Notes under the pieces: model-generated | Seen by the model: only the letters and a program-made list of their open reading frames with translations | Told to the model about the DNA's origin: nothing | Databases searched by the model: none | Position numbers and translations under genes: made by a program | NCBI GenBank assembly: GCA_965215185.1 | Contig: OZ244034.1 | Coordinates: 2,432,001-2,496,000, forward strand | Direction of reading: 5' to 3' | Length of the DNA stretch: 64,000 nt | Source: Acidimicrobiia bacterium | Lineage (GTDB): Bacteria > Actinomycetota > Acidimicrobiia > Spongiisociales > ZC4RG35 | In this document: piece after piece, positions 1 through 64,000 of the stretch | Position numbering within the stretch: position 1 is the stretch's first letter | Layout of the letters: each line of letters starts with the position of its first letter

Positions 1-281
1 ACAATCCGGGCGTCGACGCCGGTCAATTCCGGAGGGAACTCCAGATAATTCAGCCCGCCGAACCCCCCGCCCTGTTCCACCGGGTCATTTCGCCAGGTAA
101 CCCTGAACAGGTTGGCCGGGTGCAGGTCCCACAAGCCCACTCCCTTGAGTTGTTCTTTGATCGAGTCGGGCGCCGACTCGGGGGAGCGCATCTGGGCGAA
201 GGTGGGAATCAGTAGCCCCAGTTCAGCGGCTCGGCGAGCGGCCCGTTCCCGTACCTCAGGAACGATGGTCAGATCAATCAT
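1..281 (-). CDS. Probable PLP-dependent (fold type II) enzyme, N-terminal part; runs off the window edge
   Basis: Hand translation from ATG at 281: MIDLTIVPEVRERAARRAAELGLLIPTFAQMRSP...GVGLWDLHPANLFRVTWRNDPVEQGGGFGGLNYLEFPPELTGVDARI; purine-rich RBS (AAAAGGTAAAG); directly downstream of the thrC-like gene. Family recalled from memory; the PLP lysine lies outside the window. Confidence 0.6.
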   Translation of the reverse strand, partial: MIDLTIVPEVRERAARRAAELGLLIPTFAQMRSPESAPDSIKEQLKGVGLWDLHPANLFRVTWRNDPVEQGGGFGGLNYLEFPPELTGVDARI

Positions 282-355
282 GGCGCTTTACCTTTTGTAC
301 AACGTTTTTGGAAAGCTTAGCCACCAGCAGCGGGCTTTAGGAATCCCCTGCCCCT

Positions 356-1630
356 TTATCCGCCCAGGAAATGGCTGGACAACCGTTCAGCCAGGGCTTC
401 TATCTCGGGGTCAACAGTGAGCGGACCCTCGCCGCTTTCGGTCACCGCCCGCATGGCGGCGTCGATGTCCTTGAGACCGCTACCGGTGCTGATCACCACC
501 ACGCGTTCTCCCTCCTCCACCAAGCCCTCCCAGCGCGCCACCCTCAGTCCCGCCATAGCAGCCGCCGCCGCCGGTTCGGCGAACACGCCCATGCGCTGAC
601 CCATGGTGACCATCGCCGACAGTATCTGTTCATCGGAGACCTCCACGAATGCGCCCCCCGTCTCGGTCACCGCCGCCATTGCCTTGAAACGGTCCCGGGG
701 AAGATCGGCAGAGATGCTGTCGGCCACGGTCTTTGCTCGAATCGGTGGCTTGGTGTTGAGATCTTCGCCTCTCTTCCAAGCTTCGAACATATAAGCGCTC
801 CCCGCCGCCTGGGCCCCGATCAGCCTGGGAACACGGTCGATCCATCCCAGTCTGAGAAGGTCCAAGAAACCTTTGTGTACGCCGCCGATGATGCATCCGT
901 CCCCCACGCTCACCACCACCACATCAGGGACCTGATGGCCCAACTGTTCCCATATCTCATACGAGACGGTTTTCTTCCCCTCAGTCATATAGGGGTTGTA
1001 GCCGGTGTTGCGGTTGTACCAGCCGTATTCGCCGGAGGCCCACAGGCAGAGGTCGAAGGCCTGGTGATAGGAGCCATTCACGAGAGCCACAGTGGCGCCG
1101 AAGGAGAGCAGCTGGGCCACTTTCGGCTGGGGGGCGGTAGCTGGCACGAAGATGACGCTGGGAATCTCGGCAGCGGCACATAGGGCGGCCAAGGCTGCCC
1201 CGGCGTTTCCGGTGCTGGCGGCGGTGATAATGCTTGCCCCCTTTTCCTTGGCCTTGAGAACCGCCAAGGCCGATGCCCGATCTTTGAGAGAGGCCGTGGG
1301 CTGACGTCCCTCGTCTTTCACCCACAGCCGGACCTTCAAACCCCGTTCCAACACTCTTCCCCGCAGCAGAGGAGTGCCGCCCACCTGCAGGGGAGGGGGA
1401 TCGGCATCGGGAGAAACCGGAAGGAGTTGGCGATACCGCCAGATCGACCGGTCGGGATCGGAGGCAATCTGGTCGGGGCTGGTCAACCCGGCCAGGTACT
1501 CATAGTCGTACACAACCGACAGGGTGGCCGCTCCGCCGTGGTGGGGGCAAACATAGTCCACTTCCTCGGTTGAATAGAGTCGCCCGCACAGCAGGCAGGA
1601 AAGCCCAAGGACGGAACGGGTGGGTCGCAT
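356..1630 (-). CDS. thrC: Threonine synthase-like PLP enzyme
   Basis: N-terminal CxxC..CP, PTASLKDRA (PLP Lys), ASTGNAG, VGDG, EPAAAA and STGSGLKD motifs; start uncertain (1630 or 1645). Confidence 0.8.
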   Translation of the reverse strand: MRPTRSVLGLSCLLCGRLYSTEEVDYVCPHHGGAATLSVVYDYEYLAGLTSPDQIASDPDRSIWRYRQLLPVSPDADPPPLQVGGTPLLRGRVLERGLKVRLWVKDEGRQPTASLKDRASALAVLKAKEKGASIITAASTGNAGAALAALCAAAEIPSVIFVPATAPQPKVAQLLSFGATVALVNGSYHQAFDLCLWASGEYGWYNRNTGYNPYMTEGKKTVSYEIWEQLGHQVPDVVVVSVGDGCIIGGVHKGFLDLLRLGWIDRVPRLIGAQAAGSAYMFEAWKRGEDLNTKPPIRAKTVADSISADLPRDRFKAMAAVTETGGAFVEVSDEQILSAMVTMGQRMGVFAEPAAAAAMAGLRVARWEGLVEEGERVVVISTGSGLKDIDAAMRAVTESGEGPLTVDPEIEALAERLSSHFLGG

Positions 1631-1767
1631 CGGCAATACCTCCAAGACGCCGTACCGGGCCAGAGGAAAGATCCTCTGTTGAGGTGACTTGCGTCACCCG
1701 ATAATATATCCGGCCCCTCTAACCCCTTGAACCCAATCCTGATCCGGCGGGTAACATGCAAGTTTGG

Positions 1768-1844
1768 CGGGACGTGGCGCAGTATGGCAGCGCGCAGCGT
1801 TCGGGACGCTGAGGTCGCCGGTTCAAATCCGGCCGTCCCGACCA
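1768..1844 (+). tRNA. tRNA-Pro(CGG)
   Basis: Cloverleaf: CGGGACG/CGTCCCG acceptor, anticodon arm CAGCG-TTCGGGA-CGCTG, T-loop GGTTCAAATCC, encoded CCA. Confidence 0.97.
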
Positions 1845-1862
1845 ATCAGGGTGAATACCAGC

Positions 1863-3173
1863 CTAGGAAGAGTTCTGTGGATGGTCGGTTGCGGGGTCGA
1901 CCCATACTGCCAGACGCGAGATGCGCAAACGATCCATGGACAGCACTCGGAAAGTGACCCCATCCACCACGGTGCTGTCATCGGGGCGGGGGATCTTGCC
2001 CGACAGATAGAGGTACAGCCCCGCCACTGTGTCATAGGGGCCGGAAGGAAGCTCCCGGCCGATCATCTCGGCCAACTCTTCCACTTGCAGCCGGCCCTCC
2101 ACCATCCATCGACCGGGACCGGAGGGAAAGGCGATGGGAGCGTCAGGGTCGTGTTCATCCTGGATCCCTCCCACCAACTCGGAGACCAGGTCTTTGGCTG
2201 TAACCACCCCTTCCACCCCACCGTGCTCGTCGATCACCACCGCCAGACTGATCCGATTGCGCCGCATGACCATCACCGTGGAAAGGATCGGAAAGCTCTC
2301 GGGTATCACCAGTGGATCGCGGATCAGTTTTCCGGGGGCGATGGTCTCCGTGGCGGCGGGAGCCTCGTATCGCAACCAGTCCTTCACGTAGAGAACCCCC
2401 ACCAGATCATCGAGATCGCCTCCCGATCTAACCACCGGGTATCGGGAGTGGCCGGTCTGAGCCACCGCCTTCCGGATCTGTTCGAAATCAACCGGCGCCT
2501 CCAGGGAAATAACTTCCAAACGGGGTGTCATAACTTCCCGTACCGGGCGATCAGCCAATTCGAATAATTTCTCGATGATCTCCTGCTCGGCGACGTCGAT
2601 CTCTCCGGCCTCGGCGCTGAGTCCCGCCAAAGCCCGAATGTCCTCCTCGGTGGCGGGACTGAATGGCTCAGAGCGCACTCCTATCAGCCGCAGAACCACG
2701 GTGCTCACCGCCGAAAAGATCCGAGCAATCGGGCCAAGCCCTCGGGAGACCGCCCACAAGGTGGGCGCCACCCTCGACGCAAATTTCTCGGGGTGCCGGG
2801 AGGCAATGGTCTTGGGGGTGATCTCCCCAACCACCAAAATGATCGAAGTGAGCACCCCGGTGGCCAACCACGGTCCCCAGGCTTCTCCTGACTGAGGGTC
2901 GCTCACCGCCGTTATCAGGTCCACCGCCAAGATCGTGGCCAAAGAGGCGGCAAGGATGTTGACAAAGTTGTTGGCCACCAACAGCATGGCCAGGGTCTTC
3001 TCCAGTCTTTGGACCAAAAGCGCCACCTTTTCTCCCCTCCGGCCCTCCCTGGCCAATTGTGGAATTCGCTCGCGTGGCAAGGACAGGAGCGCTGTCTCAG
3101 AGCCGGAAAAAAACCCAGAGGCCACGATGCACAGGATGATTCCCGCCACCGCTGCAATCTGAAAGGAGGTCAC
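1863..3173 (-). CDS. Hemolysin/CNNM family protein (DUF21 + CBS pair + CorC_HlyC)
   Basis: SGFFSGSETAL, GEITPK, VREVMTPR, HSRYPV, DEHGGVEGVVT; GTG at 3173 overlaps the upstream TGA (GTGA). Confidence 0.9.
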   Translation of the reverse strand: MTSFQIAAVAGIILCIVASGFFSGSETALLSLPRERIPQLAREGRRGEKVALLVQRLEKTLAMLLVANNFVNILAASLATILAVDLITAVSDPQSGEAWGPWLATGVLTSIILVVGEITPKTIASRHPEKFASRVAPTLWAVSRGLGPIARIFSAVSTVVLRLIGVRSEPFSPATEEDIRALAGLSAEAGEIDVAEQEIIEKLFELADRPVREVMTPRLEVISLEAPVDFEQIRKAVAQTGHSRYPVVRSGGDLDDLVGVLYVKDWLRYEAPAATETIAPGKLIRDPLVIPESFPILSTVMVMRRNRISLAVVIDEHGGVEGVVTAKDLVSELVGGIQDEHDPDAPIAFPSGPGRWMVEGRLQVEELAEMIGRELPSGPYDTVAGLYLYLSGKIPRPDDSTVVDGVTFRVLSMDRLRISRLAVWVDPATDHPQNSS

Positions 3174-3574
3174 GAACCTGGTTGGGACCCCGTCCCGGGA
3201 GAGTGCAGTTTGCCCACGCCGTCCAGAGCCGAGCGAAGTTGATGGGCGGTGAAGGGCTTCAACACCCAATCCGCCGCCCCCGCTCGGCGAGCCAGGAAGG
3301 CATCAGCAGAACGATCCAATAGCAGTATGACCGGCAAGGGCGAAACGGAGCGTGTGGCCCTTGCTTCCCGGATCGCCCTGCACAAAGCCATGCCTCCCAT
3401 ATTTCCCACCTGCATGTCCACCACCACTATCGACCCCGTCTCAACGGCGCCTATCCGCTGGATTGCCTCATGGGGATCATCGATAACGGCTATCTCATGA
3501 CGGGTATCATCGGTGGCCGACAATACGTCGTTGCGAACCCAGGGGGCCTCGGCAACGAGAAAGATGCTGGTCAT
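3170..3574 (-). CDS. Stand-alone receiver-domain protein (atypical)
   Basis: VVDMQVGNMGGMALCRAI...GAADWVLKPF receiver fold; no output domain. Confidence 0.8.
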   Translation of the reverse strand: MTSIFLVAEAPWVRNDVLSATDDTRHEIAVIDDPHEAIQRIGAVETGSIVVVDMQVGNMGGMALCRAIREARATRSVSPLPVILLLDRSADAFLARRAGAADWVLKPFTAHQLRSALDGVGKLHSPGTGSQPGS

Positions 3575-3646
3575 TTCAAACAACAAGGGTACCGGTCCCA
3601 AGCTATCTCCGTTTCCGCGAAACCGGTCTGTGCCAGGACTGCGGCG

Positions 3647-4972
3647 TTGATCAGTAGAAACCGTTTGCGAGCCGTCAGCCTCTTCTTCGGAATAGCGGCG
3701 ATAGTCTGGGCCCTTCTCACACCTGTCGGATTGACGGCGGCCAAAGCCCTACCGACCACTATCGAGTTGGTGGCTGTGGAAGGCGCCGTTCACAATGCAA
3801 CAGTCCACTTCATTCTTAATGCCATAGATGATGCCGCCCGAACCCGGTGGCCGGGCCACGAGTCCTTGGGAAAAGTAGAACTTGTGATTCTGATGATCGA
3901 CTCTCCGGGGGTGGTGGCCGACCCCGAACTGTTCGCCGACCTTGTGGAGGTGGTCCGCCACCCGCCCCTCCCTCTGGGGGTGTGGGTAGGGCCTGCTCCG
4001 GCGGTGGCCTACGGCGGGGTGGCCCAACTGGTTTCCTTGGCCCCTATCCGTTCCGCCGCGCCCGGAGTAGAGATAGGCCACTGGCAGCCCACCCTGGTCG
4101 GCGAGACAGACGGCGCCACTTTGTTGGAGGGCGCCTATGCAGCGAATGCCGGAGTCTTACAGGTAGACGGTCCTATTCCGGGACTCATCGATCTGTCTTC
4201 GGCCGATACGGCATCACCCCGGCAACTGTTGCAACTGCTCAACGGGACCAGCTTCGACCTTGATAGAGAGACCATCAATCTGACAACCACTCGACCCTTC
4301 GTCGGTGAGGACGGAGAGGAAGGCGTAACGGTCCTGGAGACCGTGCTCCGCCGCCCGGGCCTGTGGACCCAGTTGGTCGGATTGTCCACCCGCCCCGAAG
4401 TTGCCTTCTTTTTCCTGATGGCCGGGCTGACAATCGCGGTTTTCGAGTTCTATGCGGTGGGCCCCGGGGTAGCCGCGGTGATAGCCGCCATCTCGCTCGG
4501 CCTCGGCGCCTATGGTCCGGCTTCCCTTCCCATTCGATGGTGGGCACTGGCCCTCATGCTGGCGGGGGTGGGACTGCTTGCCTTCTCTTATCAGCGAGGA
4601 GGAGTCCTGCTCCTGTCAACGACCGGAATGGCCGCGGTAGCCTCTTCGGGTCTCTTCCTGTTCGACGCCGCTCCTCAGATCACCTTGGGTTGGGCAGGAT
4701 GGGCGCTCACCGTGGCGGCGGTGGCTTTTTTCTTCCTGCTGGCTATGCCGACCGTGGCCCGGGTCCGGTTCAGTTCACCTGTTATAGGAAGAGAGGAACT
4801 GGTGGGCGAGATAGGACAGGCGATCAATGATCTCACTCCGGACGGGGTTGTGGAAGTGGGCGGCGGAAGGTGGAAAGCCACGTCTCAACGCGCCGCCGCC
4901 CTGCGCGCCGGGGACCAGATAAGGGTTGCGGGGGTACATGGAGATACACTGGAAGTAACCCCTGTCGATTGA
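3647..4972 (+). CDS. NfeD family membrane protein
   Basis: IDSPG ClpP-like N-domain, several TM helices, C-terminal OB domain (GREELVGEIG...GVVEVGGGRWKA); start uncertain. Confidence 0.8.
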   Translation: MISRNRLRAVSLFFGIAAIVWALLTPVGLTAAKALPTTIELVAVEGAVHNATVHFILNAIDDAARTRWPGHESLGKVELVILMIDSPGVVADPELFADLVEVVRHPPLPLGVWVGPAPAVAYGGVAQLVSLAPIRSAAPGVEIGHWQPTLVGETDGATLLEGAYAANAGVLQVDGPIPGLIDLSSADTASPRQLLQLLNGTSFDLDRETINLTTTRPFVGEDGEEGVTVLETVLRRPGLWTQLVGLSTRPEVAFFFLMAGLTIAVFEFYAVGPGVAAVIAAISLGLGAYGPASLPIRWWALALMLAGVGLLAFSYQRGGVLLLSTTGMAAVASSGLFLFDAAPQITLGWAGWALTVAAVAFFFLLAMPTVARVRFSSPVIGREELVGEIGQAINDLTPDGVVEVGGGRWKATSQRAAALRAGDQIRVAGVHGDTLEVTPVD

Positions 4973-4990
4973 GGAGTGGAAAGATTTTCC

Positions 4991-5019
4991 TTGACATCCC
5001 GCCGAGACCGTTCTATTTT
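4991..5019 (+). promoter_or_regulatory. Putative housekeeping-sigma promoter for the whiB-family gene
   Basis: TTGACA (4991-4996), 17 bp spacer, TATTTT (5014-5019); GGAGG RBS before ATG 5050. Confidence 0.6.
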
Positions 5020-5049
5020 TAGGCAATCGGAAGCGGACGGAGGTCCCCC

Positions 5050-5310
5050 ATGGCTGGCATGAATACCAACTGGCAAAGACAGGCTCTGTGCAAAGGAGTC
5101 AGATCAAGTCTCTTCTTTCCACCAAGCACCTCGGAGAAAAAGGACGAAAAGGGGCGGCGGGAAAACCGCGCCAAAGCAATATGCGGGCGATGTAGGGTGG
5201 TAAACCCCTGTCGGCAGTACGCGTTAACCCTCAAAGAGCCCTACGGCATATGGGGGGGTTTGAACGAGTCCGAACGCAACCTACTCCTTGTCCGGGCCGC
5301 CGCCAGCTAG
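5050..5310 (+). CDS. WhiB family Fe-S transcriptional regulator (WhiB3/WhiD-like)
   Basis: W..ALC, AKAICGRCRVVNPC, EPYGIWGGLNESER; four conserved Cys. Confidence 0.93.
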   Translation: MAGMNTNWQRQALCKGVRSSLFFPPSTSEKKDEKGRRENRAKAICGRCRVVNPCRQYALTLKEPYGIWGGLNESERNLLLVRAAAS

Positions 5311-5418
5311 AGAAACATTGCTCTGTTTCGCCTCCTTTAGGGACTGAACAAACGACAATTCTTGCCTCGGCTCTTCTCGGATAACATGACGTGGTGACGA
5401 TAGACAGGAGTACCTCTG

Positions 5419-5826
5419 ATGCTTTCTTTCAATGATTTGAACTGGTTGGCCATTCTGGTGGCCGCGGTGGCCTTTTTCGCATTGGGTGCCTTGTGGTACC
5501 AGCCGAAGGTGATGGGGAACAAGTGGATGAAGGCCGCCGGGGTGGATCCTTCTGAGGCTTCGCCAAATCCCTGGATCTTCGTGGGGACCCTGATCGCCTA
5601 CTTCCTGATGGCGATGGTTCTCGCCTTGATCGCCCAAGGTATCGGAGCATCTTCGGTCGGCGACGGGTTAGTGCTTGGGCTGTTCACCGGCATGGTGTTC
5701 GTAGGCGCCCAGGCATGGGTCAACGCCACCTACGAGGGCAGATCACTGGATCTGGTGCTGGTGAATGGGGGAGTCGGCGTTCTCGGCCACGTGATCATGG
5801 GAATCATTGTCTCAGTGTGGACATGA
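5419..5826 (+). CDS. DUF1761 family membrane protein
   Basis: NWLAILVAAVAFFALGALWY..MGNKW pattern, 4 TM helices, AGGAG RBS. Confidence 0.8.
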   Translation: MLSFNDLNWLAILVAAVAFFALGALWYQPKVMGNKWMKAAGVDPSEASPNPWIFVGTLIAYFLMAMVLALIAQGIGASSVGDGLVLGLFTGMVFVGAQAWVNATYEGRSLDLVLVNGGVGVLGHVIMGIIVSVWT

Positions 5827-5909
5827 GCCCCTCCCCGAACGGATAGGCATCGGCAGAGATTGAAGCCGTCCGCCCCAATCGGTGAGCTGCAAGCAAGCGC
5901 ATGAATCCT

Positions 5910-7694
5910 CTAGGAAACCAGATAACGGAGATCTCCCCGACGGCGGGTTATCCCTTGTTTGTCCGTCCACTCCATGAATGGGACTGCATACTTGCGTGAC
6001 AGCCCCGCCGCCGCCCGGAAGGCGCTGACGGTAAAGGGCTGCTCCAAATCCCCGGCGGTACGAAGCAACCCTTCCACCTGTTCGGGCAAATAGCAGATCG
6101 AAGAACTGATCCTCACCAATAGACCGGTTCGCACGAGGGCATGCGCCAAGTCTTCGTCCAGACCGAGTTCCACCGGCGAGGGCGTCAGCAGTCCTCCCTC
6201 CGTAAGTTGCCGGTGCGCCGTGACCCAGTCCGGCGCTTGGGCAGGGTCAAGGTCCGTGCGTGCCTCCGGGTCCCTAATCACCGTCCCCTCCACCCGCAAA
6301 CGAGGATGCGAATCCACCAGCTTCATCAAGAGGGCCTGTTCGATCCCCAACGCCGAGGCGACTAGGGCGGCAGGCATCCCCATTCGGTAGGGGCGCTCCC
6401 GCTGATAACGCCTTATGGCTTCTTCGAGTTGGGCGGTGATCGACTGGGCCGCTTCCTCGGACACAGCCATCCCCTCCGCCGTTACGGACCTGTTCGGAAC
6501 ACCTCCTCGGGTGTGGGCCGCCAGCGCGGCAAGGGATGCCATTCCTCGCGCCACCAACAACCCATCGGCCTGCTCCACGGACGAAACCCCGGTCAAGGTC
6601 CGTAAGAGCTGTCCGTGCCGACGCCGCCGGGCGAAGGAATCGGGAGGGGAGGGATCTATCACCCGGCCACCACCCACCACCATCCGTCGTCCTGTCTCCC
6701 GCAGCACAAACCGGTCCCCCATTGCCAGGCAAAGGGGCGTGGCCAGCTGTAGATGCACCAACACCGAGCCGGGCCCCTTCTCCAAAGGGGTGAACCGCAC
6801 CGGCCAGGCCCCGCTCCCCACATGAAGGTGATAGGCTCCCCGGGCAGATAATCCCTTTACGTACCGGGCGGGGCGCACTACGGCCAGCACCGAGTCGGTG
6901 CTGTGCCATTGCTCGGGAGAAGTTAACATGCTTCCCCTTTCCGGGGTATGGCGACCCAGCCCGGCCAGGTTTGCTGCCACTCGCCAACCAGGGCCCACCT
7001 GCTTTAGGGCTTGTCCATGAGATTCCAGCCCTCTGATGCGAGCCGCGGCCCGGCCCGGCCAGATCTCCACCCGATCTCCCACCGCCAGTTCACCGTCTAG
7101 CAGGGTGCCGGTAACCACCGTTCCCGCGCCCTTGATAGTGAAGGCGCGGTCGATCCATAGCCGGGGCCTATCCCGGTCCTCCGGGATGTACCCCATCAGC
7201 GCCTCCTCCAAACCCTGGGCCACCTCCGTCAGCCCTATGCCCTGCACCGCGGACACCCGGATCACCGGCCATCGATCGGCAACGGTCCCCGACATCTGTT
7301 CGGCAATGTCCATCTCCACCAGGGAAGCCAGCTCTTCATCCACCAGATCGACCTTGGTGAGCGCCACCACCCCCCGGGAGACTTCCAGCAAATCGAGGAC
7401 CGCCAGATGCTCCTCGGACTGAGGCATCCAACTCTCGTTGGCCGCCACCAAGAACAATGCGACATCGATAGCCTCGATCCCGGCCAGCATATTTTTTATA
7501 AACCGCTCATGGCCGGGCACATCCACAAAGGAAACTTTCCGGCCGCCGGGGAGATCGGCCCACGCAAAACCCAAATCGATGGTGAGGCCGCGGCGACGCT
7601 CTTCGGCCCAGCGGTCAGGGTTGATGCCGGTGAGGGCGGCTATAAGTGTGGACTTGCCATGGTCAACGTGACCGGCTGTCCCGATTACCGGCAT
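5910..7694 (-). CDS. selB: Selenocysteine-specific elongation factor
   Basis: GTAGHVDHGKS, TIDLGF, DVPGHE and TKVD GTPase motifs; C-terminal winged helix SRKYAVPFME; coupled to selA. Confidence 0.95.
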   Translation of the reverse strand: MPVIGTAGHVDHGKSTLIAALTGINPDRWAEERRRGLTIDLGFAWADLPGGRKVSFVDVPGHERFIKNMLAGIEAIDVALFLVAANESWMPQSEEHLAVLDLLEVSRGVVALTKVDLVDEELASLVEMDIAEQMSGTVADRWPVIRVSAVQGIGLTEVAQGLEEALMGYIPEDRDRPRLWIDRAFTIKGAGTVVTGTLLDGELAVGDRVEIWPGRAAARIRGLESHGQALKQVGPGWRVAANLAGLGRHTPERGSMLTSPEQWHSTDSVLAVVRPARYVKGLSARGAYHLHVGSGAWPVRFTPLEKGPGSVLVHLQLATPLCLAMGDRFVLRETGRRMVVGGGRVIDPSPPDSFARRRRHGQLLRTLTGVSSVEQADGLLVARGMASLAALAAHTRGGVPNRSVTAEGMAVSEEAAQSITAQLEEAIRRYQRERPYRMGMPAALVASALGIEQALLMKLVDSHPRLRVEGTVIRDPEARTDLDPAQAPDWVTAHRQLTEGGLLTPSPVELGLDEDLAHALVRTGLLVRISSSICYLPEQVEGLLRTAGDLEQPFTVSAFRAAAGLSRKYAVPFMEWTDKQGITRRRGDLRYLVS

Positions 7695-9013
7695 GCCACC
7701 CGAAGGGCTGTCGCCAATGCCTGGTCATCGCTGGGAGAAACGGTGCGCAAATCTACTTTCAACCGACCTCGCTCCCGACGGGCAACCACCGGAGGATCCG
7801 ACCTCAGCAACCGCCCAAAAGCCCGGTCGGCGCGCCCTTCGATCGCCATCACCGGACCGGATATTACTGCCCCGGGAACACTCCCCGCCCCGGGTGTGGC
7901 CGCCCCTTCTTCGATAACAGCCACTATCCCTGCGACTTCGATCACATGTCCAATTCGTTTCTCCAGGACCGTTCGATCCAAACCAGCCATCTTCCAAAAG
8001 GGAACCTGTTCCGCCCGACCGTCAGCGTACGCTTCGGCAGTGGACACCAGGGCGGCAGCGGTTGGACCGTCGATGCGCAGAGCGCGGGCCGCCGGATGCC
8101 GCCGAAGCCGGGACACCAGTTCCGCCCGTCCGACGATGATTCCCGCCTGTGGCCCGCCGAACAGCTTGTCGCCGGAGAACAGCACCAGGTCCGCCCCCGC
8201 TTCCAGGCTCTGAATCACTCCCGGCTCTCCCGCCAACCAAGAAGGGGGCGGCCCCGACCACCAGGGAACCCGCTCGTCGATCAAGCCACTCCCCGCATCG
8301 AAAACCAGTGGCGCCTCCACCGACGCGGCCAACGAGGAAAGCTCCTCCAACGTCGCTTCCTCCGAAAACCCGACTATCCGGTAATTAGAGGGGTGGACCT
8401 TCAGCAACAGTGCCGTGTCGGGACCAAGCGCCCGTCGGTAGTCGTCAGAACGAGTGCGGTTGGTGGTACCCACCTCCACCAGTTCGGCGCCCGAAGCCTC
8501 CATCAACTCCGGAAGTCGATAAGAACCCCCTATCTCAATCAACTCCGAGCGGGAGACCGGGACCTCTTTCCCTGCAGCCAGGGCCATCAGGGTCAGGAGC
8601 AGGGCGCCGGCATTGTTGTTCACCACCAGGGCCGCCTCAGCCCCGGTTATCAAGGTCATCAGCCGATGCAAATACCCAGACCGCCCTCCCCGATCACCCT
8701 GAGTGAGATCCAACTCCGTATTGGAATAGCCGGCCGCCACTTCCCGCCCCATATCCACGGAACCCGAATGCCACGGAGCGCGGCCCAGGTTGGTATGGAG
8801 CAATACCCCCGTGGCGTTGATAACCCGAACCGGGCGACTGCGTTTCACATCGGCCAAGACGCGTCCCGCATCGTCTTCGGTCCACACCTCTCCGTGCTCA
8901 CGAGCGCTGGCTATTGCCTGTCTCATCACCTGGACAACCAGACTGCGAGGCAGGGATCCGTCGTACAGAGAACCGGCCAACCGGTCTACGGATGGGAACC
9001 TTTTCTTCTCCAT
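7685..9013 (-). CDS. selA: L-seryl-tRNA(Sec) selenium transferase
   Basis: VINATGVLLHTNLGRA, VNNNAGA, EIGGSYR, EVGTTN, FSGDKLFGGPQAG. Confidence 0.96.
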   Translation of the reverse strand: MEKKRFPSVDRLAGSLYDGSLPRSLVVQVMRQAIASAREHGEVWTEDDAGRVLADVKRSRPVRVINATGVLLHTNLGRAPWHSGSVDMGREVAAGYSNTELDLTQGDRGGRSGYLHRLMTLITGAEAALVVNNNAGALLLTLMALAAGKEVPVSRSELIEIGGSYRLPELMEASGAELVEVGTTNRTRSDDYRRALGPDTALLLKVHPSNYRIVGFSEEATLEELSSLAASVEAPLVFDAGSGLIDERVPWWSGPPPSWLAGEPGVIQSLEAGADLVLFSGDKLFGGPQAGIIVGRAELVSRLRRHPAARALRIDGPTAAALVSTAEAYADGRAEQVPFWKMAGLDRTVLEKRIGHVIEVAGIVAVIEEGAATPGAGSVPGAVISGPVMAIEGRADRAFGRLLRSDPPVVARRERGRLKVDLRTVSPSDDQALATALRVACR

Positions 9014-9096
9014 GTCGTGGAAGGCTACCGAGCCCCGGTTTCCCCGGCCTGAAAGGGGATATCGCTACCTCGTTAAGAGGGGTATCGTTAGATCCG

Positions 9097-9495
9097 ATGT
9101 GGCGCCTAGTAGTTTTTGTGGGAGTTCCGCTACTGGAGCTTTATGTGCTGTCTTTGGTGGAGGATCGGATAGGCCTGATCAATACCCTAGGCCTGGTGGT
9201 GGCCACTGGCATGTTGGGAGCGGTGGTCATGAAGAGACAGGGCGCCGAGGTGTGGAGATCGGCGCAGATGCGAATGGCTCGGGGAGAAATCCCCGCCGAA
9301 GAAATCCTCGGGGGCATGATGGTGCTGGTAGGGGGCGCCATGATGATCACCCCGGGAATTATCACCGATGCAGTGGGGCTTTTGCTGATGGTCCCCGCGG
9401 TCAGAAGCCTGATCATTCCCTCTTGGTCCAAGAAGAGATTCTTCATGACCTTCAACGACCGTGACGAGGGGGTCTATGACATCGGCCCTTCCTAG
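9097..9495 (+). CDS. fxsA: FxsA family membrane protein
   Basis: VPLLELY...MKRQG...GGAMMITPGIITDAVGLLL. Confidence 0.85.
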   Translation: MWRLVVFVGVPLLELYVLSLVEDRIGLINTLGLVVATGMLGAVVMKRQGAEVWRSAQMRMARGEIPAEEILGGMMVLVGGAMMITPGIITDAVGLLLMVPAVRSLIIPSWSKKRFFMTFNDRDEGVYDIGPS

Positions 9496-10216
9496 GAAAC
9501 CTCCTCTCCGCCCCGTTACACCGTTACCCAGTTCCACCGTTTTGCTGCTGAGGGACCGTGCCGGGGGGATGGAGGTGCTGATGGTGCGCAGATCCCGATC
9601 AACGGTGTTCGGCGGCGTGTTCGTGTTCCCCGGAGGAGTGGTGGATCCGGTCGACAATGGCCCACTGGCCAAGGAGGCTCTGGTTGGGAACTGGCCGGGG
9701 GACAACAGTTGGCGGGCGGCGGGACTGCGGGAGACCGCCGAAGAGGTGGGGATTTACCTTACCGATCAACCCATTTCCCTACCTGACCGTCCGTTGAGCG
9801 GCGAAGCTGTCTATCGGTGGGTACTAAGCCAAGATGCCCGCTTCGATGCCAGAAGGCTTCGCTATCTCTCCAACTGGGTAACTCCCCGTCCCGCGCCTCA
9901 CCGCTTCGATGCGCGGTTTTACGTGGCAAGAGTGGCGGGAGACGAGACACTTGTTTTGGCTCACGCCGAGTTGACCGAGTCGGTGTGGATTCGACCAGAT
10001 CAGGCCTTGGACCGTGTGAGCACGGGGGAGTGGGACATGATCCTGCCCACCGAAAAAAACCTGGAGCGCCTGTTGGGATTCACCACTTCCGGGGAGGCTT
10101 GGGAGTCGATCGATGACACCGGTGAGGTGATCCCCGTGCTCCCCAAAATGGTGATCCACCAAAATGGATTCGACGCCCTGCTTCCCGGGCAGCCCGGCTA
10201 TGAGGAGGCCGAGTGA
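9476..10216 (+). CDS. NUDIX hydrolase
   Basis: VFPGGVVD, Nudix box GLRETAEEVG, WVTP...RFDARFY. Confidence 0.88.
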   Translation: MTSALPRKPPLRPVTPLPSSTVLLLRDRAGGMEVLMVRRSRSTVFGGVFVFPGGVVDPVDNGPLAKEALVGNWPGDNSWRAAGLRETAEEVGIYLTDQPISLPDRPLSGEAVYRWVLSQDARFDARRLRYLSNWVTPRPAPHRFDARFYVARVAGDETLVLAHAELTESVWIRPDQALDRVSTGEWDMILPTEKNLERLLGFTTSGEAWESIDDTGEVIPVLPKMVIHQNGFDALLPGQPGYEEAE

Positions 10217-10995
10217 GAGTACGGCGGATCCTGGCGCCTAATCCCAGCCTGTTCACCGGACCGGGCACCAACACCTACCTGATAGAGGAGGGGGGCGAGG
10301 CAGTGATTCTCGACCCCGGACCAATCGAGGCTTCCCATCGGCAGGCCATCGTGGCGGCGGCCGAGGGTTTGACTGTCCGAGCGGTGATAGTTACCCATAC
10401 CCATCCCGACCATGCCCCCTTGGCCAATCCCCTGGCGAGTCTGTTTGAAGTCCCGGCCGTCGGGTATGAGCCGGGGCCAGAGTTCCAACCCGACCATTGT
10501 GTGGAGGACGGGGAAATAATAGAGGTGGGCGCCACCGCTTTGGAGGCGATCTATACGCCTGGGCATTCCGACGATCACCTGTGCTTCCGCAACGACGACG
10601 TGCTTTTCACCGGGGATCACATCATGGGAGGCTCCTCGGTACTAATCACGGATGCGGGGCCTTACATGGATTCCTTGCAGAGACTCGCGCAAATGAAGCT
10701 GGCTCGCTTGTACCCCGGACACGGAGAGCAGATAGACCGCCCCGCCCAAGCCATTGCCTGGTACATCGCCCATCGTCAGGCCCGCGAACGAGAGATTGTG
10801 ACGGCTATAGCCTCTGGATGCCGGACAGTCGGCGAGATAGTGGAACACGTCTACCAAAAAGTGGACCCGGCGCTCCATAATTTGGCCGCTTACTCGGTGG
10901 TGGCTCATCTCAAGAAGCTGGCCGCCGAAGGCACGGTTCGATTCGGGGGCGAAGGAGGGTGGAACACGCCGGTGGAGTTGGCAGAGATCTCATGA
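10213..10995 (+). CDS. MBL-fold metallo-hydrolase (LACTB2-like, C-terminal winged helix)
   Basis: APNPSLFTGPGTNTY, THTHPDH, TPGHSDDH, PGHG. Confidence 0.9.
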   Translation: MRVRRILAPNPSLFTGPGTNTYLIEEGGEAVILDPGPIEASHRQAIVAAAEGLTVRAVIVTHTHPDHAPLANPLASLFEVPAVGYEPGPEFQPDHCVEDGEIIEVGATALEAIYTPGHSDDHLCFRNDDVLFTGDHIMGGSSVLITDAGPYMDSLQRLAQMKLARLYPGHGEQIDRPAQAIAWYIAHRQAREREIVTAIASGCRTVGEIVEHVYQKVDPALHNLAAYSVVAHLKKLAAEGTVRFGGEGGWNTPVELAEIS

Positions 10996-12242
10996 TCTCC
11001 GGCGGGCAACGGCCGAAGTTGTTGGTCGGGCTTCTGGGGGTGGCGGTTATCGCCATGCTGCACATCCCCATAGTCGGCGCCCAATCCGACCAAGTGGAGG
11101 ACGCCCGCCAAAGAGTTGCCAAGATTCAAGCCCAACAAGAGGAGCTGGCCTTGTTGATCGAAGAGACCTGGGTGGCTCTGGTAATAGCCGAAGACGGGCT
11201 GGCCGGCGCCGAGGACTCCCTCCGGAAGGCAGAGTCGGAACTGTGGCTGGCCCGATCCTCCCTGGAGGAGTTGGCGGTCCTCCTCTACATGGATGTGGCT
11301 ACCGGCAGGACGGTGAGCCTCCTGATGGCTGACGGGCCGGAAGGATTCGAGGCTGGGGTCGGCTATCTCGAGGCTTTGGGAGACGACGAAGAGGCGGTAT
11401 GGAATCACTACCGAACCGTCACCAATGACCTCGATCGTCAGCAGGCGGGTTACCAATCGCAACTTGAACAACTGGACGGGATCAGAAACGAGCAGGAACG
11501 GCTCTTCTCACAGTTGCTCCTGAAGCTCGATCAGGCCCAAGAGGAACTCTCCTTGCTGGAGTCCTTAACCGTGGCCCTCCCCGAAACAACCACCACCGCA
11601 CCCACAACCACCACCGCACCCACAACCACCACCGCACCCACAACCACCACCGCACCCACAACCACCACCGCACCCACAACCACCACCGCACCCACAACCA
11701 CCACCGCACCCACAACCACCACCGCACCCACAACCACCACCGCACCCACAACCACCACCGCACCCACAACCACCACCGCACCCACAACCACCACCGCACC
11801 CACAACCACCACCACCCGACCTAACGACGGCTACGACTATGAAGGCATCTGCCCGGTGGATCAGCCCAACACCTTTGTGGACACCTGGGGCGCTCCCCGG
11901 TCGGGAGGACGCACCCACCAGGGAGTCGACATCTTGGCTGGTAGAGGAACTCCCGTGAGAGCCATCCATGAGGGCGACCTTTTTCGTGTTGACCGGGGGG
12001 GCTTGGGCGGTCTCTACATCTGGCTACGCTCCCCTTGGGGAGACGAGTACTACTACGCCCATCTCGATGGATTCGGTCCCGGGATCCGCAGCGACGTCCA
12101 GGTATCCCAGGGAGACCTGATCGGCTACGTCGGCACCTCCGGGAATTCTCCCGACTACATTCCCCATCTTCATTTCGAATACCACCCCGGAGGTGGAAGA
12201 GCGATCAATCCCTACGAAGTCGCGGTAGCAGCCTGCCAATAG
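10992..12242 (+). CDS. Secreted M23 family peptidase with coiled coil and Thr/Pro linker
   Basis: Signal peptide, coiled coil, (TTTTAP)12, HQGVD, YYAHL, HLHFE; ATGA overlap with the upstream gene. Confidence 0.9.
   Translation: MISGGQRPKLLVGLLGVAVIAMLHIPIVGAQSDQVEDARQRVAKIQAQQEELALLIEETWVALVIAEDGLAGAEDSLRKAESELWLARSSLEELAVLLYMDVATGRTVSLLMADGPEGFEAGVGYLEALGDDEEAVWNHYRTVTNDLDRQQAGYQSQLEQLDGIRNEQERLFSQLLLKLDQAQEELSLLESLTVALPETTTTAPTTTTAPTTTTAPTTTTAPTTTTAPTTTTAPTTTTAPTTTTAPTTTTAPTTTTAPTTTTAPTTTTAPTTTTTRPNDGYDYEGICPVDQPNTFVDTWGAPRSGGRTHQGVDILAGRGTPVRAIHEGDLFRVDRGGLGGLYIWLRSPWGDEYYYAHLDGFGPGIRSDVQVSQGDLIGYVGTSGNSPDYIPHLHFEYHPGGGRAINPYEVAVAACQ
11586..11813 (+). repeat. Perfect tandem repeat, 12 x 18 bp plus a 12-bp partial copy
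   Basis: Unit ACAACCACCACCGCACCC repeated 11586-11801 with no variation, then ACAACCACCACC. Confidence 0.97.
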
Positions 12243-12460
12243 CACGGCCAACCTATGTTGGAACACAACATTTGTGGTGATATTTCAAACGGCCTTGAGG
12301 GGTGCGGGTATTGTCTTTGATGCAAGAGAAGGGGCTCGTGGGTTTAGGTATTGGGCGGAAGTCACCTCGCCGTGCGGTCCATCTTCTGGGGATGCTCGTC
12401 ACCGTTGCGATGCTGGGCAATGCCCACGCTAAAGACAACCCCTTGCACTTCAATGAGGCT

Positions 12461-12560
12461 CCTGTCCTCTGGGAGGGACAAAGCGTCACCTACAGTGAGT
12501 ACCACCATCACTGTCCAGTACTCCTATTACTACAGCGACGTAGTCTCAATCACTAAGACC
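12461..12560 (+). pseudogene. Frameshifted C-terminal gene fragment, paralog A
   Basis: Removing one C at 12502-12503 gives PVLWEGQSVTYSEYTITVQYSYYYSDVVSITKT, 18/33 aa identical to fragment B. Confidence 0.6.
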
Positions 12561-12743
12561 AATGCCCTCGAAGAGGAACCACCCCCTGCAAGGAGAATAG
12601 ATGTTCTAGAGTTTTTCAAAGCGAGTTAGAGGTAGGACAGATACTCTTCGGCGAAGCAACAAGCGGTAGAAATCAGCGCGCTTCATTTCGTTCCGCAAAA
12701 GGATGGCTGGAGGTCTGGGTGCTCAGTTAGTAGCGGGGTCACC

Positions 12744-12962
12744 TTGGCCGGCGAAGGCGGGCTCGTTTATACCATTGACGCTGCCTTTGGTTCAGGCATG
12801 CCTCCCCTCAAAGTGGTAGGTGATTCTGGCAACGGGGAAGTGGGCTCCTACCCCCGTTTGGTCGATGGCCAAAGCGTCGCCATATGGGGCTACACCATCA
12901 CAGTTAGCTCCACCGCCTACTACACCGACACCGTAACCATCACCAAAGCCGGTGACCCTTAA
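12744..12962 (+). pseudogene. C-terminal gene fragment, paralog B (orphan tail of a larger exported protein)
   Basis: EGGLVYTIDAAFGSGMPPLKVVGDSGNGEVGSYPRLVDGQSVAIWGYTITVSSTAYYTDTVTITKAGDP*; no convincing start or RBS. Confidence 0.6.
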
Positions 12963-13000
12963 ACCGACATGGGAACCCTCGGTCCCCAAAGGTGGAAAGA

Positions 13001-13477
13001 TCAGGTGTCGGAGAAAGCCAGCACCAGAGTCAGGTGGTTGACATCGTTTTCCCGCCGATAGAGCATGTCCTGGACCATGGATCGTACCAAATGAATGCCC
13101 AGACCGCCTATGGCCATATCCATCAACGAAGAGGAGTCATGTTCGGGAGGGGTTGGAGCTTCGGTCGGATCGAATGGCATCCCGTTGTCGATTATCTCGA
13201 ATTCGGCTTCGTGCCGGCGGGAGGCCAACTTCATAACCACCGGATCGGTGGCGCCCGAATGGGTCATGACATTGAGCATCATCTCTTCGAGAACCAGTTG
13301 GGCCTGCAGAACGAACTGCATGGACCATCCCACCCTTTCGCCGAACTCCTCAACAGCCTCGAAAACGGCCGGCAACTCTTCGGCATCAGCCTGGATTTCC
13401 ACAGAAACGGACACCTCACAGCAGGTGTCGGTGCCGCTGTTGTCACCGCCGTGGCATTCCTCGTGCGCAGGGCTCAT
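13001..13477 (-). CDS. RsbW-like anti-sigma factor / Ser-Thr kinase (HATPase_c_2)
   Basis: LVLEEMMLNVMTH, IIDNGMPFDP, GGLGIHLVR, NHLTL. Confidence 0.88.
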   Translation of the reverse strand: MSPAHEECHGGDNSGTDTCCEVSVSVEIQADAEELPAVFEAVEEFGERVGWSMQFVLQAQLVLEEMMLNVMTHSGATDPVVMKLASRRHEAEFEIIDNGMPFDPTEAPTPPEHDSSSLMDMAIGGLGIHLVRSMVQDMLYRRENDVNHLTLVLAFSDT

Positions 13478-13490
13478 TTGTTAATAGATG

Positions 13491-14657
13491 TTAGCCAATC
13501 CTGTGAATTGTCAGGCAGGTGATATCGTCGAACTGGGGAGATTCTCCCATGTATCCCCTGGTAGCGGCAAAAACCTCCCGGACCGTCTCTTCCGCAGTCT
13601 CGGCGTCGGCAGCATCCCGAAGGGCATTGCTCAATCCCTCGACTCCAAAGAGCGAACCCTCCTCGGTTTGGGCTTCTGTGATTCCGTCGGTGTAAAGCAC
13701 CACCCTCTCACCCGGTTCCAAGGTGACCATCCGCTGTTGGTACTCGAAGTCCGGTTGGACCCCCAGAGCTATGCCTTCCGTAAGGGGCAGCAGTTCGGCC
13801 TGTCCGTCGCACCGCACCAGGAGCGGAGCATCATGCCCGCCGCTGGCGTAGGTGAAAGAGCTGGCTTCCGGGTCGTATACCGCATACAGCACTGTGACAA
13901 ACTGGGTGGTGTCGTTATCTTCGCACAGAAGGTTGTTCACCTCTGCAAGCACTTCTCCGGGGTTGAGAAGGCCGATCACTACCCCTTTCATCAACGTGCG
14001 ACAGGTCATCATGAACATGGCTGCGGGGATTCCCTTGCCGGAGACATCCGCCATCACCACACCTATCCGACCCCGGTCTAAAGCGATGACGTCATAGAAG
14101 TCTCCCCCCACATCCTGGGCTGGTTCCATGTTTCCGAACATCTGGAACTGGGAGGTATCAGGGAGGTCGGAGGGAAGAATTGACCTCTGGATGTTGCTCG
14201 CCACCTTCAGTTCGTTTTGAATGGACACCAGCTTGTCGCGGTAGGAAAGCGCCTCCTTCCATTGCCTGGTATGTGCCAAGGTTCGCTCAATGGTGATCTG
14301 CAAATCCCTGAAGTCCACCGGCTTGGTCACAAAGTCGAAAGCGCCCCGGTTCATGGCGGTCCGGATGTTCTTCATGTCCCCGTAGGCGGAGACAACCACC
14401 GCTCGCACGTTGGGGTTGATCCGGGGTATCTGCTCCAGCATCGCCAGTCCGTCCATCTCGGGCATGTTTATATCGGACAGCACTATTTCGATGTCGGGGT
14501 CCTCCTCCAGTCTGCTCAGAGCATCTGCCCCATTGCAGGCGAAGAGAAACTCATACGTGCCCGTTCTGATGTGCCGTCGCATCCTTTGGAGCATTAGGGA
14601 CTCCAGATCCGGTTCGTCGTCCACTACCAGGATCTTGGCGGGGGAATTAAGTTTCAT
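13491..14657 (-). CDS. Receiver domain + PP2C (SpoIIE/RsbU-like) phosphatase
   Basis: ILVVDDE..DINMPEMDG..KP receiver; VGGDFYD, DVSGKG, YTDGITEA, DDITCL. Confidence 0.92.
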   Translation of the reverse strand: MKLNSPAKILVVDDEPDLESLMLQRMRRHIRTGTYEFLFACNGADALSRLEEDPDIEIVLSDINMPEMDGLAMLEQIPRINPNVRAVVVSAYGDMKNIRTAMNRGAFDFVTKPVDFRDLQITIERTLAHTRQWKEALSYRDKLVSIQNELKVASNIQRSILPSDLPDTSQFQMFGNMEPAQDVGGDFYDVIALDRGRIGVVMADVSGKGIPAAMFMMTCRTLMKGVVIGLLNPGEVLAEVNNLLCEDNDTTQFVTVLYAVYDPEASSFTYASGGHDAPLLVRCDGQAELLPLTEGIALGVQPDFEYQQRMVTLEPGERVVLYTDGITEAQTEEGSLFGVEGLSNALRDAADAETAEETVREVFAATRGYMGESPQFDDITCLTIHRIG

Positions 14658-14764
14658 AAGTTAACACCAGGAAGATCGGGGATGGTCCTCTGGGCTTATC
14701 TGCTCACCGCCGGTGTGCAAAAGTATCAATGCCCACTGTCCTTTGAGGTTAACAAAAATGTCCA

Positions 14765-15955
14765 CTAAGGAGTGGCCGAAGCCAACAGTTCCTGATCCAT
14801 TCCTGCCTGGGCAAGGCCTTCCAGCAGCTTGGCCAACCGACCCGTACAGGTCTCGTCTTGGGCGGGAGGAACCAGTTGCACCAGTAACGCGGCGATCTCC
14901 GCAAAGGCCAGGGCGGCACCGGTGGGTGGGACTGTCGAAGCGACCGGGCTGCCGCAGTCTCCCCCTTCCACCACCCTGATGTCGAAGGGAACCCGGCTCA
15001 AGAGCGGCGTTGCGATGCTGTCGGCCAACTCCTGCCCTCCACCCTGCCCGAACAGATGATGCACCTTCCCATGCCCGCAATCGAAGCCAGACATGTTCTC
15101 GATCACTCCCACGATTGGCATATGGGACCGACGGGCCATATCCGCAATACGGGCTGCCACCTTTTGCGAAGCGCTCTGCGGGGTGGTGACCACCACCATC
15201 TCTGCTTGGGGAAGCATCCTGGAAAGCGCCATCTGTATGTCGCCGGTGCCGGGTGGCATATCTATCACCAAGTAGTCCAGATCTCCCCAATCCACCTGTT
15301 TAAGAAACTGCTCCACAGCCTTGGCCAGCATCAGGCCTCTCCACATCAACGCCGTTTCCTCCGAATCGATGATCAACCCGGTAGAGACCACTTTCAACCC
15401 ATGCGCATCCACCGGAATGATCAATCGAGAGTCGTCATCGGCCACCATCCGCCTGGTTATGCCCAACAGGCGGGGAACCGAAAACCCCCAAATGTCCGCG
15501 TCCATCAAGCCCACCCGGAAGCCGAGGTTCTTGATGGCAATGGCCAGGTTGACGCTAACCGACGATTTCCCCACTCCCCCTTTGCCGGAACTGACGGCAA
15601 TCACCCGGGTGGTAGGAGACACTTGGGTGGGTTCGGCCTGCTGGCGCGCCTTTTCCCGAGCTCTTGACATCAATTCGGCGCGTTGGCGTTTGGTCATGGC
15701 GGTGGTGTGGATAACTACCTCATTGACCCCCGGCAAGGAAAGAGCCCTGCGTCGGGTGTCTCCCTCGATCTGATTGCGCAGGGGGCATTCGGCAATGGTC
15801 AGGGCCAACCCGATGGTCACCGTTCCATCCAAGGTGACGTCCACGGAGGCGATCATGCCCAAATCAACTACATTTTCGCCGAGTTCGGGATCAATTACGC
15901 CCCGCAGAGCGGCCCACACGTGATCGGCGGTAGGCATATTGGAGTTGTTAGACAC
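14765..15955 (-). CDS. mrp: Mrp/NBP35 Fe-S cluster carrier ATPase with N-terminal DUF59
   Basis: VIDPELG, CPL, SGKGGVGKS, DMPPGTGD, ENMS. Confidence 0.92.
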   Translation of the reverse strand: MSNNSNMPTADHVWAALRGVIDPELGENVVDLGMIASVDVTLDGTVTIGLALTIAECPLRNQIEGDTRRRALSLPGVNEVVIHTTAMTKRQRAELMSRAREKARQQAEPTQVSPTTRVIAVSSGKGGVGKSSVSVNLAIAIKNLGFRVGLMDADIWGFSVPRLLGITRRMVADDDSRLIIPVDAHGLKVVSTGLIIDSEETALMWRGLMLAKAVEQFLKQVDWGDLDYLVIDMPPGTGDIQMALSRMLPQAEMVVVTTPQSASQKVAARIADMARRSHMPIVGVIENMSGFDCGHGKVHHLFGQGGGQELADSIATPLLSRVPFDIRVVEGGDCGSPVASTVPPTGAALAFAEIAALLVQLVPPAQDETCTGRLAKLLEGLAQAGMDQELLASATP

Positions 15956-16033
15956 GGATCACTCTCCCTGTCCTTACAGGTCATAGATGGTATACACCAT
16001 TCCCAACAATAGACAGTTCACACATTTGTCGCC

Positions 16034-16063
16034 TTTACATTCTGTTCACCAAGTCGTTAGACT
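16034..16063 (+). promoter_or_regulatory. Putative promoter for a leaderless gdh transcript
   Basis: TTTACA (16034-16039), 18 bp spacer, TAGACT (16058-16063), 6 nt before GTG 16070. Confidence 0.5.
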
Positions 16064-16069
16064 GACGCA

Positions 16070-17374
16070 GTGGTGGTTACAACCGCTTCGGACATGATGG
16101 CACTAGATGCAGCGATTCCCCTCATGGAATGGGACTCGGGGATGTACCGGGAGGCTGTTGGCCAATTCGACCAGGTAGCCGCTTACATGGACCTGGATCC
16201 CAATATCTCCCAGCGGCTGCGGCTCCCCCAGCGGTCTCTGATGACCACCTTTCCCTACCGCAGGGATGACGGCTCGGTGGAGACGGTGTTCGGCTACCGC
16301 GTCAAGCATGTCCTGACCATGGGCCCCACCAAGGGCGGCATCCGTTATGCCCCCACCGTCAACTTGGGCGAGGTGGCAGCGCTGGCCATGAACATGACCT
16401 GGAAGTGCTCACTGGTCGGGCTTCCGTTCGGAGGGGCCAAGGGCGGGGTCCGCGTGGCGCCCGAGGAACTCAGCCCCAGCGAACTGCAGCGCTTGACCCG
16501 TCGCTACACCTCCGAGATTTTCACCTTCATCGGTCCGCAGACCGACATCCCAGCTCCGGATCTGGGAACCGACTCCCAGGTGATGGCCTGGATCATGGAC
16601 ACCTACAGCCATCACGTAGGCCACGGGGCACCGGGGGTTGTGACCGGAAAGCCAGTCGAGTTGGGAGGTACTGCGGTGCGCCAGGAATCTACCGGCCTGG
16701 GCTTGGCCTACCTGCTTCCAGAGGCTCTGGAAATGGTGGACCTACCCGTGGAGGGAACCCGGGTAGCAATTCAGGGCTTCGGCCAAGTGGGAAGAAGCGC
16801 AGCGCAGGCGGTGACCAAACTAGGCGCCCGAGTGGTAGCGGTCAGCGATCTGTCGGGGGCCATTCACAATCCGGACGGTCTGGACATCGAGGCACTGCAG
16901 CGGTGGACGGACCAAAACATCTGGGTGAGGGACTATCCCGGGAGCGACGCTATCGACGGGAACCAGCTTTTTGAGATCGAGTGTGAGGTGCTCATCCCTG
17001 CCGCTGTCCAGGAAGTCATCCACGCCCAGAACGCTCACAACATCAAGGCCGCGGTGGTTGTGGAGGGCGCCAACCACCCAACCACCATAGAGGGCGACCG
17101 CATTCTCCAGGAAAGAGGCGTGCTGATAATCCCCGACATTCTTGCCAACGCCGGAGGAGTGACCGTCTCCTACTTCGAGTGGCTGCAGGGCCTGCAATAT
17201 TATTTCTGGACAGACAGCGAGACCCGCCAGCGTTTGCACGAGATTATGACCAGAGCTTTCCAAGAAGTCCGACAGGTGGCCGACGCCGAGAACGTCGACC
17301 TGCGCACCGCCGCCCTCATCAAGGCCGTTACGCGGGTTACCAAAGCCAAGCTGCTGAGAGGCTTGTTCCCCTGA
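16070..17374 (+). CDS. gdhA: Glu/Leu/Phe/Val dehydrogenase (glutamate dehydrogenase-like)
   Basis: GPTKGGIRY, FGGAKGG, DIPAPD, QGFGQVG, EGAN, NAGGVTVSYFEW. Confidence 0.92.
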   Translation: MVVTTASDMMALDAAIPLMEWDSGMYREAVGQFDQVAAYMDLDPNISQRLRLPQRSLMTTFPYRRDDGSVETVFGYRVKHVLTMGPTKGGIRYAPTVNLGEVAALAMNMTWKCSLVGLPFGGAKGGVRVAPEELSPSELQRLTRRYTSEIFTFIGPQTDIPAPDLGTDSQVMAWIMDTYSHHVGHGAPGVVTGKPVELGGTAVRQESTGLGLAYLLPEALEMVDLPVEGTRVAIQGFGQVGRSAAQAVTKLGARVVAVSDLSGAIHNPDGLDIEALQRWTDQNIWVRDYPGSDAIDGNQLFEIECEVLIPAAVQEVIHAQNAHNIKAAVVVEGANHPTTIEGDRILQERGVLIIPDILANAGGVTVSYFEWLQGLQYYFWTDSETRQRLHEIMTRAFQEVRQVADAENVDLRTAALIKAVTRVTKAKLLRGLFP

Positions 17375-17457
17375 TCGGGATCGCCTCCCCTGGTTTTCCC
17401 ATTTATAATCCCAACGCAGGTTTGTAGTATCCATAGAAACAGATTACGGATCATCAC

Positions 17458-17817
17458 ATGCAGTTTCTCACAATCAAAAGCTCAACACCACAAAAACCCA
17501 TCTTGCTCACCGATTCGGCGGTTGCCAAAGTCAAGGCCCTGCTGGCCTCGGAGGGGGAGGACAATCTCGGATTGCGCGTGGCGGTAAGGCCGGGCGGGTG
17601 CTCGGGTTTCTCATATGAAATGTTCTTCGATGCCGACGTGGAGGAAGAGGACATCATCGCCGACTTCGAGGGTGTGCGGGTGCTGGTGGATTCGCAAAGC
17701 GCCAAGCGCATCAGCGGAGCGGTCCTTGACTACCGGGAGGGCTTGATGGATTCTGGGTTTTCCATCGACAATCCCAACGTAACCCGCTCTTGTGGGTGCG
17801 GCAACAGCTTCTCCTAA
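17458..17817 (+). CDS. A-type Fe-S carrier (ErpA/IscA/HesB family)
   Basis: PGGCSGFSY and C-terminal SCGCGNSF. Confidence 0.93.
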   Translation: MQFLTIKSSTPQKPILLTDSAVAKVKALLASEGEDNLGLRVAVRPGGCSGFSYEMFFDADVEEEDIIADFEGVRVLVDSQSAKRISGAVLDYREGLMDSGFSIDNPNVTRSCGCGNSFS

Positions 17818-17825
17818 AGAGAACC

Positions 17826-18206
17826 ATGCCAAAACAGGTTCCTCAGCTCACCGGTGCTCCCCCTCCCCTCGCTCCCTACTCTGTGGTTACCGAAGCGCAG
17901 GGGTTGGTTTTCATCTCGGGCCAGATAGCCCTCGATCCGCAAGGCGGCCCAACCCCCGAATCGGCCACCGACCAAGCCGACCTTATTCTCAGAAACATCG
18001 GGAACATATTGACAGAACTTGGCCTTGGCTACTCTGACATCGTCAAAACCACAGTCTTTTTGACAGATATTCGCGACTTCGCAGCGGTCAATGGTGTCTA
18101 CGGCGGATTCTTCGACGGGCCACCCCCCGCCCGCTCAGCGGTGGGAGTGGCGGCTCTACCTCTACCCGGCCTGAAAATCGAGATCGAAGCGATCGCCGCC
18201 CGCTGA
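17826..18206 (+). CDS. RidA family reactive-intermediate deaminase
   Basis: PYS, FISGQI, KTTVFL..FAAVNGVY, PARSAVGVAALP..IEIEAIA. Confidence 0.93.
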   Translation: MPKQVPQLTGAPPPLAPYSVVTEAQGLVFISGQIALDPQGGPTPESATDQADLILRNIGNILTELGLGYSDIVKTTVFLTDIRDFAAVNGVYGGFFDGPPPARSAVGVAALPLPGLKIEIEAIAAR

Positions 18207-18221
18207 CCTTTCGTTCAAGAG

Positions 18222-18244
18222 GGGACTTATATACCTAGGTTGAC
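18222..18244 (+). repeat. Left terminal inverted repeat
   Basis: GGGACTTATATACCTAGGTTGAC, exact reverse complement of 19605-19627; extends inward to 27/29. Confidence 0.95.
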
Positions 18245-18290
18245 AGGGCGCCGAATATTTTTGTCACAGGGGTGGGATATTCTCAGGATC

Positions 18291-19614
18291 GTGGTTCCTT
18301 GGGTGCAGACGATCCGGTTGAAAGGGCGTTGTTCCCGTTCGGCGCACCGTCGCCTGGACGACATCTTCCGCGCAGTGTTGCGAGTTGTGTAACGCATGCC
18401 TGGAATCTTGGAAGGGCACATACCGGTGGTGGAGGGAACACCATCCCGATGAGCCTCTTCCCCTAGAACTGAACCAGTCTCACTATGACCGCCTGGTGAT
18501 GTTCACAGATGTGCGCAAGGACCATCCTGAGTGGGACCGTTTGAGCCTTCAAGTGGGTCGCGGAACGTTGCGCCGCTTTGACCGGACTATCCAATCCTTC
18601 TACGAGAGGTGCAAGGACCCTTCCAAGAAGGCCGGGTTTCCCCGTTTCAAGCCGCGTCACCGGTGGAAGTCGGTAGAGATTGTGAACGCTGACCGCGCGA
18701 TGCTTAAGGCTCCGGGAGAGAGGAAGAACCACAGCGAGAAGTGGTGGAGACTGACGGTGAAAGGCGTGCCGCAGATACGGTTCGAGGACAAGCATGACCG
18801 CCTCATTACCGCGTTGGAGAGCGGCCGGTTGGTGGAACTGCGAGTGGTCCGCACTCCTCTGCGAGTCGAGATACACGCGGTTATCAAGCATCCTGACCGC
18901 CCACCGGTGGCAGATCCTGTCAATCCTGTGGGTTTGGACAAGGGCCTCAAATCGCGTCTGGTCACTTCTGATGGAGAGCACCTACCACCCACAACCGTGG
19001 ATCTGCGACAGGTGCTGCGCGTTCAGCGTCTGTTCAGCAGATCCGTCAAAGGCTCACGGTCTCGCATCAAGAAGCGCAAACACTTAGCCAAACAGCACCG
19101 CCGCCTGCGGGAACAGGCCATCCAAGCCGATTTCCGCCTGGCCGACCGCCTGGTCAAGGCCTACGACAGCATAGCTGCCGAGAAGCTCAATGTCGCCCGA
19201 CTACTGAAAACCAAGCTGTTCTCCAAGAAGATGTCACAGCAACGCTGGGGATCCTTCGATCTCATACTGGAATACAAAGCCGCGAAAGCTGGTATCCGGT
19301 ATGCGGGGGTGAACCCCAGCCACACCTCCACCGGCTGTTCTCGATGCGGGCATCACCAGAAGATGCCCCTCAACGTGAGAACCTTCCGGTGCGAACAGTG
19401 TGGACTATCCATATGCAGAGACCACAATGCTGCAATCAACATATGCGCCCGAGACTATCCCACCTGGGATCCTTGGGGTCGGGTGGGACATGACCTCGTG
19501 TTTCCCGACGCGGTGCGCTCTACAAATCTCTGTTGTAAGACATCTTTCGGCTCAGGCCGGAAGATGCTGGCAGACACCGCAGAACAGTATCACCTAGACG
19601 CTCCGTCAACCTAG
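18291..19614 (+). CDS. tnpB: TnpB RNA-guided endonuclease with an apparent +1 frameshift near 18368
   Basis: RuvC-I GLDKG, RuvC-II AAEKL, Zn finger CSRC/CEQC, RuvC-III RDHNAAINI, GFPRFK. The N-terminus MVPWVQTIRLKGRCSRSAHRRLDDIF (GTG 18291) joins AQCCELCNACLESW if one C is removed. Confidence 0.88.
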
Positions 19615-19627
19615 GTATATAAGTCCC
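19458..19627 (+). ncRNA. Putative omegaRNA (reRNA) scaffold overlapping the tnpB 3' end
   Basis: Hairpin TCCCACC..GGTGGGA (19458-19488); GCGGTG (19510-15) pairs with CACCGC (19575-80), enclosing TACAA/TTGTA and the 11-bp stem CATCTTTCGGC-TCAG-GCCGGAAGATG (19541-19566); position typical for TnpB guides. Boundaries approximate. Confidence 0.55.
19605..19627 (-). repeat. Right terminal inverted repeat (contains the tnpB stop codon)
   Basis: GTCAACCTAGGTATATAAGTCCC; TAG at 19612-19614. Confidence 0.95.
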
Positions 19628-19628
19628 T

Positions 19629-20846
19629 TCAAAAGACCTCTTGGCACCAGGGCTGGGGATGCCAATCGAACATCGCATCGGCCAGCGCCCAAGCCGATGG
19701 CGCCCCTCGCAAACGTCCCACCATCCCAAGCCGGCGAAACCGAGACCGACCCAGGAAGCTCGCCCCCAGGTCCTCCATATCGAGAATGAGGTCAGGTTCG
19801 TCGCAGACCAGACGACACGATCCCACCCCTCCCACAACCTCCAGGCGATATCGGGAGGACTCGTCCTCCATTGGATCGAACACCTCGATGACGATTGACC
19901 CGTCAGCCGAGTAGCGCCGAGCGGAAAGGGCGACCGGCACATCCAGGATCCTCACCCACAGGCCGTCACAGAGGGTTTGGGACTCTCGAAAGTTGGAGAA
20001 CAGGTGATGCAGGGCTGTCTCGGCGGGGATGTTCCAAGCCTGAAGACGGCTAATGAGATCCTGGTTCACCAAGAAACTCCACAGACCGGAATAGGCCTCC
20101 GGGGTGAGCGCAATCATCTCTGTCAGCAGAACGGTTATCCCCATGGAAATGCCAACCCATGAACCCTGAGTGCGGTACTGCACATATCCGATGGCTTCGC
20201 CGGCGGAGTCAAGCGCCAAGGCGTAGCGGTAACTGCTGGCGTTTTTCCTGTGCCGGGGGTAGTCACCGAGGACTTCCAGTTCCCACCAGGCCGGCGAGCG
20301 GGCAAACATCCCTGGCACCTCTTGGCGCTTGCGTTCGAATATGGGCGGCAAGGCATCCTTAGCCTCAGTGGAATCGATCAGGACGACCCGCGCCGGCCGG
20401 GGCGCCAGCCGGTGTGGAAGCAGCGGAAAGCTATCGATCACCAATTGGGTAGTAACTCCGGCCGCTCCGTATCCAAACCGGCCATACAACGGAGCCTCCG
20501 ATGCCCACAACACGGCCAGCGCCTCCCCTCTCTGCCGGGCATCGGCCAGCAGGTCGGTCATCATCCGGCGCATCAACCCGCGTCGGCGATGACTGGGGAG
20601 CACCGTTACATTGCTTACGCCGGCGGCCGCCACTTCCCCACCCGGGATGGTCAAGTCGAAGCTGTAAACCCCGGCCGCGCCTACCAGCCGCCCTCCGTCG
20701 AAAGCCCCCCGGTTGCGGTCGAGTTCCAGGAGCCGGCGGTCTCTCTCCTCTTCGACGGGATCGGGATCCTGTCCGAAGACAAGGGCCACCGTCCGGCGCA
20801 ACGCTTCCAACTCCTCGGGAAAAACGCCCCGTATCTCCACATCCAT
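19629..20846 (-). CDS. Eis-like GNAT N-acetyltransferase with C-terminal SCP2 domain
   Basis: VTVLPSHRRRGL, LWASEAPLYGRFGYG, LWVRILDV..LSARRY, C-terminal PWCQEVF. Confidence 0.92.
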   Translation of the reverse strand: MDVEIRGVFPEELEALRRTVALVFGQDPDPVEEERDRRLLELDRNRGAFDGGRLVGAAGVYSFDLTIPGGEVAAAGVSNVTVLPSHRRRGLMRRMMTDLLADARQRGEALAVLWASEAPLYGRFGYGAAGVTTQLVIDSFPLLPHRLAPRPARVVLIDSTEAKDALPPIFERKRQEVPGMFARSPAWWELEVLGDYPRHRKNASSYRYALALDSAGEAIGYVQYRTQGSWVGISMGITVLLTEMIALTPEAYSGLWSFLVNQDLISRLQAWNIPAETALHHLFSNFRESQTLCDGLWVRILDVPVALSARRYSADGSIVIEVFDPMEDESSRYRLEVVGGVGSCRLVCDEPDLILDMEDLGASFLGRSRFRRLGMVGRLRGAPSAWALADAMFDWHPQPWCQEVF

Positions 20847-20859
20847 CGCCCGAGGGCCG

Positions 20860-21504
20860 TCAGGACGAGATGGTGTTCTGGGCTCGCGTCACGGCTGAGA
20901 TGAACGCCGACGCCGCGGAGTCGAAGTCGGCCGCCGCCCCTCGGCGCACCTCTCCTGTGTCGGAGCTGCGCAGTCCCTCCACCACAGTGGTGGCGGCCAC
21001 TGCCGCCCGGGTGGAGGCGGTCAACATGTCCTGGTGGGAGGCGGCAAACACCGAGGGCGCGTTCAACTGGACCACATTGTCCTGCCAAACGATGACATCC
21101 TCCATCACTGCCACCAGCCTCTCCTCGGTTTCCGCAAAGGTGATCGTCTTCTCCTCCCAAGCGGCGTTGACCTCTCTGACTTCCGTTGCCAAAGCGGTGA
21201 ACTGTTCGCCCAGCGCCTCAATGGAGGCCAGGTAGGAGACCACGGCGGGGGGAAGGGTGGTGGTGGTAGGCGTTTCCTCCTCGGCCCCGCCCTCGTCATC
21301 GGGGGCCCCGCCCTCGTCATCGGGGGCATCGGCTTCCTCCGAAGAGTCGTCCTGGGTGGTGGGGGTGGCCGAGGTGGTGACGGGCCGAGGTTCAACCTCG
21401 GCTTTCGGCAGGGTGCGCACGAACATGAAAGTAAAGGCGAACATAGCCAGAATGGCCAGAGGAAGGAGCCAACGGCCCGGCTTGGGATCGGGATTGACCA
21501 CCAT
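20860..21504 (-). CDS. Hypothetical membrane-anchored protein
   Basis: Single N-terminal TM, acidic/Thr-rich linker, helical C-terminal domain. Confidence 0.75.
   Translation of the reverse strand: MVVNPDPKPGRWLLPLAILAMFAFTFMFVRTLPKAEVEPRPVTTSATPTTQDDSSEEADAPDDEGGAPDDEGGAEEETPTTTTLPPAVVSYLASIEALGEQFTALATEVREVNAAWEEKTITFAETEERLVAVMEDVIVWQDNVVQLNAPSVFAASHQDMLTASTRAAVAATTVVEGLRSSDTGEVRRGAAADFDSAASAFISAVTRAQNTISS
21283..21324. repeat. In-frame tandem duplication, 2 x 21 bp (PDDEGGA)
   Basis: GGCCCCGCCCTCGTCATCGGG repeated exactly twice. Confidence 0.9.
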
Positions 21505-21632
21505 CTCCCAAACAGCTTAGTTGGAATCCTTGGTCCACAATGACACCAGGCAAGGTCGCGACACAGTGCCTTCTTTCGCGTTCTGCGGGAAACACCCCTT
21601 GAAATAGGCGCCCGCCCCAACCACACTGCAGA

Positions 21633-22533
21633 ATGAGAGAGCCAAAATCATCTGATCAAGAAGTGTTCGAATCGATCCCTTGGGAACAACTGCGCGACCC
21701 GGGAGACACCTCCCGCCGGCGCCGGATCTGGTATCTGATGGGCGGTGCGGCAGTGGTGGCGGTGCTGCTGTTCAGCATGGTCCGCACCTTCTCGGCGCCC
21801 GATTCCGCAGATCATCGTCCCAACAACCATGCCTCCCACCACGGCCTTCCATGCTCCCACCCTGCCACCCGAAAGCGAAACGCCACTCCTCCTCCCTCCC
21901 CTTCACCCCCAGCCAGGGACCGGATATCCGGTAAACGAGGCTGACCTCATGGCGGGCGAGGACCCTTGGATGGCTGCCAACCAGGCAGAGGTGTGGCAGG
22001 CGGCCTCCTACTCGGAGTGGTTCGTCCTGGAACTCTTCAACCTGGACGGTTCGGGACGTTCCGTGACGCCGGAGAGATGGCTACCCGATATGGTCGCCTC
22101 CGAGACGCCCGATGCCCTCTCTTATGTGGAATGGGCGAAAACTCTGTGGGTCGAGCCGTTGGGCGATGGGCGTTGGCGGGCAGTGGTTGCGCTCCGTCGG
22201 CTGGTTTCCACCGATGGCATCGACTACAGCCGTCTCCCCACTCAAGCAGTGGAGGTGGTGATCGACATGGGGGCAGGGGTCCCCGCCATTGTGGATCTTC
22301 CCCGGTTCGTCCCGTTGCCGGAACCGGCACCCGCCCAGTGGTGGGCCGGAGAGTTGTGGGAAACGCCGCCCGCGGCGGTGACCAGAACCGCCCGGGACGA
22401 ACTGCTGCTCAGTGAAGCGGGAGACATCGTGGGCAACCCGGTGATCAGCAGGACCTCAGACGCGTGGCGGGTGGAATGGGCCGTAGTCGATCCGGTCGGC
22501 ATCACCTGGCCGGTCAGTCTCTGGATCGGGTAG
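21633..22533 (+). pseudogene. Hypothetical membrane-anchored protein split by a +1 frameshift at 21798-21800
   Basis: MREPKSS..TM..RTFSA joins PIPQIIVPTTMPP...SYVEWAKT...WPVSLWIG if one C is removed from GCGCCCG. Confidence 0.65.
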
Positions 22534-22563
22534 GAGAGGACGCCCGTTCCTGCCGGCGGTTAA

Positions 22564-22824
22564 CTACGCCTCCCCGAAGTGCTCCTCCAGAGCCGACACC
22601 ACGGCGGGCTGGATCAAGGCCCAGTCAGCGTCGCCCTCCTTGCTAACCGTGACGAAATCAGCGGTCCAGAACACCGAAGTCACCCCATCGGCGGCCAGAA
22701 TCGCCGCGGCCAGCGGATGGTCGGCATCACCGCCAGCCAGATAGGTGACCGGGCCACCCACCGGGGTGCCCACCTCAAATTTCATGGCGTTTGGGTTGGG
22801 AGTGGGCTGGGAGATTACCGGCAT
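22564..22824 (-). CDS. NifU N-terminal (Nfu_N) domain protein
   Basis: PTPNPNAMKF, GVTSVF..DFVTVSK..DW. Confidence 0.88.
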   Translation of the reverse strand: MPVISQPTPNPNAMKFEVGTPVGGPVTYLAGGDADHPLAAAILAADGVTSVFWTADFVTVSKEGDADWALIQPAVVSALEEHFGEA

Positions 22825-22880
22825 CAGAGAAACAAACCTGTGTAGGGGGAAGGTGGGGGCCGTTGTTATTCTAGCCGAAT

Positions 22881-24326
22881 ATGGCCGCCGCGTTCACCTC
22901 GACCAACACCGGACTCCACCGGGAACTCGTCGGTGTGCTTGGAAAGGACCGTGTGATGGATTCGGCCTTGGAGCGCCATATCTACGGCAAGGATGCCGGT
23001 GTATATCGGGGGAACCCCACAATGGTGGCGATGATCGAGACCACCGAGGAGGCCGCGGCGGTAGTAAAGGCCGCCCGACGGCACGGGGTTCCGGTGGTGG
23101 CCCGGGGGGCAGGTACCGGCCTGTCAGCGGGAGCGGTGCCCGAGGTGGGGGGGGTAGTGCTGGTGACCACCCGCATGAACCGGATAGCAGACATCGATGT
23201 CGAAAACCGCACGGCCTGGGTGGGCCCCGGAGTCATCAATCTGGACTTGTCGCGGGCGACCATACCCTATGGGCTCCATTTCGCGCCCGATCCTTCCTCC
23301 CAGTCGGCCTGCACCGTGGGTGGAAATATCGCCTGCAATTCGGGTGGACCGCACTGTTTGGCGGAAGGCAGCACTGTCAATCACATCCTTGCTCTGGAAT
23401 TCGTCACCGACACTGGAGAGGTTCTGATGGTGGGGGGCCCTGCTCCCGATCCGATCGGGCTGGACCTGCGGGGAATCATGGTTGGATCCGAAGGCACCCT
23501 CGGAATTGTTACCCGGGCCTTGGTGAAGTTGACTCCCAATGCGCCAGATGTGCGAACCATGGCCATCGCCTTCCCCACCATAAAAGACGCTGCCACCACC
23601 GTTTCGGGAATCATCGCGGCGGGGCTGATCCCCGCGGCCCTGGAGATGATGGACCAACTGATGATGCAGGCCATAGAGAACTGGCTGCATGCCGGCCTCC
23701 CCATCGAAGCCGGCGCCCTGCTGCTGGCGGAAGTCACCGGGGTGACCGAAGCGGTGGAAGCCGAGGCGAAGATCGTCTCCCAAATCGCCCATGACAACAA
23801 CGCCCTGTCAGTGCAGATAGCCGCCTCCCCAGCAGAGAGGGACCTGTTGTGGAAGAGCCGCAAATCGGCCTTCGGAGCGGTGGCGCAGACGGCGCCCGAT
23901 TACTACCTGCACGACACGGTGGTGCCCCGCACCCGCCTGGTGGAAGCCATGAGCAAGGTATATGAAATCGGGGAACGGTATCAGATCACCATGATGAACG
24001 TGTTCCACGCCGGAGACGGCAATCTCCATCCCCTGATGGCATTCGACGCTTCCGAACCCGGCCGGCTGGAGCAGGTCAAAGCAGCTGCTGACGAGTTGGT
24101 ACGGATCTGCGTCGAACAAGGCGGAGTGCTCTCTGGTGAACACGGGATCGGCATCGAAAAGCGGCACTTGATGCCCTTGCTTTTCTCGGAGATAGATCTC
24201 GACGCTCAAGCCCGCGTGAAGGAGGTGTTCGATGCCAATGGGATTTTCAACCCCGGCAAAGTTCTTCCCGCGGGATCCCGCTGTTTTGACTTTGGACGGC
24301 CGGTGCCTGAGGGCGCCTGGGTGTGA
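22881..24326 (+). CDS. glcD: GlcD-like FAD-linked oxidase subunit
   Basis: RGAGTGLSAG, PDPSSQ, GSEGTLG, HAGDGNLHP, GEHGIG, NPGK. Confidence 0.9.
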   Translation: MAAAFTSTNTGLHRELVGVLGKDRVMDSALERHIYGKDAGVYRGNPTMVAMIETTEEAAAVVKAARRHGVPVVARGAGTGLSAGAVPEVGGVVLVTTRMNRIADIDVENRTAWVGPGVINLDLSRATIPYGLHFAPDPSSQSACTVGGNIACNSGGPHCLAEGSTVNHILALEFVTDTGEVLMVGGPAPDPIGLDLRGIMVGSEGTLGIVTRALVKLTPNAPDVRTMAIAFPTIKDAATTVSGIIAAGLIPAALEMMDQLMMQAIENWLHAGLPIEAGALLLAEVTGVTEAVEAEAKIVSQIAHDNNALSVQIAASPAERDLLWKSRKSAFGAVAQTAPDYYLHDTVVPRTRLVEAMSKVYEIGERYQITMMNVFHAGDGNLHPLMAFDASEPGRLEQVKAAADELVRICVEQGGVLSGEHGIGIEKRHLMPLLFSEIDLDAQARVKEVFDANGIFNPGKVLPAGSRCFDFGRPVPEGAWV

Positions 24327-25426
24327 AAAACCGCTTCGGCGTCATCCCCCTAGCCGACCCAGAGGACCTACCTCCGGCCGACATCGCTTTGGCGCCCGGA
24401 ACTCTGGAAGAGGCTGCCCAAGCCCTCCGAATAGCCACCGATCACCGGATGAAGGTCCTTATCTGGGGGGCTGGAAACCATCAGGGATACGGCTATCGGG
24501 TGCATCCCGACGTGGTGCTGACCACCGCCTCTCTCAACCGCTTGGAGGTGTGGGAACCTGAAGACTTGACGCTGGTGGCCGAGGCCGGCGTTCGGATAGC
24601 GAAGTTGGAGGAAAGGCTGGCCGAACACCGCCAGACCACCCTCTTGCCTCAACATTCACCGACCGCCACCATCGGCGGTGCGCTGGCCACCGGACTCAGC
24701 AGCTACCGGCGTTTCCGCTATGGGCCCAGCCGGGACCGCCTGCTGGAAAGCAGAGCGATAACCGGTGACGGGCGCATTGTCCGAAGCGGAGGGCGGGTGG
24801 TAAAAAACGTGACCGGATACGACATTCCCCGCCTCATGGTGGGCTCCCTGGGAAGCATGGGCCTGATCGGCTCGGTCTGTTTGAAGCTGATTCCCACCCC
24901 GGCGGCCGCCGTGACCGTGACCGTGGAGGATCCGGCCGCGGCTCTGGCGGCGCTCTACCGTCCTTTGGCGGTACTTACCACGCCCATCGGACATCAGGTG
25001 TTTTTGTGGGGAACCACCGCCGAAGTGGAGGCGCAAGCCGCTCAAGTGGGGAAGGAGGCCACCAGTGGCCACGATTGGCCTCCCCGGCCCACGGGCCTGG
25101 CCACCTGGTCACTGAGGGTTCCCCCCTCCCGCTTGCTGGCGGCTGTGAATCGCCTTCCCCCCACCTGGGACTATGTGGCCCAGCACGGGGTAGGGATTGT
25201 GGAATGCGCGTCCGAGGGTCTGGATCTTGAACTCGCTGAGGACCTCCGGGAATGGGCCGAATCGGTGGGAGGGGCCCTGGTTCTCACCGGCGGCCCAGAG
25301 ACACTCTACGAACGCATAGACCCCTGGGGAACTCCACCGAATGGTCTCGATTACCAACGGAGGCTGGTGGCGGAATTCGATCCCTATCGGGTCCTCAATC
25401 CCGGTCGGCTGCCGGGAGGTATCTAA
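24323..25426 (+). CDS. glcE: GlcE-like FAD-binding subunit
   Basis: EPEDLT, ATIGG, GGRVVKNVTGYD, FDP..LNPGR. Confidence 0.88.
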   Translation: MKNRFGVIPLADPEDLPPADIALAPGTLEEAAQALRIATDHRMKVLIWGAGNHQGYGYRVHPDVVLTTASLNRLEVWEPEDLTLVAEAGVRIAKLEERLAEHRQTTLLPQHSPTATIGGALATGLSSYRRFRYGPSRDRLLESRAITGDGRIVRSGGRVVKNVTGYDIPRLMVGSLGSMGLIGSVCLKLIPTPAAAVTVTVEDPAAALAALYRPLAVLTTPIGHQVFLWGTTAEVEAQAAQVGKEATSGHDWPPRPTGLATWSLRVPPSRLLAAVNRLPPTWDYVAQHGVGIVECASEGLDLELAEDLREWAESVGGALVLTGGPETLYERIDPWGTPPNGLDYQRRLVAEFDPYRVLNPGRLPGGI

Positions 25427-26652
25427 TGGGCTATCAGACACCCTACGCCCCCACCAGATCTGAGCTTTCCAGTTGCATTCAATGCGGTCTGTGTCTCCCC
25501 CATTGCCCGACTTTCCGTATCACCGGTAAGGAGACCGACTCTCCCCGGGGGCGGCTGTCCGCCATGACCGCGGTGCTGGATGGGGTCATCGATATGGATG
25601 ACGTCTTCGAGGAGACCATGTCCTTTTGTTTGGGTTGTCGCGCCTGCGAGCCGGTGTGTCCAAGCATGGTTCCCTACGGAAGAACCCTGGAAGGCGCTCG
25701 GGCGGAGATCTTTGCTCAGAAGGGCGGGGCCGCCCGGCGTTTGAGGGCCTGGATTCTGGAGACGTGGCTGGGGAGTCGGAGGATAATCGGGATGATCACC
25801 TGGGCGACCGCACTGGCGCAACGCACCGGCCTGGCTAGGATCGCGCCTCGACGACTCCGCCGCGGCCTGGAGGGCCTGAGACGCGTCAAATGGATAACGC
25901 CCTCCCTGCTGGGGAAAACCTTCGAGCCCGATCAGGAGCCTCTCGCTACCGTGGGGTTTCTGATCGGTTGCATAATGGGACCTTGGTTCCCAGAGGTTCA
26001 CCAGGCCAGCATTTCATTGCTGGTTCGCGGCGGCTATCGGGTGGTGGTGCCAGCGACCCAAACCTGCTGCGGCGCCCTAGCCGCCCACGACGGCGCCGCC
26101 GACGGAGCCCGTAGGCTGGCGACCCGCAACGCGGCGGCTTTTGGGGAAGTGGACTATGTGGTGGCCGATGCGGCCGGCTGCTCTGCCCACCTCAAGGACT
26201 ACCGGCATTGGGTCCCGGACCGGGACTTGGGACCCCGGTGGCAGGTTAGGGACATCACCGAATTGGTAGCCGAGGCCATCAAAGACAGCCGCCTTCCCCA
26301 ACTGGGGGAGAAACGGGGTACGGTGGCTCTTCAGCACCCCTGTCATCTCCGCAACGCCCAGCGGATAACGGATCAGCCCAAGGCGATCCTGGCCGCCGCT
26401 GGATATGACGCCGTGGATATCGATCCGCAGTGCTGCGGTGCGGCGGGGTTCTACTCGATACTACGTCCGGACACCTCCGCCCGGCTTGGAGAGGACAAGG
26501 TGGCCGATATCCAACGAAGCGGCGCGCAGGTGGTGGCCAGCGCCAACCCCGGCTGCGAAATGCAATTGCGATCCCACCTGGGCGATGGATACCAGGTTCT
26601 TCACCCGGTGGAGTTGTATGAACAAGCGCTGTCGGAACAGGCTGCGACGTGA
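25426..26652 (+). CDS. glcF: GlcF-like Fe-S subunit
   Basis: CIQCGLCLPHCP, CLGCRACEPVCP, two CCG motifs, ANPGC; TAATG overlap. Confidence 0.9.
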   Translation: MGYQTPYAPTRSELSSCIQCGLCLPHCPTFRITGKETDSPRGRLSAMTAVLDGVIDMDDVFEETMSFCLGCRACEPVCPSMVPYGRTLEGARAEIFAQKGGAARRLRAWILETWLGSRRIIGMITWATALAQRTGLARIAPRRLRRGLEGLRRVKWITPSLLGKTFEPDQEPLATVGFLIGCIMGPWFPEVHQASISLLVRGGYRVVVPATQTCCGALAAHDGAADGARRLATRNAAAFGEVDYVVADAAGCSAHLKDYRHWVPDRDLGPRWQVRDITELVAEAIKDSRLPQLGEKRGTVALQHPCHLRNAQRITDQPKAILAAAGYDAVDIDPQCCGAAGFYSILRPDTSARLGEDKVADIQRSGAQVVASANPGCEMQLRSHLGDGYQVLHPVELYEQALSEQAAT

Positions 26653-27227
26653 CCGGTTCCAGCTCCCCGATGGTCAGTTTGGGTGATTGGTATCGCCTGG
26701 CCGCCGGCTCTTTTCGCTCCATGCTCCGGGTGGGCTTCTTGGCCGCCGGGGTGGCGCTCCTGGGCTTGGCATTGGCTTCGCTCCTGTTGGAGTTGGATCT
26801 GGTGGAAGGCGGCCCGGAACTGACTGTCATGGAAGCTATGGGAGCCATCGCCGCGGTGGGAGCAGTGGGAGGGGTGATCCTGGGTTTGGGAGCGGAAGCT
26901 TCCTACGGCGCGGCCGTACTGGAAGCCGAGCAGGATGTCTGGAGGCGGGCGGGCGGCAGAGTGGTGGCCGGGTTGGTTGTATCGACGATTCTGCTGGTCC
27001 TAGGAGCCCTAGTCCCCCTACCTGCAGATCTGCCCATCACCATCGCATACGCTCAGTCCACTCTGCTAGCGGCAGGGGCAGCCGGGCTCATAACCTGTTC
27101 GCTGGTCTCTCCTCTAATCGGGTGGCTTACCCTCCGGGTGGCGCGCTGGAAGCCGCAATGGGATCCCTATCTGCTTTTTGGTGCCTGGATAATTCTGATC
27201 CTGGCGCTGTTTTCTCCCCCAGTCTGA
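26649..27227 (+). CDS. Hypothetical multi-pass membrane protein
   Basis: About 5 hydrophobic helices; GTGA overlap with glcF. Confidence 0.7.
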   Translation: MTGSSSPMVSLGDWYRLAAGSFRSMLRVGFLAAGVALLGLALASLLLELDLVEGGPELTVMEAMGAIAAVGAVGGVILGLGAEASYGAAVLEAEQDVWRRAGGRVVAGLVVSTILLVLGALVPLPADLPITIAYAQSTLLAAGAAGLITCSLVSPLIGWLTLRVARWKPQWDPYLLFGAWIILILALFSPPV

Positions 27228-27233
27228 AGCCAC

Positions 27234-28997
27234 TCACATCCGCTGCGGAACCTCGATTCCCAATAGGTCCAAGAGCATCGCCAATACCTGCCCTGTGTGG
27301 CAAGCCAAGGTGAGCCAGGAGCCGCGCCGATCCGGGTCGGGCTCGCTGAGGATGTGACACTGGTCGTAGAAGCGGGTGAAGTCGGCCGCCACCCGGTAGG
27401 AGTATTCCGTCAGGTGATGAGGGGCGCGTTCGGAAGCCGCCCTGCTGATGGCCTCGGGCAAGAGGGTCAAGGTGATCATCAACTCCCGCTCGGCAGGCGC
27501 CGATGGCGGGGCGAGCGGACCATGCTCCATGTTCTGAGTGGCGGCTCTCGCCAGGACTGACCTGATCCGCACCACTCCATATTGCAGGTAGGGACCGGTC
27601 TTGCCGGAGAAAGAGACGAACCGGTCCGGGTCGAACACATAGTTGGAAACACGATTTGTGGATAAGTCCCCAAACTTGAGGGCAGCCAGCCCTACCGCCT
27701 CGGCTATCGCTTTTCGTTCTGCGACCGGATAGGCCTTGGCGAGATCGTTCTCCTCCAAGCGTAAGCGAGCCGCCTCTGTCACCGTCTCTATCAACTCCTG
27801 CAAGCGGACCACTCCGCCTTCCCGGGTGCGAAACGGTCGACCATCAGGACCGTTCATGGTGCCAAACCCGATGTGTTCCAGACCCACCCCGGACGGGACC
27901 AGTCCGGTGAGCCGCGCCGCCCGGAACACCCCTCGGAAGTGATCAGCCTGTCGGGAGTCCACCACGTAGAGGATTAGGTCGGCCTTCAAATCGTCCACCC
28001 GCATCTCGATGGTGGCCAGGTCGGTGGTGGCATAAAGGACCGCTCCGTCCGATTTGCGCAGGATCAGGGGAGGCAAAGGGGCTCCGTCGGAGGGCGTGGC
28101 GACTTCCACCACAGTGGCTCCTTCGCTCTGCATGACCAGCCCGCTCTTTTCCATTTTCCTGATCATCTCATTGATCCGATCGGCGACGGCGCTCTCTCCG
28201 TACCAAAGATCGAACTCCACTCCCAGCCGGGCAAAGTCGGCCCGCTGACTTTCCATGGAGACCCGCACCATCTGCGCCCACAAAGCGCGATACCCCGCTC
28301 GTCCCTCTTGCAACTCCAAGGTGGCGCGACGGGCCTCCTCCGCCCTCTTCGGGTCGGCTGCACAGGAGGCTGCGATCCGCGGATAAAGCTCAGACAGCTC
28401 GGCCAGGGTCACCGGAGCTGCGGCCGGATAGACCTGAGCCCCCGGCTGGAAATAGGCCAGTTCAGGAAACTTCTCCCGCACTCCAATAATCAGCATCCCC
28501 ATCTGGGTTCCCCAGTCTCCAAAGTGTGGATCGCGCGTCACCCGGTGCCCGATCGCGGTGAAGGTCCGGGCCAAGGAGTCCCCGATAATCGTGGAGCGCA
28601 GATGTCCCACATGCATGGGTTTGGCGACATTCGGACCCCCGTAGTCCACCAAGATGTGCAGGGGAGCATCGGTGCGGGGCACTCCCAGATGTGGATCGCC
28701 GGCCATGCCAGCCACCCACTCGGCCAGGAAGTGGTCGGAGAGTTTCACATTCACAAACCCTGGTCCCGCCAGGGAGACCTCCAGCAGTTCCTCGTGTTGA
28801 CCCGCCAGTTCCGCCACCCGGGCCGCCAATAGGCGAGCGGGTTGTTTGGCTGACCGGGCAGCAGCCAAGGCCCCGTTGCACTGAAAATCCCCAAATTCGG
28901 GACGCTGCGATGGAAAGACCTTGCCGAAATCCCCATCGAGGCCCAATTTTTCGAAAACCGAACCGAAAACTGTTCCCAGGTGGGAAATCAACGACAT
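27234..28997 (-). CDS. argS: Arginine--tRNA ligase
   Basis: PNVAKPMHVGHLRS, GDWGTQMG, YATTDLA, GPYLQY, C-terminal PQRM. Confidence 0.97.
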   Translation of the reverse strand: MSLISHLGTVFGSVFEKLGLDGDFGKVFPSQRPEFGDFQCNGALAAARSAKQPARLLAARVAELAGQHEELLEVSLAGPGFVNVKLSDHFLAEWVAGMAGDPHLGVPRTDAPLHILVDYGGPNVAKPMHVGHLRSTIIGDSLARTFTAIGHRVTRDPHFGDWGTQMGMLIIGVREKFPELAYFQPGAQVYPAAAPVTLAELSELYPRIAASCAADPKRAEEARRATLELQEGRAGYRALWAQMVRVSMESQRADFARLGVEFDLWYGESAVADRINEMIRKMEKSGLVMQSEGATVVEVATPSDGAPLPPLILRKSDGAVLYATTDLATIEMRVDDLKADLILYVVDSRQADHFRGVFRAARLTGLVPSGVGLEHIGFGTMNGPDGRPFRTREGGVVRLQELIETVTEAARLRLEENDLAKAYPVAERKAIAEAVGLAALKFGDLSTNRVSNYVFDPDRFVSFSGKTGPYLQYGVVRIRSVLARAATQNMEHGPLAPPSAPAERELMITLTLLPEAISRAASERAPHHLTEYSYRVAADFTRFYDQCHILSEPDPDRRGSWLTLACHTGQVLAMLLDLLGIEVPQRM

Positions 28998-29081
28998 CCA
29001 ACCGTCCCTTCCATCAAGGAAAGAATCCTACAAAGGGCTGGAGTTCCACATAGTTTTGGTGAACTTGCCATCATTGGCGGC

Positions 29082-30584
29082 ATGCAGGTAGCAGATTATC
29101 AACAGCACGACGCGGTTGGTATCGCGGAACTCATCGCCCGTCGGCAGCTGTCGGCGAAGGAGGCTCTGGAAGCGGCCATCTGTCAGGTAGAACGCCTTAA
29201 CCCGGCCCTCAACGCCGTTATCCACACCACTTACGACCGGGCTTTTCAGGCGGCGGAAGCGGAGCTTCCCCGCACTCCGTTGGCGGGAGTTCCCTTTCTA
29301 CTCAAAGACCTCGGCCAGTTCTGGGAGGGGGTACCCACTTCCTCCGGCTCGCGGGCGTTCCTAGGCTTCATTGCCCCCTTCACCTCCACTCTCACCTCTC
29401 GCTATCTAGCCGGGGGTCTGATCATTCTCGGGAAAACCTCTACCCCTGAGTTCGGGATGGCGTCGGTAACCGAGCCTGCTGTGCATGGCGTCACCAATAA
29501 TCCGTGGGATCCGCAGATAACTGCGGGCGGTTCGTCGGGAGGATCCGCCTCAGCAGTGGCGGCAGGAGTAGTGCCAGCAGCCCACGCCAGCGACGGAGGC
29601 GGGTCGATACGCATACCGGGCTCCGCCTGTGGCCTGGTCGGCCTGAAACCCACCAGAGGAAGAAACCCGGTGGGCCCCATTGTTGGTGAGGGGTGGTACG
29701 GCTTGGCCGCCTCTCATGTGGTTTCCCGGACAGTAAGGGACTCGGCGGCTTTTCTGGATCTCAGCCATGGGCCCGAACCGGGGGATCCTTATGCGGCGCC
29801 ACCGCCTCAAAGCACTTACCTGGAAGCCTTGAGCGCCCCACCTCGTCCAATGCGCATCGGCGTGGTGGAGGGGGCGGTGACGGGAGACGTGCCCATAGCT
29901 TCCGAGTGCCGGAAGGCGGTGGACCGAACCGCCTCTCTTCTAGAGGATTTGGGTCATGAAGTCGAGCCGGTCTCGACCGGCATAAGCTCCGGGCCGGGAA
30001 GAAGGGCGATGTTGACCCTGGCGTCGGTGGATACTGCCTGGATGGTCGAGACATTCGGTATCGACCAAACCTTGATAGAGCCTGCTAACCAAGTGGCGAT
30101 ACGGGCTGGGAAGACCATTTCAGCCACTGAGTTCGCCGCCAACCTCTTTTTGGTGCGCAGCTACGGACGGCAATTGGGCCAACTCATGGAAAGTCACGAT
30201 GTGCTGGTTACCTCCACCCTGGCCACCCCGCCATGGCCTCATCTGATTCTCCAACCTGGAGCCAAACAAAACGAGCGGATTTCGGCCCTGCTGGAGGGGG
30301 ACTCCTCCGAGGACCCCTTCGAATTGATGGAGGAGTTGGCGGTCAAGAACATGGATCGGATCCCCAACACCTGGCTGTTCAATATAACCGGGCAGCCGGC
30401 CATGACTCTTCCTCTTCATCAAACAGCGTCCGGGCACCCGGTTGGAGTGCAGTTGGTTGGCCGCTTCGGTAAGGAGGACGATCTGTTCAACCTGGCCGGC
30501 CAACTGGAAGAGGCCCGACCTTGGGGTTTTCCATTCAGCGACCCGCTCCATACTCAGTGGGCCGGAGTATCTCCCTCTGGGTAG
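29082..30584 (+). CDS. Amidase signature family enzyme
   Basis: LKDL, GGSSGGSA, SDGGGSIRIP..CGLVGLKPTRG. Confidence 0.93.
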   Translation: MQVADYQQHDAVGIAELIARRQLSAKEALEAAICQVERLNPALNAVIHTTYDRAFQAAEAELPRTPLAGVPFLLKDLGQFWEGVPTSSGSRAFLGFIAPFTSTLTSRYLAGGLIILGKTSTPEFGMASVTEPAVHGVTNNPWDPQITAGGSSGGSASAVAAGVVPAAHASDGGGSIRIPGSACGLVGLKPTRGRNPVGPIVGEGWYGLAASHVVSRTVRDSAAFLDLSHGPEPGDPYAAPPPQSTYLEALSAPPRPMRIGVVEGAVTGDVPIASECRKAVDRTASLLEDLGHEVEPVSTGISSGPGRRAMLTLASVDTAWMVETFGIDQTLIEPANQVAIRAGKTISATEFAANLFLVRSYGRQLGQLMESHDVLVTSTLATPPWPHLILQPGAKQNERISALLEGDSSEDPFELMEELAVKNMDRIPNTWLFNITGQPAMTLPLHQTASGHPVGVQLVGRFGKEDDLFNLAGQLEEARPWGFPFSDPLHTQWAGVSPSG

Positions 30585-30595
30585 TCTTATAGGTT

Positions 30596-31456
30596 GTGTC
30601 GCAAGTCAACTGGCGAAACTACAGGCCACTGGGGCCGCCCACCGCCTTACTCGCCTACCGGGGCTGGGGAGATGCAGGGGAAGCTTCCAGCCGGGCCGTG
30701 GCGCATGTGCTCTCCGTCTATCCCTCGGTGTTGCTGCAAGAGATAGATGCCGAGGAGTATTTTGATTTCCAGGTGCTCCGCCCGGAGATCCACTTTGAGG
30801 AGGGCGGAGCAACGTCACTCACTTGGCCAAGCACCAAGGTGTACCTGACCACACCGCCCGCCGAAAGCCCGCTCTTGGTGATAACCGGTGATGAGCCGCA
30901 TTCCCGATGGAAGTCGTACTCCCGCCAGGTATTGGATCTGTGCCGGGCCGCGGGCGTGGAGAGGGTGCTGACTCTGGGCGCCTTCATGGGCCAAATCTCT
31001 CATACCTTTCCGGTACCAATGGTGGGTAGGGCCGCATCTGCAGACCAACTCGACCTCCACGGGCTGTTCGGCACGGACTACCAGGGTCCCACTGGAATCG
31101 TGGGAGTGCTGCACCAAGCCTTCACGCAGGAGGGATGGGATGCTGTGACTCTTTGGGCGGCCGTGCCCCATTACTTGTCCACCCAGGATTACCCCCCTGC
31201 CTGTCTGGCGCTGGTTGAGAAGGCTTCTCAAGTCCTCCAGATGGATCTTGATCCCTCCCCCTTGGAGGTGGAGGTGGCCAGATTCCGTGAAAAACTGGAC
31301 GCGGTGATCGCCGAATCCGAAGATCTCGCCGGGTACATCAAGCACTTGGAGGAGGAGGTAGCCAAAGAAGCCGATCTCCACCCCGAAAGCTTGGAGGACG
31401 CCCGGGATCAAATGATCTCTGACATTGAGGACTTTTTGCGCAGCCCCGACAACTAG
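30596..31456 (+). CDS. PAC2 family (proteasome assembly chaperone-like) protein
   Basis: GWGDAGEA, EEYFDFQ..RP, GDEP..RW, YQGPTGI, WAAVPHY. Confidence 0.9.
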   Translation: MSQVNWRNYRPLGPPTALLAYRGWGDAGEASSRAVAHVLSVYPSVLLQEIDAEEYFDFQVLRPEIHFEEGGATSLTWPSTKVYLTTPPAESPLLVITGDEPHSRWKSYSRQVLDLCRAAGVERVLTLGAFMGQISHTFPVPMVGRAASADQLDLHGLFGTDYQGPTGIVGVLHQAFTQEGWDAVTLWAAVPHYLSTQDYPPACLALVEKASQVLQMDLDPSPLEVEVARFREKLDAVIAESEDLAGYIKHLEEEVAKEADLHPESLEDARDQMISDIEDFLRSPDN

Positions 31457-31607
31457 CGATTCTCACGGCTTCTGGCGCCGGCAGGGGATACGATACCCGA
31501 CGCCTCCCCACGAAGGTTTTGGCAACCGCCGCTTGCAGGCAGCCTGAAGCCAACCGCAGGACCGCCCATCACCCACCTCAGCCAGGTTCCATCCCTCTAC
31601 CGCCCCT

Positions 31608-33173
31608 CTACCGCCGCCCTTGGACGAAGAGCCCGGCGTTATCGGAGCGAAGAGCGGTCTTTTGTACCTTTCCCATGGCATTGCGAGGCAGGCTTTCTGT
31701 TACCAGAATCCTCTTGGGGATCTTGTACCCCGCCAGTTGAGAGGACAGCGAATGACGAAGGCGCGCCGGGGAAGGTTCGCCTTCGCCGCCCCAAACCACA
31801 GTGGCCACCACAGCCTCGCCGAAGTCGGGGTGGGGCGTTCCGAATACCGCCGATTCCACTACCCCCGGCAGAGCATTCAGCGCCGACTCGACCTGCAAGG
31901 GATAAACGTTCAGGCCGCCGGTGATGATCACATCCTTGGATCTGCCCACCAGGGTCACCCGGCCCCGCTCATCAAGAACCGCCAGATCGCCGGTGGCCAC
32001 CCAGCCGTCCCGATTCACCACCCGGGCCGTTTCGGCAGGCCAGTTCAGGTATCCGGAGAACGCTCCAGGGCTGCGAGCCCAAAGCTCCCCTATTACATCG
32101 GCCGATACCCGCGCACCTGTCTGGTTCACCACCTTGATCTCGACTCCCTCCAGAGCAAACCCCACCGATCCGGGAAGCCTTTCCCCGTGACAGGGGTTCG
32201 ACGTGATGATCCCCACTTCGGTCATTCCATAGCGCTCCACTATCCGGTGTCCGCAGCGCTCATAGAACTGCGTCCAAACTTGGGGGAGGAGAGGCGCTGA
32301 TCCGCAGGTAAAGAGCCTCATCCTCGCCGCTGCCTGGTGGGACAACGCCGGATGGGCCAACAGGCGGGTGTAATAGGTGGGCACTCCCATGAACACCGTG
32401 GCCCTATCCCAAAGCCGTATTGCCTCGGCCGGATCGAACGTGGACATAAAGAGGATCGAAGATCCGCTGAGCAGGGCGCAGTGGAGCGCCACCAACAATC
32501 CGTGGGTATGAAACAGCGGCAGAGCGTGGACTAGGACATCCGCTGATCGAAAGTCCCAGACCCGGCGCAAAGCCAACGCATTGGCGGCCAGCGCGCGGTG
32601 GCTGAGCACCGCTCCACGGGGCTGGCCCGTGGTGCCGGAGGTGTAAAGTATCACCGCCGGGTCGCTGCCGGTCGGTTGAAACTGCCAGGTAGGGTCACCC
32701 CTTTGAGCGGGTGCTTCCAGCAGGGCGATTGCTCCATCAGCCTGCAGGGCAGCCACCTGCGCCAACCCGGCCTCCGCCAATTCCACCACCCGGGAAGAAT
32801 CGCAGACCACCAGCCGCGGAGAGCAGTCCTCTATCAATCCATCCAATTCCCCCCGGGTGTAACCGGGATTGGCGGGAACGTAGACCGCACCGTAGCTCAG
32901 GCAGGCCAGGTAAAGGACGACATTGGCCGGTGACTTGCCGACGTAGGCCAATACTCGATCCCCCGGCGCCACCCCACAGGCAGCCAACTGCGTCCGGCAG
33001 GCATGCACCTTGGCATCCAGTTCCCCGTAACTCAACGAACCGCCCTCCCCCGTCTCCAGGGCAACCTTGGTGGGGTGGCGAAGCATCACCTCGCGCAACA
33101 AGCCATAAAGCCCACCGGGGAGAGTGGGCGGATCATCCGCCCAACGGGCAAGATCCCATGTTCGAGGCATCAA
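31608..33173 (-). CDS. Acyl-CoA synthetase, malonate--CoA ligase (MatB)-like
   Basis: YTSGTTGQPRG, HALPLFHTHGL, FMGVPTYYTRL, ERYGMTE, PRNAMGKVQK. Confidence 0.85.
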   Translation of the reverse strand: MMPRTWDLARWADDPPTLPGGLYGLLREVMLRHPTKVALETGEGGSLSYGELDAKVHACRTQLAACGVAPGDRVLAYVGKSPANVVLYLACLSYGAVYVPANPGYTRGELDGLIEDCSPRLVVCDSSRVVELAEAGLAQVAALQADGAIALLEAPAQRGDPTWQFQPTGSDPAVILYTSGTTGQPRGAVLSHRALAANALALRRVWDFRSADVLVHALPLFHTHGLLVALHCALLSGSSILFMSTFDPAEAIRLWDRATVFMGVPTYYTRLLAHPALSHQAAARMRLFTCGSAPLLPQVWTQFYERCGHRIVERYGMTEVGIITSNPCHGERLPGSVGFALEGVEIKVVNQTGARVSADVIGELWARSPGAFSGYLNWPAETARVVNRDGWVATGDLAVLDERGRVTLVGRSKDVIITGGLNVYPLQVESALNALPGVVESAVFGTPHPDFGEAVVATVVWGGEGEPSPARLRHSLSSQLAGYKIPKRILVTESLPRNAMGKVQKTALRSDNAGLFVQGRR

Positions 33174-33189
33174 ACTCGCCTCGAACCCG

Positions 33190-33262
33190 TGGCCAGGGGC
33201 AGAATCGAACTGCCGACCCTCGGTTTTTCAGACCGATACTCTGCCAACTGAGCTACCTGGCC
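33190..33262 (-). tRNA. tRNA-Phe(GAA), CCA not encoded
   Basis: Reverse complement GGCCAGGTAGCTCAGTTGG...TCGGT-CTGAAAA-ACCGA...GTTCGATTC...CCTGGCCA. Confidence 0.95.
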
Positions 33263-33273
33263 TCTCGAACCCG

Positions 33274-33351
33274 TGGCGGGGACGACGGGATTTGAACCCG
33301 CGACCTCTGGCTTGACAGGCCAGCGAACACTCCAGACTGTTCTACGCCCCC
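33274..33351 (-). tRNA. tRNA-Asp(GTC)
   Basis: Reverse complement GGGGGCG...CTGGC-CTGTCAA-GCCAG...GGTTCAAATCC-CGTCGTCCCCG-CCA. Confidence 0.95.
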
Positions 33352-33473
33352 ATTTGAGCAGAACGGGTATCGACCGAGAAGCCGAATCCCTGCGATGCCA
33401 GTATATCTATTCCTTCCAGCACCCAAGCCGGGTTTGGACATCTTGAGGATGCAGGTGCGGGCGTTTGTCCTCG

Positions 33474-34496
33474 TCAGTCCAGGGAGAGGGCAACCTTCCC
33501 CATCTGGCGTCCCGAGTCCAGTCTCGCCATCGCGGCGGGCAGTTCCTCGAAAGCAAATACGTGGTCCACAGGAGGCGCCGTGGCCCTGCCCGAGGCGATC
33601 AAATCGATCAAGTCTTGATATTCGGCAGGGGTGTACATAGTGGAGCCGATGATCTCCAACTGCCTGAAAAACAGCGCCGGGATGACGATCTGCGCCTTGG
33701 CGCCGCTAGTGGCGCCACACACCACCATCCGGCCTCCCGGCCGCAGCGAACGAAGCGACTGTCCCCAGGTGGCTGGACCGACATTCTCGATTACCACATC
33801 CGCCAGACCCCCGGCCGCCATTTTCAGATCCTTGGCGAATTGTCCGGTGGAATCAAAGCCCCCCTCTCCTCCGTTGGCCACCGCCCAGGCGATCTTTTCC
33901 GAATCTCGGGAGGTGACGAACACCCGGGCGCCCATAGAGACCCCCAGTAGAGCCGCGGCGCTGGAAACCCCGCCTCCCACTCCCACTACCAGCAGGGTCT
34001 CGCCCCGCATCAGTCGCCCGCGTCTCAGCATCCGGAAGGCGGTGCCGGCCGCCAAAGAGAACGACCCGGCCGTCTCCCAGGACATGCTCGCCGGTTTCGG
34101 CGCGGCGTTGGCGACGGGAATCACCACCCTTTCAGCCAGGGTCCCCTGGCTGTGTTCTCCCAAGACTCCGAAATGCCGACAATAGACCGTTTCCCCAGTG
34201 GCACAAACCTCGCATGCCCCACAGGAAAGAGACGGGTTGATGATCACCTCGTCCCCCTCGGCCAGGCCTTCCACCCCGGGCCCCACCGCGTCCACCACCC
34301 CGGCACCGTCCCCGCCGAGAATATGCGGGAGGCTGGGAGGGGCGGGAAGTCCGTGTGTCACCCAGATGTCGAGGTGGTTGAGGGCAATGATCCGTGGCTT
34401 TATCCGCACCTGCCCCTCTCCAGGTTCGGGGACAGGCACCTTGTCAAGGGAGAGGGCTTCGGGACCGGTAAGTTGATGTAAACGCCAAGCTCGCAT
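33474..34496 (-). CDS. Zinc-binding MDR family oxidoreductase
   Basis: LNHLD, ILGGDGAG, structural Zn CGACEVC..C, GVGGGVS, CGATSG, GSTM. Confidence 0.88.
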   Translation of the reverse strand: MRAWRLHQLTGPEALSLDKVPVPEPGEGQVRIKPRIIALNHLDIWVTHGLPAPPSLPHILGGDGAGVVDAVGPGVEGLAEGDEVIINPSLSCGACEVCATGETVYCRHFGVLGEHSQGTLAERVVIPVANAAPKPASMSWETAGSFSLAAGTAFRMLRRGRLMRGETLLVVGVGGGVSSAAALLGVSMGARVFVTSRDSEKIAWAVANGGEGGFDSTGQFAKDLKMAAGGLADVVIENVGPATWGQSLRSLRPGGRMVVCGATSGAKAQIVIPALFFRQLEIIGSTMYTPAEYQDLIDLIASGRATAPPVDHVFAFEELPAAMARLDSGRQMGKVALSLD

Positions 34497-34820
34497 CTGC
34501 CTGAGGGTAATGCTTTTCCAATGAAGGACGGTGGGCCCGTTGCCCGTGATAAATCTCAATGGAAGTCAAGATAGGCGAGGGGTTTGCGAATGGCTGACCG
34601 CATTTGGTGCACCGTATTCGGGGTAACGGGCGTCGGGACTGGGTGGCGGTAGGCCCGTCGGATAGTGTATCTTCATGGGTATGAGTCGGTATAGGCATGT
34701 TCTTCTGCGGTGGCCTCGGGCTGATCGTACGCCTGGCGGGGAGGTCCGTGCATGGCCCGCTCCGATTTTCCCTCCGTTGCAGTTGATCCAGGTCGGACCC
34801 GGGGACGGGCGGGCGGTGAG

Positions 34821-36908
34821 ATGACCGCCGGGACCGCGGTGGCCGGACACGGACCCCCATGGGATGCCGTGGCCGCCGGTCCGAACCTGCTAGAAATCGA
34901 GAACCTGGCGGTGCGCTTCGAATTGCCCACCGAGACGGTCCGCGCGGTCAGCGGTGTGAGCCTCACCGTGGCTCCGAGCGAAACGTTCGCCCTGGTGGGT
35001 GAGTCCGGGTCCGGCAAAAGCGTATCAATGCTGTCCGTCATGGGTCTGCTTCCTTCACCGCCGGCGGTGGTGTCAGGGTCCATCCGGCTGGAGGGCCGGG
35101 AAGTCCTAGGGATGTCCGGACGCCAACTGAAAAGGTTCCGTGGTCGGGACGTGGCCATGGTCTTCCAAGAGCCCATGTCGTCATTGAACCCTGTCCACCG
35201 CGTCGGTCGGCAGATCGGCGAGAGCCTCCGGATACACCGCGGGGTCACCCGGGCCGAGGCGCGGCGCCAGGCCATCCAGCTCCTGGACCGGGTTGGGATA
35301 CCGTCGGCGACAACCCGGGTTGACGACTACCCGCACGAGTTCTCGGGAGGGATGCGCCAGAGGGCGATGATCGCCATGGCGTTGGCGTGTGAGCCGAAAC
35401 TGCTGATCGCCGACGAACCGACCACGGCCCTGGACGTGACCGTCCAGGCCCAGATCGTGGATCTGGTCCGAGAAGTGCAGGCCGAATACCGCTTGGCGGT
35501 GGTCTGGATTACGCATGACCTCGGGGTGGTGGCCGAGATAGCCGATCGGGTGGCGGTCATGTACGCAGGGCGGATACTTGAGACCGGACAGGCATCCGAC
35601 CTCTACCGGGCGACCCGCCACCCCTACACATCCGGATTGCTCCGCTCCATACCCCGACTGAACCGCCCTGTCACAACCCGCCTGGCAGAGATACCGGGTG
35701 CCCCCTTCCGGGTTGTCAAGGAGTTGGCGGCGTGCCCCTTCGACGACCGCTGTCCGCTAGCCGGACAGGGCTGTCAGGATGCTCTCCCGGAGTTGGACAC
35801 GGTCGGGCCTGGCGGGCACCAGTCGGCGTGTATTCACCACCACCAGATGGGGCCCGCCGCCGTGCTCTGGCCGGAAGGAGCAGCAGCGGGCAGCCAGACG
35901 CCCCTCGACCAAGCCGGGGATGTAGTCATCTCGGTCCGGGACCTGCAGGTCCATTTCCCGGTCGTCCGGGGCCTAGGCAAGTCGCGTAAGGGGGCTATTC
36001 GGGCCGTGGACGGCGTCTGCCTCGAAGTGGCCCGGGGAAAGACCTTGGGGATTGTCGGTGAGAGCGGGTGTGGGAAGACCACACTGGGTCGGGCTCTGGT
36101 AGCGCTGGTGCGGCCCACCGGAGGAACGATCGAGATTAACGGGGAGCCGATCAACCATCGCAGCGGAAGGCATCGGCGGGTGGTGCAAATGATCTTCCAG
36201 GACCCCTTCTCGGCCATGAACCCTGGGATGCGGGTAGAGGATGTCGTCGCCGAGCCCCTCCGTATTCACCGACTGGCGGACGCCGAGGCCATCCGCGACC
36301 GGGTGGTCGAACTTTTGACCCAGGTGGGTCTGCCTCCCGACTCGGGTGGGCGCTTTCCGCATGAGTTCAGTGGAGGGCAGCGGCAGCGGATCGCCGTCGC
36401 CCGCGCCCTGGCGGCCGACCCCGCGGTCGTGGTGTGCGACGAACCCGTATCGTCGCTGGACGTTTCGGTGCAGGCCCAGGTAGTGAACCTGCTGGCCGAT
36501 CTGCAGAAGCGGACCGGCATGGCGATGGTCTTCATTGCGCATGATCTGGCGGTGGTGCGCCACGTCTCACACGAAGTGGCGGTGATGTATCTCGGCGAGA
36601 TCGTGGAGAGGGCCCCGCGTGACCAGCTGTACGAAGCACCCCTGCACCCCTATACCAAGGCGCTACTCGAGGCGGTGCCGGTGCCCGACCCCGACAACCA
36701 GACATCCCGGCGAACCAGCCTGGTAGGGGACGTGCCGAGCCCGTCGGATCCCCCGTCGGGCTGCCGTTTCCACACCCGTTGCCCGGTGGCTATCGAAGGG
36801 CTGTGCTCGACCGTCAAGCCGTTGCTGGAAGAGGTGAAGCCGGGCCGATGGGTCTCATGCCATCTCGTAAGTCCGCCCGCCTTAGGAATCGTAAGTCCGC
36901 CCGGCTAG
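34821..36908 (+). CDS. Peptide/nickel ABC transporter, fused double ATPase (OppD-OppF type)
   Basis: Two Walker A motifs (GESGSGKS, GESGCGKT), two SGG signatures, two Cys-rich C-terminal domains; start 34752 or 34821. Confidence 0.93.
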   Translation: MTAGTAVAGHGPPWDAVAAGPNLLEIENLAVRFELPTETVRAVSGVSLTVAPSETFALVGESGSGKSVSMLSVMGLLPSPPAVVSGSIRLEGREVLGMSGRQLKRFRGRDVAMVFQEPMSSLNPVHRVGRQIGESLRIHRGVTRAEARRQAIQLLDRVGIPSATTRVDDYPHEFSGGMRQRAMIAMALACEPKLLIADEPTTALDVTVQAQIVDLVREVQAEYRLAVVWITHDLGVVAEIADRVAVMYAGRILETGQASDLYRATRHPYTSGLLRSIPRLNRPVTTRLAEIPGAPFRVVKELAACPFDDRCPLAGQGCQDALPELDTVGPGGHQSACIHHHQMGPAAVLWPEGAAAGSQTPLDQAGDVVISVRDLQVHFPVVRGLGKSRKGAIRAVDGVCLEVARGKTLGIVGESGCGKTTLGRALVALVRPTGGTIEINGEPINHRSGRHRRVVQMIFQDPFSAMNPGMRVEDVVAEPLRIHRLADAEAIRDRVVELLTQVGLPPDSGGRFPHEFSGGQRQRIAVARALAADPAVVVCDEPVSSLDVSVQAQVVNLLADLQKRTGMAMVFIAHDLAVVRHVSHEVAVMYLGEIVERAPRDQLYEAPLHPYTKALLEAVPVPDPDNQTSRRTSLVGDVPSPSDPPSGCRFHTRCPVAIEGLCSTVKPLLEEVKPGRWVSCHLVSPPALGIVSPPG

Positions 36909-36911
36909 GAA
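36865..36911. repeat. Imperfect tandem duplication (24/23 bp) at the ATPase 3' end
   Basis: TCGTAAGTCCGCCCGCCTTAGGAA then TCGTAAGTCCGCCCGGCTAGGAA. Confidence 0.8.
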
Positions 36912-37124
36912 GTGGGGGGCAAGTCACCGGGCGCCGGTGGTTTTTGGCCAATGACAGCCACATTCGAGCGGTTTTCGAGACCTAGACTCCCAAGATGTCG
37001 CGTCTCTGGCCGATGCCAGCGCGTCTTCTCTTGTTAAGCTGGAACCAGCTAAGGGTTTTTCGCCCCTCAGCAATCGTAATTCTCCGCTACCTATTGGCGG
37101 GGAGAAGAAAGGGAAAACAAGAAG

Positions 37125-38894
37125 ATGCAACGCCTGATTAGCTTCAAGAAAACTCTGCTTCTGGTCGTGCTCGCGCTGGTGATTGTCAGCTGTGGAGATG
37201 ACGATTCCGAACCCGAACCGGCGGCCACTACAGCTGCAACGGCGCCAGTTACGACACAAGCTGCGGCGCCTTCCGACACGGATGAGGAAATGGATGAGGC
37301 GCCCGAACCCGCCCCCGAGACCACAACCACCGCGGCGGCGCCGGCGCCGCCACCCGAACCGGTCGTCGTTCGGGCTGCGGTCACGGGAGATGAGGGGACC
37401 ATGACCCCCTACACATATATCAGCGGCTTCCCCGGGTGGAATCTCATGATGCTCCAGTACGACTCTCTGATGCAGCTTGACTCGGCCGGAGTTCCCCAGC
37501 CGTGGCTGGCCTCGAGCGTCACCGTCAGCGACGACCTCACCGAGTGGTCGGTAACTCTGGTCGAGGGCGTAACTTTCCATGACGGGGAGCCCTTGACCTC
37601 CGATGACGTGTCCTTCAGTGTCGACTACTACGTGAACAACCCTGAGGCGAGCCGTTTCGCCCGCGACTTCAGCGGCGTGGCGGACGTAGTGGTACACGAT
37701 GACTACAACGTCACCTTCGTTCTCAACGGTCCCAGCGCCGGATTCGACGTGGGAGCGCTGGCCGATGCACCCATTATCCCGCGCCACATCTGGGAATCGG
37801 TGGAACTCCCGTCGGAGCACCAGTTCGAGGGCGGTACCAACATCGGGTCGGGTCCGTACAAGTTGGTCGAATACGTCGAAAGCCAGAGTTACCGATTCGC
37901 TGCCAACCCCGACTTCTTCCGGGGTGCCCCGGCGGTTGACGAACTGGTAGTCATCGTCTTTGCCGACGACGCAGGCGCTCAAGCCGCCATCCGTACCGGG
38001 GAAGTCGACGTGATCTTCGAACGGATACCCCCCGAGCAGATCGATCTGCTGGACTCCCAGGACCCGCTGGACATCGCCTTGGGACCCGAGTTCACCACCC
38101 AGATGATCAACTACGACGCTTCGAAGCGCCCGTTCGACGACGTTGCAGTCCGCCAGGCCATCAACCTGGCTATGGACCGCCAGGACTTCGTCGACACCGT
38201 GTACCTGGGGGCAGCCACAGTGGGGAGTCCCGGCTGGATCCATCCCGGGCATTCGTCTTATAACCCCGCCATCGTCCCCGTGTACGACGTGGCCGCCGCC
38301 AACGCGCTATTGGACGGCGCCGGCTATGCCGACACCGACGGCGATGGCGTACGGGAGTTCGACGGGCAGCCGATGTCTTTCGAGATCATCACCAACTCTT
38401 CCGACTCGCTACGTCTGCGGATGGCCGAGTTGACTACGGAGATGCTGGCTGCGATCGGGATCGAAACCGAGGTCGTACCGGTCGACACCGGAGTCTGGGA
38501 GCAGGCCGTGTGGCCGAGCTTCGACGTCAACAATGGTCGCAACTACGAGATCGCCATGTGGGGATGGTCGGCGCCCGTTCAGGCCGACCCGCTGCGGCTT
38601 CCCTGGTTGGTCCACAGCTCAACGGGTTCAGGATTCCTCAACCTGACCGGCTACGGCAACGCCGAGATGGATGAGCTTTCTGACGCCCTGTCTGTCGAGC
38701 CTGATCCGGCGGAACGCGACGCGATCTTGGGTCGAATGCAGGAGATAATCGCCGAGGACCTGCCGTTCGTGCTACTGCTGTATCCGGATGGCGCCTATGT
38801 GTACGACTCCAGCGTCTACTCTGACTGGGAGTTCATCGCCGGCCAGGGCATCGTCAGCAAACTGTCGCTGCTCCCGCCCTCCGCTCGCCCGTAG
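37125..38894 (+). CDS. ABC transporter substrate-binding lipoprotein, family 5
   Basis: Lipobox IVSC, PWLASS, FHDGEPLTSDDV, GSGPY, VRQAINLAMDR; very acidic. Confidence 0.93.
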   Translation: MQRLISFKKTLLLVVLALVIVSCGDDDSEPEPAATTAATAPVTTQAAAPSDTDEEMDEAPEPAPETTTTAAAPAPPPEPVVVRAAVTGDEGTMTPYTYISGFPGWNLMMLQYDSLMQLDSAGVPQPWLASSVTVSDDLTEWSVTLVEGVTFHDGEPLTSDDVSFSVDYYVNNPEASRFARDFSGVADVVVHDDYNVTFVLNGPSAGFDVGALADAPIIPRHIWESVELPSEHQFEGGTNIGSGPYKLVEYVESQSYRFAANPDFFRGAPAVDELVVIVFADDAGAQAAIRTGEVDVIFERIPPEQIDLLDSQDPLDIALGPEFTTQMINYDASKRPFDDVAVRQAINLAMDRQDFVDTVYLGAATVGSPGWIHPGHSSYNPAIVPVYDVAAANALLDGAGYADTDGDGVREFDGQPMSFEIITNSSDSLRLRMAELTTEMLAAIGIETEVVPVDTGVWEQAVWPSFDVNNGRNYEIAMWGWSAPVQADPLRLPWLVHSSTGSGFLNLTGYGNAEMDELSDALSVEPDPAERDAILGRMQEIIAEDLPFVLLLYPDGAYVYDSSVYSDWEFIAGQGIVSKLSLLPPSARP

Positions 38895-39035
38895 GAAAAA
38901 ACTAATAAAATGACGACGGCTAGTGGCGGCCTGCCGCTCGCTCGGGAATCGCGTGTTTGAGTTGCTGCCCGGTAAGGGACTGCTCAGCACGCCCCGAGGA
39001 TCGCGGCAGGCCGCGGGCCAGGTCGAGCCGATGGC

Positions 39036-40013
39036 TTGTTGAGAAGGCGCATCGACCTCCGTCGGGTGACCCAGTACGCGGTCGTGGTAGGGGTGGCGGT
39101 AACGCTCAACTTCCTGTTGCCCCGGCTGATGCCGGGAAACCCGCTGGCGCTGATCGCCGGAGTGGATGTCGGCCTTCTGGACCCGGACCAACGGGCTGAG
39201 ATCGTCGCCCGGGTCGGTCTGGACGCGCCCCTCTGGAAGCAGTATCTGCGGTATTGGGGCGGTATCCTCACCGGCGATTTCGGGTACTCGTTCCGGGCTA
39301 ACCGTCCCATCGTCGGAATGATCTTGGACCGGCTCCCCTGGACTCTCCTGATCACAGGCCTGTCACTGGTGGCATCAGCAATCACAGGTGTGGTACTGGG
39401 CGCCCTCTCCGCTTGGCGAAGGGGCACGAAGGGCGACTTGAGCCTGCTTTCGGGGATGATCTCGATCGAGTCGTTGCCCTCCTTCTGGTTGGGTATGGTC
39501 TTCATATCGGTCTTCGCCGTTCAATGGGGTCTGCTGCCGTCGTTCGGCGCGGTGACCCCCGCGTCCGATCTGGTGGGTTGGGCCCACACCTGGGACATCA
39601 TCCGCCACACCATAATGCCCGTGGCCACCCTGTCGATCGTCGCGACGCCGGGCGTCTACATGACCATGCGCTATTCGATGCTGGAAACGCTGGGGGAGGA
39701 CTACATCCGGACCGCCAGGGCGAAAGGCGCCGGCGAGCGCAGGGTGCTGTTCGGGCATGTTGCCCGCAACGCCATCGCTCCAGTGATCACGGTTCTCGCC
39801 ATCCGTCTGGGGTTTGCCTTCGGGGGCACGGTGATCATCGAGACGGTGTTCTCCTATCCGGGACTCGGTCGCCTGGTCTTCGAAGCGGTCTCAGGACGTG
39901 ACTATCCCGTGATGCAGGCGGCTTTCTTGGTCTTCACAGGGGCGGTGTTGGTGGCGAACCTGGCGGCCGACCTCTTGTACCCGCTGATTGATCCCAGGAC
40001 CAGAACATCGTGA
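39036..40013 (+). CDS. Peptide ABC permease (DppB/OppB-like)
   Basis: PRLMPGNP, GDFGYS, DYIRTARAKG, ETVFSYPGLG, RDYP, DPR. Confidence 0.93.
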   Translation: MLRRRIDLRRVTQYAVVVGVAVTLNFLLPRLMPGNPLALIAGVDVGLLDPDQRAEIVARVGLDAPLWKQYLRYWGGILTGDFGYSFRANRPIVGMILDRLPWTLLITGLSLVASAITGVVLGALSAWRRGTKGDLSLLSGMISIESLPSFWLGMVFISVFAVQWGLLPSFGAVTPASDLVGWAHTWDIIRHTIMPVATLSIVATPGVYMTMRYSMLETLGEDYIRTARAKGAGERRVLFGHVARNAIAPVITVLAIRLGFAFGGTVIIETVFSYPGLGRLVFEAVSGRDYPVMQAAFLVFTGAVLVANLAADLLYPLIDPRTRTS

Positions 40014-40876
40014 CGGCTGCGGGCTTCGATGACAGGGCGGTGCGGCGGGCCATACGGCGGCGTTCGCGGCTGCCCACCATCCTCGGGCTGCTTGGGGCGG
40101 CGATCGTTGGAGCTCTGCTGTTCACGGCCGTGTTCGCCCCGTGGATAGCGCCGTACGACCCCACCGACCGGATAGCCAGACCCTTCCTGCCGCCCAGCGC
40201 CGAACATCTGCTGGGTACCAACGATGTCGGCCATGATCTCCTCTCGGAGATCATCTTCGGATCGCGGGTGTCCTTACTGGTGGGACTCGTGGCGGCAACA
40301 GTAGCCCTGCTGATCGGTACAACGGTGGGCGTGGTGGCCGGCTACTACCCCAAAAGGCTGGGGTCGACTCTGATGCGCGGGGTGGACGTGATATTGATCC
40401 TGCCGTTCCTTCCTCTACTCATAGTGCTGGCCGCCTACTTGGGCAGGAGCCTTCTGAACACGATCCTGGTCATCGGGGTGCTGATCTGGGCGGAGCCGGC
40501 CCGGATCATCCGATCACAGGTCCTATCCCTGCGCTCGCGAGAATACGTGCTGGCATCCCGTTCGATGGGCGCTCCTGACCGTTGGACGATCCTGCGGCAC
40601 ATCGTTCCCCGCACAGCCCTGCTCGCTACGGGCTCGTTCGTGCGGGCGGTGTCCGGGGCGATTCTGCTGGAGGCTGCGCTCAGCTTCCTGGGTCTGGGCG
40701 ACCCGATCCAAAAGAGCTGGGGCTCGACGCTGTACTGGGCCCAAACTCGGGGGGCCTTCCTGACCCCGGCATGGAAATGGTGGGTGCTGCCGCCCGGCCT
40801 GCTGATCATGCTGGCATCACTCGGATTCGCCCTCATCGCCTTCTCGCTCGAGGAACGCATCAATCCCCGGTTGTAG
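40010..40876 (+). CDS. Peptide ABC permease (DppC/OppC-like)
   Basis: HLLGTNDVGHD, GSRVSL, REYVLASRSMGA, EAALSFLGLG, SWG. Confidence 0.93.
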   Translation: MTAAGFDDRAVRRAIRRRSRLPTILGLLGAAIVGALLFTAVFAPWIAPYDPTDRIARPFLPPSAEHLLGTNDVGHDLLSEIIFGSRVSLLVGLVAATVALLIGTTVGVVAGYYPKRLGSTLMRGVDVILILPFLPLLIVLAAYLGRSLLNTILVIGVLIWAEPARIIRSQVLSLRSREYVLASRSMGAPDRWTILRHIVPRTALLATGSFVRAVSGAILLEAALSFLGLGDPIQKSWGSTLYWAQTRGAFLTPAWKWWVLPPGLLIMLASLGFALIAFSLEERINPRL

Positions 40877-40947
40877 CCCGTTACCCCCGGTCCGGTCGGC
40901 TTGGTATTCTTCCGGCCAGACAGGTCCAACCGAGAAAGGCATCCGGC

Positions 40948-41577
40948 ATGAACAGATGGGAACATCGAATCGAAGGGGCGCATCTGATAAAGCTGCTGGT
41001 GGGGCCCTTCGAAAACAACGCCTACATCGTGGGGTGCGCCAACACCGGGAAGGCGGTAATCGTGGACGCCGCCGCCGAGCCTGACGTCATTTTGGACGCG
41101 GTCGGTGACTATGACGTGCAGGCCATCCTCACCACTCACGGTCACATGGACCATCTCCAGGCTGTTGACCGGGTAAGCGACAAGTTGGGAGTCCCGTTCC
41201 TGCTGAACCCCGCCGATATCTTCTTGCTGGGAGAGTCCGGGATCGAAAAGATCTCCCCCGATGGGCTGATTGATGACGGGCAGGAAATCGAGGTGGGAGA
41301 TCTTCTCCTTCACGCCATTCACACCCCCGGCCATACCCCCGGTTCGACCTCATTCATTCTGGAACCGTGGCTGCTCAGCGGAGACACCCTCTTCCCGGGC
41401 GGACCCGGCGCCACTCAGTGGGACTATTCCTCTTTCGGGCAGGTTATGGACTCCGTAGAGACGCTCCTTTCCAGGTTCCCCGACCCGACCGTGATTTTCC
41501 CGGGTCATGGGGCCAATGACACCACCGTGGGTACAGAAAAGCCGCACACCCAAGAGTGGCGGGCGAGGGGCTGGTAG
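40948..41577 (+). CDS. MBL-fold hydrolase resembling the partner of mycothiol-dependent formaldehyde dehydrogenase
   Basis: THGHMDH, TPGHTPGS, SGDTLFPGGPGAT, PGHG, C-terminal EWRARGW; next to the mscR-like gene. Confidence 0.8.
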   Translation: MNRWEHRIEGAHLIKLLVGPFENNAYIVGCANTGKAVIVDAAAEPDVILDAVGDYDVQAILTTHGHMDHLQAVDRVSDKLGVPFLLNPADIFLLGESGIEKISPDGLIDDGQEIEVGDLLLHAIHTPGHTPGSTSFILEPWLLSGDTLFPGGPGATQWDYSSFGQVMDSVETLLSRFPDPTVIFPGHGANDTTVGTEKPHTQEWRARGW

Positions 41578-41948
41578 CCGAAACGGTTCAACCCAATCAA
41601 CCAGGTCGACGGGCGGGTTGGTCCGGCGATTCACACAACATCTCGCGAAATTCGTAGCCACCTGCCCACCCGCGGGCAATGGGGCAAACCCAAAACCTTC
41701 GGCAGTGACCCACCACCATTCCCTAGTTAGCCGAGCAGGCCTGGGGGCCCCTGTCGGAGGCGGACTGGTCGGGTCGACCTCTCGCCGCGGCCTGGGTCAG
41801 CTCGCAACCGGCCTGCGGGATTGTGATTGTCGTGGCTACACCAATATGGTCCTTGCCGGCGGCGGCTGCCAACCCGGAAACGGTGGGGTCTGTTCCAACC
41901 TGTTTTTGGCCAACCTGGGGGGAGCTCTGGAAGTCCCGCCCGCGGCGG

Positions 41949-43037
41949 TCAGTCGAAGACCACCACCGAGCGCAACACCTCTCCCCGCTCCATGCGGTGA
42001 AATGCGTCCTCGACTTCACCGATGCCGATGGTCTCGCTGACGAAACCGTCCAGGTCCAAACGTCCCTGCAAATACAAGTCGATGAGCATCGGGAAGTCCC
42101 TCTCCGGGAGGCAGTCTCCGTACCAGGAAGACTTCAAGGCCCCGCCGCGGCCGAACACCTCAATGAAAGGCAGTTCGATTTTCATATCCGGCGTCGGGAC
42201 GCCCACCAGCACCACCACTCCGGCCAAATCTCTGGCATAGAAAGCCTGCTCATACGTCTCGGGTAGACCGATCGCCTCGACCACCACATCTGCTCCATTA
42301 CCTCCGGTTATTTCCCGAATCCGTTCCACGGGATCCTCGTTACGGGAGTTAATAGTGTGGGTGGCGCCAAAGCCCTTGGCCCACTCCAGTTTGCGGTCGT
42401 CGATGTCCACCCCGATAATCGTCCCGGCGCCGGCCAGGCGGGACCCGACAATCGCGCCCGAACCCACCCCGCCGCAGCCGATCACGGCAACAGAATCTCC
42501 CCGTCCCACCCCCCCGGTGTTAATTGCGGCGCCGATACCCGCCATCACGCCGCAGCCCAACAATCCTGCTGCTTCCGGTCGCGCCCGGCTGTCCACCTTG
42601 GTGGCCTGTCCGGCGGCGACCAGCGTCAACTCGGCAAAAGCGCCGATGCCAAGAGCGGGCGACAGTTCCGTCCCATCGGCGAGGGTCATTTTCTGGGTGG
42701 CGTTGTGGGTGGCGAAACAGTACCAGGGACGGCCCCTGTTACAAGCCCGACAATTCCCGCATATCGCCCGCCAGTTGAGGATCACGAAATCGCCTGGCGC
42801 CACATTGTTCACGCCGGGCCCAACCGACTCCACGATCCCAGCCGCCTCATGGCCCAGAAAGAAGGGGTAGTCGTCGCTAATGCCGCCTTCTCGATAATGC
42901 AGATCGGTGTGACACACTCCACAAGCCTTCACCGCCACCCGAGCTTCTCCCGGGCCCGGATCTGGGACAATCACAGTCTGCAGGGAGACCGGGGCTCCCT
43001 TTTCCAGGGAAACTACTCCCCTTACCTCTTCAGCCAT
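41949..43037 (-). CDS. mscR: S-(hydroxymethyl)mycothiol dehydrogenase (MscR/AdhE2)
   Basis: [60 protein letters not shown]. Confidence 0.92.
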
Positions 43038-43200
43038 GTGGCGACCTCCTGTTTCAACTCCGACCCAAAGACTAGCCCCGCGGTTGCTAACAGGTCCCTC
43101 CAACCGGGGGCCCTTCATCGCCATTTTCGACCCACCGCAATCTCCATCCGACTTGTATCCTTCAAAGTGTCCGCCAGATCGGTGTTCCTCGGGGAGGTGC

Positions 43201-46200
43201 ATGGCTAGAAAAGGGCCGAATGGCCCCATTCACCCGGTGCGGTTTGTAACCGCAACCACGTTGTTTGACGGACACGATGCCTCCATCAATGTCTTCCGAC
43301 GCATCCTGGCCTCCTCCGGGGCGGAGGTGATTCACCTGGGACACAACCGCTCGGCCCTGGACATCGTGGACACCGCTGTTCAGGAGGACGCCCAGGCCAT
43401 CGCGGTCACCTGCTACCAGGGCGGCCACATGGAGTTCTTCCGGTACCTCCATGAACTGGCCTCCGAGAGGGGCAATGGGCGGATTCGTGTTTTTGGCGGT
43501 GGGGGCGGGACCATTCTTCCCGAGGAGGGCCGTCAACTGCAAGCCGACGGCATCACCCGCATCTACTCACCTGACGACGGGCGGGGGCTGGGGCTGCAGG
43601 GGATGGTGAGCGACATGATCCGCAGGGCCGATTTCCCCACCGGAGAACTGGACCACTTCTCCCCCGACCACCTCGGGGTTTCTGACCACCAGATGCTGGC
43701 GACACTCATCTCGGCCGCCGAGAACTATCCCGACAAATACGCCGATGTCTTCGAGGAAATAGCCGCCTATTCCAGCAACCGCCCCGCGCGCCCGGTGGTG
43801 GGGGTAACCGGTACCGGCGGATCTGGCAAGTCTTCTTTGGTGGACGAACTGCTCCGCCGCTACCTCTCGGGTTTTCCTGATCACCAGGTGGCGGTGCTCT
43901 CGGTTGATCCTTCCCAGAGGAGAACGGGAGGCGCCCTGCTGGGAGATCGGATCCGCATGAACTGCATCCCCCATCCCCGGGTCTACATGCGTTCGTTAGC
44001 CACCCGACAAAGCGCCACCGCCCTACCCGAGGCGGCCCGAACGGCCCTCACCGTATTCCGGGCGGCGCAATTCAACCTGATCATCCTGGAGACGTCCGGA
44101 ATCGGCCAAGCCGACACCAGCGTGGTTGGTCTCTCAGACTTGTCCCTGTATGTGATGACGCCCGAATACGGGGCGGCCACGCAGCTGGAGAAGATCGGAA
44201 TGCTCGACTACGCGGATCTGGTGGCGGTGAACAAAGGAGACAAGCCAGGCGCGGAGGACGCCCTACGCGATGTCCGCCGCCAGGTGCGACGCAACCGGAT
44301 GGCCTTCCACGATCCCGACCCCATCCAGGATGTCTACCTGACCGTGGCCTCCGACTTCAACGATCCGGGCACGGACCAACTGTATGGGGCATTGATCGCC
44401 GCGCTGGGATACGAGGGGGGACCTTCCCAGCAGGTCGTTTCCAGAGGCGCCCGGCAGGCGGTCATACCCCCGGAACGCTCCGGTTACCTGGCACAGATCG
44501 CCGAGACCGTCCACCAATACAACCGGACGGTGGTGGAGCAGTCGTCGGTAGCCCGGCAACTGTATCAACTGGAGGGGGCCCATCGCCTGCTGGAGTCCGC
44601 TGACCCCGATGACCGGTCGTCACGCGCTCTCTCCGAAGCAATTCGTTCCACCGCCGGGCGCCTGGCGCCCGAGCACCGAGAAACACTGGACAGATGGGGC
44701 GAAATGGAAGCGTCCTACCGCGGAAGGGAATTCACCTACCAGGTGCGCGACCGGCAAATAACGGTTCCTCTGTCTTCGCAGAGCCTCAGCGGCACGGTCG
44801 TGCCCAAAGTCTCATTGCCCCGCTACCAAGATTGGGGAGACCGGCTAAGGTGGCTGCTGCAGGAGAACCTCCCCGGTCGTTTCCCATACACAGCCGGGGT
44901 ATATCCTTTCAAGCGCACCACCGAGGACCCCACCCGGATGTTCGCGGGGGAAGGACCCCCGGAGCAAACCAATGGCCGCTTCCACTATCTGGCCCGAGGC
45001 ACTCATTTACGGCGACTCTCCACGGCATTCGACTCGGTCACCCTCTATGGAGAAGATCCAGGGACCCGGCCCGACATCTACGGGAAGGTGGGCAATTCGG
45101 GAGTCTCCATCTCCACACTGGACGACATGAAGCGCCTCTATTCAGGTTTCGATCTGTGTGATCCCTCCACCTCGGTGTCGATGACCATCAACGGCCCCGC
45201 ACCCATGATTCTGGCGCTGTTTATGAACACCGCCATCGACCAGCAGTGCGAACTGCACATCCGCCGCCTGGGTATGACCGAGCAGGTGGAAAAACAGATC
45301 GCTCAAATGCATGTCGAACGTTCTCGTCCCCGCTACCGGGGAACCCTGCCGGAGGGCAACGACGGTTTGGGATTATTGTTGCTGGGAACCACCGGTGAAC
45401 AGGTGTTGGATCCGCCCGTCTACCAAAGCATCCGAGCCGAAGCCCTCACTCGGGTGAGAGGAACGGTGCAAGCTGACATTCTCAAAGAGGATCAGGCCCA
45501 GAACACCTGCATTTTCTCGATCGACTTCGCCCTCAAAATGATGGGAGACATCCAGCAGTTCTTCGTGGACAACCGGGTGCGCAACTTCTACTCGGTCTCG
45601 GTTTCGGGCTACCACATGGCAGAAGCGGGGGCCAATCCGATTACCCAACTGGCCTTCACCCTTGCCAATGGGTTCACCTATGTGGAGCACTACCTGGCGC
45701 GGGGGATGAGTATCGACGACTTTGCTCCCAATCTCTCCTTCTTCTTCTCCAACGGACTCGATCCCGAATATGCGGTGATAGGAAGGGTGGCCCGTCGCAT
45801 CTGGGCCAAAGTGATGCGGGACCGCTATGGCGCCAATCCCCGCTCTCAAATGCTCAAATACCACATCCAGACTTCGGGGCGATCCCTCCATGCCCAGGAG
45901 GTGGATTTCAACGACATCCGCACCACTTTGCAGGCGCTCTACGCCGTGTACGACAACTGCAATTCCCTGCACACCAACGCCTATGACGAAGCCCTGACCA
46001 CCCCCACCGAAGAATCGGTGCGACGGGCGGTGGCCATTCAATTGATCGTCAACCGGGAACTGGGCCTGGCCAAGAACGAAAATCCCCTCCAAGGGTCTTT
46101 CGTCATCGAAGATCTAACCGATTTGGTGGAGGAGGCGGTGCTGACCGAATTCGCTCGGCTGAACCGCAGCGGTGGCGTACTGGGGGCCATGGAGCGACAG

Positions 46201-46557
46201 TACCAGCGCTCCAAAATCCAGGAAGAGTCCCTTCTCTACGAACGGGTCAAGGAATCGGGCGAATACCCCATCATTGGAGTCAACACGTTTTTGTCCCACG
46301 CCGGGTCTCCCTTTGTCACTCCCGATCGGTTGGTGCGCTCCAACGATCAGGAAAAGAACCGGCGAATAGCCGAGGTCGAAGATTTCCAGGCCCTCCACTC
46401 CGAACGCGCCGGGCCCGCCTTGGCGCGTCTGGGCTCAGCAGCGCAAGCGGGAGGCAACGTATTTGCGATGCTCATGGAGACCGCCAAGGTCGCCTCGCTT
46501 GGGCAGATGAGCAGCACCCTCTATGAGGTGGGCGGACGCTACCGACGGAGCATGTGA
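43201..46557 (+). CDS. icmF: Fused isobutyryl-CoA mutase / GTPase chaperone
   Basis: B12-binding [16 protein letters not shown] MeaI-like GTPase, mutase domain ([26 protein letters not shown]); GGAGG RBS. Confidence 0.95.
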
Positions 46558-47306
46558 ACAAAATGCAGCCCACAGACCAATCCACCCCTCAGGAAAGAGA
46601 CCAAATCCCCCCCTACCGGCCTCACTTGGGCCAGCGGCGTCCCTACCTGCGGGACATGATCCTGGGACTCAATGACGGGCTGGTCTCGATTTTCCTGCTG
46701 GTGGCGGGGCTGGTGGGAGGCCAACTCGACTCCTCGGAGGTGCTGCTGGGTGGGGTGGTGGGAGCGCTGGCGGGGGGCGTCTCCATGGCTTTGGGGGAAT
46801 ACTTGGCCACCAAGTCCCAGGACGAAGTGGGGCAGGCCGAGTTGTCATTGGAGCGCGAACACATCCGGTTCTACCGGGAAAGGGAGACCGCGCAGCTCTA
46901 CGACCTGTTGGGGCAGTTCGGAATCGAGGGAGAGGACCTCACCGAAGCAGTGCGCATCTTCTCCGCGGATGACCGCCGTCTCCTGAAGGCTATGGCGGTG
47001 CTTGAATTTGGGGTGGTCGAATCAGAACGGCGCTCGCCTTATCAGGCGGGGTGGATGTCGGGAGGGATGTTCCTGGTCGGCTCTTTCCTGCCGATATCTC
47101 CCTTCCTCTTTTCCCTGACTTCGCATACCAGCCTGATCTGGTCGGTCGTATTGACATTCGTCGGCCTGTTCGGGGTGGGATGGACCAAGACCCGGCTCAC
47201 CAACAACCCCGGTATCCGCTCGGGGATGGAAAACATGCTGATTGCCGGCGCGGGAGCGGTAATAGCCTGGTGGGTGGGTCGCCTCTTGGGCTTCGGCCTT
47301 TCCTGA
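46554..47306 (+). CDS. VIT1/CCC1 family Fe/Mn transporter
   Basis: [23 protein letters not shown]. Confidence 0.9.
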
Positions 47307-47331
47307 CCGGCCCTTGGTGTCCGGGAGGAAT

Positions 47332-47736
47332 TTAGTCTCCGACCGAAGAATCCTGGCCTGCCGCCTGCCGGATCCACATCTTCACGTTCCGGGGGCTGGG
47401 GAGCCGTTTGACTATCCGATGCATGTGATTGGCGCTGTGAAGCGCCAGCATCACCACTTCGGTCGAACTATTCCCAAGTTGCGCCGGAGTGTGAATACCC
47501 GCCGCCCTCAGCAGGGCGCAGTATCTGCCGCCCATCCCTTCCAGCTGCAGAAGCTCGATGGACCTTGCTACGTCCACCAATGTTTCATAATTGATACCGG
47601 TTTCCTCAGAAAGCATCCGGAGGCGATCCGTGTCCAGGGTTAATGCCAGCAACGCCTCGGCCGTTTTGATTCCCGCTTTGCGCAGCCGTGTGGCCGAGAT
47701 GTGGTCAATCCCTGCAATATGCCCGATGGTGGTCAC
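47332..47736 (-). CDS. DUF4332-like helix-hairpin-helix protein
   Basis: IAGID..LRKAGI, LEGMGGRYCALLRAAGI, RLPS..VKMWIRQA. Confidence 0.8.
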   Translation of the reverse strand: MTTIGHIAGIDHISATRLRKAGIKTAEALLALTLDTDRLRMLSEETGINYETLVDVARSIELLQLEGMGGRYCALLRAAGIHTPAQLGNSSTEVVMLALHSANHMHRIVKRLPSPRNVKMWIRQAAGQDSSVGD

Positions 47737-48389
47737 AATCCCGCCGGCCTCCCTTTACTCTCCGGTGGTCCATCCCCCTGGGAGTCGCCCGCTTCCTGCC
47801 TCTGGCCGCGGGGTCTCAATCTATCGATATCCTGTTGGTTATCCACGTCCTCGGGGGGAAATCCCGGTTGCCACACTTCGGTAACCCACTCGGGATGCGC
47901 CTTGAAGAGGTCCATGGCGCCCCGGTCCCCATCCAGCATCATCAGGCGGCGCCACAACACTTTATCAACCAGAACCGGATTGGAATTCACATAGCGGTAC
48001 CTGGGAACCAAAACCGGGGTCACACCCGGCTGGTAAGCCTCCCGCAACTGGGCCGCGGTGGCGGGTGTCACGCCCGGTTGGTCCCCCAGCAGGATCAAGG
48101 CGCCCGACGCTCTTGAGCCCCGCTCCAAGGCGTTCAATCCCACGCCCAAGGAGCCCCCCATACCTGTTTCCCACTCTTGGTTGACAACCACCCGGCACCC
48201 CGAAAAATCCACCTCCGCCAATATCCGCTCATGCTCGGCGCCCAACACCACCCACGTCTCCTCCGATTCAAAACCCAAAGCCGCCTCCAAAACGGTTCCC
48301 AGCAAGGTTGACTCTCCCCACGGTTCCAATTGCTTAGGGCGCCCGAGCCGGGAGGAACTGCCCGCCGCCAGGACCAGATTGGCGATCAT
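47733..48389 (-). CDS. MocA-like molybdenum cofactor nucleotidyltransferase
   Basis: LAAGSSSRLGRPKQL, GMGGSL, LGDQP, GDRGA, DVD. Confidence 0.88.
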   Translation of the reverse strand: MIANLVLAAGSSSRLGRPKQLEPWGESTLLGTVLEAALGFESEETWVVLGAEHERILAEVDFSGCRVVVNQEWETGMGGSLGVGLNALERGSRASGALILLGDQPGVTPATAAQLREAYQPGVTPVLVPRYRYVNSNPVLVDKVLWRRLMMLDGDRGAMDLFKAHPEWVTEVWQPGFPPEDVDNQQDIDRLRPRGQRQEAGDSQGDGPPESKGRPAGL

Positions 48390-49186
48390 GAGCTGTTTTG
48401 TCTCGAGGGTCGGCGGGGTTGCCCGATCAACTCAAAGGGCGCCTGGGCCTGCCTTCGCGCGGAGATCATCTCGCCCAGAATGGCCACGGCCACCTCGGCT
48501 GGCGAGTCCGCCCCTATTCCGATTCCGATCGGGCCTCTGATGCGGGCAATCTCCTCCTCTGAATACCCCGCCTCGGCGAGCCGCTCCCGCCGGGCTGCGG
48601 CAGTGCGTCGGCTACCCATCGCCCCTATGTACCGCACCGGCGCTCTGAGGACCAATGGCCAAAGCGGGGCCTCGAAGCGGGCATCGTGACTGAGCACCAC
48701 CACATAGCTGCGATGATCGAATGACAGGCGATCGGAGATTTCATCCGGCCAACCCACCAACAGTTGATGGGCGGATGGAAAACGTTCGGAAGTCGCAAAC
48801 GCGGGCCGGGCGTCGGAAACGGTGATATCGAAATCAAGGTGCTGCCCCAGGGCGCACAACGCCTGGGCGATGTGGACCGCCCCGAAGATGATGAGATGAG
48901 GGCGGGGCACAATCACGTCCACGAACACGTCCTGTCCGTCATAGGAAACTGCCATGGACTTCTCCCGGTTCATCAATGTACGGGCATCGGCCACCACCGA
49001 TCCGGCTATTGCGTCGGGGATCGCTCCGGCCACCACCCCCTTTTCGAAATCGATGGTCGCCGAATCGCCGGCACCCGGTCCCTCCACCACGGTGACCCGC
49101 GCCCCCAGCCGTCGCCCGGCAATCAACTGGGAGCAGGCCACCAGCACCTCTTCGGTTTTCATGGAACCAAAACTAATCAAGTCCAT
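48386..49186 (-). CDS. XdhC/CoxI family maturation factor, Rossmann C-terminal part
   Basis: IFGAVHIA, DARPAFA, SHD, YIGAMGSR, GPIGIGIGADSPAEVAVAI. Confidence 0.88.
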   Translation of the reverse strand: MDLISFGSMKTEEVLVACSQLIAGRRLGARVTVVEGPGAGDSATIDFEKGVVAGAIPDAIAGSVVADARTLMNREKSMAVSYDGQDVFVDVIVPRPHLIIFGAVHIAQALCALGQHLDFDITVSDARPAFATSERFPSAHQLLVGWPDEISDRLSFDHRSYVVVLSHDARFEAPLWPLVLRAPVRYIGAMGSRRTAAARRERLAEAGYSEEEIARIRGPIGIGIGADSPAEVAVAILGEMISARRQAQAPFELIGQPRRPSRQNSS

Positions 49187-49239
49187 TTACAAAAAATAAA
49201 TGGACGGGCTACCGGCCCAGCCCGTCGTTTGAAACTGTT

Positions 49240-49548
49240 TCACCACGGTTCGATGAATACCTGGATCGTGCCTCCGCAGGACAGCCCCACTGTGAAGGCG
49301 TCCTCGTCGCTGATCCCGTAGGTCACCAAGCGAGGACGACCCTCTGCCATGACTCTGCGGGCGTGCTCGTAGACATCGTTTTCGACGCAGCCCCCGGACA
49401 CGGACCCAGCCATGTTTCCTTCTGAAGAAACCAGGAATTTGGATCCGACCGGACGCGGGGAAGGACCGGCGGTGGCCACCACCGTGGCTACCACCACTTG
49501 CTTTCCTTCCGCCAGCCAGCGATCCCTGGTTTCCAATGCCTCTTGCAT
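49240..49548 (-). CDS. XdhC/CoxI family N-terminal domain protein
   Basis: [33 protein letters not shown]. Confidence 0.9.
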
Positions 49549-50666
49549 TATCTCCTCCGCTCCGGCAATGATTCCAAGAGTGATACCAGCGTAGCAAGAT
49601 CGGATAGCCTGCCTCCTGCCAGAAAATCGTCAACATGAGGCAAGGCGGCCTTCATACCTTGAGTTTCGGGGGAAAAGCCTTGGCGAGAGGCCAAAGGATT
49701 GACCCAGATCAACCGGTGAACGGTCCGGCGCAGGCGTGCCATCTCCCTGGACAGCACCTCCGGATCTCCGCGATCCCATCCGTCGGAAATGATCAGGGCA
49801 ACCGGTCCGCCCCTGGTGACCCGCCTGCTCCACTCATAATTGAAGGTCCGCAGACACTCTCCTATCCTGGTTCCCCCCGACCAATCTTCCACCGACTGGG
49901 AGACCTGAGCAAGAGCCTCGGTGGGGTTGCGACGCAACAACTGGCGAGTGATCCGGGTCAGGCGGGTGGAGAACACGAAGGTCTCCATCTTCCCCAAGCG
50001 AGCGCGCGCCGCGTGCGCGAAATACAGCAGCATCTCCGTGTAGCGCTCCATGGAACCTGACACGTCGGCGATGAACAGAATCGGGCGAGGCCGGGTCCGG
50101 CGCTCGCTTCGCTCCAATTTGATCAGGTCCCCCTCCGGCCCCACGCACTTGCGCAGGGTACGCCGCAGGTCGGGACGGTCTCCCTTCGGAGAAGGACGCC
50201 GCCGCCGACTCCTAACCGGAGCCGGGCGCCAGACCATCTGCGTCAAGAGAATGCGCACCTTGGCCTGCTCGTCCTTGCTCAACTCTGAAAAATCCTTCTG
50301 GGACAGCCGCTCCGCCCAAGACGCGCCGGTGAAGGTCTCCATCTCGGGTCCGGCCGCCTCCCCGTCCCCCTCTGCTCCTCTTTGAATCCCCTTAATTGTC
50401 CACAAACGGGGCTTGGGCGGTGACGCCATGGCAATTCCGCTCGTTAGGTTGCGGCCGAAGAACCTCACAAACACCCGGTCGAAGGTAGTTAACTGCCACG
50501 GCGAGGTCACCGTCAGGCAACGAAACGCGGCGTACACGTCGGCGGCGGAGGCCAGTCCCACCTTATCCACAGCCGCCATCAGATCGGCGGCGGTGGTCGT
50601 TCCCACAGACAGCCCCTCGGAACGCAACTCCCGCGTGAATTCCACTAAGGTCTGAACGCCGGCCAT
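49548..50666 (-). CDS. coxE: CoxE-like VWA domain protein
   Basis: [40 protein letters not shown]. Confidence 0.9.
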
Positions 50667-50673
50667 GGTCGAT

Positions 50674-51564
50674 TCAACCGCCTGCTTTTGCCAGACTATC
50701 CACTCCCCGGTGGGTAACGGCCTCTACGTCTTCGCGGTATTTGAGAACCACCCCCAGCGTGTCCTGCACCGCCTGGGGAGTCAATTCGTTGGCGCCCAGC
50801 ACTCCCAGCGCCCGCGCCCAGTCCAATGTCTCGGCCACCCCGGGGGGCTTGAAGAGCTCCAAGGACCGCAGGTCGGACATCGCCTCTGCCAGTTGGCGCG
50901 CCAGTCGCAGGTCGATATCGGGCACCTTCGCCCTCACGATCGCCACCTCCCGATCCAGGTCGGGAAAGTCCAACCAGTGATACACACACCTTCTCTTCAA
51001 GGCGTCGTGAATCTCCCGTGTACGGTTGGAGGTGATCACCACCACCGGAGGCACCGCGGCCCGCACCACCCCTATCTCGGGGATGGTTATCTGAAAATCG
51101 GATAGTACCTCCAACAAGAACGCCTCGAACTCTTCATCAGCCCGATCCAGTTCGTCGATCAACAGCACGGGGGGCTTTCCTTCCGATGACGAGAATTCCA
51201 CCGCTTGGAGAAGCGGACGCGCCAGCAGGTACTCGCGGTTCATGATGTTCCCCATCGACACCTGGTTTCCGTCACGACCCGCCTCGATGAGGCGGATAGC
51301 CAACATCTGCCGGGCGTAGTCCCACTCATACAGGGCATGATTGGCGTCCAGTCCTTCATAGCACTGCAATCTGATGAGTTCCGTGTCCAACACCTGGGCC
51401 AACACTTTGGCTACCTCAGTCTTGCCCACTCCCGCCTCCCCCTCCAAGAACAGGGGACGACCGAGGCTATGAGCCAGATGGATAGCCACCGCCAGGGAAC
51501 GGTCGGCCAGATATCGGCGCTCGGCAAAGGCGGCAGTTACTGCATCGACCGAATTGGGTGTCAC
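50674..51564 (-). CDS. coxD: CoxD-like MoxR family AAA+ ATPase
   Basis: EGEAGVGKTE, QCYEG, LIDELDRADEEFEA, TSNRTREIHDALKRRC. Confidence 0.92.
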   Translation of the reverse strand: MTPNSVDAVTAAFAERRYLADRSLAVAIHLAHSLGRPLFLEGEAGVGKTEVAKVLAQVLDTELIRLQCYEGLDANHALYEWDYARQMLAIRLIEAGRDGNQVSMGNIMNREYLLARPLLQAVEFSSSEGKPPVLLIDELDRADEEFEAFLLEVLSDFQITIPEIGVVRAAVPPVVVITSNRTREIHDALKRRCVYHWLDFPDLDREVAIVRAKVPDIDLRLARQLAEAMSDLRSLELFKPPGVAETLDWARALGVLGANELTPQAVQDTLGVVLKYREDVEAVTHRGVDSLAKAGG

Positions 51565-51581
51565 CCTTGTAAACCTTACTT

Positions 51582-51624
51582 AAAAAAAGTGGGGTCCGAG
51601 CCGCTTGGCCCGGACCCCCACTTT
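51582..51624 (-). terminator. Intrinsic terminator downstream of the aapJ-like gene
   Basis: 14-bp stem AAAAGTGGGGTCCG / CGGACCCCACTTTT with a U7 tract on the minus strand. Confidence 0.88.
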
Positions 51625-51643
51625 TCAGTAGTTGTCGGTTGAT

Positions 51644-52717
51644 TTAGCGAGCGGGTGGAGGATACAGGAGGCCTCCGTCGCCGTACAGAGCGTTCAGCCC
51701 GCGCTCCAAGCCCAATGGCGTCAGGTGCCGGTCGTAAACCTCGGCATAGTTGCCGACCTGCTTGATCACCTGATAGAAGGCGTCGACAGGCAGGCCCATC
51801 TTGGTCTGAAGCTCGTCCTCGGTGGCGCCAAAGAGTCGACTGGCCTCTCCATCCACATTCATCATGTCATCAATGTTGGAAGAGTTAATGCCCTTCTCCT
51901 CGGCGATCAACTGGGCGAAAACGGTCCAGGCAACCACATCGCCGAAGCGGGACTGGTTCTGGATCCAGCTTGGACCGAGGGGCTCCTTGGAGATGGGAAC
52001 CGATGGGAAGATCACCCAGTCCTCACCTGCGTCGCCCTCGGTGGCCTTGCGGGAGACCAATGTCGACCCGTCGCTGGTCACCACGTCACAGGCGCCGGAC
52101 TTGAAGCCCTCGACCACCACATTGAAATCCTCAAAGGTGCTCAACGAGATGTTGACTCCCGCCGCAGCGGCAGCCTCGGTCATGTTCTTCTCGGTGGTGG
52201 TGCCGGCGATGGCGCACACCGTAGCGCCCTCGATCTCATCCAAAGAAGACATCGAATTGAACCCGGCGGCTCCCTTGGCCATCAACTGCTGGCCGTCGTA
52301 GTAGGTGGTGGGTCCAAAGTCGAGACCCAAGTCGGTGTCTCGACTCTGCGTCCAAGTGGTATTTCGGACCAGAAGGTCAACCAACCCCGAGGTGAGCGCC
52401 TCAAAGCGGGCGGCGGCGGTTAGAGCTTCGAAGCGCACCGCTTGGGCATCTCCGACGATGGCAGCAGCCACAGCTCGGCACAGATCCACGTCAAAGCCTA
52501 TGAACGTGCCCGAGGAGTCCTTGTAGCCAAATCCGGGGATCGTCTCGTTTACTCCGCAGTTCAACTCACCGCGGGCGATCACCGTATCAAGAACATCCGT
52601 TTCAGCAGGGGCCTGGGTGGTGGTGGGGGCAGCCGTAGTCGTAGTCTCTTCGGCGTCTCCGCCGCAGGCAGCCACGATCAGGGCCAAAGCCACCAGGGCA
52701 ATTATTGTTTTTCTCAT
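51644..52717 (-). CDS. Amino acid ABC transporter substrate-binding lipoprotein (AapJ/BztA-like)
   Basis: Lipobox VAAC, LNCGV, GFDVDLCRAVAAA, RNTTWT..RD, SKEPLGP, VGNYAE, GGLLYPPP. Confidence 0.92.
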   Translation of the reverse strand: MRKTIIALVALALIVAACGGDAEETTTTAAPTTTQAPAETDVLDTVIARGELNCGVNETIPGFGYKDSSGTFIGFDVDLCRAVAAAIVGDAQAVRFEALTAAARFEALTSGLVDLLVRNTTWTQSRDTDLGLDFGPTTYYDGQQLMAKGAAGFNSMSSLDEIEGATVCAIAGTTTEKNMTEAAAAAGVNISLSTFEDFNVVVEGFKSGACDVVTSDGSTLVSRKATEGDAGEDWVIFPSVPISKEPLGPSWIQNQSRFGDVVAWTVFAQLIAEEKGINSSNIDDMMNVDGEASRLFGATEDELQTKMGLPVDAFYQVIKQVGNYAEVYDRHLTPLGLERGLNALYGDGGLLYPPPAR

Positions 52718-52904
52718 TCCTCCTCCTTTGTAGCCATCTTAAAGCAAGCGCTCCAGATCACTGGTAAGGGTTCCTTCATACGACGAAAATTTTTCGTTTT
52801 ACAAACAGTCTAACTACAAAGCCTCCTGCGTTTGTTCACCACAGCGAACCTACATCTGCGGCCGAGTACCCATAAAGTCTTGGCGAAACTGGTTTGCTAA
52901 TATT

Positions 52905-54281
52905 TTACCGGGCGGTTTTTGCCGGGCGGTTGTTGGGCCCTCCACTGCTGGATCCGAACCTGAATAGGAAGTACCCCAGCAAGCCGGCCAACGCTGACCC
53001 CGCCAAAATGCCAAGCTTGGCTTGATCTACCAAGGCTGGGTCAACGAATGCCAGGCTGGACACAAAGATTGCCACGGTAAAGCCGATCCCAGCCACCGCG
53101 GCCAACGCCACAACATCCCGCCCTCCCATTCCCTCGGGCAGCAATCCCCATCCCAGTTTCACCACCAGCCAGGTGCAGAGGCTGATTCCCACAACTTTTC
53201 CCACCAACAAACCCAATGCCGTCCCCATTGCCACCGGCTTGAACAACTGACCGACGTCTCCTTCCAAGCGAACGCCCGCATTGGCCAGAGCAAAGATAGG
53301 AAGAACCAGGAAAGAACTCCAGGCAAGAAGTCGATGCTCATTCCTGGCCAGTGGCGCCACCGACTCCCGAGCCACCTCGGCAAGGGTGAGTATTTGATGA
53401 TCGGCTTCTTCCCGCTGGTGATAAGTGACGATGTGGCGGGGGAACGAGTTGAGGAGCGTTCCTGCCTTGTCGTAGAGTTGCTCCGCCGAATACATTGGCC
53501 GAGACGGAGTAATGAAGGCCAAGGCCACTCCCACCAAGGTCGGATGCACCCCCGATTCATGGACGCAAAACCAGGCCACCAAAGCCATGGGAACATAGAA
53601 TGTGCGCGCCCGGATTCCAACCCGGCCCGCCACCCCCACTACCACCAGAGTAAGGATTCCCCAAGTCAACCAATTCCACTGCAGGCTCCCCGAATAAAAG
53701 AACGCGATAATAACAATCGCTCCCACATCGTCGGCGATGGCCAGCGCCAGCAGGAATAGTTTGGCGCCCGGAGCGACGCGGCTCCCCAAAAGGGAGAGCA
53801 CACCCAGGGAGAAGGCGATGTCGGTGGCCGTGGGGACCGCCCAGCCGTTGATAGCCTCGCCGCCCTCTCCCATCACTATCACCACGTAGACCAGGGCCGG
53901 CGCCAGCATCCCTCCAACCGCCGCCGCCACAGGAAGGCCCGCGGCGCGCGGATCCCTAAGTCTACCCAGCACCAGCTCGCGCTTTATCTCCAAACCCACC
54001 ACGAAGAAGAAGAGGGCCATCAGCGCATCGTTGACTAAGACTTGCAGCGACCCCGAAACATGCACGGGACCCACCGACACCTCCACATGGGTACCCCAGA
54101 GAGCGAAATAGCCTCCCGACCACCGCGAGTTGGCCCACACCATCGCCGCCGCCGCCATTAAAAGCAACACCGCCCCGGTGGAGGCTTCGATGTTCATGAA
54201 TTTCTGGATGGGGCGAACGAAGCGGCGGGGAACGAAGCGGTTGGAATCGATCCAGGTTTCGTGAAGAGGTTCTCTGAGCAT
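52905..54281 (-). CDS. nhaA: Na+/H+ antiporter
   Basis: VNDALMALFFFVVGLEIKRE, GWAVPTATDIAF, LAIADD, GIGFTVAIF. Confidence 0.95.
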   Translation of the reverse strand: MLREPLHETWIDSNRFVPRRFVRPIQKFMNIEASTGAVLLLMAAAAMVWANSRWSGGYFALWGTHVEVSVGPVHVSGSLQVLVNDALMALFFFVVGLEIKRELVLGRLRDPRAAGLPVAAAVGGMLAPALVYVVIVMGEGGEAINGWAVPTATDIAFSLGVLSLLGSRVAPGAKLFLLALAIADDVGAIVIIAFFYSGSLQWNWLTWGILTLVVVGVAGRVGIRARTFYVPMALVAWFCVHESGVHPTLVGVALAFITPSRPMYSAEQLYDKAGTLLNSFPRHIVTYHQREEADHQILTLAEVARESVAPLARNEHRLLAWSSFLVLPIFALANAGVRLEGDVGQLFKPVAMGTALGLLVGKVVGISLCTWLVVKLGWGLLPEGMGGRDVVALAAVAGIGFTVAIFVSSLAFVDPALVDQAKLGILAGSALAGLLGYFLFRFGSSSGGPNNRPAKTAR

Positions 54282-54290
54282 GAAGACCTT

Positions 54291-55316
54291 TCAACTCTGA
54301 ATGGAGCGCCCCGCAGACCCCAACTCCGCACAGGCCCTCACAACCCGATCCGACATGGCTTGTTGCGCTTTGGCCATGTAAGAGCGGGGATCGTACACCT
54401 TTTTATTGCCCACCTCCCCATCCACTTTCAAAACTCCAAAATAGTTGGTGAACATGTGGTCGGCTACCGACCGCGTCAGCGCGTACTGCGTGTCGGTATC
54501 TATGTTCATCTTCACCACCCCATAGCCCACTGTCTCCCGTATCGCTTCAAGAGTCGATCCGCTTCCTCCGTGGAAGACCAGGTAATGGCGATACCCAAAA
54601 CGCTCTTCGGTGGCCCTCTGCCCGTCTCGCAAAATGGTGGGCCGAAGCTGCACCTTACCGGGCTTGTACACCCCGTGTACATTCCCGAAGACCGCCGCCA
54701 GGAGATAGTGGCCCCGCTCCCCAACCCCCAGCCGCTCGGTCACCGCCATCATGTCCTCGGATGTGGTGTAGAGCTTGGCGCTCTCCACCCCGGAATGGTC
54801 CATGGTGTCCTCCACTCCCCCCACAATTCCGATCTCCAACTCCAACAGCACTTCCTGCGAAGCGCACTCGTCCAAGAGTTGGGAGGCCAGAGCCAGATTC
54901 TCCTCCAACGGCAACGCAGAGGCATCCAGCATGTGGCTTTGGTAGAGAGGTCCCATGCCCTTTGCCCGCCGCCGGGCAGTTTCGGCCAAGAGCGGCCGGA
55001 TCAGGTCGTCCACCCGGTTGGGTGGGCAGTGATCGGTGTGCAGAGCGATCAGCATCGGGTACCGGGCCGCCACAACATGGGCGAATTCCGCCAGCGCCTG
55101 CGCCCCCAGCGCCATGTCGTTCACTTTGCCCCCGGAGAGGAACGAGCCCCCGCCGGTGGACACCTGGATAATCCCATCCGAGCCCGCCTCCGCGAACCCC
55201 GCCAACGCGGCGTTGAGCGTGTCGCTGGATGTGACGTTAATAGCGGGAAAGGCATATCCTCCCGACCGGGCCGCATCCAGCATTTCAAGATACTGGGCAG
55301 GTCTAGCGATCGGCAT
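54291..55316 (-). CDS. fbaA: Class II fructose-bisphosphate aldolase
   Basis: PAINVTS, LHTDHC, SHMLD, FGNVHGVYKPG, VFHGGSG, KMNIDTD, YDPR. Confidence 0.96.
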   Translation of the reverse strand: MPIARPAQYLEMLDAARSGGYAFPAINVTSSDTLNAALAGFAEAGSDGIIQVSTGGGSFLSGGKVNDMALGAQALAEFAHVVAARYPMLIALHTDHCPPNRVDDLIRPLLAETARRRAKGMGPLYQSHMLDASALPLEENLALASQLLDECASQEVLLELEIGIVGGVEDTMDHSGVESAKLYTTSEDMMAVTERLGVGERGHYLLAAVFGNVHGVYKPGKVQLRPTILRDGQRATEERFGYRHYLVFHGGSGSTLEAIRETVGYGVVKMNIDTDTQYALTRSVADHMFTNYFGVLKVDGEVGNKKVYDPRSYMAKAQQAMSDRVVRACAELGSAGRSIQS

Positions 55317-55375
55317 TAACCACCTCCGGCGATAGCTGGTAAGACCTCAAAATACCACTCCCGGCTAGCTTTTCC

Positions 55376-55951
55376 TCATCGGCTATCGTTTTCGTCCAAA
55401 AAATTGGACAAGAGTCGTTTTCCCTCCGAAGTGAGAATGCTTTCGGGGTGGAACTGCACACCCGTCACCGGCAGGGAACGGTGGCGCACCCCCTGGATGA
55501 CCCCCTCTTCGCTCCAAGCACAGGCTTCCAGGACGGGCGGCAACACGGTGATGGCCAACGAGTGATAACGGGTGGCCACAAAGGGGTTATCGCAACCGCG
55601 GAAGATCCCCTTGTGATCATGGCGTATCGGGGAAGTCTTACCGTGGCGAGGCTCGGGCGCAGCCCCAACCTTTCCGCCGTATGCCACCGCTACGGCCTGA
55701 TGCCCGAGGCAGACTCCCAAAGTGGGTATCCGGGGCCCGAAAGTCCTCACGTAGTCGATCGAATAGCCGGCGTTTTCCGGACGCCCCGGTCCGGGGGAGA
55801 TCACCAGTCGATCCACCCCCCAGCCCAATGCCTCTTTCGCCGGAGTCACGTCACTCCTCACCACCAGCGGCTCGGCGCCCAACTCCCCGCAGTATTGGGC
55901 CAGGTTGAAGGTGAACGAGTCGTAATTGTCCAATATCAAAACCCGCATCAC
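55376..55951 (-). CDS. Anthranilate/aminodeoxychorismate synthase glutamine amidotransferase (TrpG/PabA)
   Basis: DNYDSFT, SPGPG, GVCLGHQ, RYHSL, QFHPES; start between 55948 and 55954. Confidence 0.93.
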   Translation of the reverse strand: MMRVLILDNYDSFTFNLAQYCGELGAEPLVVRSDVTPAKEALGWGVDRLVISPGPGRPENAGYSIDYVRTFGPRIPTLGVCLGHQAVAVAYGGKVGAAPEPRHGKTSPIRHDHKGIFRGCDNPFVATRYHSLAITVLPPVLEACAWSEEGVIQGVRHRSLPVTGVQFHPESILTSEGKRLLSNFLDENDSR

Positions 55952-56078
55952 CACGCCAGATTACCAAGCCTTCAAATCTGCCCCTCTCCCAGATTGTCCC
56001 AGCCCACCCCAATTCCACAAATACCGCCCCCGACCGACATTGTCCCGATGATCGTCCGCTACTCTCTAGGATGGAATT

Positions 56079-56315
56079 ATGCCAGTCTCCAAGAAACGGA
56101 AGGGCTCCCGGCCCAGCCAGCCCACTCCTGCCCGCAATCCTGTCAAGTCCGCTACTCCGTCCCCCCGCTGGTATGTGATCACCATGGCCGGCCTGATGGG
56201 AGTGGGTTTGATTCTGGTTCTTCTGCGTTTTGTGCTGAGTCTCGATCAACTGTGGCTGGTGGGTGGGCTGTCCCTGATCGCCGTCGGCTTCCTGATGACC
56301 ACCGCCTACCGCTAG
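56079..56315 (+). CDS. crgA: Cell division protein CrgA
   Basis: MPVSKKRK, SPRWY, two TM helices, GFLMTT.YR; divergent from trpG/pabA, as is common in actinobacteria. Confidence 0.85.
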   Translation: MPVSKKRKGSRPSQPTPARNPVKSATPSPRWYVITMAGLMGVGLILVLLRFVLSLDQLWLVGGLSLIAVGFLMTTAYR

Positions 56316-56572
56316 CTCGACCCTCCCGGTCGCCAAACCGGAACCATATCCTCCCGACAATGACGGGGAGCGGACGTCTCTGACAAGCTGGCCATTCTTA
56401 CGGTGAGTTCCGTCCCGCACAAGGTGCACCGGTAGTCTTGCACAGCCTCCACTACCAAATCGGGATCGGGCTGGTCCGGGGCGGCCGCCAGGGCGCGGAG
56501 AAACCAAATGCACAATCGCCACACCGCCACCCCGATCAACAGGGCGACGATCAGATTGAAAAGGCTGATCAA
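56312..56572 (-). CDS. Small membrane-anchored Zn-ribbon hypothetical protein
   Basis: N-terminal TM, YRCTLCG...PRHCREDM. Confidence 0.7.
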   Translation of the reverse strand: MISLFNLIVALLIGVAVWRLCIWFLRALAAAPDQPDPDLVVEAVQDYRCTLCGTELTVRMASLSETSAPRHCREDMVPVWRPGGSS

Positions 56573-56596
56573 CGCTTAGGCGACCGCCGGCCGCTT

Positions 56597-57772
56597 TTAG
56601 AGTTTCTCGATGATGGTGGCGTTGGCCATCCCCCCACCCTCACACATGGCCTGCAATCCGTAGCGGGTACCGGTTCTCACCATCTCGTGTACCAGAGTGG
56701 TCAAAAGCCTTGCCCCCGAGGCGCCCAGCGGGTGCCCAAGGGCGATGGCGCCACCGTTGACATTGGAGCGCTCCCAAAGACCCTCCACGTCACTACCCCC
56801 GTATTCGGCTCGCCAAGCGGCCACCACCGAGGAAAATGCCTCGTTGATTTCGAACAGTCCGATGTCGTCAATGGTCAGACCGGCCCTCTCCAGAGCTTTA
56901 GCCGTAGCCGGAATCGGCCCGGTGAGCATCATCACCGGATCAACTCCCGCCAGGGCAAACGAGACGAACCGCGCCATGGGCGCCAGGTTGAGTTGCGAGG
57001 CCCGCTCTTCGCTCATGATCAGCACCGCGGCCGCGCCATCGGATATCTGAGAAGAGTTCCCGGCGGTGATCTTCCCATCCGCCTTGAAGGCGGGAGGAAG
57101 GCCAGCCAAGGCTTCCAGGCTGGTGGTCCGGCGAATGCCCTCATCGACGGTCATCACCTCTTGGGCGCCTCCCACCGTCACAGTCACCGGTTGGATCTGT
57201 GATTGGAAACGGCCTTCGTCGGTTGCCCGCATTGCCCTCTGGTGAGAGAGAAGCGAAACCTGATCGAGTTCCCCGCGGCTCAGTCCCCACTTGTCGGCGA
57301 TCATCTCTGCCGAAATCCCCTGCGGAACCAAACCGTTGGCATAGCGCTCCATCACTTTGGGGCCAAACGGAAGCCCGGGACCCAATTCAGCGGTGATCCC
57401 CATCGGAACCCGGGTCATCGACTCCACCCCGGCGGCGATCACCACGTCGTACGCCCCGGCCATAACACCCTGGGCGGCGAAGTGGGCAGCTTGCTGAGAT
57501 GATCCGCACTGGCGGTCGATCGTGACTCCCACCACCTCCTCGGGGAATCCCGCCGCCAACGCCGCGTTGCGCGCCACGTTCAGGCTCTGTTCGCCAGTTT
57601 GCATGACGCAGCCGCATATCACGTCCTCCACCAGACCCGGATCCACATCGTTGCGTTCCATGAGAGCAGCCAAAGGAATAGCCGCCAAGTCCACAGAGTG
57701 GATTCCGGACAGTTTCCCCTTGCGTCTACCTGCCGGAGTGCGCACCGCATCTACGATTACAGCCGACTTCAT
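56597..57772 (-). CDS. Thiolase (acetyl-CoA C-acyltransferase)
   Basis: DRQCGSSQ, GVESM, TAGNSSQISDGA, NEAF, GHPLGASG, MCEGGG. Confidence 0.95.
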   Translation of the reverse strand: MKSAVIVDAVRTPAGRRKGKLSGIHSVDLAAIPLAALMERNDVDPGLVEDVICGCVMQTGEQSLNVARNAALAAGFPEEVVGVTIDRQCGSSQQAAHFAAQGVMAGAYDVVIAAGVESMTRVPMGITAELGPGLPFGPKVMERYANGLVPQGISAEMIADKWGLSRGELDQVSLLSHQRAMRATDEGRFQSQIQPVTVTVGGAQEVMTVDEGIRRTTSLEALAGLPPAFKADGKITAGNSSQISDGAAAVLIMSEERASQLNLAPMARFVSFALAGVDPVMMLTGPIPATAKALERAGLTIDDIGLFEINEAFSSVVAAWRAEYGGSDVEGLWERSNVNGGAIALGHPLGASGARLLTTLVHEMVRTGTRYGLQAMCEGGGMANATIIEKL

Positions 57773-58209
57773 CTTCCTGCTCCTCTCGGGTGTGTTTTGT
57801 TCACTACATCGGGCGTGGAGACGACGTTCGCGCCGATTGGATTTCCATCGTGTTCATACGTCTCCCGGGCATGTGTTTGTCCAGGTCGTGGCCTATTTGT
57901 GGTTGTCTGGTCGTCTCAGGACGTTCAGCAGCCGCCACAACAAGCGCACTACTTTGATTCGTTTATGGAGTATAAGCCACCCTGGTCGCTTTGGCGACGG
58001 CCGAGGAGGCCATGGTCGAGCCTGATAGTCCATCCCGGCCGCAATCGAGGGGCGGCTTTCCAAAGCCTGGGCGCAGAGGACCCGGATTAAGCCCCAAAGG
58101 AGACCGCACTATGCTCGATTTGCCCCTCAGACCCCGTGGGGCATTCCAAGTGTTCGCCCACCAACGTCATTGGCCGAGGGTGGGCAAGGTAGAAAGGGAA
58201 AGGTTTCAC

Positions 58210-58564
58210 ATGAGACTTAGATGACGGTGGATGGCGACGGTGGCGCTTGTGTCGGTTGTGTCGGCAGCCTGCGGAACTGATTCGGATAGCCCAGCGACCA
58301 GCCAGGACAGTGCCGGTGAGGTGGCTTCTTCGGACGCGTCGACGGGAAAGGTCTCGGCGAACAACGCCAGCGAAGAAGATCTGCTGGCAGCGTTCGAGGA
58401 GGCGGGAATCCCGAACGCTGAGCAATTGGTCCCACGAGGTCGAGGAGTACCGCCCGTACCCCGTCGACGATCCCAGCTTCCAGAAGCTGCGGGCCGAGCT
58501 CCACAAGTACAACCCCGGGCCCGGCGTCGTAGATGCCGTAGTGGCGCTGTTGGAGCTGTCCTGA
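58210..58564 (+). pseudogene. Small lipoprotein with an in-frame TGA (58222) and a +1 frameshift (58426-58427)
   Basis: MRLR*RWMATVALVSVVSAAC lipobox...VSANNASEEDLLAAFEEAGIPNAEQ continuing as WSHEVEEYRPYPVDDPSFQKLRAELHKYNPGPGVVDAVVALLELS in the +1 frame. Confidence 0.65.
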
Positions 58565-58744
58565 CACACAAACACATCTTCGAGGGAACCGCCGGGTCGC
58601 GGCGGGCGGGATCGCTGTTCCTGACGGCTCTTTTGGTGGTGAGTCCGGTGTGCCGGGTGCGCTGAGGAGGGATGGAGTCGAGCGGGTACCCTTCATCCCG
58701 GAAACCCAGCTTCCGGATCAGTTGGTCAGAGAGGAGATTCGCTC

Positions 58745-59662
58745 ATGCGCATTGTTGCAACTATTGGCTCGGAGGCTCTGGGCGTCGCCCGCGCTCCCAG
58801 CGATGTGTTGACAGATGCTGTGGCCGCTGAGAAAGCCGGGTTCGCGGCGGCTTGGTGCAACCATTTCAGCAGGAACATGGATTCCCTGGTCATGCTGGCG
58901 GCCGCCGCGCGAGCCACCTCCCGGATCGAATTGGGAGTTGGGGTGATACCAACCTATCCGCGGCATCCGGTAGCCATGGCGCAATCGGCGGCAACGGTAC
59001 AGGAGTTGGCCTCGGGCCGGTTGGTCTTGGGGGTGGGAGTGTCCCATCGCGTGGTCATTGAAGGTATGCACGGCCTGGACTACTCAAGCCAACTCGGACA
59101 TCTCCGGGAATACCTGACCGTGCTGGGCGCCCTGCTCGCGGAAGGCCAGTGTTCCTTCCAGGGGGAGCATTATCGGGTCCGGGCAGCCATCCAGGTTCCT
59201 GGCACCAGCCCTGTTCCGGTAATAGTGGGCGCGGTTGGTCCCGCCATGTGCCGGTTGGGGGGAGAGTTGGCCGACGGGGTGAACACCTGGATGGCCGGTC
59301 CCAAATACATCGAGGACGTGGTTGCTCCGATGGCTGCTGAGGGCGCCGGGGTCTCGGGCCGGTCCTCGCCACGAATAGTGGCCGGAATCCCCGTGTCTCT
59401 CGACTCTGATCGGGATCGGGCTCTGCAGGTCGCCGCCTCCACTTTCGCCATGTATGGCATGTTGCCCAACTATCGACGCATGCTGGATCGTGCGGGAGTG
59501 GACGGTCCCGCTGATGTAGTGATCGCCGGAGACGAGAAAACGGTGCGGTCGGGACTGCAAGCCTTTCTCGATGCGGGCGCCACTGATGTCTGGGCGGTTC
59601 CGTTCGATACGGGGAACGGCACGGCCCCAACTCTGGAGTTGCTGGCGGATTTGGCCGATTAG
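58745..59662 (+). CDS. LLM class F420-dependent oxidoreductase
   Basis: IELGVGVIPTYPRHP, GRLVLGVGVSH, GELADG, YGMLPNYRRMLD. Confidence 0.88.
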   Translation: MRIVATIGSEALGVARAPSDVLTDAVAAEKAGFAAAWCNHFSRNMDSLVMLAAAARATSRIELGVGVIPTYPRHPVAMAQSAATVQELASGRLVLGVGVSHRVVIEGMHGLDYSSQLGHLREYLTVLGALLAEGQCSFQGEHYRVRAAIQVPGTSPVPVIVGAVGPAMCRLGGELADGVNTWMAGPKYIEDVVAPMAAEGAGVSGRSSPRIVAGIPVSLDSDRDRALQVAASTFAMYGMLPNYRRMLDRAGVDGPADVVIAGDEKTVRSGLQAFLDAGATDVWAVPFDTGNGTAPTLELLADLAD

Positions 59663-59666
59663 AACC

Positions 59667-59915
59667 TCAGGGGGTCGGGAAAGAGACCGTCCCTAACAGG
59701 CCCGTTTGTTCCTGCCACTCGACCGGATTTAACTGCCGTTCCCTGACCAGCGGTTGTAGGGTTTCAAAGCGTAGGCTGGCGCGCAGGGCCTCCAACGCCA
59801 GCACCCGATTCGGGTCGATGTTGCCCAGACTCACGTTGGGTCCGAACCGTTGGATGAATGTGACCTGCTGGCTCTTGTCGGGCGCCTCCCACACCAACCG
59901 GTCCACAGCTTCCCC
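59667..59915 (-). pseudogene. comA: 3' remnant of phosphosulfolactate synthase (ComA/XcbB-like)
   Basis: GEAVDRLVWEAPDKSQQVTFIQRFGPNVSLGNIDPNRVLALEALRASLRFETL matches the ComA C-terminal EAP.K.QQ..FI..FG.NV.LGN...LE.LR..LR motif; roughly the first two thirds is missing. Confidence 0.8.
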
Positions 59916-60298
59916 GGAAGGCGGAGTGGGTGGCTATGCCCCAAGCATGCGCCATGACCCTGGCGGCCACCGGTTTCGCCACAGTCTTGCTGGAAGGACT
60001 GGTGGTTGACCGTGAGCGAATGAGAGAGAACATCGACGCTCGCCGAGGTTTCGTCTTTGCCGAGCCGGTGATGCGGGCGCTGGCCGACCAGATCGGAAAA
60101 CACACGGCGCATGACGTCGTCTACGAGGCTTCGATGAAGGGAGTGGAGTCGGGCATGGGATTCGTTGATGCGCTCCTGGCCGACGAACGGGTGACCCGGC
60201 ACCTGGATCGCGATGAGATAGAGAGCCTGTTTGACCTGGAGAAGGTGCTGGGAGCGGCGCCGGATCTGGTGGACCGAGTGCTGGAGGCCGGTGCTTGA
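59915..60298 (+). pseudogene. 3' remnant of an adenylosuccinate lyase/PcaB-like gene (XcbD-like)
   Basis: KAEWVAMP..LEGLVVDRERMRENI..AEPVM..GKHTAHDVVY (ADSL_C); the catalytic N-terminal part is absent. Confidence 0.8.
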
Positions 60299-61239
60299 CC
60301 GCCCGGGTGTCCGTCGCCACCCTTCCCACCCCACTGGTGGCGGCGCCCCGGCTCTCTGAGGCCCTGGGACTGGAGGTCTGGCTCAAGCGGGATGATCTGA
60401 CCGGCTTGGGCTTAGGGGGCAACAAAGCTCGACCCCTCGATTACCTGCTGGGGGACGCCCTGGCCGAAGGCGCTGACTATTTCGTGACGGGCGGCGGGCC
60501 GGGCTCCAACTGGGTGCTCATGGCGGCTTTAGCCGCTCTGGGCAGGGGTCTGGGGGTGGAGGTGGTGCTGTTCGGCACTGATGATGCTCCCGCCGTCGGT
60601 TGCCTGCGTCTCCTGAAGCAGCTGCCGGGCGTGGGAATCACATTCACGGGTTCTCCGGAGCGGTCCTCGGTCGACACTCTGCTGGAGTCGGTTTCTTCCC
60701 GACTGCGAGAGCGCGGGCGCCGACCCTATGTGGTTGGCCGGGGAGGGGCCGAACCTGTCGGCGCCTTGGGATACGTAGATGCCGTCGACGAGATGGGCCC
60801 ACAACTGGCGGACAAGGGGATAGCTGCGGGTACCGTCTGGTTGGCCACGGGGTCATGCGGGACCCAGGCTGGCTTGGTTGCCGGGTACCGCAGGCCGGGA
60901 CGGAGCGGAACCCGAATTGTCGGGGTTTCCGTTCACCGGCCGCTGGAGGAGTGCCGTCAGCGGATAACCGCTATCTCTGACGCCGCCCTCGATCTCTTGG
61001 AGGTGGAGATCAGACCGGAGGTGGAGTGGGAGGTTTTGGATGGGCTCAGCCCCGATCCGGTGAGAGTCAGAGAAGCTGCCCGGCTGATGATGACAACCGA
61101 GGGGATCTTCCTGGATCCCGAGTTCGGCGCTCCCGCTTTTGCCGCTCTGGCGAACGGGGCCGACCAGGTTACTGAACCGGTGGTGTTTCTGGTCACCGGA
61201 GGGGCGCCAGGGCTGTTCGCCGGGAGCCCTCTAACATGA
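60295..61239 (+). CDS. D-cysteine desulfhydrase/ACC deaminase family PLP enzyme (XcbE-like)
   Basis: PTPL, KRDDLTGLGLGGNKAR, SNW, GALGY, GSCGTQAGL, EGIFLDP, TGG. Confidence 0.85.
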   Translation: MTARVSVATLPTPLVAAPRLSEALGLEVWLKRDDLTGLGLGGNKARPLDYLLGDALAEGADYFVTGGGPGSNWVLMAALAALGRGLGVEVVLFGTDDAPAVGCLRLLKQLPGVGITFTGSPERSSVDTLLESVSSRLRERGRRPYVVGRGGAEPVGALGYVDAVDEMGPQLADKGIAAGTVWLATGSCGTQAGLVAGYRRPGRSGTRIVGVSVHRPLEECRQRITAISDAALDLLEVEIRPEVEWEVLDGLSPDPVRVREAARLMMTTEGIFLDPEFGAPAFAALANGADQVTEPVVFLVTGGAPGLFAGSPLT

Positions 61240-62741
61240 CGAACCCGCCCGAAGGCTATCTGGGATCCGAAGGGCGCCTGGCAGCCGGCCCATCGCCCCG
61301 GTTGGTAGAGGCAGGGTATGCCCTGGAGTTGGCCGACGCTTCGTTCTTGCACAGCGGACTCTGTCTGGCCGACTTGGCCCACATTCTGGAACTGGATGAG
61401 ATCGGAGTGCTCCCCGAAGGCGCCGCCGCCGCTCTATGCCGGGAGTTGCTCGATTTCATGTCGACCCCGGTAGAAGAATTTCCCTACGACCCCGTCTACG
61501 GGGATGCCTACAACAGCCGCGAGCGGGAACTCGAGAAGCGCTTGGGGAGAATCGCCGGGTGGTTGCCCACCGGTCGCACCCGCAGAGAGGCGGGCCGGAT
61601 CGCATTGAGGCTGGCATTGCGGGAGAGGCTGCTGCAACTGCACGAGGCGGTGGCCGGGCTGGCTTCGACCCTGGCGAGCCGGGGAGCAGAGTTGGCGGAA
61701 GCCGCTTGGAACGACACCACGTACCTTCAGCCCGCCCAGCCTTCCAGCTTCGGCTATTACCTGGCCGGGTTCGCAGAGCAGGCCACCCGTGATCTGGAAC
61801 GCATCCGGTTGTGCCACCGGTGGGTGAATCGGTCGCCGGCCGGCTCCGGCGGGGTGGGGGGAACGACCATTCCTCTTGACCGGGAACGCTTGGCAACCCA
61901 ACTGGGGTTCGACGAACCCACCGCCCACATTCGGGACGGCATGTGGTCGGCGGACTCTCTGGTGGATGCCGCGGTGGCCTCGACACAGGCGGTGCTCACC
62001 ATTGATCGGCTGGCCGAAGACCTGGAGATCTTCACCAGCCCCCAGTTCGGCTACGTGCGGCTCGCCGGCGCAACATCACGGGCTTCGGTGCTGTTGCCGC
62101 AGAAGCGCAACCCCTACTCGTTGTCGGTTATTCGGGGAGGCGCCGGGACCCTTATCGGTAGGGCGGCGGGTCTGATGGCCACCCAGAGAACTCCGTCGGC
62201 TCGGACCGATAACTGGCTGTACGCCTATGGGGAGGTGATCGCAGCAGTGGAGATGGCCACAAGGCTGGTCAGGCTAGGAGAAGAGGTTGTGGGCGCCATG
62301 GAAGTTGACGTGGCGACCTTGGAGGGCTCAGCCGGGGCCCATTTCTCGCTGGCGACCGATCTGGCCGAGCGGATGGTGCTCCACCAGGGCCTGGACTACC
62401 GGAGTGCTTATCGCGTCGTGGGCCGGGCGGTGGCGGAAGCTGAGGCAGAAGGGCGACGTTGGCCTGCCGCGGGTGACCTTGCCCGGGCGGCACAGGAACT
62501 GGGCATCGACGCTGAAATGGGGGATCTGGATGGAGGGGCGGACGCGGAAGGGAGCCCCTCGGAGTTGTTGAACCTGAGGAAGGGAACCGGTTCCTGTTCA
62601 CCCGCCCGGGTGTTGGACCATTGCCGGTCCGTACAGAATGCGGTTGCCCGCGCCCGGCAGTGGTCGACCGGCGCTACCGAAAGGGCCCAGGCTGCGGTCT
62701 GCGGGCTCCTGAAGGCCGCGTCTACAATCGCTGAGCATTAG
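61236..62741 (+). CDS. Argininosuccinate lyase-like protein with divergent active site (XcbC-like)
   Basis: TGRTRRE, TTYLQPAQP (Tyr in place of the canonical His), signature ASVLLPQKRNP, ATDLAE..YRSAYRVVG. Confidence 0.85.
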   Translation: MTNPPEGYLGSEGRLAAGPSPRLVEAGYALELADASFLHSGLCLADLAHILELDEIGVLPEGAAAALCRELLDFMSTPVEEFPYDPVYGDAYNSRERELEKRLGRIAGWLPTGRTRREAGRIALRLALRERLLQLHEAVAGLASTLASRGAELAEAAWNDTTYLQPAQPSSFGYYLAGFAEQATRDLERIRLCHRWVNRSPAGSGGVGGTTIPLDRERLATQLGFDEPTAHIRDGMWSADSLVDAAVASTQAVLTIDRLAEDLEIFTSPQFGYVRLAGATSRASVLLPQKRNPYSLSVIRGGAGTLIGRAAGLMATQRTPSARTDNWLYAYGEVIAAVEMATRLVRLGEEVVGAMEVDVATLEGSAGAHFSLATDLAERMVLHQGLDYRSAYRVVGRAVAEAEAEGRRWPAAGDLARAAQELGIDAEMGDLDGGADAEGSPSELLNLRKGTGSCSPARVLDHCRSVQNAVARARQWSTGATERAQAAVCGLLKAASTIAEH

Positions 62742-62743
62742 AC

Positions 62744-62932
62744 ATGCCAGTGCTGCAGATCAGATGTCCCGATTGTGATCACCAGTATCGCTCCCTGGTG
62801 CCGCCGGGGGCCAGAACACCGAAGGTATGGGTCTGCTCCAAGTGCGGGGGGCGTGACGGCCAGCCTGTGGGCGAGATCACCGATTCCGATCACCCTTGGT
62901 CGGATCAGACCATGGATGCCTGCTGCGGCTAG
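62744..62932 (+). CDS. Small Zn-ribbon protein (FmdB-like) with C-terminal CCG
   Basis: MP..RCPDC...CSKCG...DACCG; starts 2 nt after the upstream stop. Confidence 0.7.
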   Translation: MPVLQIRCPDCDHQYRSLVPPGARTPKVWVCSKCGGRDGQPVGEITDSDHPWSDQTMDACCG

Positions 62933-63463
62933 TCACCTCCGCAACAGTTGATAGACCCGTGCCTCTGCCGGACACCGGCGGCCAACGCAGGTGAAGTGCC
63001 CGATCTGCCCGGCTCGCTGTACGTAAGGTCTTCACGCTCGCCACTCTTGATCGACTCGTTCAGGCCACCCGCCCTCCGCGACTTCACTTCCTCCTGACCG
63101 TCCTCAAGCCCATGTGCTCACTCGTAAGGTGCCTGTGGGAGGTGGGGCATCCCGTGTGTCGCAATGTCGCCGCCGGAGTATCACCACCAGGAAAACCCGA
63201 GCGGTTCAGACAGATATTATCCAAATATCTGTCATTGGCGGTTGCCGAAGGGCTTTTCTACCTTGGGGCGGGATAAGTAGAACTCAACTGTTTCGGTTAT
63301 GACGGAGGTATTCCTAGGTACCTTCTGTGATTCGGGAGCCCAGGTTGTCGTGGTGGAACCCTGCGACTGTGATCATGTTTTGAGCGGTGTCGCGGGGGTC
63401 TAGGTAGTAGATGAGCATGTTGCGCGGCAGAGTTCCTTTGTCAGACGTTGGAGTCGGATAACG

Positions 63464-63649
63464 CGGATTTCCGCTGTTATGAAGTGGTGTATAGCGCAGG
63501 GGTTCCGAGAGGACAATCCTGCTGACGGCCGTATCACCGCCGCGTTGGGTTCTAACACCCAACCACCCCATCATATGAAGGCCCTGCACTACAATCTGGT
63601 CGGTGCTGCTGTTCGGGCGGTAGAAGCAACCGATGCTCATTGGGCAACG
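63464..63649 (+). pseudogene. Internal fragment of a P4-like tyrosine integrase
   Basis: RISAVMKWCIAQGFREDNPADGRITAALG..HHMKAL..VGAAVRAVEATDAHWAT; breaks off before the catalytic R..E motif. Confidence 0.65.
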
Positions 63650-64000
63650 AATCGGAGTGTTGCCCCACGCTCGCCAGGTAGCAAACCCATTTCACGTGAG
63701 CAGATTGGCGAACCAGCGGCTCGATCAGGTCCGCCGCCGTGTCCAAAACGAAACATTGGGACACCGTGGACGAAAAACGATCCTTTGTATCGGAACCCCC
63801 GGCTACTGATTATCCGCCACCGTGGGTCTGTGATGCGGTCTGGGTTTGTTCGAGGTCCGGTCTCCGTGGGCACCGCTGTGCCGAGGGTTAGCTTTTGCGT
63901 TTCTCCTGAGAATCGAGTTGGCGATCCGGGGTCGCCTGGAAGCGTTTCGGACAATACTGAGGATTCTTGATTGTTGATGAGGTAAAGAGTATGAGCGGGC

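What the first reader, a model, noticed from the sequence alone, without database searches (positions are those of the whole stretch)
18214..19635. TnpB enclosed by 23-bp terminal inverted repeats and an 8-bp target duplication: an RNA-guided nuclease in an IS1595-like element
Seen: a 1406-bp unit bounded by GGGACTTATATACCTAGGTTGAC (18222-18244) and its exact reverse complement (19605-19627), extending inward to 27/29. It is flanked directly by TTCAAGAG (18214-18221) and TTCAAAAG (19628-19635), 7/8 identical. Its only cargo is tnpB, with all three RuvC acidic residues and the Zn finger, and there is no tnpA, serine recombinase or DDE gene. Established: canonical TnpB hosts (IS200/IS605, IS607) lack TIRs and make no target duplication, whereas IS1595-family DDE elements have TIRs of about 20-30 bp, 8-bp duplications and often carry passenger genes. 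From memory, ISNwi1-subgroup ends begin with a GG..TTAT-like motif. Inference: a non-autonomous IS1595-type cassette mobilised in trans that has captured a TnpB-omegaRNA module, paralleling Fanzors in TIR transposons.
Basis: partly seen in the sequence, partly recalled or inferred. Interest (0 to 1): 0.9.

Follow-up and report, generated by a model that had tools for sequence, protein, structure and literature searches.

The report
TnpB riding an IS1595-type transposon
This is a small jumping-gene cassette with IS1595-type inverted ends that carries only a (here broken) RNA-guided nuclease gene, tnpB, and its guide-RNA region, a rarely described bacterial pairing of TnpB with a cut-and-paste type transposon.

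Summary
Window 18222-19627 is a 1406-bp element with exact 23-bp terminal inverted repeats (TIRs) and a 7/8 8-bp target duplication. A strain in another study's run has the perfect 8/8 duplication. Fifteen of 15 same-genus relatives examined show the empty ridA/eis junction without repeat arms.

The element belongs to a multi-copy family. Of 34 TIR pairs examined in seven same-genus genomes, 18 have perfect 8-bp duplications. The same TIR type bounds intact IS1595-family transposase elements in two sister species and in other phyla, each with 8-bp duplications.

The only cargo is tnpB plus a 3' region of about 185 nt with a covariation-supported RNA structure, the likely omega RNA. The window's tnpB carries a real +1 frameshift; intact paralogues lie elsewhere in the genome.

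TnpB-bearing elements have a G just 5' of the left-hand duplication in 23 of 24 cases. I read this as a candidate one-base TAM.

Weak points: no examined locus encodes both TnpB and the transposase; most TnpB-bearing genomes lack an intact transposase; no RNA data exist.

DDE-associated TnpBs with inverted repeats are already published (Altae-Tran 2023). The IS1595 partnership was not found in print, so this is a new variant of a known kind.

The parts
17790..18206 (+). Upstream flanking gene, RidA/YjgF-type (Endoribonuclease L-PSP). Its stop codon lies 15 nt before the element.
   Evidence: Pfam PF01042 E 3.4e-36; ORF list.
18214..18221 (.). Left copy of the 8-bp target-site duplication (TTCAAGAG). 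G18219 is a later point change.
   Evidence: Sequence. Run X5 reads A at 18219, giving a perfect duplication.
18222..19627 (+). The whole 1406-bp non-autonomous IS1595-type element, with TnpB/omega-RNA cargo.
   Evidence: The empty site in 15/15 relatives examined.
18222..18244 (+). Left terminal inverted repeat, 23 bp exact (27/29 when extended to 18250). Contains TTGACA at 18240-18245.
18291..19614 (+). tnpB pseudogene. It has a GTG start at 18291 and a +1 frameshift (extra C at about 18368). The main frame runs 18385-19614 and the stop TAG lies inside the right TIR. The RuvC D/E/D residues and the CxxC..CxxC zinc ribbon are present.
   Evidence: ORFs; alignment with copies B and E; Pfam; catalytic columns; the extra C is confirmed in contigs of three runs.
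19443..19627 (+). Candidate omega-RNA scaffold: a conserved, structured 3' region that overlaps the ORF tail and the right TIR.
   Evidence: No differences from copy B from element position 1235 onward, while the rest is about 8% diverged. RNAalifold finds 22 pairs, 10 with compensatory changes. 89.7% of cells are paired against 35-51% in slid controls, and 0/500 shuffles reach the covariation score. Single-sequence fold z -3.33. No RNA data.
19605..19627 (-). Right terminal inverted repeat, 23 bp exact.
19628..19635 (.). Right copy of the target-site duplication (TTCAAAAG). It holds the stop codon of the eis-like gene. It is inferred to be the first 8 nt of the omega-RNA guide, which would run to about 19647.
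   Evidence: Sequence. The guide role is inference from TnpB biology.
19629..20846 (-). Downstream convergent gene, an Eis-like GNAT acetyltransferase with an SCP2 domain.
   Evidence: Pfam Acetyltransf_9 E 3.2e-35, Acetyltransf_17, SCP2_2.

Best explanation
Window 18222-19627 is a non-autonomous member of an IS1595-family transposon lineage, a 'mobile insertion cassette' in ISfinder's recalled terminology. The lineage has ends of the type GGGAMTTATATACC... and makes 8-bp target duplications. The element's only cargo is an OMEGA module: tnpB plus an omega RNA encoded at the 3' end, overlapping the ORF tail and the right TIR.

Shown here:
- It inserted between the convergent ridA and eis-like genes and duplicated TTCAAAAG.
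- It belongs to a multi-copy family with many independent 8-bp duplications.
- The same TIR subtypes bound IS1595 transposase-encoding elements in sister species.
- The 3' ~185 nt form a conserved structure with compensatory changes.
- This copy's tnpB is frameshifted.

Inferred:
- An IS1595 DDE transposase supplied in trans moves the element.
- Transcription through the right TIR gives a scaffold followed by a guide made of the duplicated 8 nt plus downstream DNA.
- TnpB, here necessarily from an intact paralogue such as copy C or F, would cut the element-free allele next to a minimal TAM, a G just 5' of the duplication. Recombinational repair would then restore the element. The occupied right junction has C in that position and would be spared.
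- In this genome the element is probably stranded, because no intact transposase is present.
For: TIR and duplication. Perfect duplication in run X5.

Empty site: 15 of 15 relatives examined have ridA and eis stops 7 to about 13 nt apart, with one T(T)CARAA-like copy and no arms.

Family: 15 genome matches against 0 for the control. 34 TIR pairs, of which 18 have perfect and 4 have 7/8 duplications.

IS1595 link:
- L040 7123-10046 has a 31-bp TIR, the duplication TTACGTTT, and a transposase matching NF033547 at 182.5 bits (cut-off 75), plus PF12762 and PF12760. Its TIR is 22/23 identical to that of TnpB element L077.
- L294 has the TIR GGGAATTACATACTTGGGTAGACG, 21/23 to the C/D-type TnpB TIR, and the duplication ATAACTAA.
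- IS1595 transposases between such ends with perfect 8-bp duplications occur in Dehalococcoidia, Binatia, Gemmatimonadota and Thermoflexus loci.
- The genome's only PF12762 match is a fragment lying just inside such an end.
- No Y1 transposase was found in the genome.

TnpB:
- NF040570 at 191 bits for copy C.
- Alignment to ISDra2 TnpB structures 8h1j/8exa, E about 3e-23.
- D, E, D and four Cys are invariant in 8 of 8 aligned TnpBs.

RNA:
-.
- The conserved CGCAGAACAGTATC motif is read in three different frames in W, C and F (translations; alignment). Its conservation is therefore at the nucleotide level.

TAM-like signal:
- G at -1 in 23 of 24 TnpB elements with a duplication of at least 7/8 (binomial p 1.6e-11 against a 0.30 background).
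- The mirror position is C in only 7 of 24 (Fisher p 2e-6).
- The duplications are A-rich on the TnpB sense strand, 98 A to 57 T (p 0.001).

Clade:
- Only the 2 close metagenome relatives (58% and 52% identity) have the TIR; 0 of 78 at 27-33% identity do.
- A tree with all 11 TIR-linked TnpBs held together is not rejected (p-AU 0.548) and scores 5.6 lnL better than the free quick tree.
Against: No locus examined encodes both TnpB and an IS1595 transposase. That is 0 of the 119 TIR-seeded loci and none of the TIR pairs.

Among the 7 TnpB-bearing genomes of the genus, only G007 has an intact transposase. G002 has a truncated one, G000 and G003 have fragments, and G004, G011 and G015 have none found. 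Three TnpB-free genomes (G009, G013, G016) have intact ones.

Mobility nevertheless looks recent in genomes lacking the transposase. G002 has two 100% identical 1468-bp copies at different sites, each with its own perfect duplication. G011 has copies 99.6% identical.

No autonomous element with the window's exact inner TIR (CCTAGGTTGAC) was found. The nearest, at about 21/23 by eye, is in an alphaproteobacterial locus, L184.

There is no RNA evidence, and no Rfam family matches.

The window's tnpB and both of its close paralogues are broken: a frameshift, a nonsense codon and a frameshift.

The G at -1 may be a preference of the transposase. Autonomous elements show it in 4 of 6, and the difference from TnpB elements is not significant (Fisher p 0.09).

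Ten of 34 TIR pairs have no recognisable duplication.
Confidence: 0.8

Rival explanations
1. The element has IS1595-like ends but is moved by something other than an IS1595 transposase. This could be an unrecognised transposase, or TnpB itself, whose RuvC fold is an RNase H-like fold as in DDE enzymes.
For: Very recent copies exist in genomes where no intact IS1595 transposase was found: G002 has 100% identical copies and G011 has 99.6% identical copies. TnpB and the transposase are never seen in one element. Presence of TnpB and of intact transposase is not positively associated across the 17 genomes of the genus.
Against: TIR subtypes match between autonomous IS1595 elements and TnpB elements at 22/23 and 21/23. 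The 8-bp duplication is the same. Cargo other than TnpB, and a 114-bp miniature element, carry the same ends without TnpB. Broken tnpB copies keep perfect ends. The genomes are about 94-96% complete, and plasmids or phages may be missing from them. No transposition activity of TnpB is known (recalled).
Confidence: 0.08
2. TnpB is merely decaying passenger DNA. The conserved 3' structure serves the DNA transposition machinery, as a subterminal binding site or DNA hairpin, and is not an omega RNA. No RNA-guided activity is involved.
For: All three copies of the window's subfamily have broken tnpB while the ends stay perfect. No RNA data exist. No Rfam family matches. No sigma-70-like promoter was found.
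Against: Intact TnpBs with all catalytic residues persist in several subfamilies and phyla. The structured region is asymmetric: it sits at the right end only, about 185 nt long, immediately 3' of RuvC-III, as in known TnpB omega RNAs. The cargo element A and the miniature element keep only about 45-50 bp of the right end. The orientation-specific G at -1 is hard to explain by a symmetric TIR transposase.
Confidence: 0.1
3. This is an ordinary IS200/IS605 (IS1341-type) TnpB element that landed in a host palindrome, so the 'TIRs' are the split arms of that palindrome.
For: The site is a short spacer between convergent genes, where hairpins are common.
Against: The 15 of 15 empty alleles examined have no arms. 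The same ends flank copies at many unrelated sites, each with its own duplication. No Y1 transposase was found in the genome.
Confidence: 0.01

Closest known systems
DDE-transposase-associated TnpB branches (DDE-1 to DDE-6) of Altae-Tran et al. 2023, PNAS (PMC10691335; section 9 read)
   Same: Prokaryotic TnpB inside transposons with inverted terminal repeats. The TnpB 3' end lies close to a transposon end. Some solo TnpBs carry the same ends as transposase-bearing elements, which suggests mobilisation in trans.
   Different: The main text names IS630. A 2026 review (PMC13565253, passages) lists ISL2, IS630 and IS1031. 'IS1595' occurs 0 times in the PNAS main text. Its supplements, which I could not open, might hold this clade. 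In every locus I examined the transposase is never co-encoded with TnpB.
IS1341-type solo-tnpB elements of the IS200/IS605 family
   Same: About 1.4 kb, with tnpB as the only gene and the guide RNA encoded at the 3' end running to the right end.
   Different: Those have no TIRs and no target duplication. They have subterminal hairpins, and a Y1 TnpA moves them next to a 4-5-nt TAM (review PMC13565253, passage). Here there are 23-bp TIRs and 8-bp duplications, and no Y1 gene was found in the genome.
Fanzor1 / Fanzor2* in eukaryotic and viral TIR transposons, e.g. the non-autonomous SfAV Fanzor element (Yoon et al. 2023, PMC10711439, passages)
   Same: A non-autonomous TIR element that makes target duplications and encodes only the TnpB-type nuclease. 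The guide RNA runs through the TIR into the flank.
   Different: Those hosts are eukaryotes or viruses. Their duplications are predicted to be part of the RNA scaffold. Here the 8-bp duplication is variable, so it more likely forms the start of the guide. Neither Merlin nor IS1595 is mentioned in the Fanzor papers I searched.
IS1595-family insertion sequences with passenger genes (the ISNwi1/ISNha5-type organisation is recalled, not checked) and transposase-less 'mobile insertion cassettes' (term recalled)
   Same: TIRs of about 23-31 bp and 8-bp duplications. Passenger genes are present, for example a DNA methylase in L040 and a Wadjet-like cluster in this genome.
   Different: The window element has no transposase at all, and its passenger is an RNA-guided nuclease module.

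Membership tests
IS1595 family (as a non-autonomous derivative) | Terminal inverted repeats matching those of elements that encode an IS1595-type DDE transposase | tested here: met
   L040, L294 and loci from five other phyla carry transposases between GGGAMTTATATAC... ends. Identity to TnpB-element TIR subtypes is 21-22 of 23.
IS1595 family (as a non-autonomous derivative) | 8-bp target-site duplication | tested here: met
   7/8 in the window and 8/8 in run X5. 18 of 34 pairs are perfect. Autonomous elements also make 8-bp duplications.
IS1595 family (as a non-autonomous derivative) | Encodes a DDE_Tnp_IS1595 / NF033547 transposase | tested here: not met
   No such ORF in 18222-19627. The genome has only a 56-residue fragment elsewhere. 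The element is therefore non-autonomous, not an IS in the strict sense.
IS1595 family (as a non-autonomous derivative) | Actually mobilised by an IS1595 transposase | not testable with these tools
   Needs a transposition assay. The co-occurrence data are mixed.
TnpB / OMEGA RNA-guided nuclease module | RuvC D-E-D triad and CxxC..CxxC zinc ribbon | tested here: met
   Pfam hits. Alignment to ISDra2 TnpB. Invariant D228, E309, D389 and four Cys in alignment A3. The matching motifs are visible in the window translation.
TnpB / OMEGA RNA-guided nuclease module | Intact reading frame | tested here: not met
   +1 frameshift at about 18368, confirmed in short-read contigs. Intact paralogues are L010:1028-2428 and L011:1006-2412.
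TnpB / OMEGA RNA-guided nuclease module | Structured guide RNA encoded at the 3' end and reaching the right end | tested here: inconclusive
   Conserved structure with covariation. No Rfam match and no RNA run.
TnpB / OMEGA RNA-guided nuclease module | Conserved TAM next to the left end / target | tested here: inconclusive
   Only one conserved base, a G 5' of the duplication, in 23 of 24 elements. No cleavage test.
IS200/IS605 (IS1341 group) or IS607 | No TIRs and no target duplication; Y1 or serine TnpA in the family | tested here: not met
   TIRs and duplications are present. No PF01797 match in the genome.
Published DDE-associated TnpB branches (Altae-Tran 2023) | Placement in one of the branches DDE-1 to DDE-6 | not testable with these tools
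The main text does not name IS1595.

The most novel reading that the evidence does not exclude
A phylum-spanning clade of TnpB (Actinomycetota, Chloroflexota, Rhodothermota) lives only as trans-mobilised cargo of one IS1595 lineage, never beside its transposase. It has adapted to a DDE transposase with loose target choice by shrinking its TAM to a single G. The variable 8-bp duplication forms the start of the guide. This would make it a prokaryotic counterpart of Fanzor1 in TIR transposons, and a source of compact nucleases with almost no TAM restriction.
Probability: 0.35. Interest if true: 0.8.

Novelty: new variant of a known kind. Interest (0 to 1): 0.65.

Why it matters
TnpB is normally explained as a helper that offsets the scarless excision made by Y1 or serine transposases. 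A TnpB lineage that has stably joined a DDE, TIR-type, duplication-making transposon in bacteria tests how general that logic is, and gives a tractable bacterial model for the Fanzor-in-TIR-transposon situation.

The target-site data suggest a one-base TAM. If confirmed, that would interest people looking for small genome-editing nucleases.

The case also shows that neighbourhood-based surveys can miss transposase partners that act only in trans. Here the link is visible only through the shared ends.

Tried and rejected
Rfam, all families, E up to 1, on 18100-19750: no match.

Sigma-70 promoter scan: 0 sites. One weak terminator-like site lies outside the element.

Sequencing runs: no RNA holder was listed, so nothing can be said on expression. 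Laid contigs showed no joint across 18221/19628, meaning no empty allele in those four runs. Contigs break at the repeats.

Y1 transposase search in the genome: none.

The 640-aa ORF of cargo element A: no Pfam or NCBIfam family.

TnpB-first scan of metagenome contigs: 78 of 80 loci were distant TnpBs (27-33% identity) without these ends. They served only as a negative background. My first motif setting missed the TIR variant of L206. Searches corrected that.

By my own arithmetic a 15-mer is expected by chance roughly 2000 times in that collection. Single hits without a partner or a nearby gene were therefore ignored.

The family-level transposase search sampled only 2 other genomes of the genus and was repeated at genus level.

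Literature searches for a TnpB-IS1595 link found nothing relevant. Supplements of PMC10691335 could not be opened and may bear on novelty.

I considered a palindrome-insertion artefact and rejected it.

I considered that the duplication is part of the RNA scaffold, as proposed for Fanzors. I think this less likely because the duplication is variable.
Full report
OBSERVATION. GGGACTTATATACCTAGGTTGAC lies at 18222-18244 and its exact reverse complement at 19605-19627. With up to 3 mismatches the window holds only these two matches, and 100 shuffles gave none. The flanks are TTCAAGAG and TTCAAAAG. The unit is 1406 bp, and its only sizeable sense ORF is a TnpB: Pfam Cas12f1-like_TNB E 4.8e-22 and OrfB_IS605 E 1.3e-07.

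IT IS AN INSERTION OF A MOBILE FAMILY.
- The window's genome is one 3.12-Mb contig with 60.7% G+C. It holds 15 matches to the 23-mer at up to 3 mismatches, against 0 for the reversed control.
- These form pairs around tnpB copies (B, C, D, E, F, H and the window copy W). They also form pairs around a 3.5-kb unit with other cargo (A) and a 114-bp miniature element.
- I examined 34 TIR pairs in this genome and six same-genus genomes. Of these, 18 have perfect 8-bp duplications, 4 have 7/8, 2 have 6/8 and 10 have 5/8 or fewer.
- ridA and the eis-like gene are adjacent and convergent in all 15 same-genus relatives whose locus I fetched. Their stops lie 7 to about 13 nt apart, with one T(T)CARAA-like copy and no repeat arms. 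The sixteenth relative matched but gave no locus.
- In run X5, from a different study, contigs carry the same insertion but read A at 18219, so the duplication there is a perfect TTCAAAAG.
- The stated refutation criteria (arms present in the empty allele, or homologues without TIRs) are therefore not met.

THE CARGO.
- Copy C (L010:1028-2428, 466 aa) and copy F (L011:1006-2412, 468 aa) are intact.
- C matches NCBIfam guided_TnpB at 191 bits. It aligns to the solved ISDra2 TnpB structures (8h1j, 8exa; E about 3e-23) with the RuvC-II Glu, the RuvC-III Asp and the zinc-ribbon cysteines in register.
- In an alignment of eight TnpBs of this kind the three acidic residues and four Cys are invariant.
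- The window copy has these motifs, but an extra C at about 18368 shifts the frame after the first ~26 codons. Short-read contigs of three runs with no differences over that stretch carry the same extra C, so it is not an assembly slip.
- Its two closest paralogues are also broken: B by a TAG codon and E by a +1 insertion.
- Intact TnpB ORFs of this kind, in this genus and in other phyla, run to the TAA inside the right TIR.

A STRUCTURED RNA AT THE 3' END.
- W and B differ by about 8% overall. They are identical from element position 1235 to the end.
- I aligned the last 190 nt of 20 different elements. RNAalifold gives 22 pairs in five helices, 10 of them with compensatory changes.
- On that structure 89.7% of cells pair, against 35-51% when partners are slid by 1-3 columns. 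The covariation score is 0.326 against 0.07-0.13 for the slid controls, and 0 of 500 shuffles reach it.
- The window's own 208 nt fold with z -3.33.
- A conserved CGCAGAACAGTATC motif is translated in three different frames in W, C and F. The constraint is therefore on the nucleic acid.
- Position, size and orientation match what is known of TnpB omega RNAs. No Rfam family matches and no RNA run was available, so this remains inference.

WHO MOVES IT.
- A same-genus genome holds a 2924-bp element (L040 7123-10046) with 31-bp perfect TIRs GGGAATTATATACCTAAGTGGCG..., the perfect duplication TTACGTTT, a passenger DNA methylase and an IS1595-family transposase. The transposase scores NF033547 at 182.5 bits (cut-off 75) and matches PF12762 (E 2e-37) and PF12760.
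- Its TIR is 22/23 identical to that of a TnpB element in another species (L077).
- A second autonomous element (L294 96-2841) has the TIR GGGAATTACATACTTGGGTAGACG, 21/23 to the C/D-type TnpB TIR, and the duplication ATAACTAA.
- I scanned one genome per species for GGGAMTTATATACCT. It found IS1595 transposases between such ends, with perfect 8-bp duplications, in Dehalococcoidia, Binatia, Gemmatimonadota and Thermoflexus loci. It also found TnpB-only elements with the same ends and 8-bp duplications in Caldilineaceae, Rhodothermales and Dehalococcoidia.
- The genome's single PF12762 match is a short fragment just inside such an end. It sits at the edge of an 8.3-kb TIR-bounded unit.
- The ends and the duplication length thus tie the element to IS1595.

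The weak side of this link is as follows.
- No examined locus has TnpB and the transposase together (0 of 119).
- Only 1 of the 7 TnpB-bearing genomes of the genus has an intact transposase, while three TnpB-free genomes have one.
- G002 has two 100% identical copies at different sites although only a truncated transposase was found there.
- A transposase on an unassembled plasmid or phage, or one since lost, would explain this, but that is not shown.

TARGET-SITE ASYMMETRY.
- Oriented by tnpB, the base just 5' of the left-hand duplication is G in 23 of 24 elements with a duplication of at least 7/8. That is 19 of 20 in this genus and 4 of 4 in other phyla (binomial p 1.6e-11 against 0.30).
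- The mirror position after the right-hand copy is C in only 7 of 24 (Fisher p 2e-6).
- The duplications are A-rich on the tnpB sense strand, 98 A to 57 T (p 0.001).
- A symmetric TIR transposase should not give an orientation-specific preference.
- Six autonomous elements show G in 4 of 6 and no A/T bias. That sample is too small to separate the two groups (p 0.09).
- I read the G as a candidate one-base TAM. In the element-free allele it precedes the sequence that the right-flank guide would match, while the occupied right junction has C (...GTCCC) there. This is inference.

HOW WIDE AND HOW OLD.
- Searching metagenome contigs with a TnpB alignment, the two close relatives (58% and 52% identity) have the TIR and the RNA motif. 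None of 78 distant ones (27-33% identity) has them.
- In a quick LG+G4 tree of 84 TnpBs the 70 ordinary ones form one starred side.
- The best tree with all 11 TIR-linked TnpBs held together is 5.6 lnL better than the free search, with p-AU 0.548. A single origin is therefore not rejected. Long branches make this tentative.

COMPARISON WITH PRINT.
- IS200/IS605 and IS607 have no TIRs and make no duplications (review PMC13565253, passages).
- Altae-Tran et al. 2023 (PMC10691335, section 9 read in full) already describe six DDE-associated TnpB branches with inverted terminal repeats, and solo TnpBs with matching ends. IS630 is named there, and the review lists ISL2, IS630 and IS1031. 'IS1595' does not occur in that main text.
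- Five full-text searches found no paper linking TnpB to IS1595.
- The supplements are closed, so prior listing cannot be excluded.
- Fanzors in TIR transposons, including a non-autonomous viral one, are the closest functional parallel (PMC10711439, passages).

VERDICT. The element is a non-autonomous IS1595-type cassette with a TnpB/omega-RNA cargo. This copy's nuclease gene is dead, and the element is probably stranded in this genome. It is a new variant of a known kind (DDE-linked TnpB). The trans-only arrangement and the one-base TAM candidate are the parts worth an experiment.

Noticed in passing
L204:718-9011 (outside the window, same genome): An 8.3-kb unit bounded by GGG(A)CYTATATACGATCCTACACAC inverted ends with the duplication TTATTAAA. 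It carries four large genes (SbcC/Rad50-like ATPase of 1354 aa, DUF2397, DUF2398/MksE-like, DUF3323+DUF2399). By recollection this is a Wadjet-type anti-plasmid cluster. It also carries the genome's only IS1595 transposase fragment. A defence system may thus be travelling as IS1595 cargo.
   Followed up: partly
L009:1001-4513 (same genome): A 3513-bp element with the same TIR family and the perfect duplication ACAGAAAA. It shares about 115 nt of the left end and about 48 nt of the right end with the TnpB elements. Instead of TnpB it carries a 640-aa ORF with no Pfam or NCBIfam match.
   Followed up: partly
L013:501-614 (same genome): A 114-bp miniature element with both ends of the same TIR family, each resembling the right end. 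No clear duplication.
   Followed up: no
L028:1348-2815 and L033:1401-2868 (a same-genus genome): Two 100% identical 1468-bp TnpB elements at different sites, each with its own perfect 8-bp duplication, in a genome where only a truncated IS1595 transposase was found. These are a good pair for testing an active TnpB.
   Followed up: partly
L233, L279 (metagenome contigs): TnpB genes flanked by a different inverted repeat (GGGTAGTGGCCTAGTTTC-like). In the tree they group next to the Chloroflexota TIR-linked TnpBs. This may be another TIR-transposon association.
   Followed up: no
same genome, about 1.5 kb upstream of L204 (seen): A fragment of an ISL3-type transposase C-terminus (recognised by eye, not scored) close to the Wadjet-like unit. 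The area looks like a graveyard of mobile elements.
   Followed up: no
L040:7312-8670: The autonomous IS1595 element carries a passenger N6/N4 DNA methylase (PF01555 E 2.3e-45) with a weak Mrr-like nuclease tail. Its start overlaps the transposase stop.
   Followed up: partly

Follow-up and report, generated by a model that had tools for sequence, protein, structure and literature searches.

A decayed tnpB element with IS1595-type ends whose right terminal inverted repeat may double as guide-RNA scaffold

In the IS605 and IS607 families, the site that the transposases leave behind is scarless and carries a fixed motif which also serves as TAM; it is in these families that homing by TnpB is understood and that cutting-driven retention or homing has been shown. 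The ISDra2-type TnpB-omegaRNA systems of IS200/IS605 share with the locus described here the protein family, an RNA that overlaps the 3′ end of tnpB, a layout of stem-loop plus pseudoknot and, as we propose below, a scaffold that ends at the element boundary. They differ in that the genome of the present locus (G000) has no match to the Y1 TnpA (PF01797), and in that terminal inverted repeats (TIRs), along with target duplications, take the place of subterminal hairpins and of a fixed 4-5 nt target/TAM.

Pairings of TnpB with DDE transposases are rare in prokaryotes according to a 2026 review, the text of which lists ISL2, IS630 and IS1031 as partners (PMC13565253); the DDE partner named in the main text of the study on DDE-transposase-associated TnpB branches and solo TnpBs is IS630 (PMC10691335). 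IS1595 is absent from both main texts, the supplements of which may name DDE families, and none of the literature titles and abstracts searched links IS1595 with TnpB. In the DDE-associated branches, as described in the main text, TnpB lies within an element bounded by inverted terminal repeats, the 3′ end of tnpB is less than 250 bp from the transposon end and solo tnpB elements are presumed to be mobilised in trans (PMC10691335). These features recur here, with a tnpB stop that is 13 nt from the element end. In contrast, tnpB and transposase were in no case found to share an element in the family studied here (no TnpB match in 54 IS1595 loci), and the same main text appears to describe no guide-RNA boundary, pseudoknot or TAM for the DDE-associated branches.

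In Fanzor1 and Fanzor2*, the nuclease is carried by a non-autonomous element with TIRs as well as target-site duplications (TSDs), the TIR belongs to the guide-RNA scaffold and the guide is situated past the transposon end; Fanzor2, like TnpB, has kept the pseudoknot, for which there is a candidate here (PMC10711439). Unlike Fanzor, the present element is prokaryotic and encodes a TnpB of ordinary size (440-470 aa), its duplication is 8 bp long and variable, and hence more likely guide than scaffold, and a single G located outside this duplication is the candidate TAM. Insertion sequences of the IS1595 family have A/T-rich 8-bp repeats, as reported for the member ISApl4 (PMC12561309), and share these with the present family. 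The GGG-initiated TIRs are likewise shared, being almost the same as in transposase-bearing elements of congeners. Transposase-less derivatives of IS1595 elements exist as cargo forms and MITEs. Here, the cargo differs in being an RNA-guided nuclease whose proposed RNA would use the TIR itself, and a one-sided G distinguishes the insertions from those of five transposase-bearing relatives.

In the window analysed here (64,000 nt from the genome of an Acidimicrobiia bacterium), positions 18222-19627 are a decayed member of a family of ~1.4-kb non-autonomous transposons with tnpB as sole gene. We consider it moderately probable that this family represents an IS1595-type non-autonomous element with a TIR-inclusive guide-RNA scaffold, a guide taken from the flank and a function in homing. 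More tentatively, and as a possibility about which we remain doubtful, TnpB may have been refitted to an IS1595-type DDE transposon in such a way that the 23-bp TIR is at the same time the guide RNA's 3′ scaffold, with hairpin plus pseudoknot, and a single base separates empty from occupied sites. If true, the RNP would police element loss at variable, non-sequence-specific insertion sites, and the system would be Fanzor's counterpart in bacteria, with RNA-guided homing that dispenses with a fixed target motif. The family bears on whether and how TnpB aids a DDE transposon with variable targets. It offers a compact testable case, with a putative scaffold that has the TIR in common with the transposon end, a single base as candidate TAM, numerous natural copies, both intact and decayed, and candidate partner transposases in sister genomes. 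For annotation, guide prediction in TIR-bounded tnpB elements should then begin past the TIR, and a short TAM would be of interest to compact genome editors.

The element family, its tnpB and its probable mobiliser

The element in the window is 1406 bp long and bounded by perfect 23-bp TIRs (Table 1), which form the mismatch-free core of a longer inverted repeat (18219-18250 / 19599-19630; 32 nt, 91%). Target duplications of 8 bp accompany 21 independent insertions of tnpB elements, drawn from G000, its congeners and two Ca. Spongiisociaceae MAGs; 17 of the duplications are perfect and four have one mismatch. The duplications consist of 80% A+T vs 41% in the flanks, and positions 5-7 are rich in A (12, 15 and 11 of the 21 insertions, respectively). 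Copies in the congener G011 are 99.6% identical and lie at different sites. Three copies in G000, including the one in the window, are 92% alike and each is broken at a different place. A search for sequencing runs that contain the locus returned no RNA run. Contigs from four sequencing runs of one study are short and break at the repeat (17700-20150), and none of them spans the element; an empty allele was therefore not seen, which carries no weight for or against one.

Table 1. Features of the tnpB element in the window; helices are predicted, and the guide, TAM and pseudoknot assignments are proposals.
Feature	Position	Strand	Remarks
G 5′ of left target duplication	18213	+	candidate 3′-most TAM base; 20/21 insertions, oriented by tnpB
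Left target-site duplication, 8 bp	18214-18221	.	TTCAAGAG; equals the right copy at 7/8 positions
Left TIR, perfect 23-bp core	18222-18244	+	0 mismatches to 19605-19627
tnpB, frameshifted	18292-19614	+	putative start; N-terminal ~25 codons in one frame, 18385-19614 in another
P0 hairpin	19448-53 with 19472-77	+	predicted fold inside the tnpB 3′ coding tail
P1 stem-loop	19478-83 with 19504-09	+	apical loop holds invariant GGGAC (19485-19489)
P2 long-range helix	19510-15 with 19575-80	+	surrounds P3 and a conserved stretch, UACAA...UAAGAC
P3 variable hairpin	19541-51 with 19556-66	+	predicted fold
Unpaired near-invariant stretch	19581-19591	+	AGAACAGUAUC; invariant alignment columns
P4 terminal hairpin	19587-19620 (19587-19600 with 19604-19620)	+	GUAU-C-ACCUAGACG pairs with CGUC..UAGGUAUAU
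Right TIR	19605-19627	+	last five bases GUCCC (19623-27), proposed 3′ pseudoknot strand
Right target-duplication copy	19628-35	+	TTCAAAAG; adjoins the right TIR; first 8 nt of proposed guide
Proposed guide	19628-19643	+	right duplication copy plus 8 more flank bases

The tnpB gene of the window is split between two ORFs, 18240-18392 and 18385-19614. Comparison with a sister copy suggests a start near 18292. One extra base is present near 18368, and contigs of other copies omit one base there. The reading frame 18385-19614 matches Pfam PF07282 (4.8e-22) and PF01385. For the family protein, the NCBIfam model guided_TnpB (8.4e-46) and structures of ISDra2 TnpB (3e-9) match. The GIDxG, E and RDxNAA motifs (RuvC D-E-D triad) and the CxxC pairs (zinc finger) are kept in 12 aligned members. 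The family TnpB is under purifying selection, with a dN/dS of 0.15-0.33 in 45 of 45 pairs. As a pseudogene, the window copy would depend for any action on TnpB provided in trans; the sole intact copy in G000 is 54% identical to it over the aligned part. Naturally intact family members include G000 1952610-1954085 and copies in G003. As stated in the original prediction, the tnpB stop (19612-19614) falls inside the right TIR.

The element is probably moved in trans by an IS1595-family transposase, since its TIRs and AT-rich 8-bp duplications match those of IS1595-family elements in sister genomes. Such elements (PF12762 and PF12760) were found in G009 and G007, where they are flanked by perfect AT-rich 8-bp duplications. 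The TIR of the element L098 equals the right TIR of another tnpB element of G000 (1844345-1845777) at 21 of 23 positions, and that of L099 equals a solo end in G000 (473159-473181) at 22 of 23 positions. Co-occurrence of tnpB and the proposed mobiliser among genus genomes is poor. A full transposase is present in only one of the seven tnpB-positive genus genomes (G007), G002 has a 163-aa fragment and G000 no more than one of 96 aa. PF12762 finds no match in G011 or G003, despite the near-identical copies at different sites in G011, and no longer element with the same TIRs was found in either genome. A 640-aa ORF in a 3.5-kb TIR/TSD element (G000 952908-956420) was considered as the family transposase and rejected; it matches nothing in Pfam, NCBIfam, PDB or Atlas and among 41 genomes occurs only in G000. 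Also rejected, as an autonomous element, was a TIR-like pair at 1865160 / 1870858, which encloses housekeeping genes.

A covarying fold at the tnpB 3′ end

The original prediction placed an omegaRNA-like scaffold over the 3′ end of tnpB, reaching into the right TIR. This core reading holds, as the 3′ end of tnpB appears to be a conserved RNA-like fold with support from covariation. In 30 homologous right ends, 96-99% of the cells of P1 and P2 are paired, and compensatory changes occur in both helices. P1 (98.9% paired) has changes on both sides in 3/6 pairs and 10 G-U pairs at one position, and P2 (96.1%) has such changes in 4/6 pairs, one of which occurs as AU:15 GC:13 UA:1. P0 is paired in 88.7% of cells, again with changes on both sides in 3/6 pairs. 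The variable hairpin P3 has them in 9/11 pairs and is 67.9% paired on a MAFFT alignment in which parts of it are misaligned. P3, P4 and the candidate pseudoknot were all missed by RNAalifold on the MAFFT alignment and were scored with a hand-placed structure and per-sequence folds. Across six helices, including an unsupported stem (19521-37), 83.3% of cells are paired vs 37-48% when the partners are slid by 1-3 columns, and the covariation score of 0.268 vs 0.142 in shuffles was reached by none of 500 shuffles. G-U pairs are frequent (10/30 and 9/30 at two positions), where the opposite strand would have C-A mismatches. The predicted fold of 19440-19627 has an MFE of -74.1 kcal/mol (z -3.76), and one of 200 shuffles was as good. 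A search of 17500-20500 against Rfam (E up to 10) matched no family except for a chance lncRNA match.

Two of the four stems originally proposed are confirmed and correspond to P2 and P3 (19541-19566). A third (19458-64 / 19482-88) forms 7 bp in the window sequence and turns out to be specific to its subfamily: it sits in an insertion that most relatives lack and competes with the covarying helices P0 and P1. The fourth (19521-25 / 19533-37) finds no support, with 64% pairing, no compensatory change and three pairs open in 13-20 of the 30 sequences. The near-invariant AGAACAGUAUC is translated in all three frames across subfamilies (AEQY, RRTV, QNSI), so that its conservation is at the level of nucleic acid rather than protein. 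The invariant CGCAGAACAGUAUC is also read in three frames across subfamilies.

In the predicted folds, the inner and outer right TIR make up the 3′ arm of P4, the terminal hairpin. Pairing of each arm with its own TIR yields -4.41 kcal/mol vs -3.51 kcal/mol with permuted partners from other subfamilies (p ~0.004), although values of only -0.6 to -2 kcal/mol make P4 a weak hairpin in several subfamilies. Left ends likewise fold back on their own TIR in several subfamilies. Hence, the pairing in P4 may in part be a feature of the ends at the DNA level.

The TnpB pseudoknot is described as a pairing of the five guide-flanking nucleotides with the apical loop of stem-loop 1 (PMC10711439). The alignment suggests that a canonical pseudoknot of this kind, adjacent to the guide, can form between the terminal GUCCC of the right TIR and the apical loop of P1. 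The candidate pairing of GGGAC with GUCCC is found in 96% of cells, and two of its pairs show changes on both sides (AU:23 GC:3 GU:1 other:3; CG:24 AU:1 UG:1 other:3). Compensatory variants occur as GGGGCC/GGCCCC in L073 and as GGGGA/UCCCC in L080, and this support comes from only about two lineages (L073; L063/L080). One pair of the pseudoknot is broken in each of four sequences (L026, L007 and L023 from the genus, L063 from outside). In the window's subfamily, a 10-nt insertion in the P1 loop can sequester GGGAC in weak G-U pairs. As GUCCC is at the same time the TIR terminus under transposase constraint, its conservation is no independent evidence for the pseudoknot.

Proposed guide boundary and homing, with a candidate TAM

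The original prediction weighed two placements of the guide, either in the flank, following a scaffold that includes the TIR, or in the outer part of the TIR itself. The flank guide is favoured here because the terminal TIR bases fit the guide-adjacent pseudoknot and 11 of the 18 guide bases of the second placement are paired in P4; the one-sided G points in the same direction. With GUCCC in a guide-adjacent pseudoknot, the scaffold would end at 19627 and the guide would be the first ~16 nt of the flank. The start of this putative guide follows from the position of the pseudoknot together with the G at -1, and its length is modelled on known TnpBs. The proposed guide is antisense to the last codons of a GNAT gene (ORF 19629-20846, minus strand).

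A DDE transposase would not guarantee a fixed TAM at its insertion sites, an objection to the flank guide that the original prediction itself had raised. The objection is weakened by the G that precedes the left duplication in 20 of the 21 insertions (binomial 3.7e-10, with the 29.5% G of the flanks as background). No mirror-image C follows the right duplication copy (A9 C5 G5 T2), and G at -1 is likewise present in L080, a 275-bp MITE and a 520-bp deletion derivative. The one-sided signal is TAM-like and the G might act as TAM, although a TAM of one base would be unusually short, which counts against this assignment. In a control of only five transposase-bearing elements, the G/C rule fits 3 of 10 sides.

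In the mechanism we propose, the 3′ 180 nt of the element would encode a scaffold composed of P0, P1, P2, P3, the unpaired AGAACAGUAUC and P4. The right TIR would have two roles, as transposase end in the DNA and as 3′ part of the scaffold in the RNA. Its inner and middle part would contribute the 3′ arm of P4, and its last bases GUCCC would pair with the GGGAC of P1. The RNP would target the empty allele, consisting of the G, the 8-mer and the flank, whereas the occupied site would be spared, as the terminal C of the TIR replaces the G. A cut in the empty allele followed by repair from an element-bearing copy would result in retention or homing. We infer an RNA that is made and bound, an element mobilised in trans and a nuclease that serves homing.

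Alternative readings of the fold and the ends

The folds might instead be transposase-binding or end hairpins, or leftovers of an IS605 ancestor, and the G could reflect an asymmetric target preference of the transposase; TnpB and its RNA would then play no part tied to the TIR element. We regard such a relic or DNA-level signal as unlikely. It would account for the left ends that also fold on their own TIR, and it is in line with the three G000 copies broken at different places, with the shortened or interrupted tnpB frames in the most recently active subfamily (G011) and with transposition that is clearly independent of TnpB in cis. The dN/dS values of the 45 TnpB pairs argue against it, as do P1-P3, which are specific to the right end, sit at 50-150 nt within the element and covary, with numerous G-U pairs. 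Furthermore, a symmetric TIR offers the transposase no obvious means of orienting to a one-sided G, and the G rule is absent in the five transposase-bearing relatives, a small sample.

The scaffold might also extend further outwards. The guide RNAs of Fanzor1 and Fanzor2* comprise the TIR as well as the TSD and reach ~15 nt past the latter (PMC10711439). A comparable arrangement here would combine the TIR and the 8-bp duplication in the scaffold, start the guide at 19636 and use the A-rich 3′ part of the duplication as TAM, in agreement with the A-rich positions 5-7. This boundary is improbable, as the duplication varies in sequence in this family and cannot be a fixed part of the scaffold, and empty and occupied sites would share TAM and target. 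Moreover, the strongest signal, the G 5′ of the duplication, would stay unexplained.

The second placement of the original prediction, a scaffold that ends at GTCAA (19609), TTGAC as TAM and the fixed outer TIR from 19610 as guide, would correspond to an IS200/IS605-type core (18245-19609) in a palindromic 41-bp site, with the empty hairpin or palindromic MITEs as targets. The geometry is canonical for IS605, with TTGAC at the left boundary and GTCAA closing the right one, and the arithmetic is correct in that joining the flanks (18222-18239 + TTGAC + 19610-19627) yields a perfect hairpin with an 18-bp stem. We nevertheless consider this placement very unlikely. The Y1 transposase is missing from G000, whereas the control was positive in 6 of 14 genomes, and each of the 18 sites in G000 that match the outer-TIR 16-mer (<=2 mismatches) is preceded by GTCAA, GTCTA or another sequence, never by TTGAC. 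A foldback of 28-58 bp with the element ends occurs in none of 17 genus genomes. The TTGAC/GTCAA boxes change jointly at both ends (GTAGAC/GTCTAC), as expected within a TIR, and it is the whole unit that is flanked by 8-bp target duplications. In addition to the guide bases sequestered in P4, the P1 loop has no UUGAC that could form a pseudoknot with GUCAA. Asking whether conservation ends at 19609 or at 19627 was intended to separate the two placements; copies are alike to 19627/19628, which both of them expect.

Finally, it is hardly conceivable that TnpB itself drives mobility with the outer TIR as guide and GTCAA as TAM at both ends, cutting both transposon-flank junctions ~18 bp from the TAM: every copy carries GTCAA plus outer TIR at its two ends, the cut distances of known TnpBs would land near the junction and recent copies exist in G011 and G003, where no IS1595 transposase was detected, but the pseudoknot and P4 argue against this guide as they do against the second placement, a nuclease explains neither the 8-bp duplications nor integration, the activity would be self-destructive and the active G011 copies carry a damaged tnpB.

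Element, family and mobility

The tnpB-bearing element sits in the short intergenic stretch that separates a RidA-like gene from a convergently oriented Eis-like GNAT gene, and tnpB is its sole gene (PF07282 at 4.8e-22, PF01385). Its 8-bp target duplication contains one mismatch. At 18368, contigs derived from other copies are one base short, and the window tnpB is thus frameshifted.

Features of the element, its neighbours and the RNA-like fold (window positions; pairing scored on alignment A3)
Feature	Position	Description	Cells paired	Pairs with two-sided change
RidA-like gene	17790-18206	PF01042		
Left target duplication	18214-21	TTCAAGAG, 8 bp		
tnpB-bearing element	18222-19627	1406 bp		
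TIRs	18222-18244 and 19605-19627	perfect 23-bp inverted repeat; extendable to 32 nt at 91%		
tnpB, first ~25 codons	18240-18392	separate frame		
tnpB, main frame	18385-19614	stop 19612-14, within right TIR		
P0	19448-53 / 19472-77		88.7%	3/6
P1	19478-83 / 19504-09		98.9%	3/6
P2	19510-15 / 19575-80	originally predicted; e.g. AU:15 GC:13 UA:1	96.1%	4/6
Stem	19521-25 / 19533-37	originally predicted	64%	0/5
P3	19541-51 / 19556-66	originally predicted; variable, partly misplaced by MAFFT	67.9%	9/11
P4	19587-19600 / 19604-19620	GUAU-C-ACCUAGACG with CGUC..UAGGUAUAU; outer TIR paired in window fold		
Right target duplication	19628-35	TTCAAAAG, 8 bp		
Eis-like GNAT gene	19629-20846	minus strand; PF13527, PF17668, PF13530		

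The family is a transposon with target duplications and not an IS605 element. At 21 independent tnpB-element insertions (repeats of the same site removed), 8-bp duplications are perfect in 17 cases and carry one mismatch in four, with 80% A+T against 41% in the flanks. The window's own 3.12-Mb single-contig genome (G000) contains 27 matches to the element and no Y1 transposase. Similarity to two full-length copies (92%) breaks off right where the TIRs end; the trio of 92%-alike copies, the window's included, is disrupted at different places, and an intact divergent copy (1952618-1954021) encodes 468 aa. The tnpB elements measure 1252-1472 bp, and those checked hold no other gene of at least 300 aa. 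TnpB is under purifying selection (dN/dS 0.15-0.33 in 45/45 pairs of ten intact members) and keeps its catalytic and zinc-finger motifs.

Relatives occur in 6/16 congeners and in 0/24 genomes from other genera of the same order, and a scan of GTDB species genomes added one Acidimicrobiia MAG and two MAGs labelled Ca. Spongiisociaceae. The latter two (L073 4942-6324 and L080) carry the same tnpB/TIR family with 8-bp duplications and a G directly 5' of the left copy (position -1). They fall outside class Acidimicrobiia, the class of the remaining holders, which suggests horizontal transfer.

IS1595-family transposase elements (PF12762 and PF12760) occur in the congeners G009 and G007. Their TIRs match those of G000 tnpB elements or solo ends at 21/23 and 22/23 positions, they are flanked by perfect AT-rich 8-bp duplications, and a third TIR subtype is likewise common to both element kinds. 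The IS1595-family member ISApl4 also has A/T-rich 8-bp repeats (PMC12561309). Because ends and duplications agree in this way, the best inference is that the tnpB element would be mobilised in trans. Two observations fit this poorly: tnpB and a transposase were never found within one element, and transposase and tnpB elements seldom share a genome. G000 retains only a 96-aa transposase fragment, and PF12762 has no match in the congeners G003 and G011. Despite this, G011 (95% complete, 10 contigs, no detectable IS1595-family transposase) holds at least six copies of ~1377 bp (L068, L084, L077, L069), up to 99.6% identical, at different sites and with perfect duplications. The transposase may have been lost, may reside on an unbinned replicon or may be replaced by another enzyme. 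The tnpB frames of the G011 copies are shortened or interrupted.

DDE-transposase-linked TnpBs with inverted ends, and solo copies sharing those ends, have been published (PMC10691335). The titles, abstracts and main texts consulted yielded no published link between IS1595 and TnpB.

An RNA-like fold at the tnpB 3' end

Structure was placed on the window row and scored on 30 distinct right ends, each covering the 185 nt that finish with the final TIR base. Overall, 83.3% of cells are paired, against 37-48% after sliding partners by 1-3 columns, and the covariation score was matched by 0/500 shuffles. G-U pairs are common (10/30 and 9/30 at two positions), which indicates the tnpB-sense strand. 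Moreover, the near-invariant CGCAGAACAGUAUC is read as AEQY, RRTV or QNSI depending on subfamily and is hence conserved as nucleic acid. The region has no match in Rfam.

The original prediction comprised four stems, of which P2 and P3 are borne out by compensatory change and the stem at 19521-37 is not. The fourth (19458-64 / 19482-88) is present in the window sequence but falls within a subfamily-specific insertion and competes with P0 and P1. In the window subfamily only, the left-end untranslated region 18271-18287 is complementary to the P0 region 19448-19464 (17 nt, 88%).

The probable scaffold end and the G at -1

Two guide arrangements had been predicted: a scaffold that takes in the right TIR, with the host flank beyond 19627 as guide, or a scaffold ending at GTCAA (19609), with the fixed outer TIR as guide and TTGAC as TAM. 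Judged from sequence, the first is favoured with moderate confidence. A scaffold end at 19627 is favoured by a candidate pseudoknot, the P4 hairpin and the absence of a target for the second arrangement; we infer that the guide would start just past it.

The invariant GGGAC (19485-89) in the P1 apical loop complements GUCCC (19623-27), with which the element terminates, and this candidate pseudoknot has 96% of cells paired. In TnpB, the pseudoknot joins five guide-flanking nucleotides to the apical loop of stem-loop 1, and an IS607 TnpB was shown to require it (PMC10711439). Outside the genus both strands are altered (GGGGCC/GGCCCC in L073, GGGGA/UCCCC in L080). L022 and L049 retain pairing via G-U, and one pair is broken in each of L026, L007, L023 and L063. 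No published description of a prokaryotic TIR as a pseudoknot strand was found in the literature consulted.

P4-like hairpins of differing sequence (GAUAGU:ACUAUC, GAAGG:CCUUUC, GAA:UUC) occur in most subfamilies. Arms pair with their own TIR at -4.41 kcal/mol versus -3.51 ± 0.33 kcal/mol when permuted (p ~0.004; 27 distinct pairs, not phylogenetically independent). As an argument for the scaffold end, P4 is only moderate: pairing is weak in several subfamilies, and left ends likewise fold onto their TIR.

The main structural rival is a Fanzor-like boundary, with the scaffold ending after the target duplication. Fanzor guide RNAs that take in the TIR are published (PMC10711439), and a TIR within the scaffold, predicted from sequence for the window family, would be common to both. 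The arrangement ending at 19609 lacks its target: TTGAC precedes 0/18 outer-TIR 16-mers in G000, and 17 genomes of the genus contain no short foldback bounded by these ends. The TTGAC/GTCAA boxes mutate jointly at both ends.

With insertions oriented by tnpB, G lies at -1 in 20/21 (binomial 3.7e-10; ~6e-8 corrected for 160 tests), or 27/32 including degraded flank pairs. There is no mirror preference after the right copy (A9 C5 G5 T2, 21 insertions). G also precedes a 275-bp MITE of G011, a 520-bp deletion derivative of G003 and the L080 element; a 3.5-kb cargo element has C instead. Five transposase-bearing IS1595 relatives lack the rule (3/10 sides fit, a small sample). Provided that the guide begins at the first flank base, this G would occupy the exact spot of the last TAM base. 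At an occupied site the terminal C of the TIR takes its place, which might permit self/non-self discrimination. No published description of such a one-base TAM candidate was found in the same literature. In tnpB sense the duplications are A-rich and not T-rich (52% A vs 28% T over 21 sites), a second orientation bias seen in the window (18214-18221 / 19628-19635) and family-wide.

Related elements and relics

The 3.5-kb element (G000 C1:952908-956420; L011 1009-4521) shares these TIRs and is flanked by ACAGAAAA as a perfect 8-bp duplication. Three ORFs of 640, 170 and 253 aa, none of which matches a family, lie in it together with a remnant of the 3' portion of the omegaRNA. The 640-aa ORF has a 70% identical paralogue at G000 1955730-1957637 and is absent from all 40 related genomes searched. 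An IS1595-family element of G009 (L098 741-3486) carries, beside its transposase, a 450-aa N6/N4 DNA methylase-HNH nuclease fusion as passenger.

At G000 C1:1865160 and 1870858, a pair of partial right ends, each with the 3' portion of the omegaRNA and a TIR, stands in inverted orientation on either side of a 5.7-kb stretch with housekeeping genes (greA, mgtE, nadE-like). The sequences flanking the two ends are almost reverse complements of one another and not direct repeats, and the pair may be an inversion or composite relic. Solo TIRs at G000 C1:472016-473181 (L020 1603-1959) are 22/23 identical to the TIR of the G007 IS1595 element. The adjoining ORF combines a TnpB C-terminal remnant (zinc finger, RuvC-III-like motif) with an unrelated C-terminal part.
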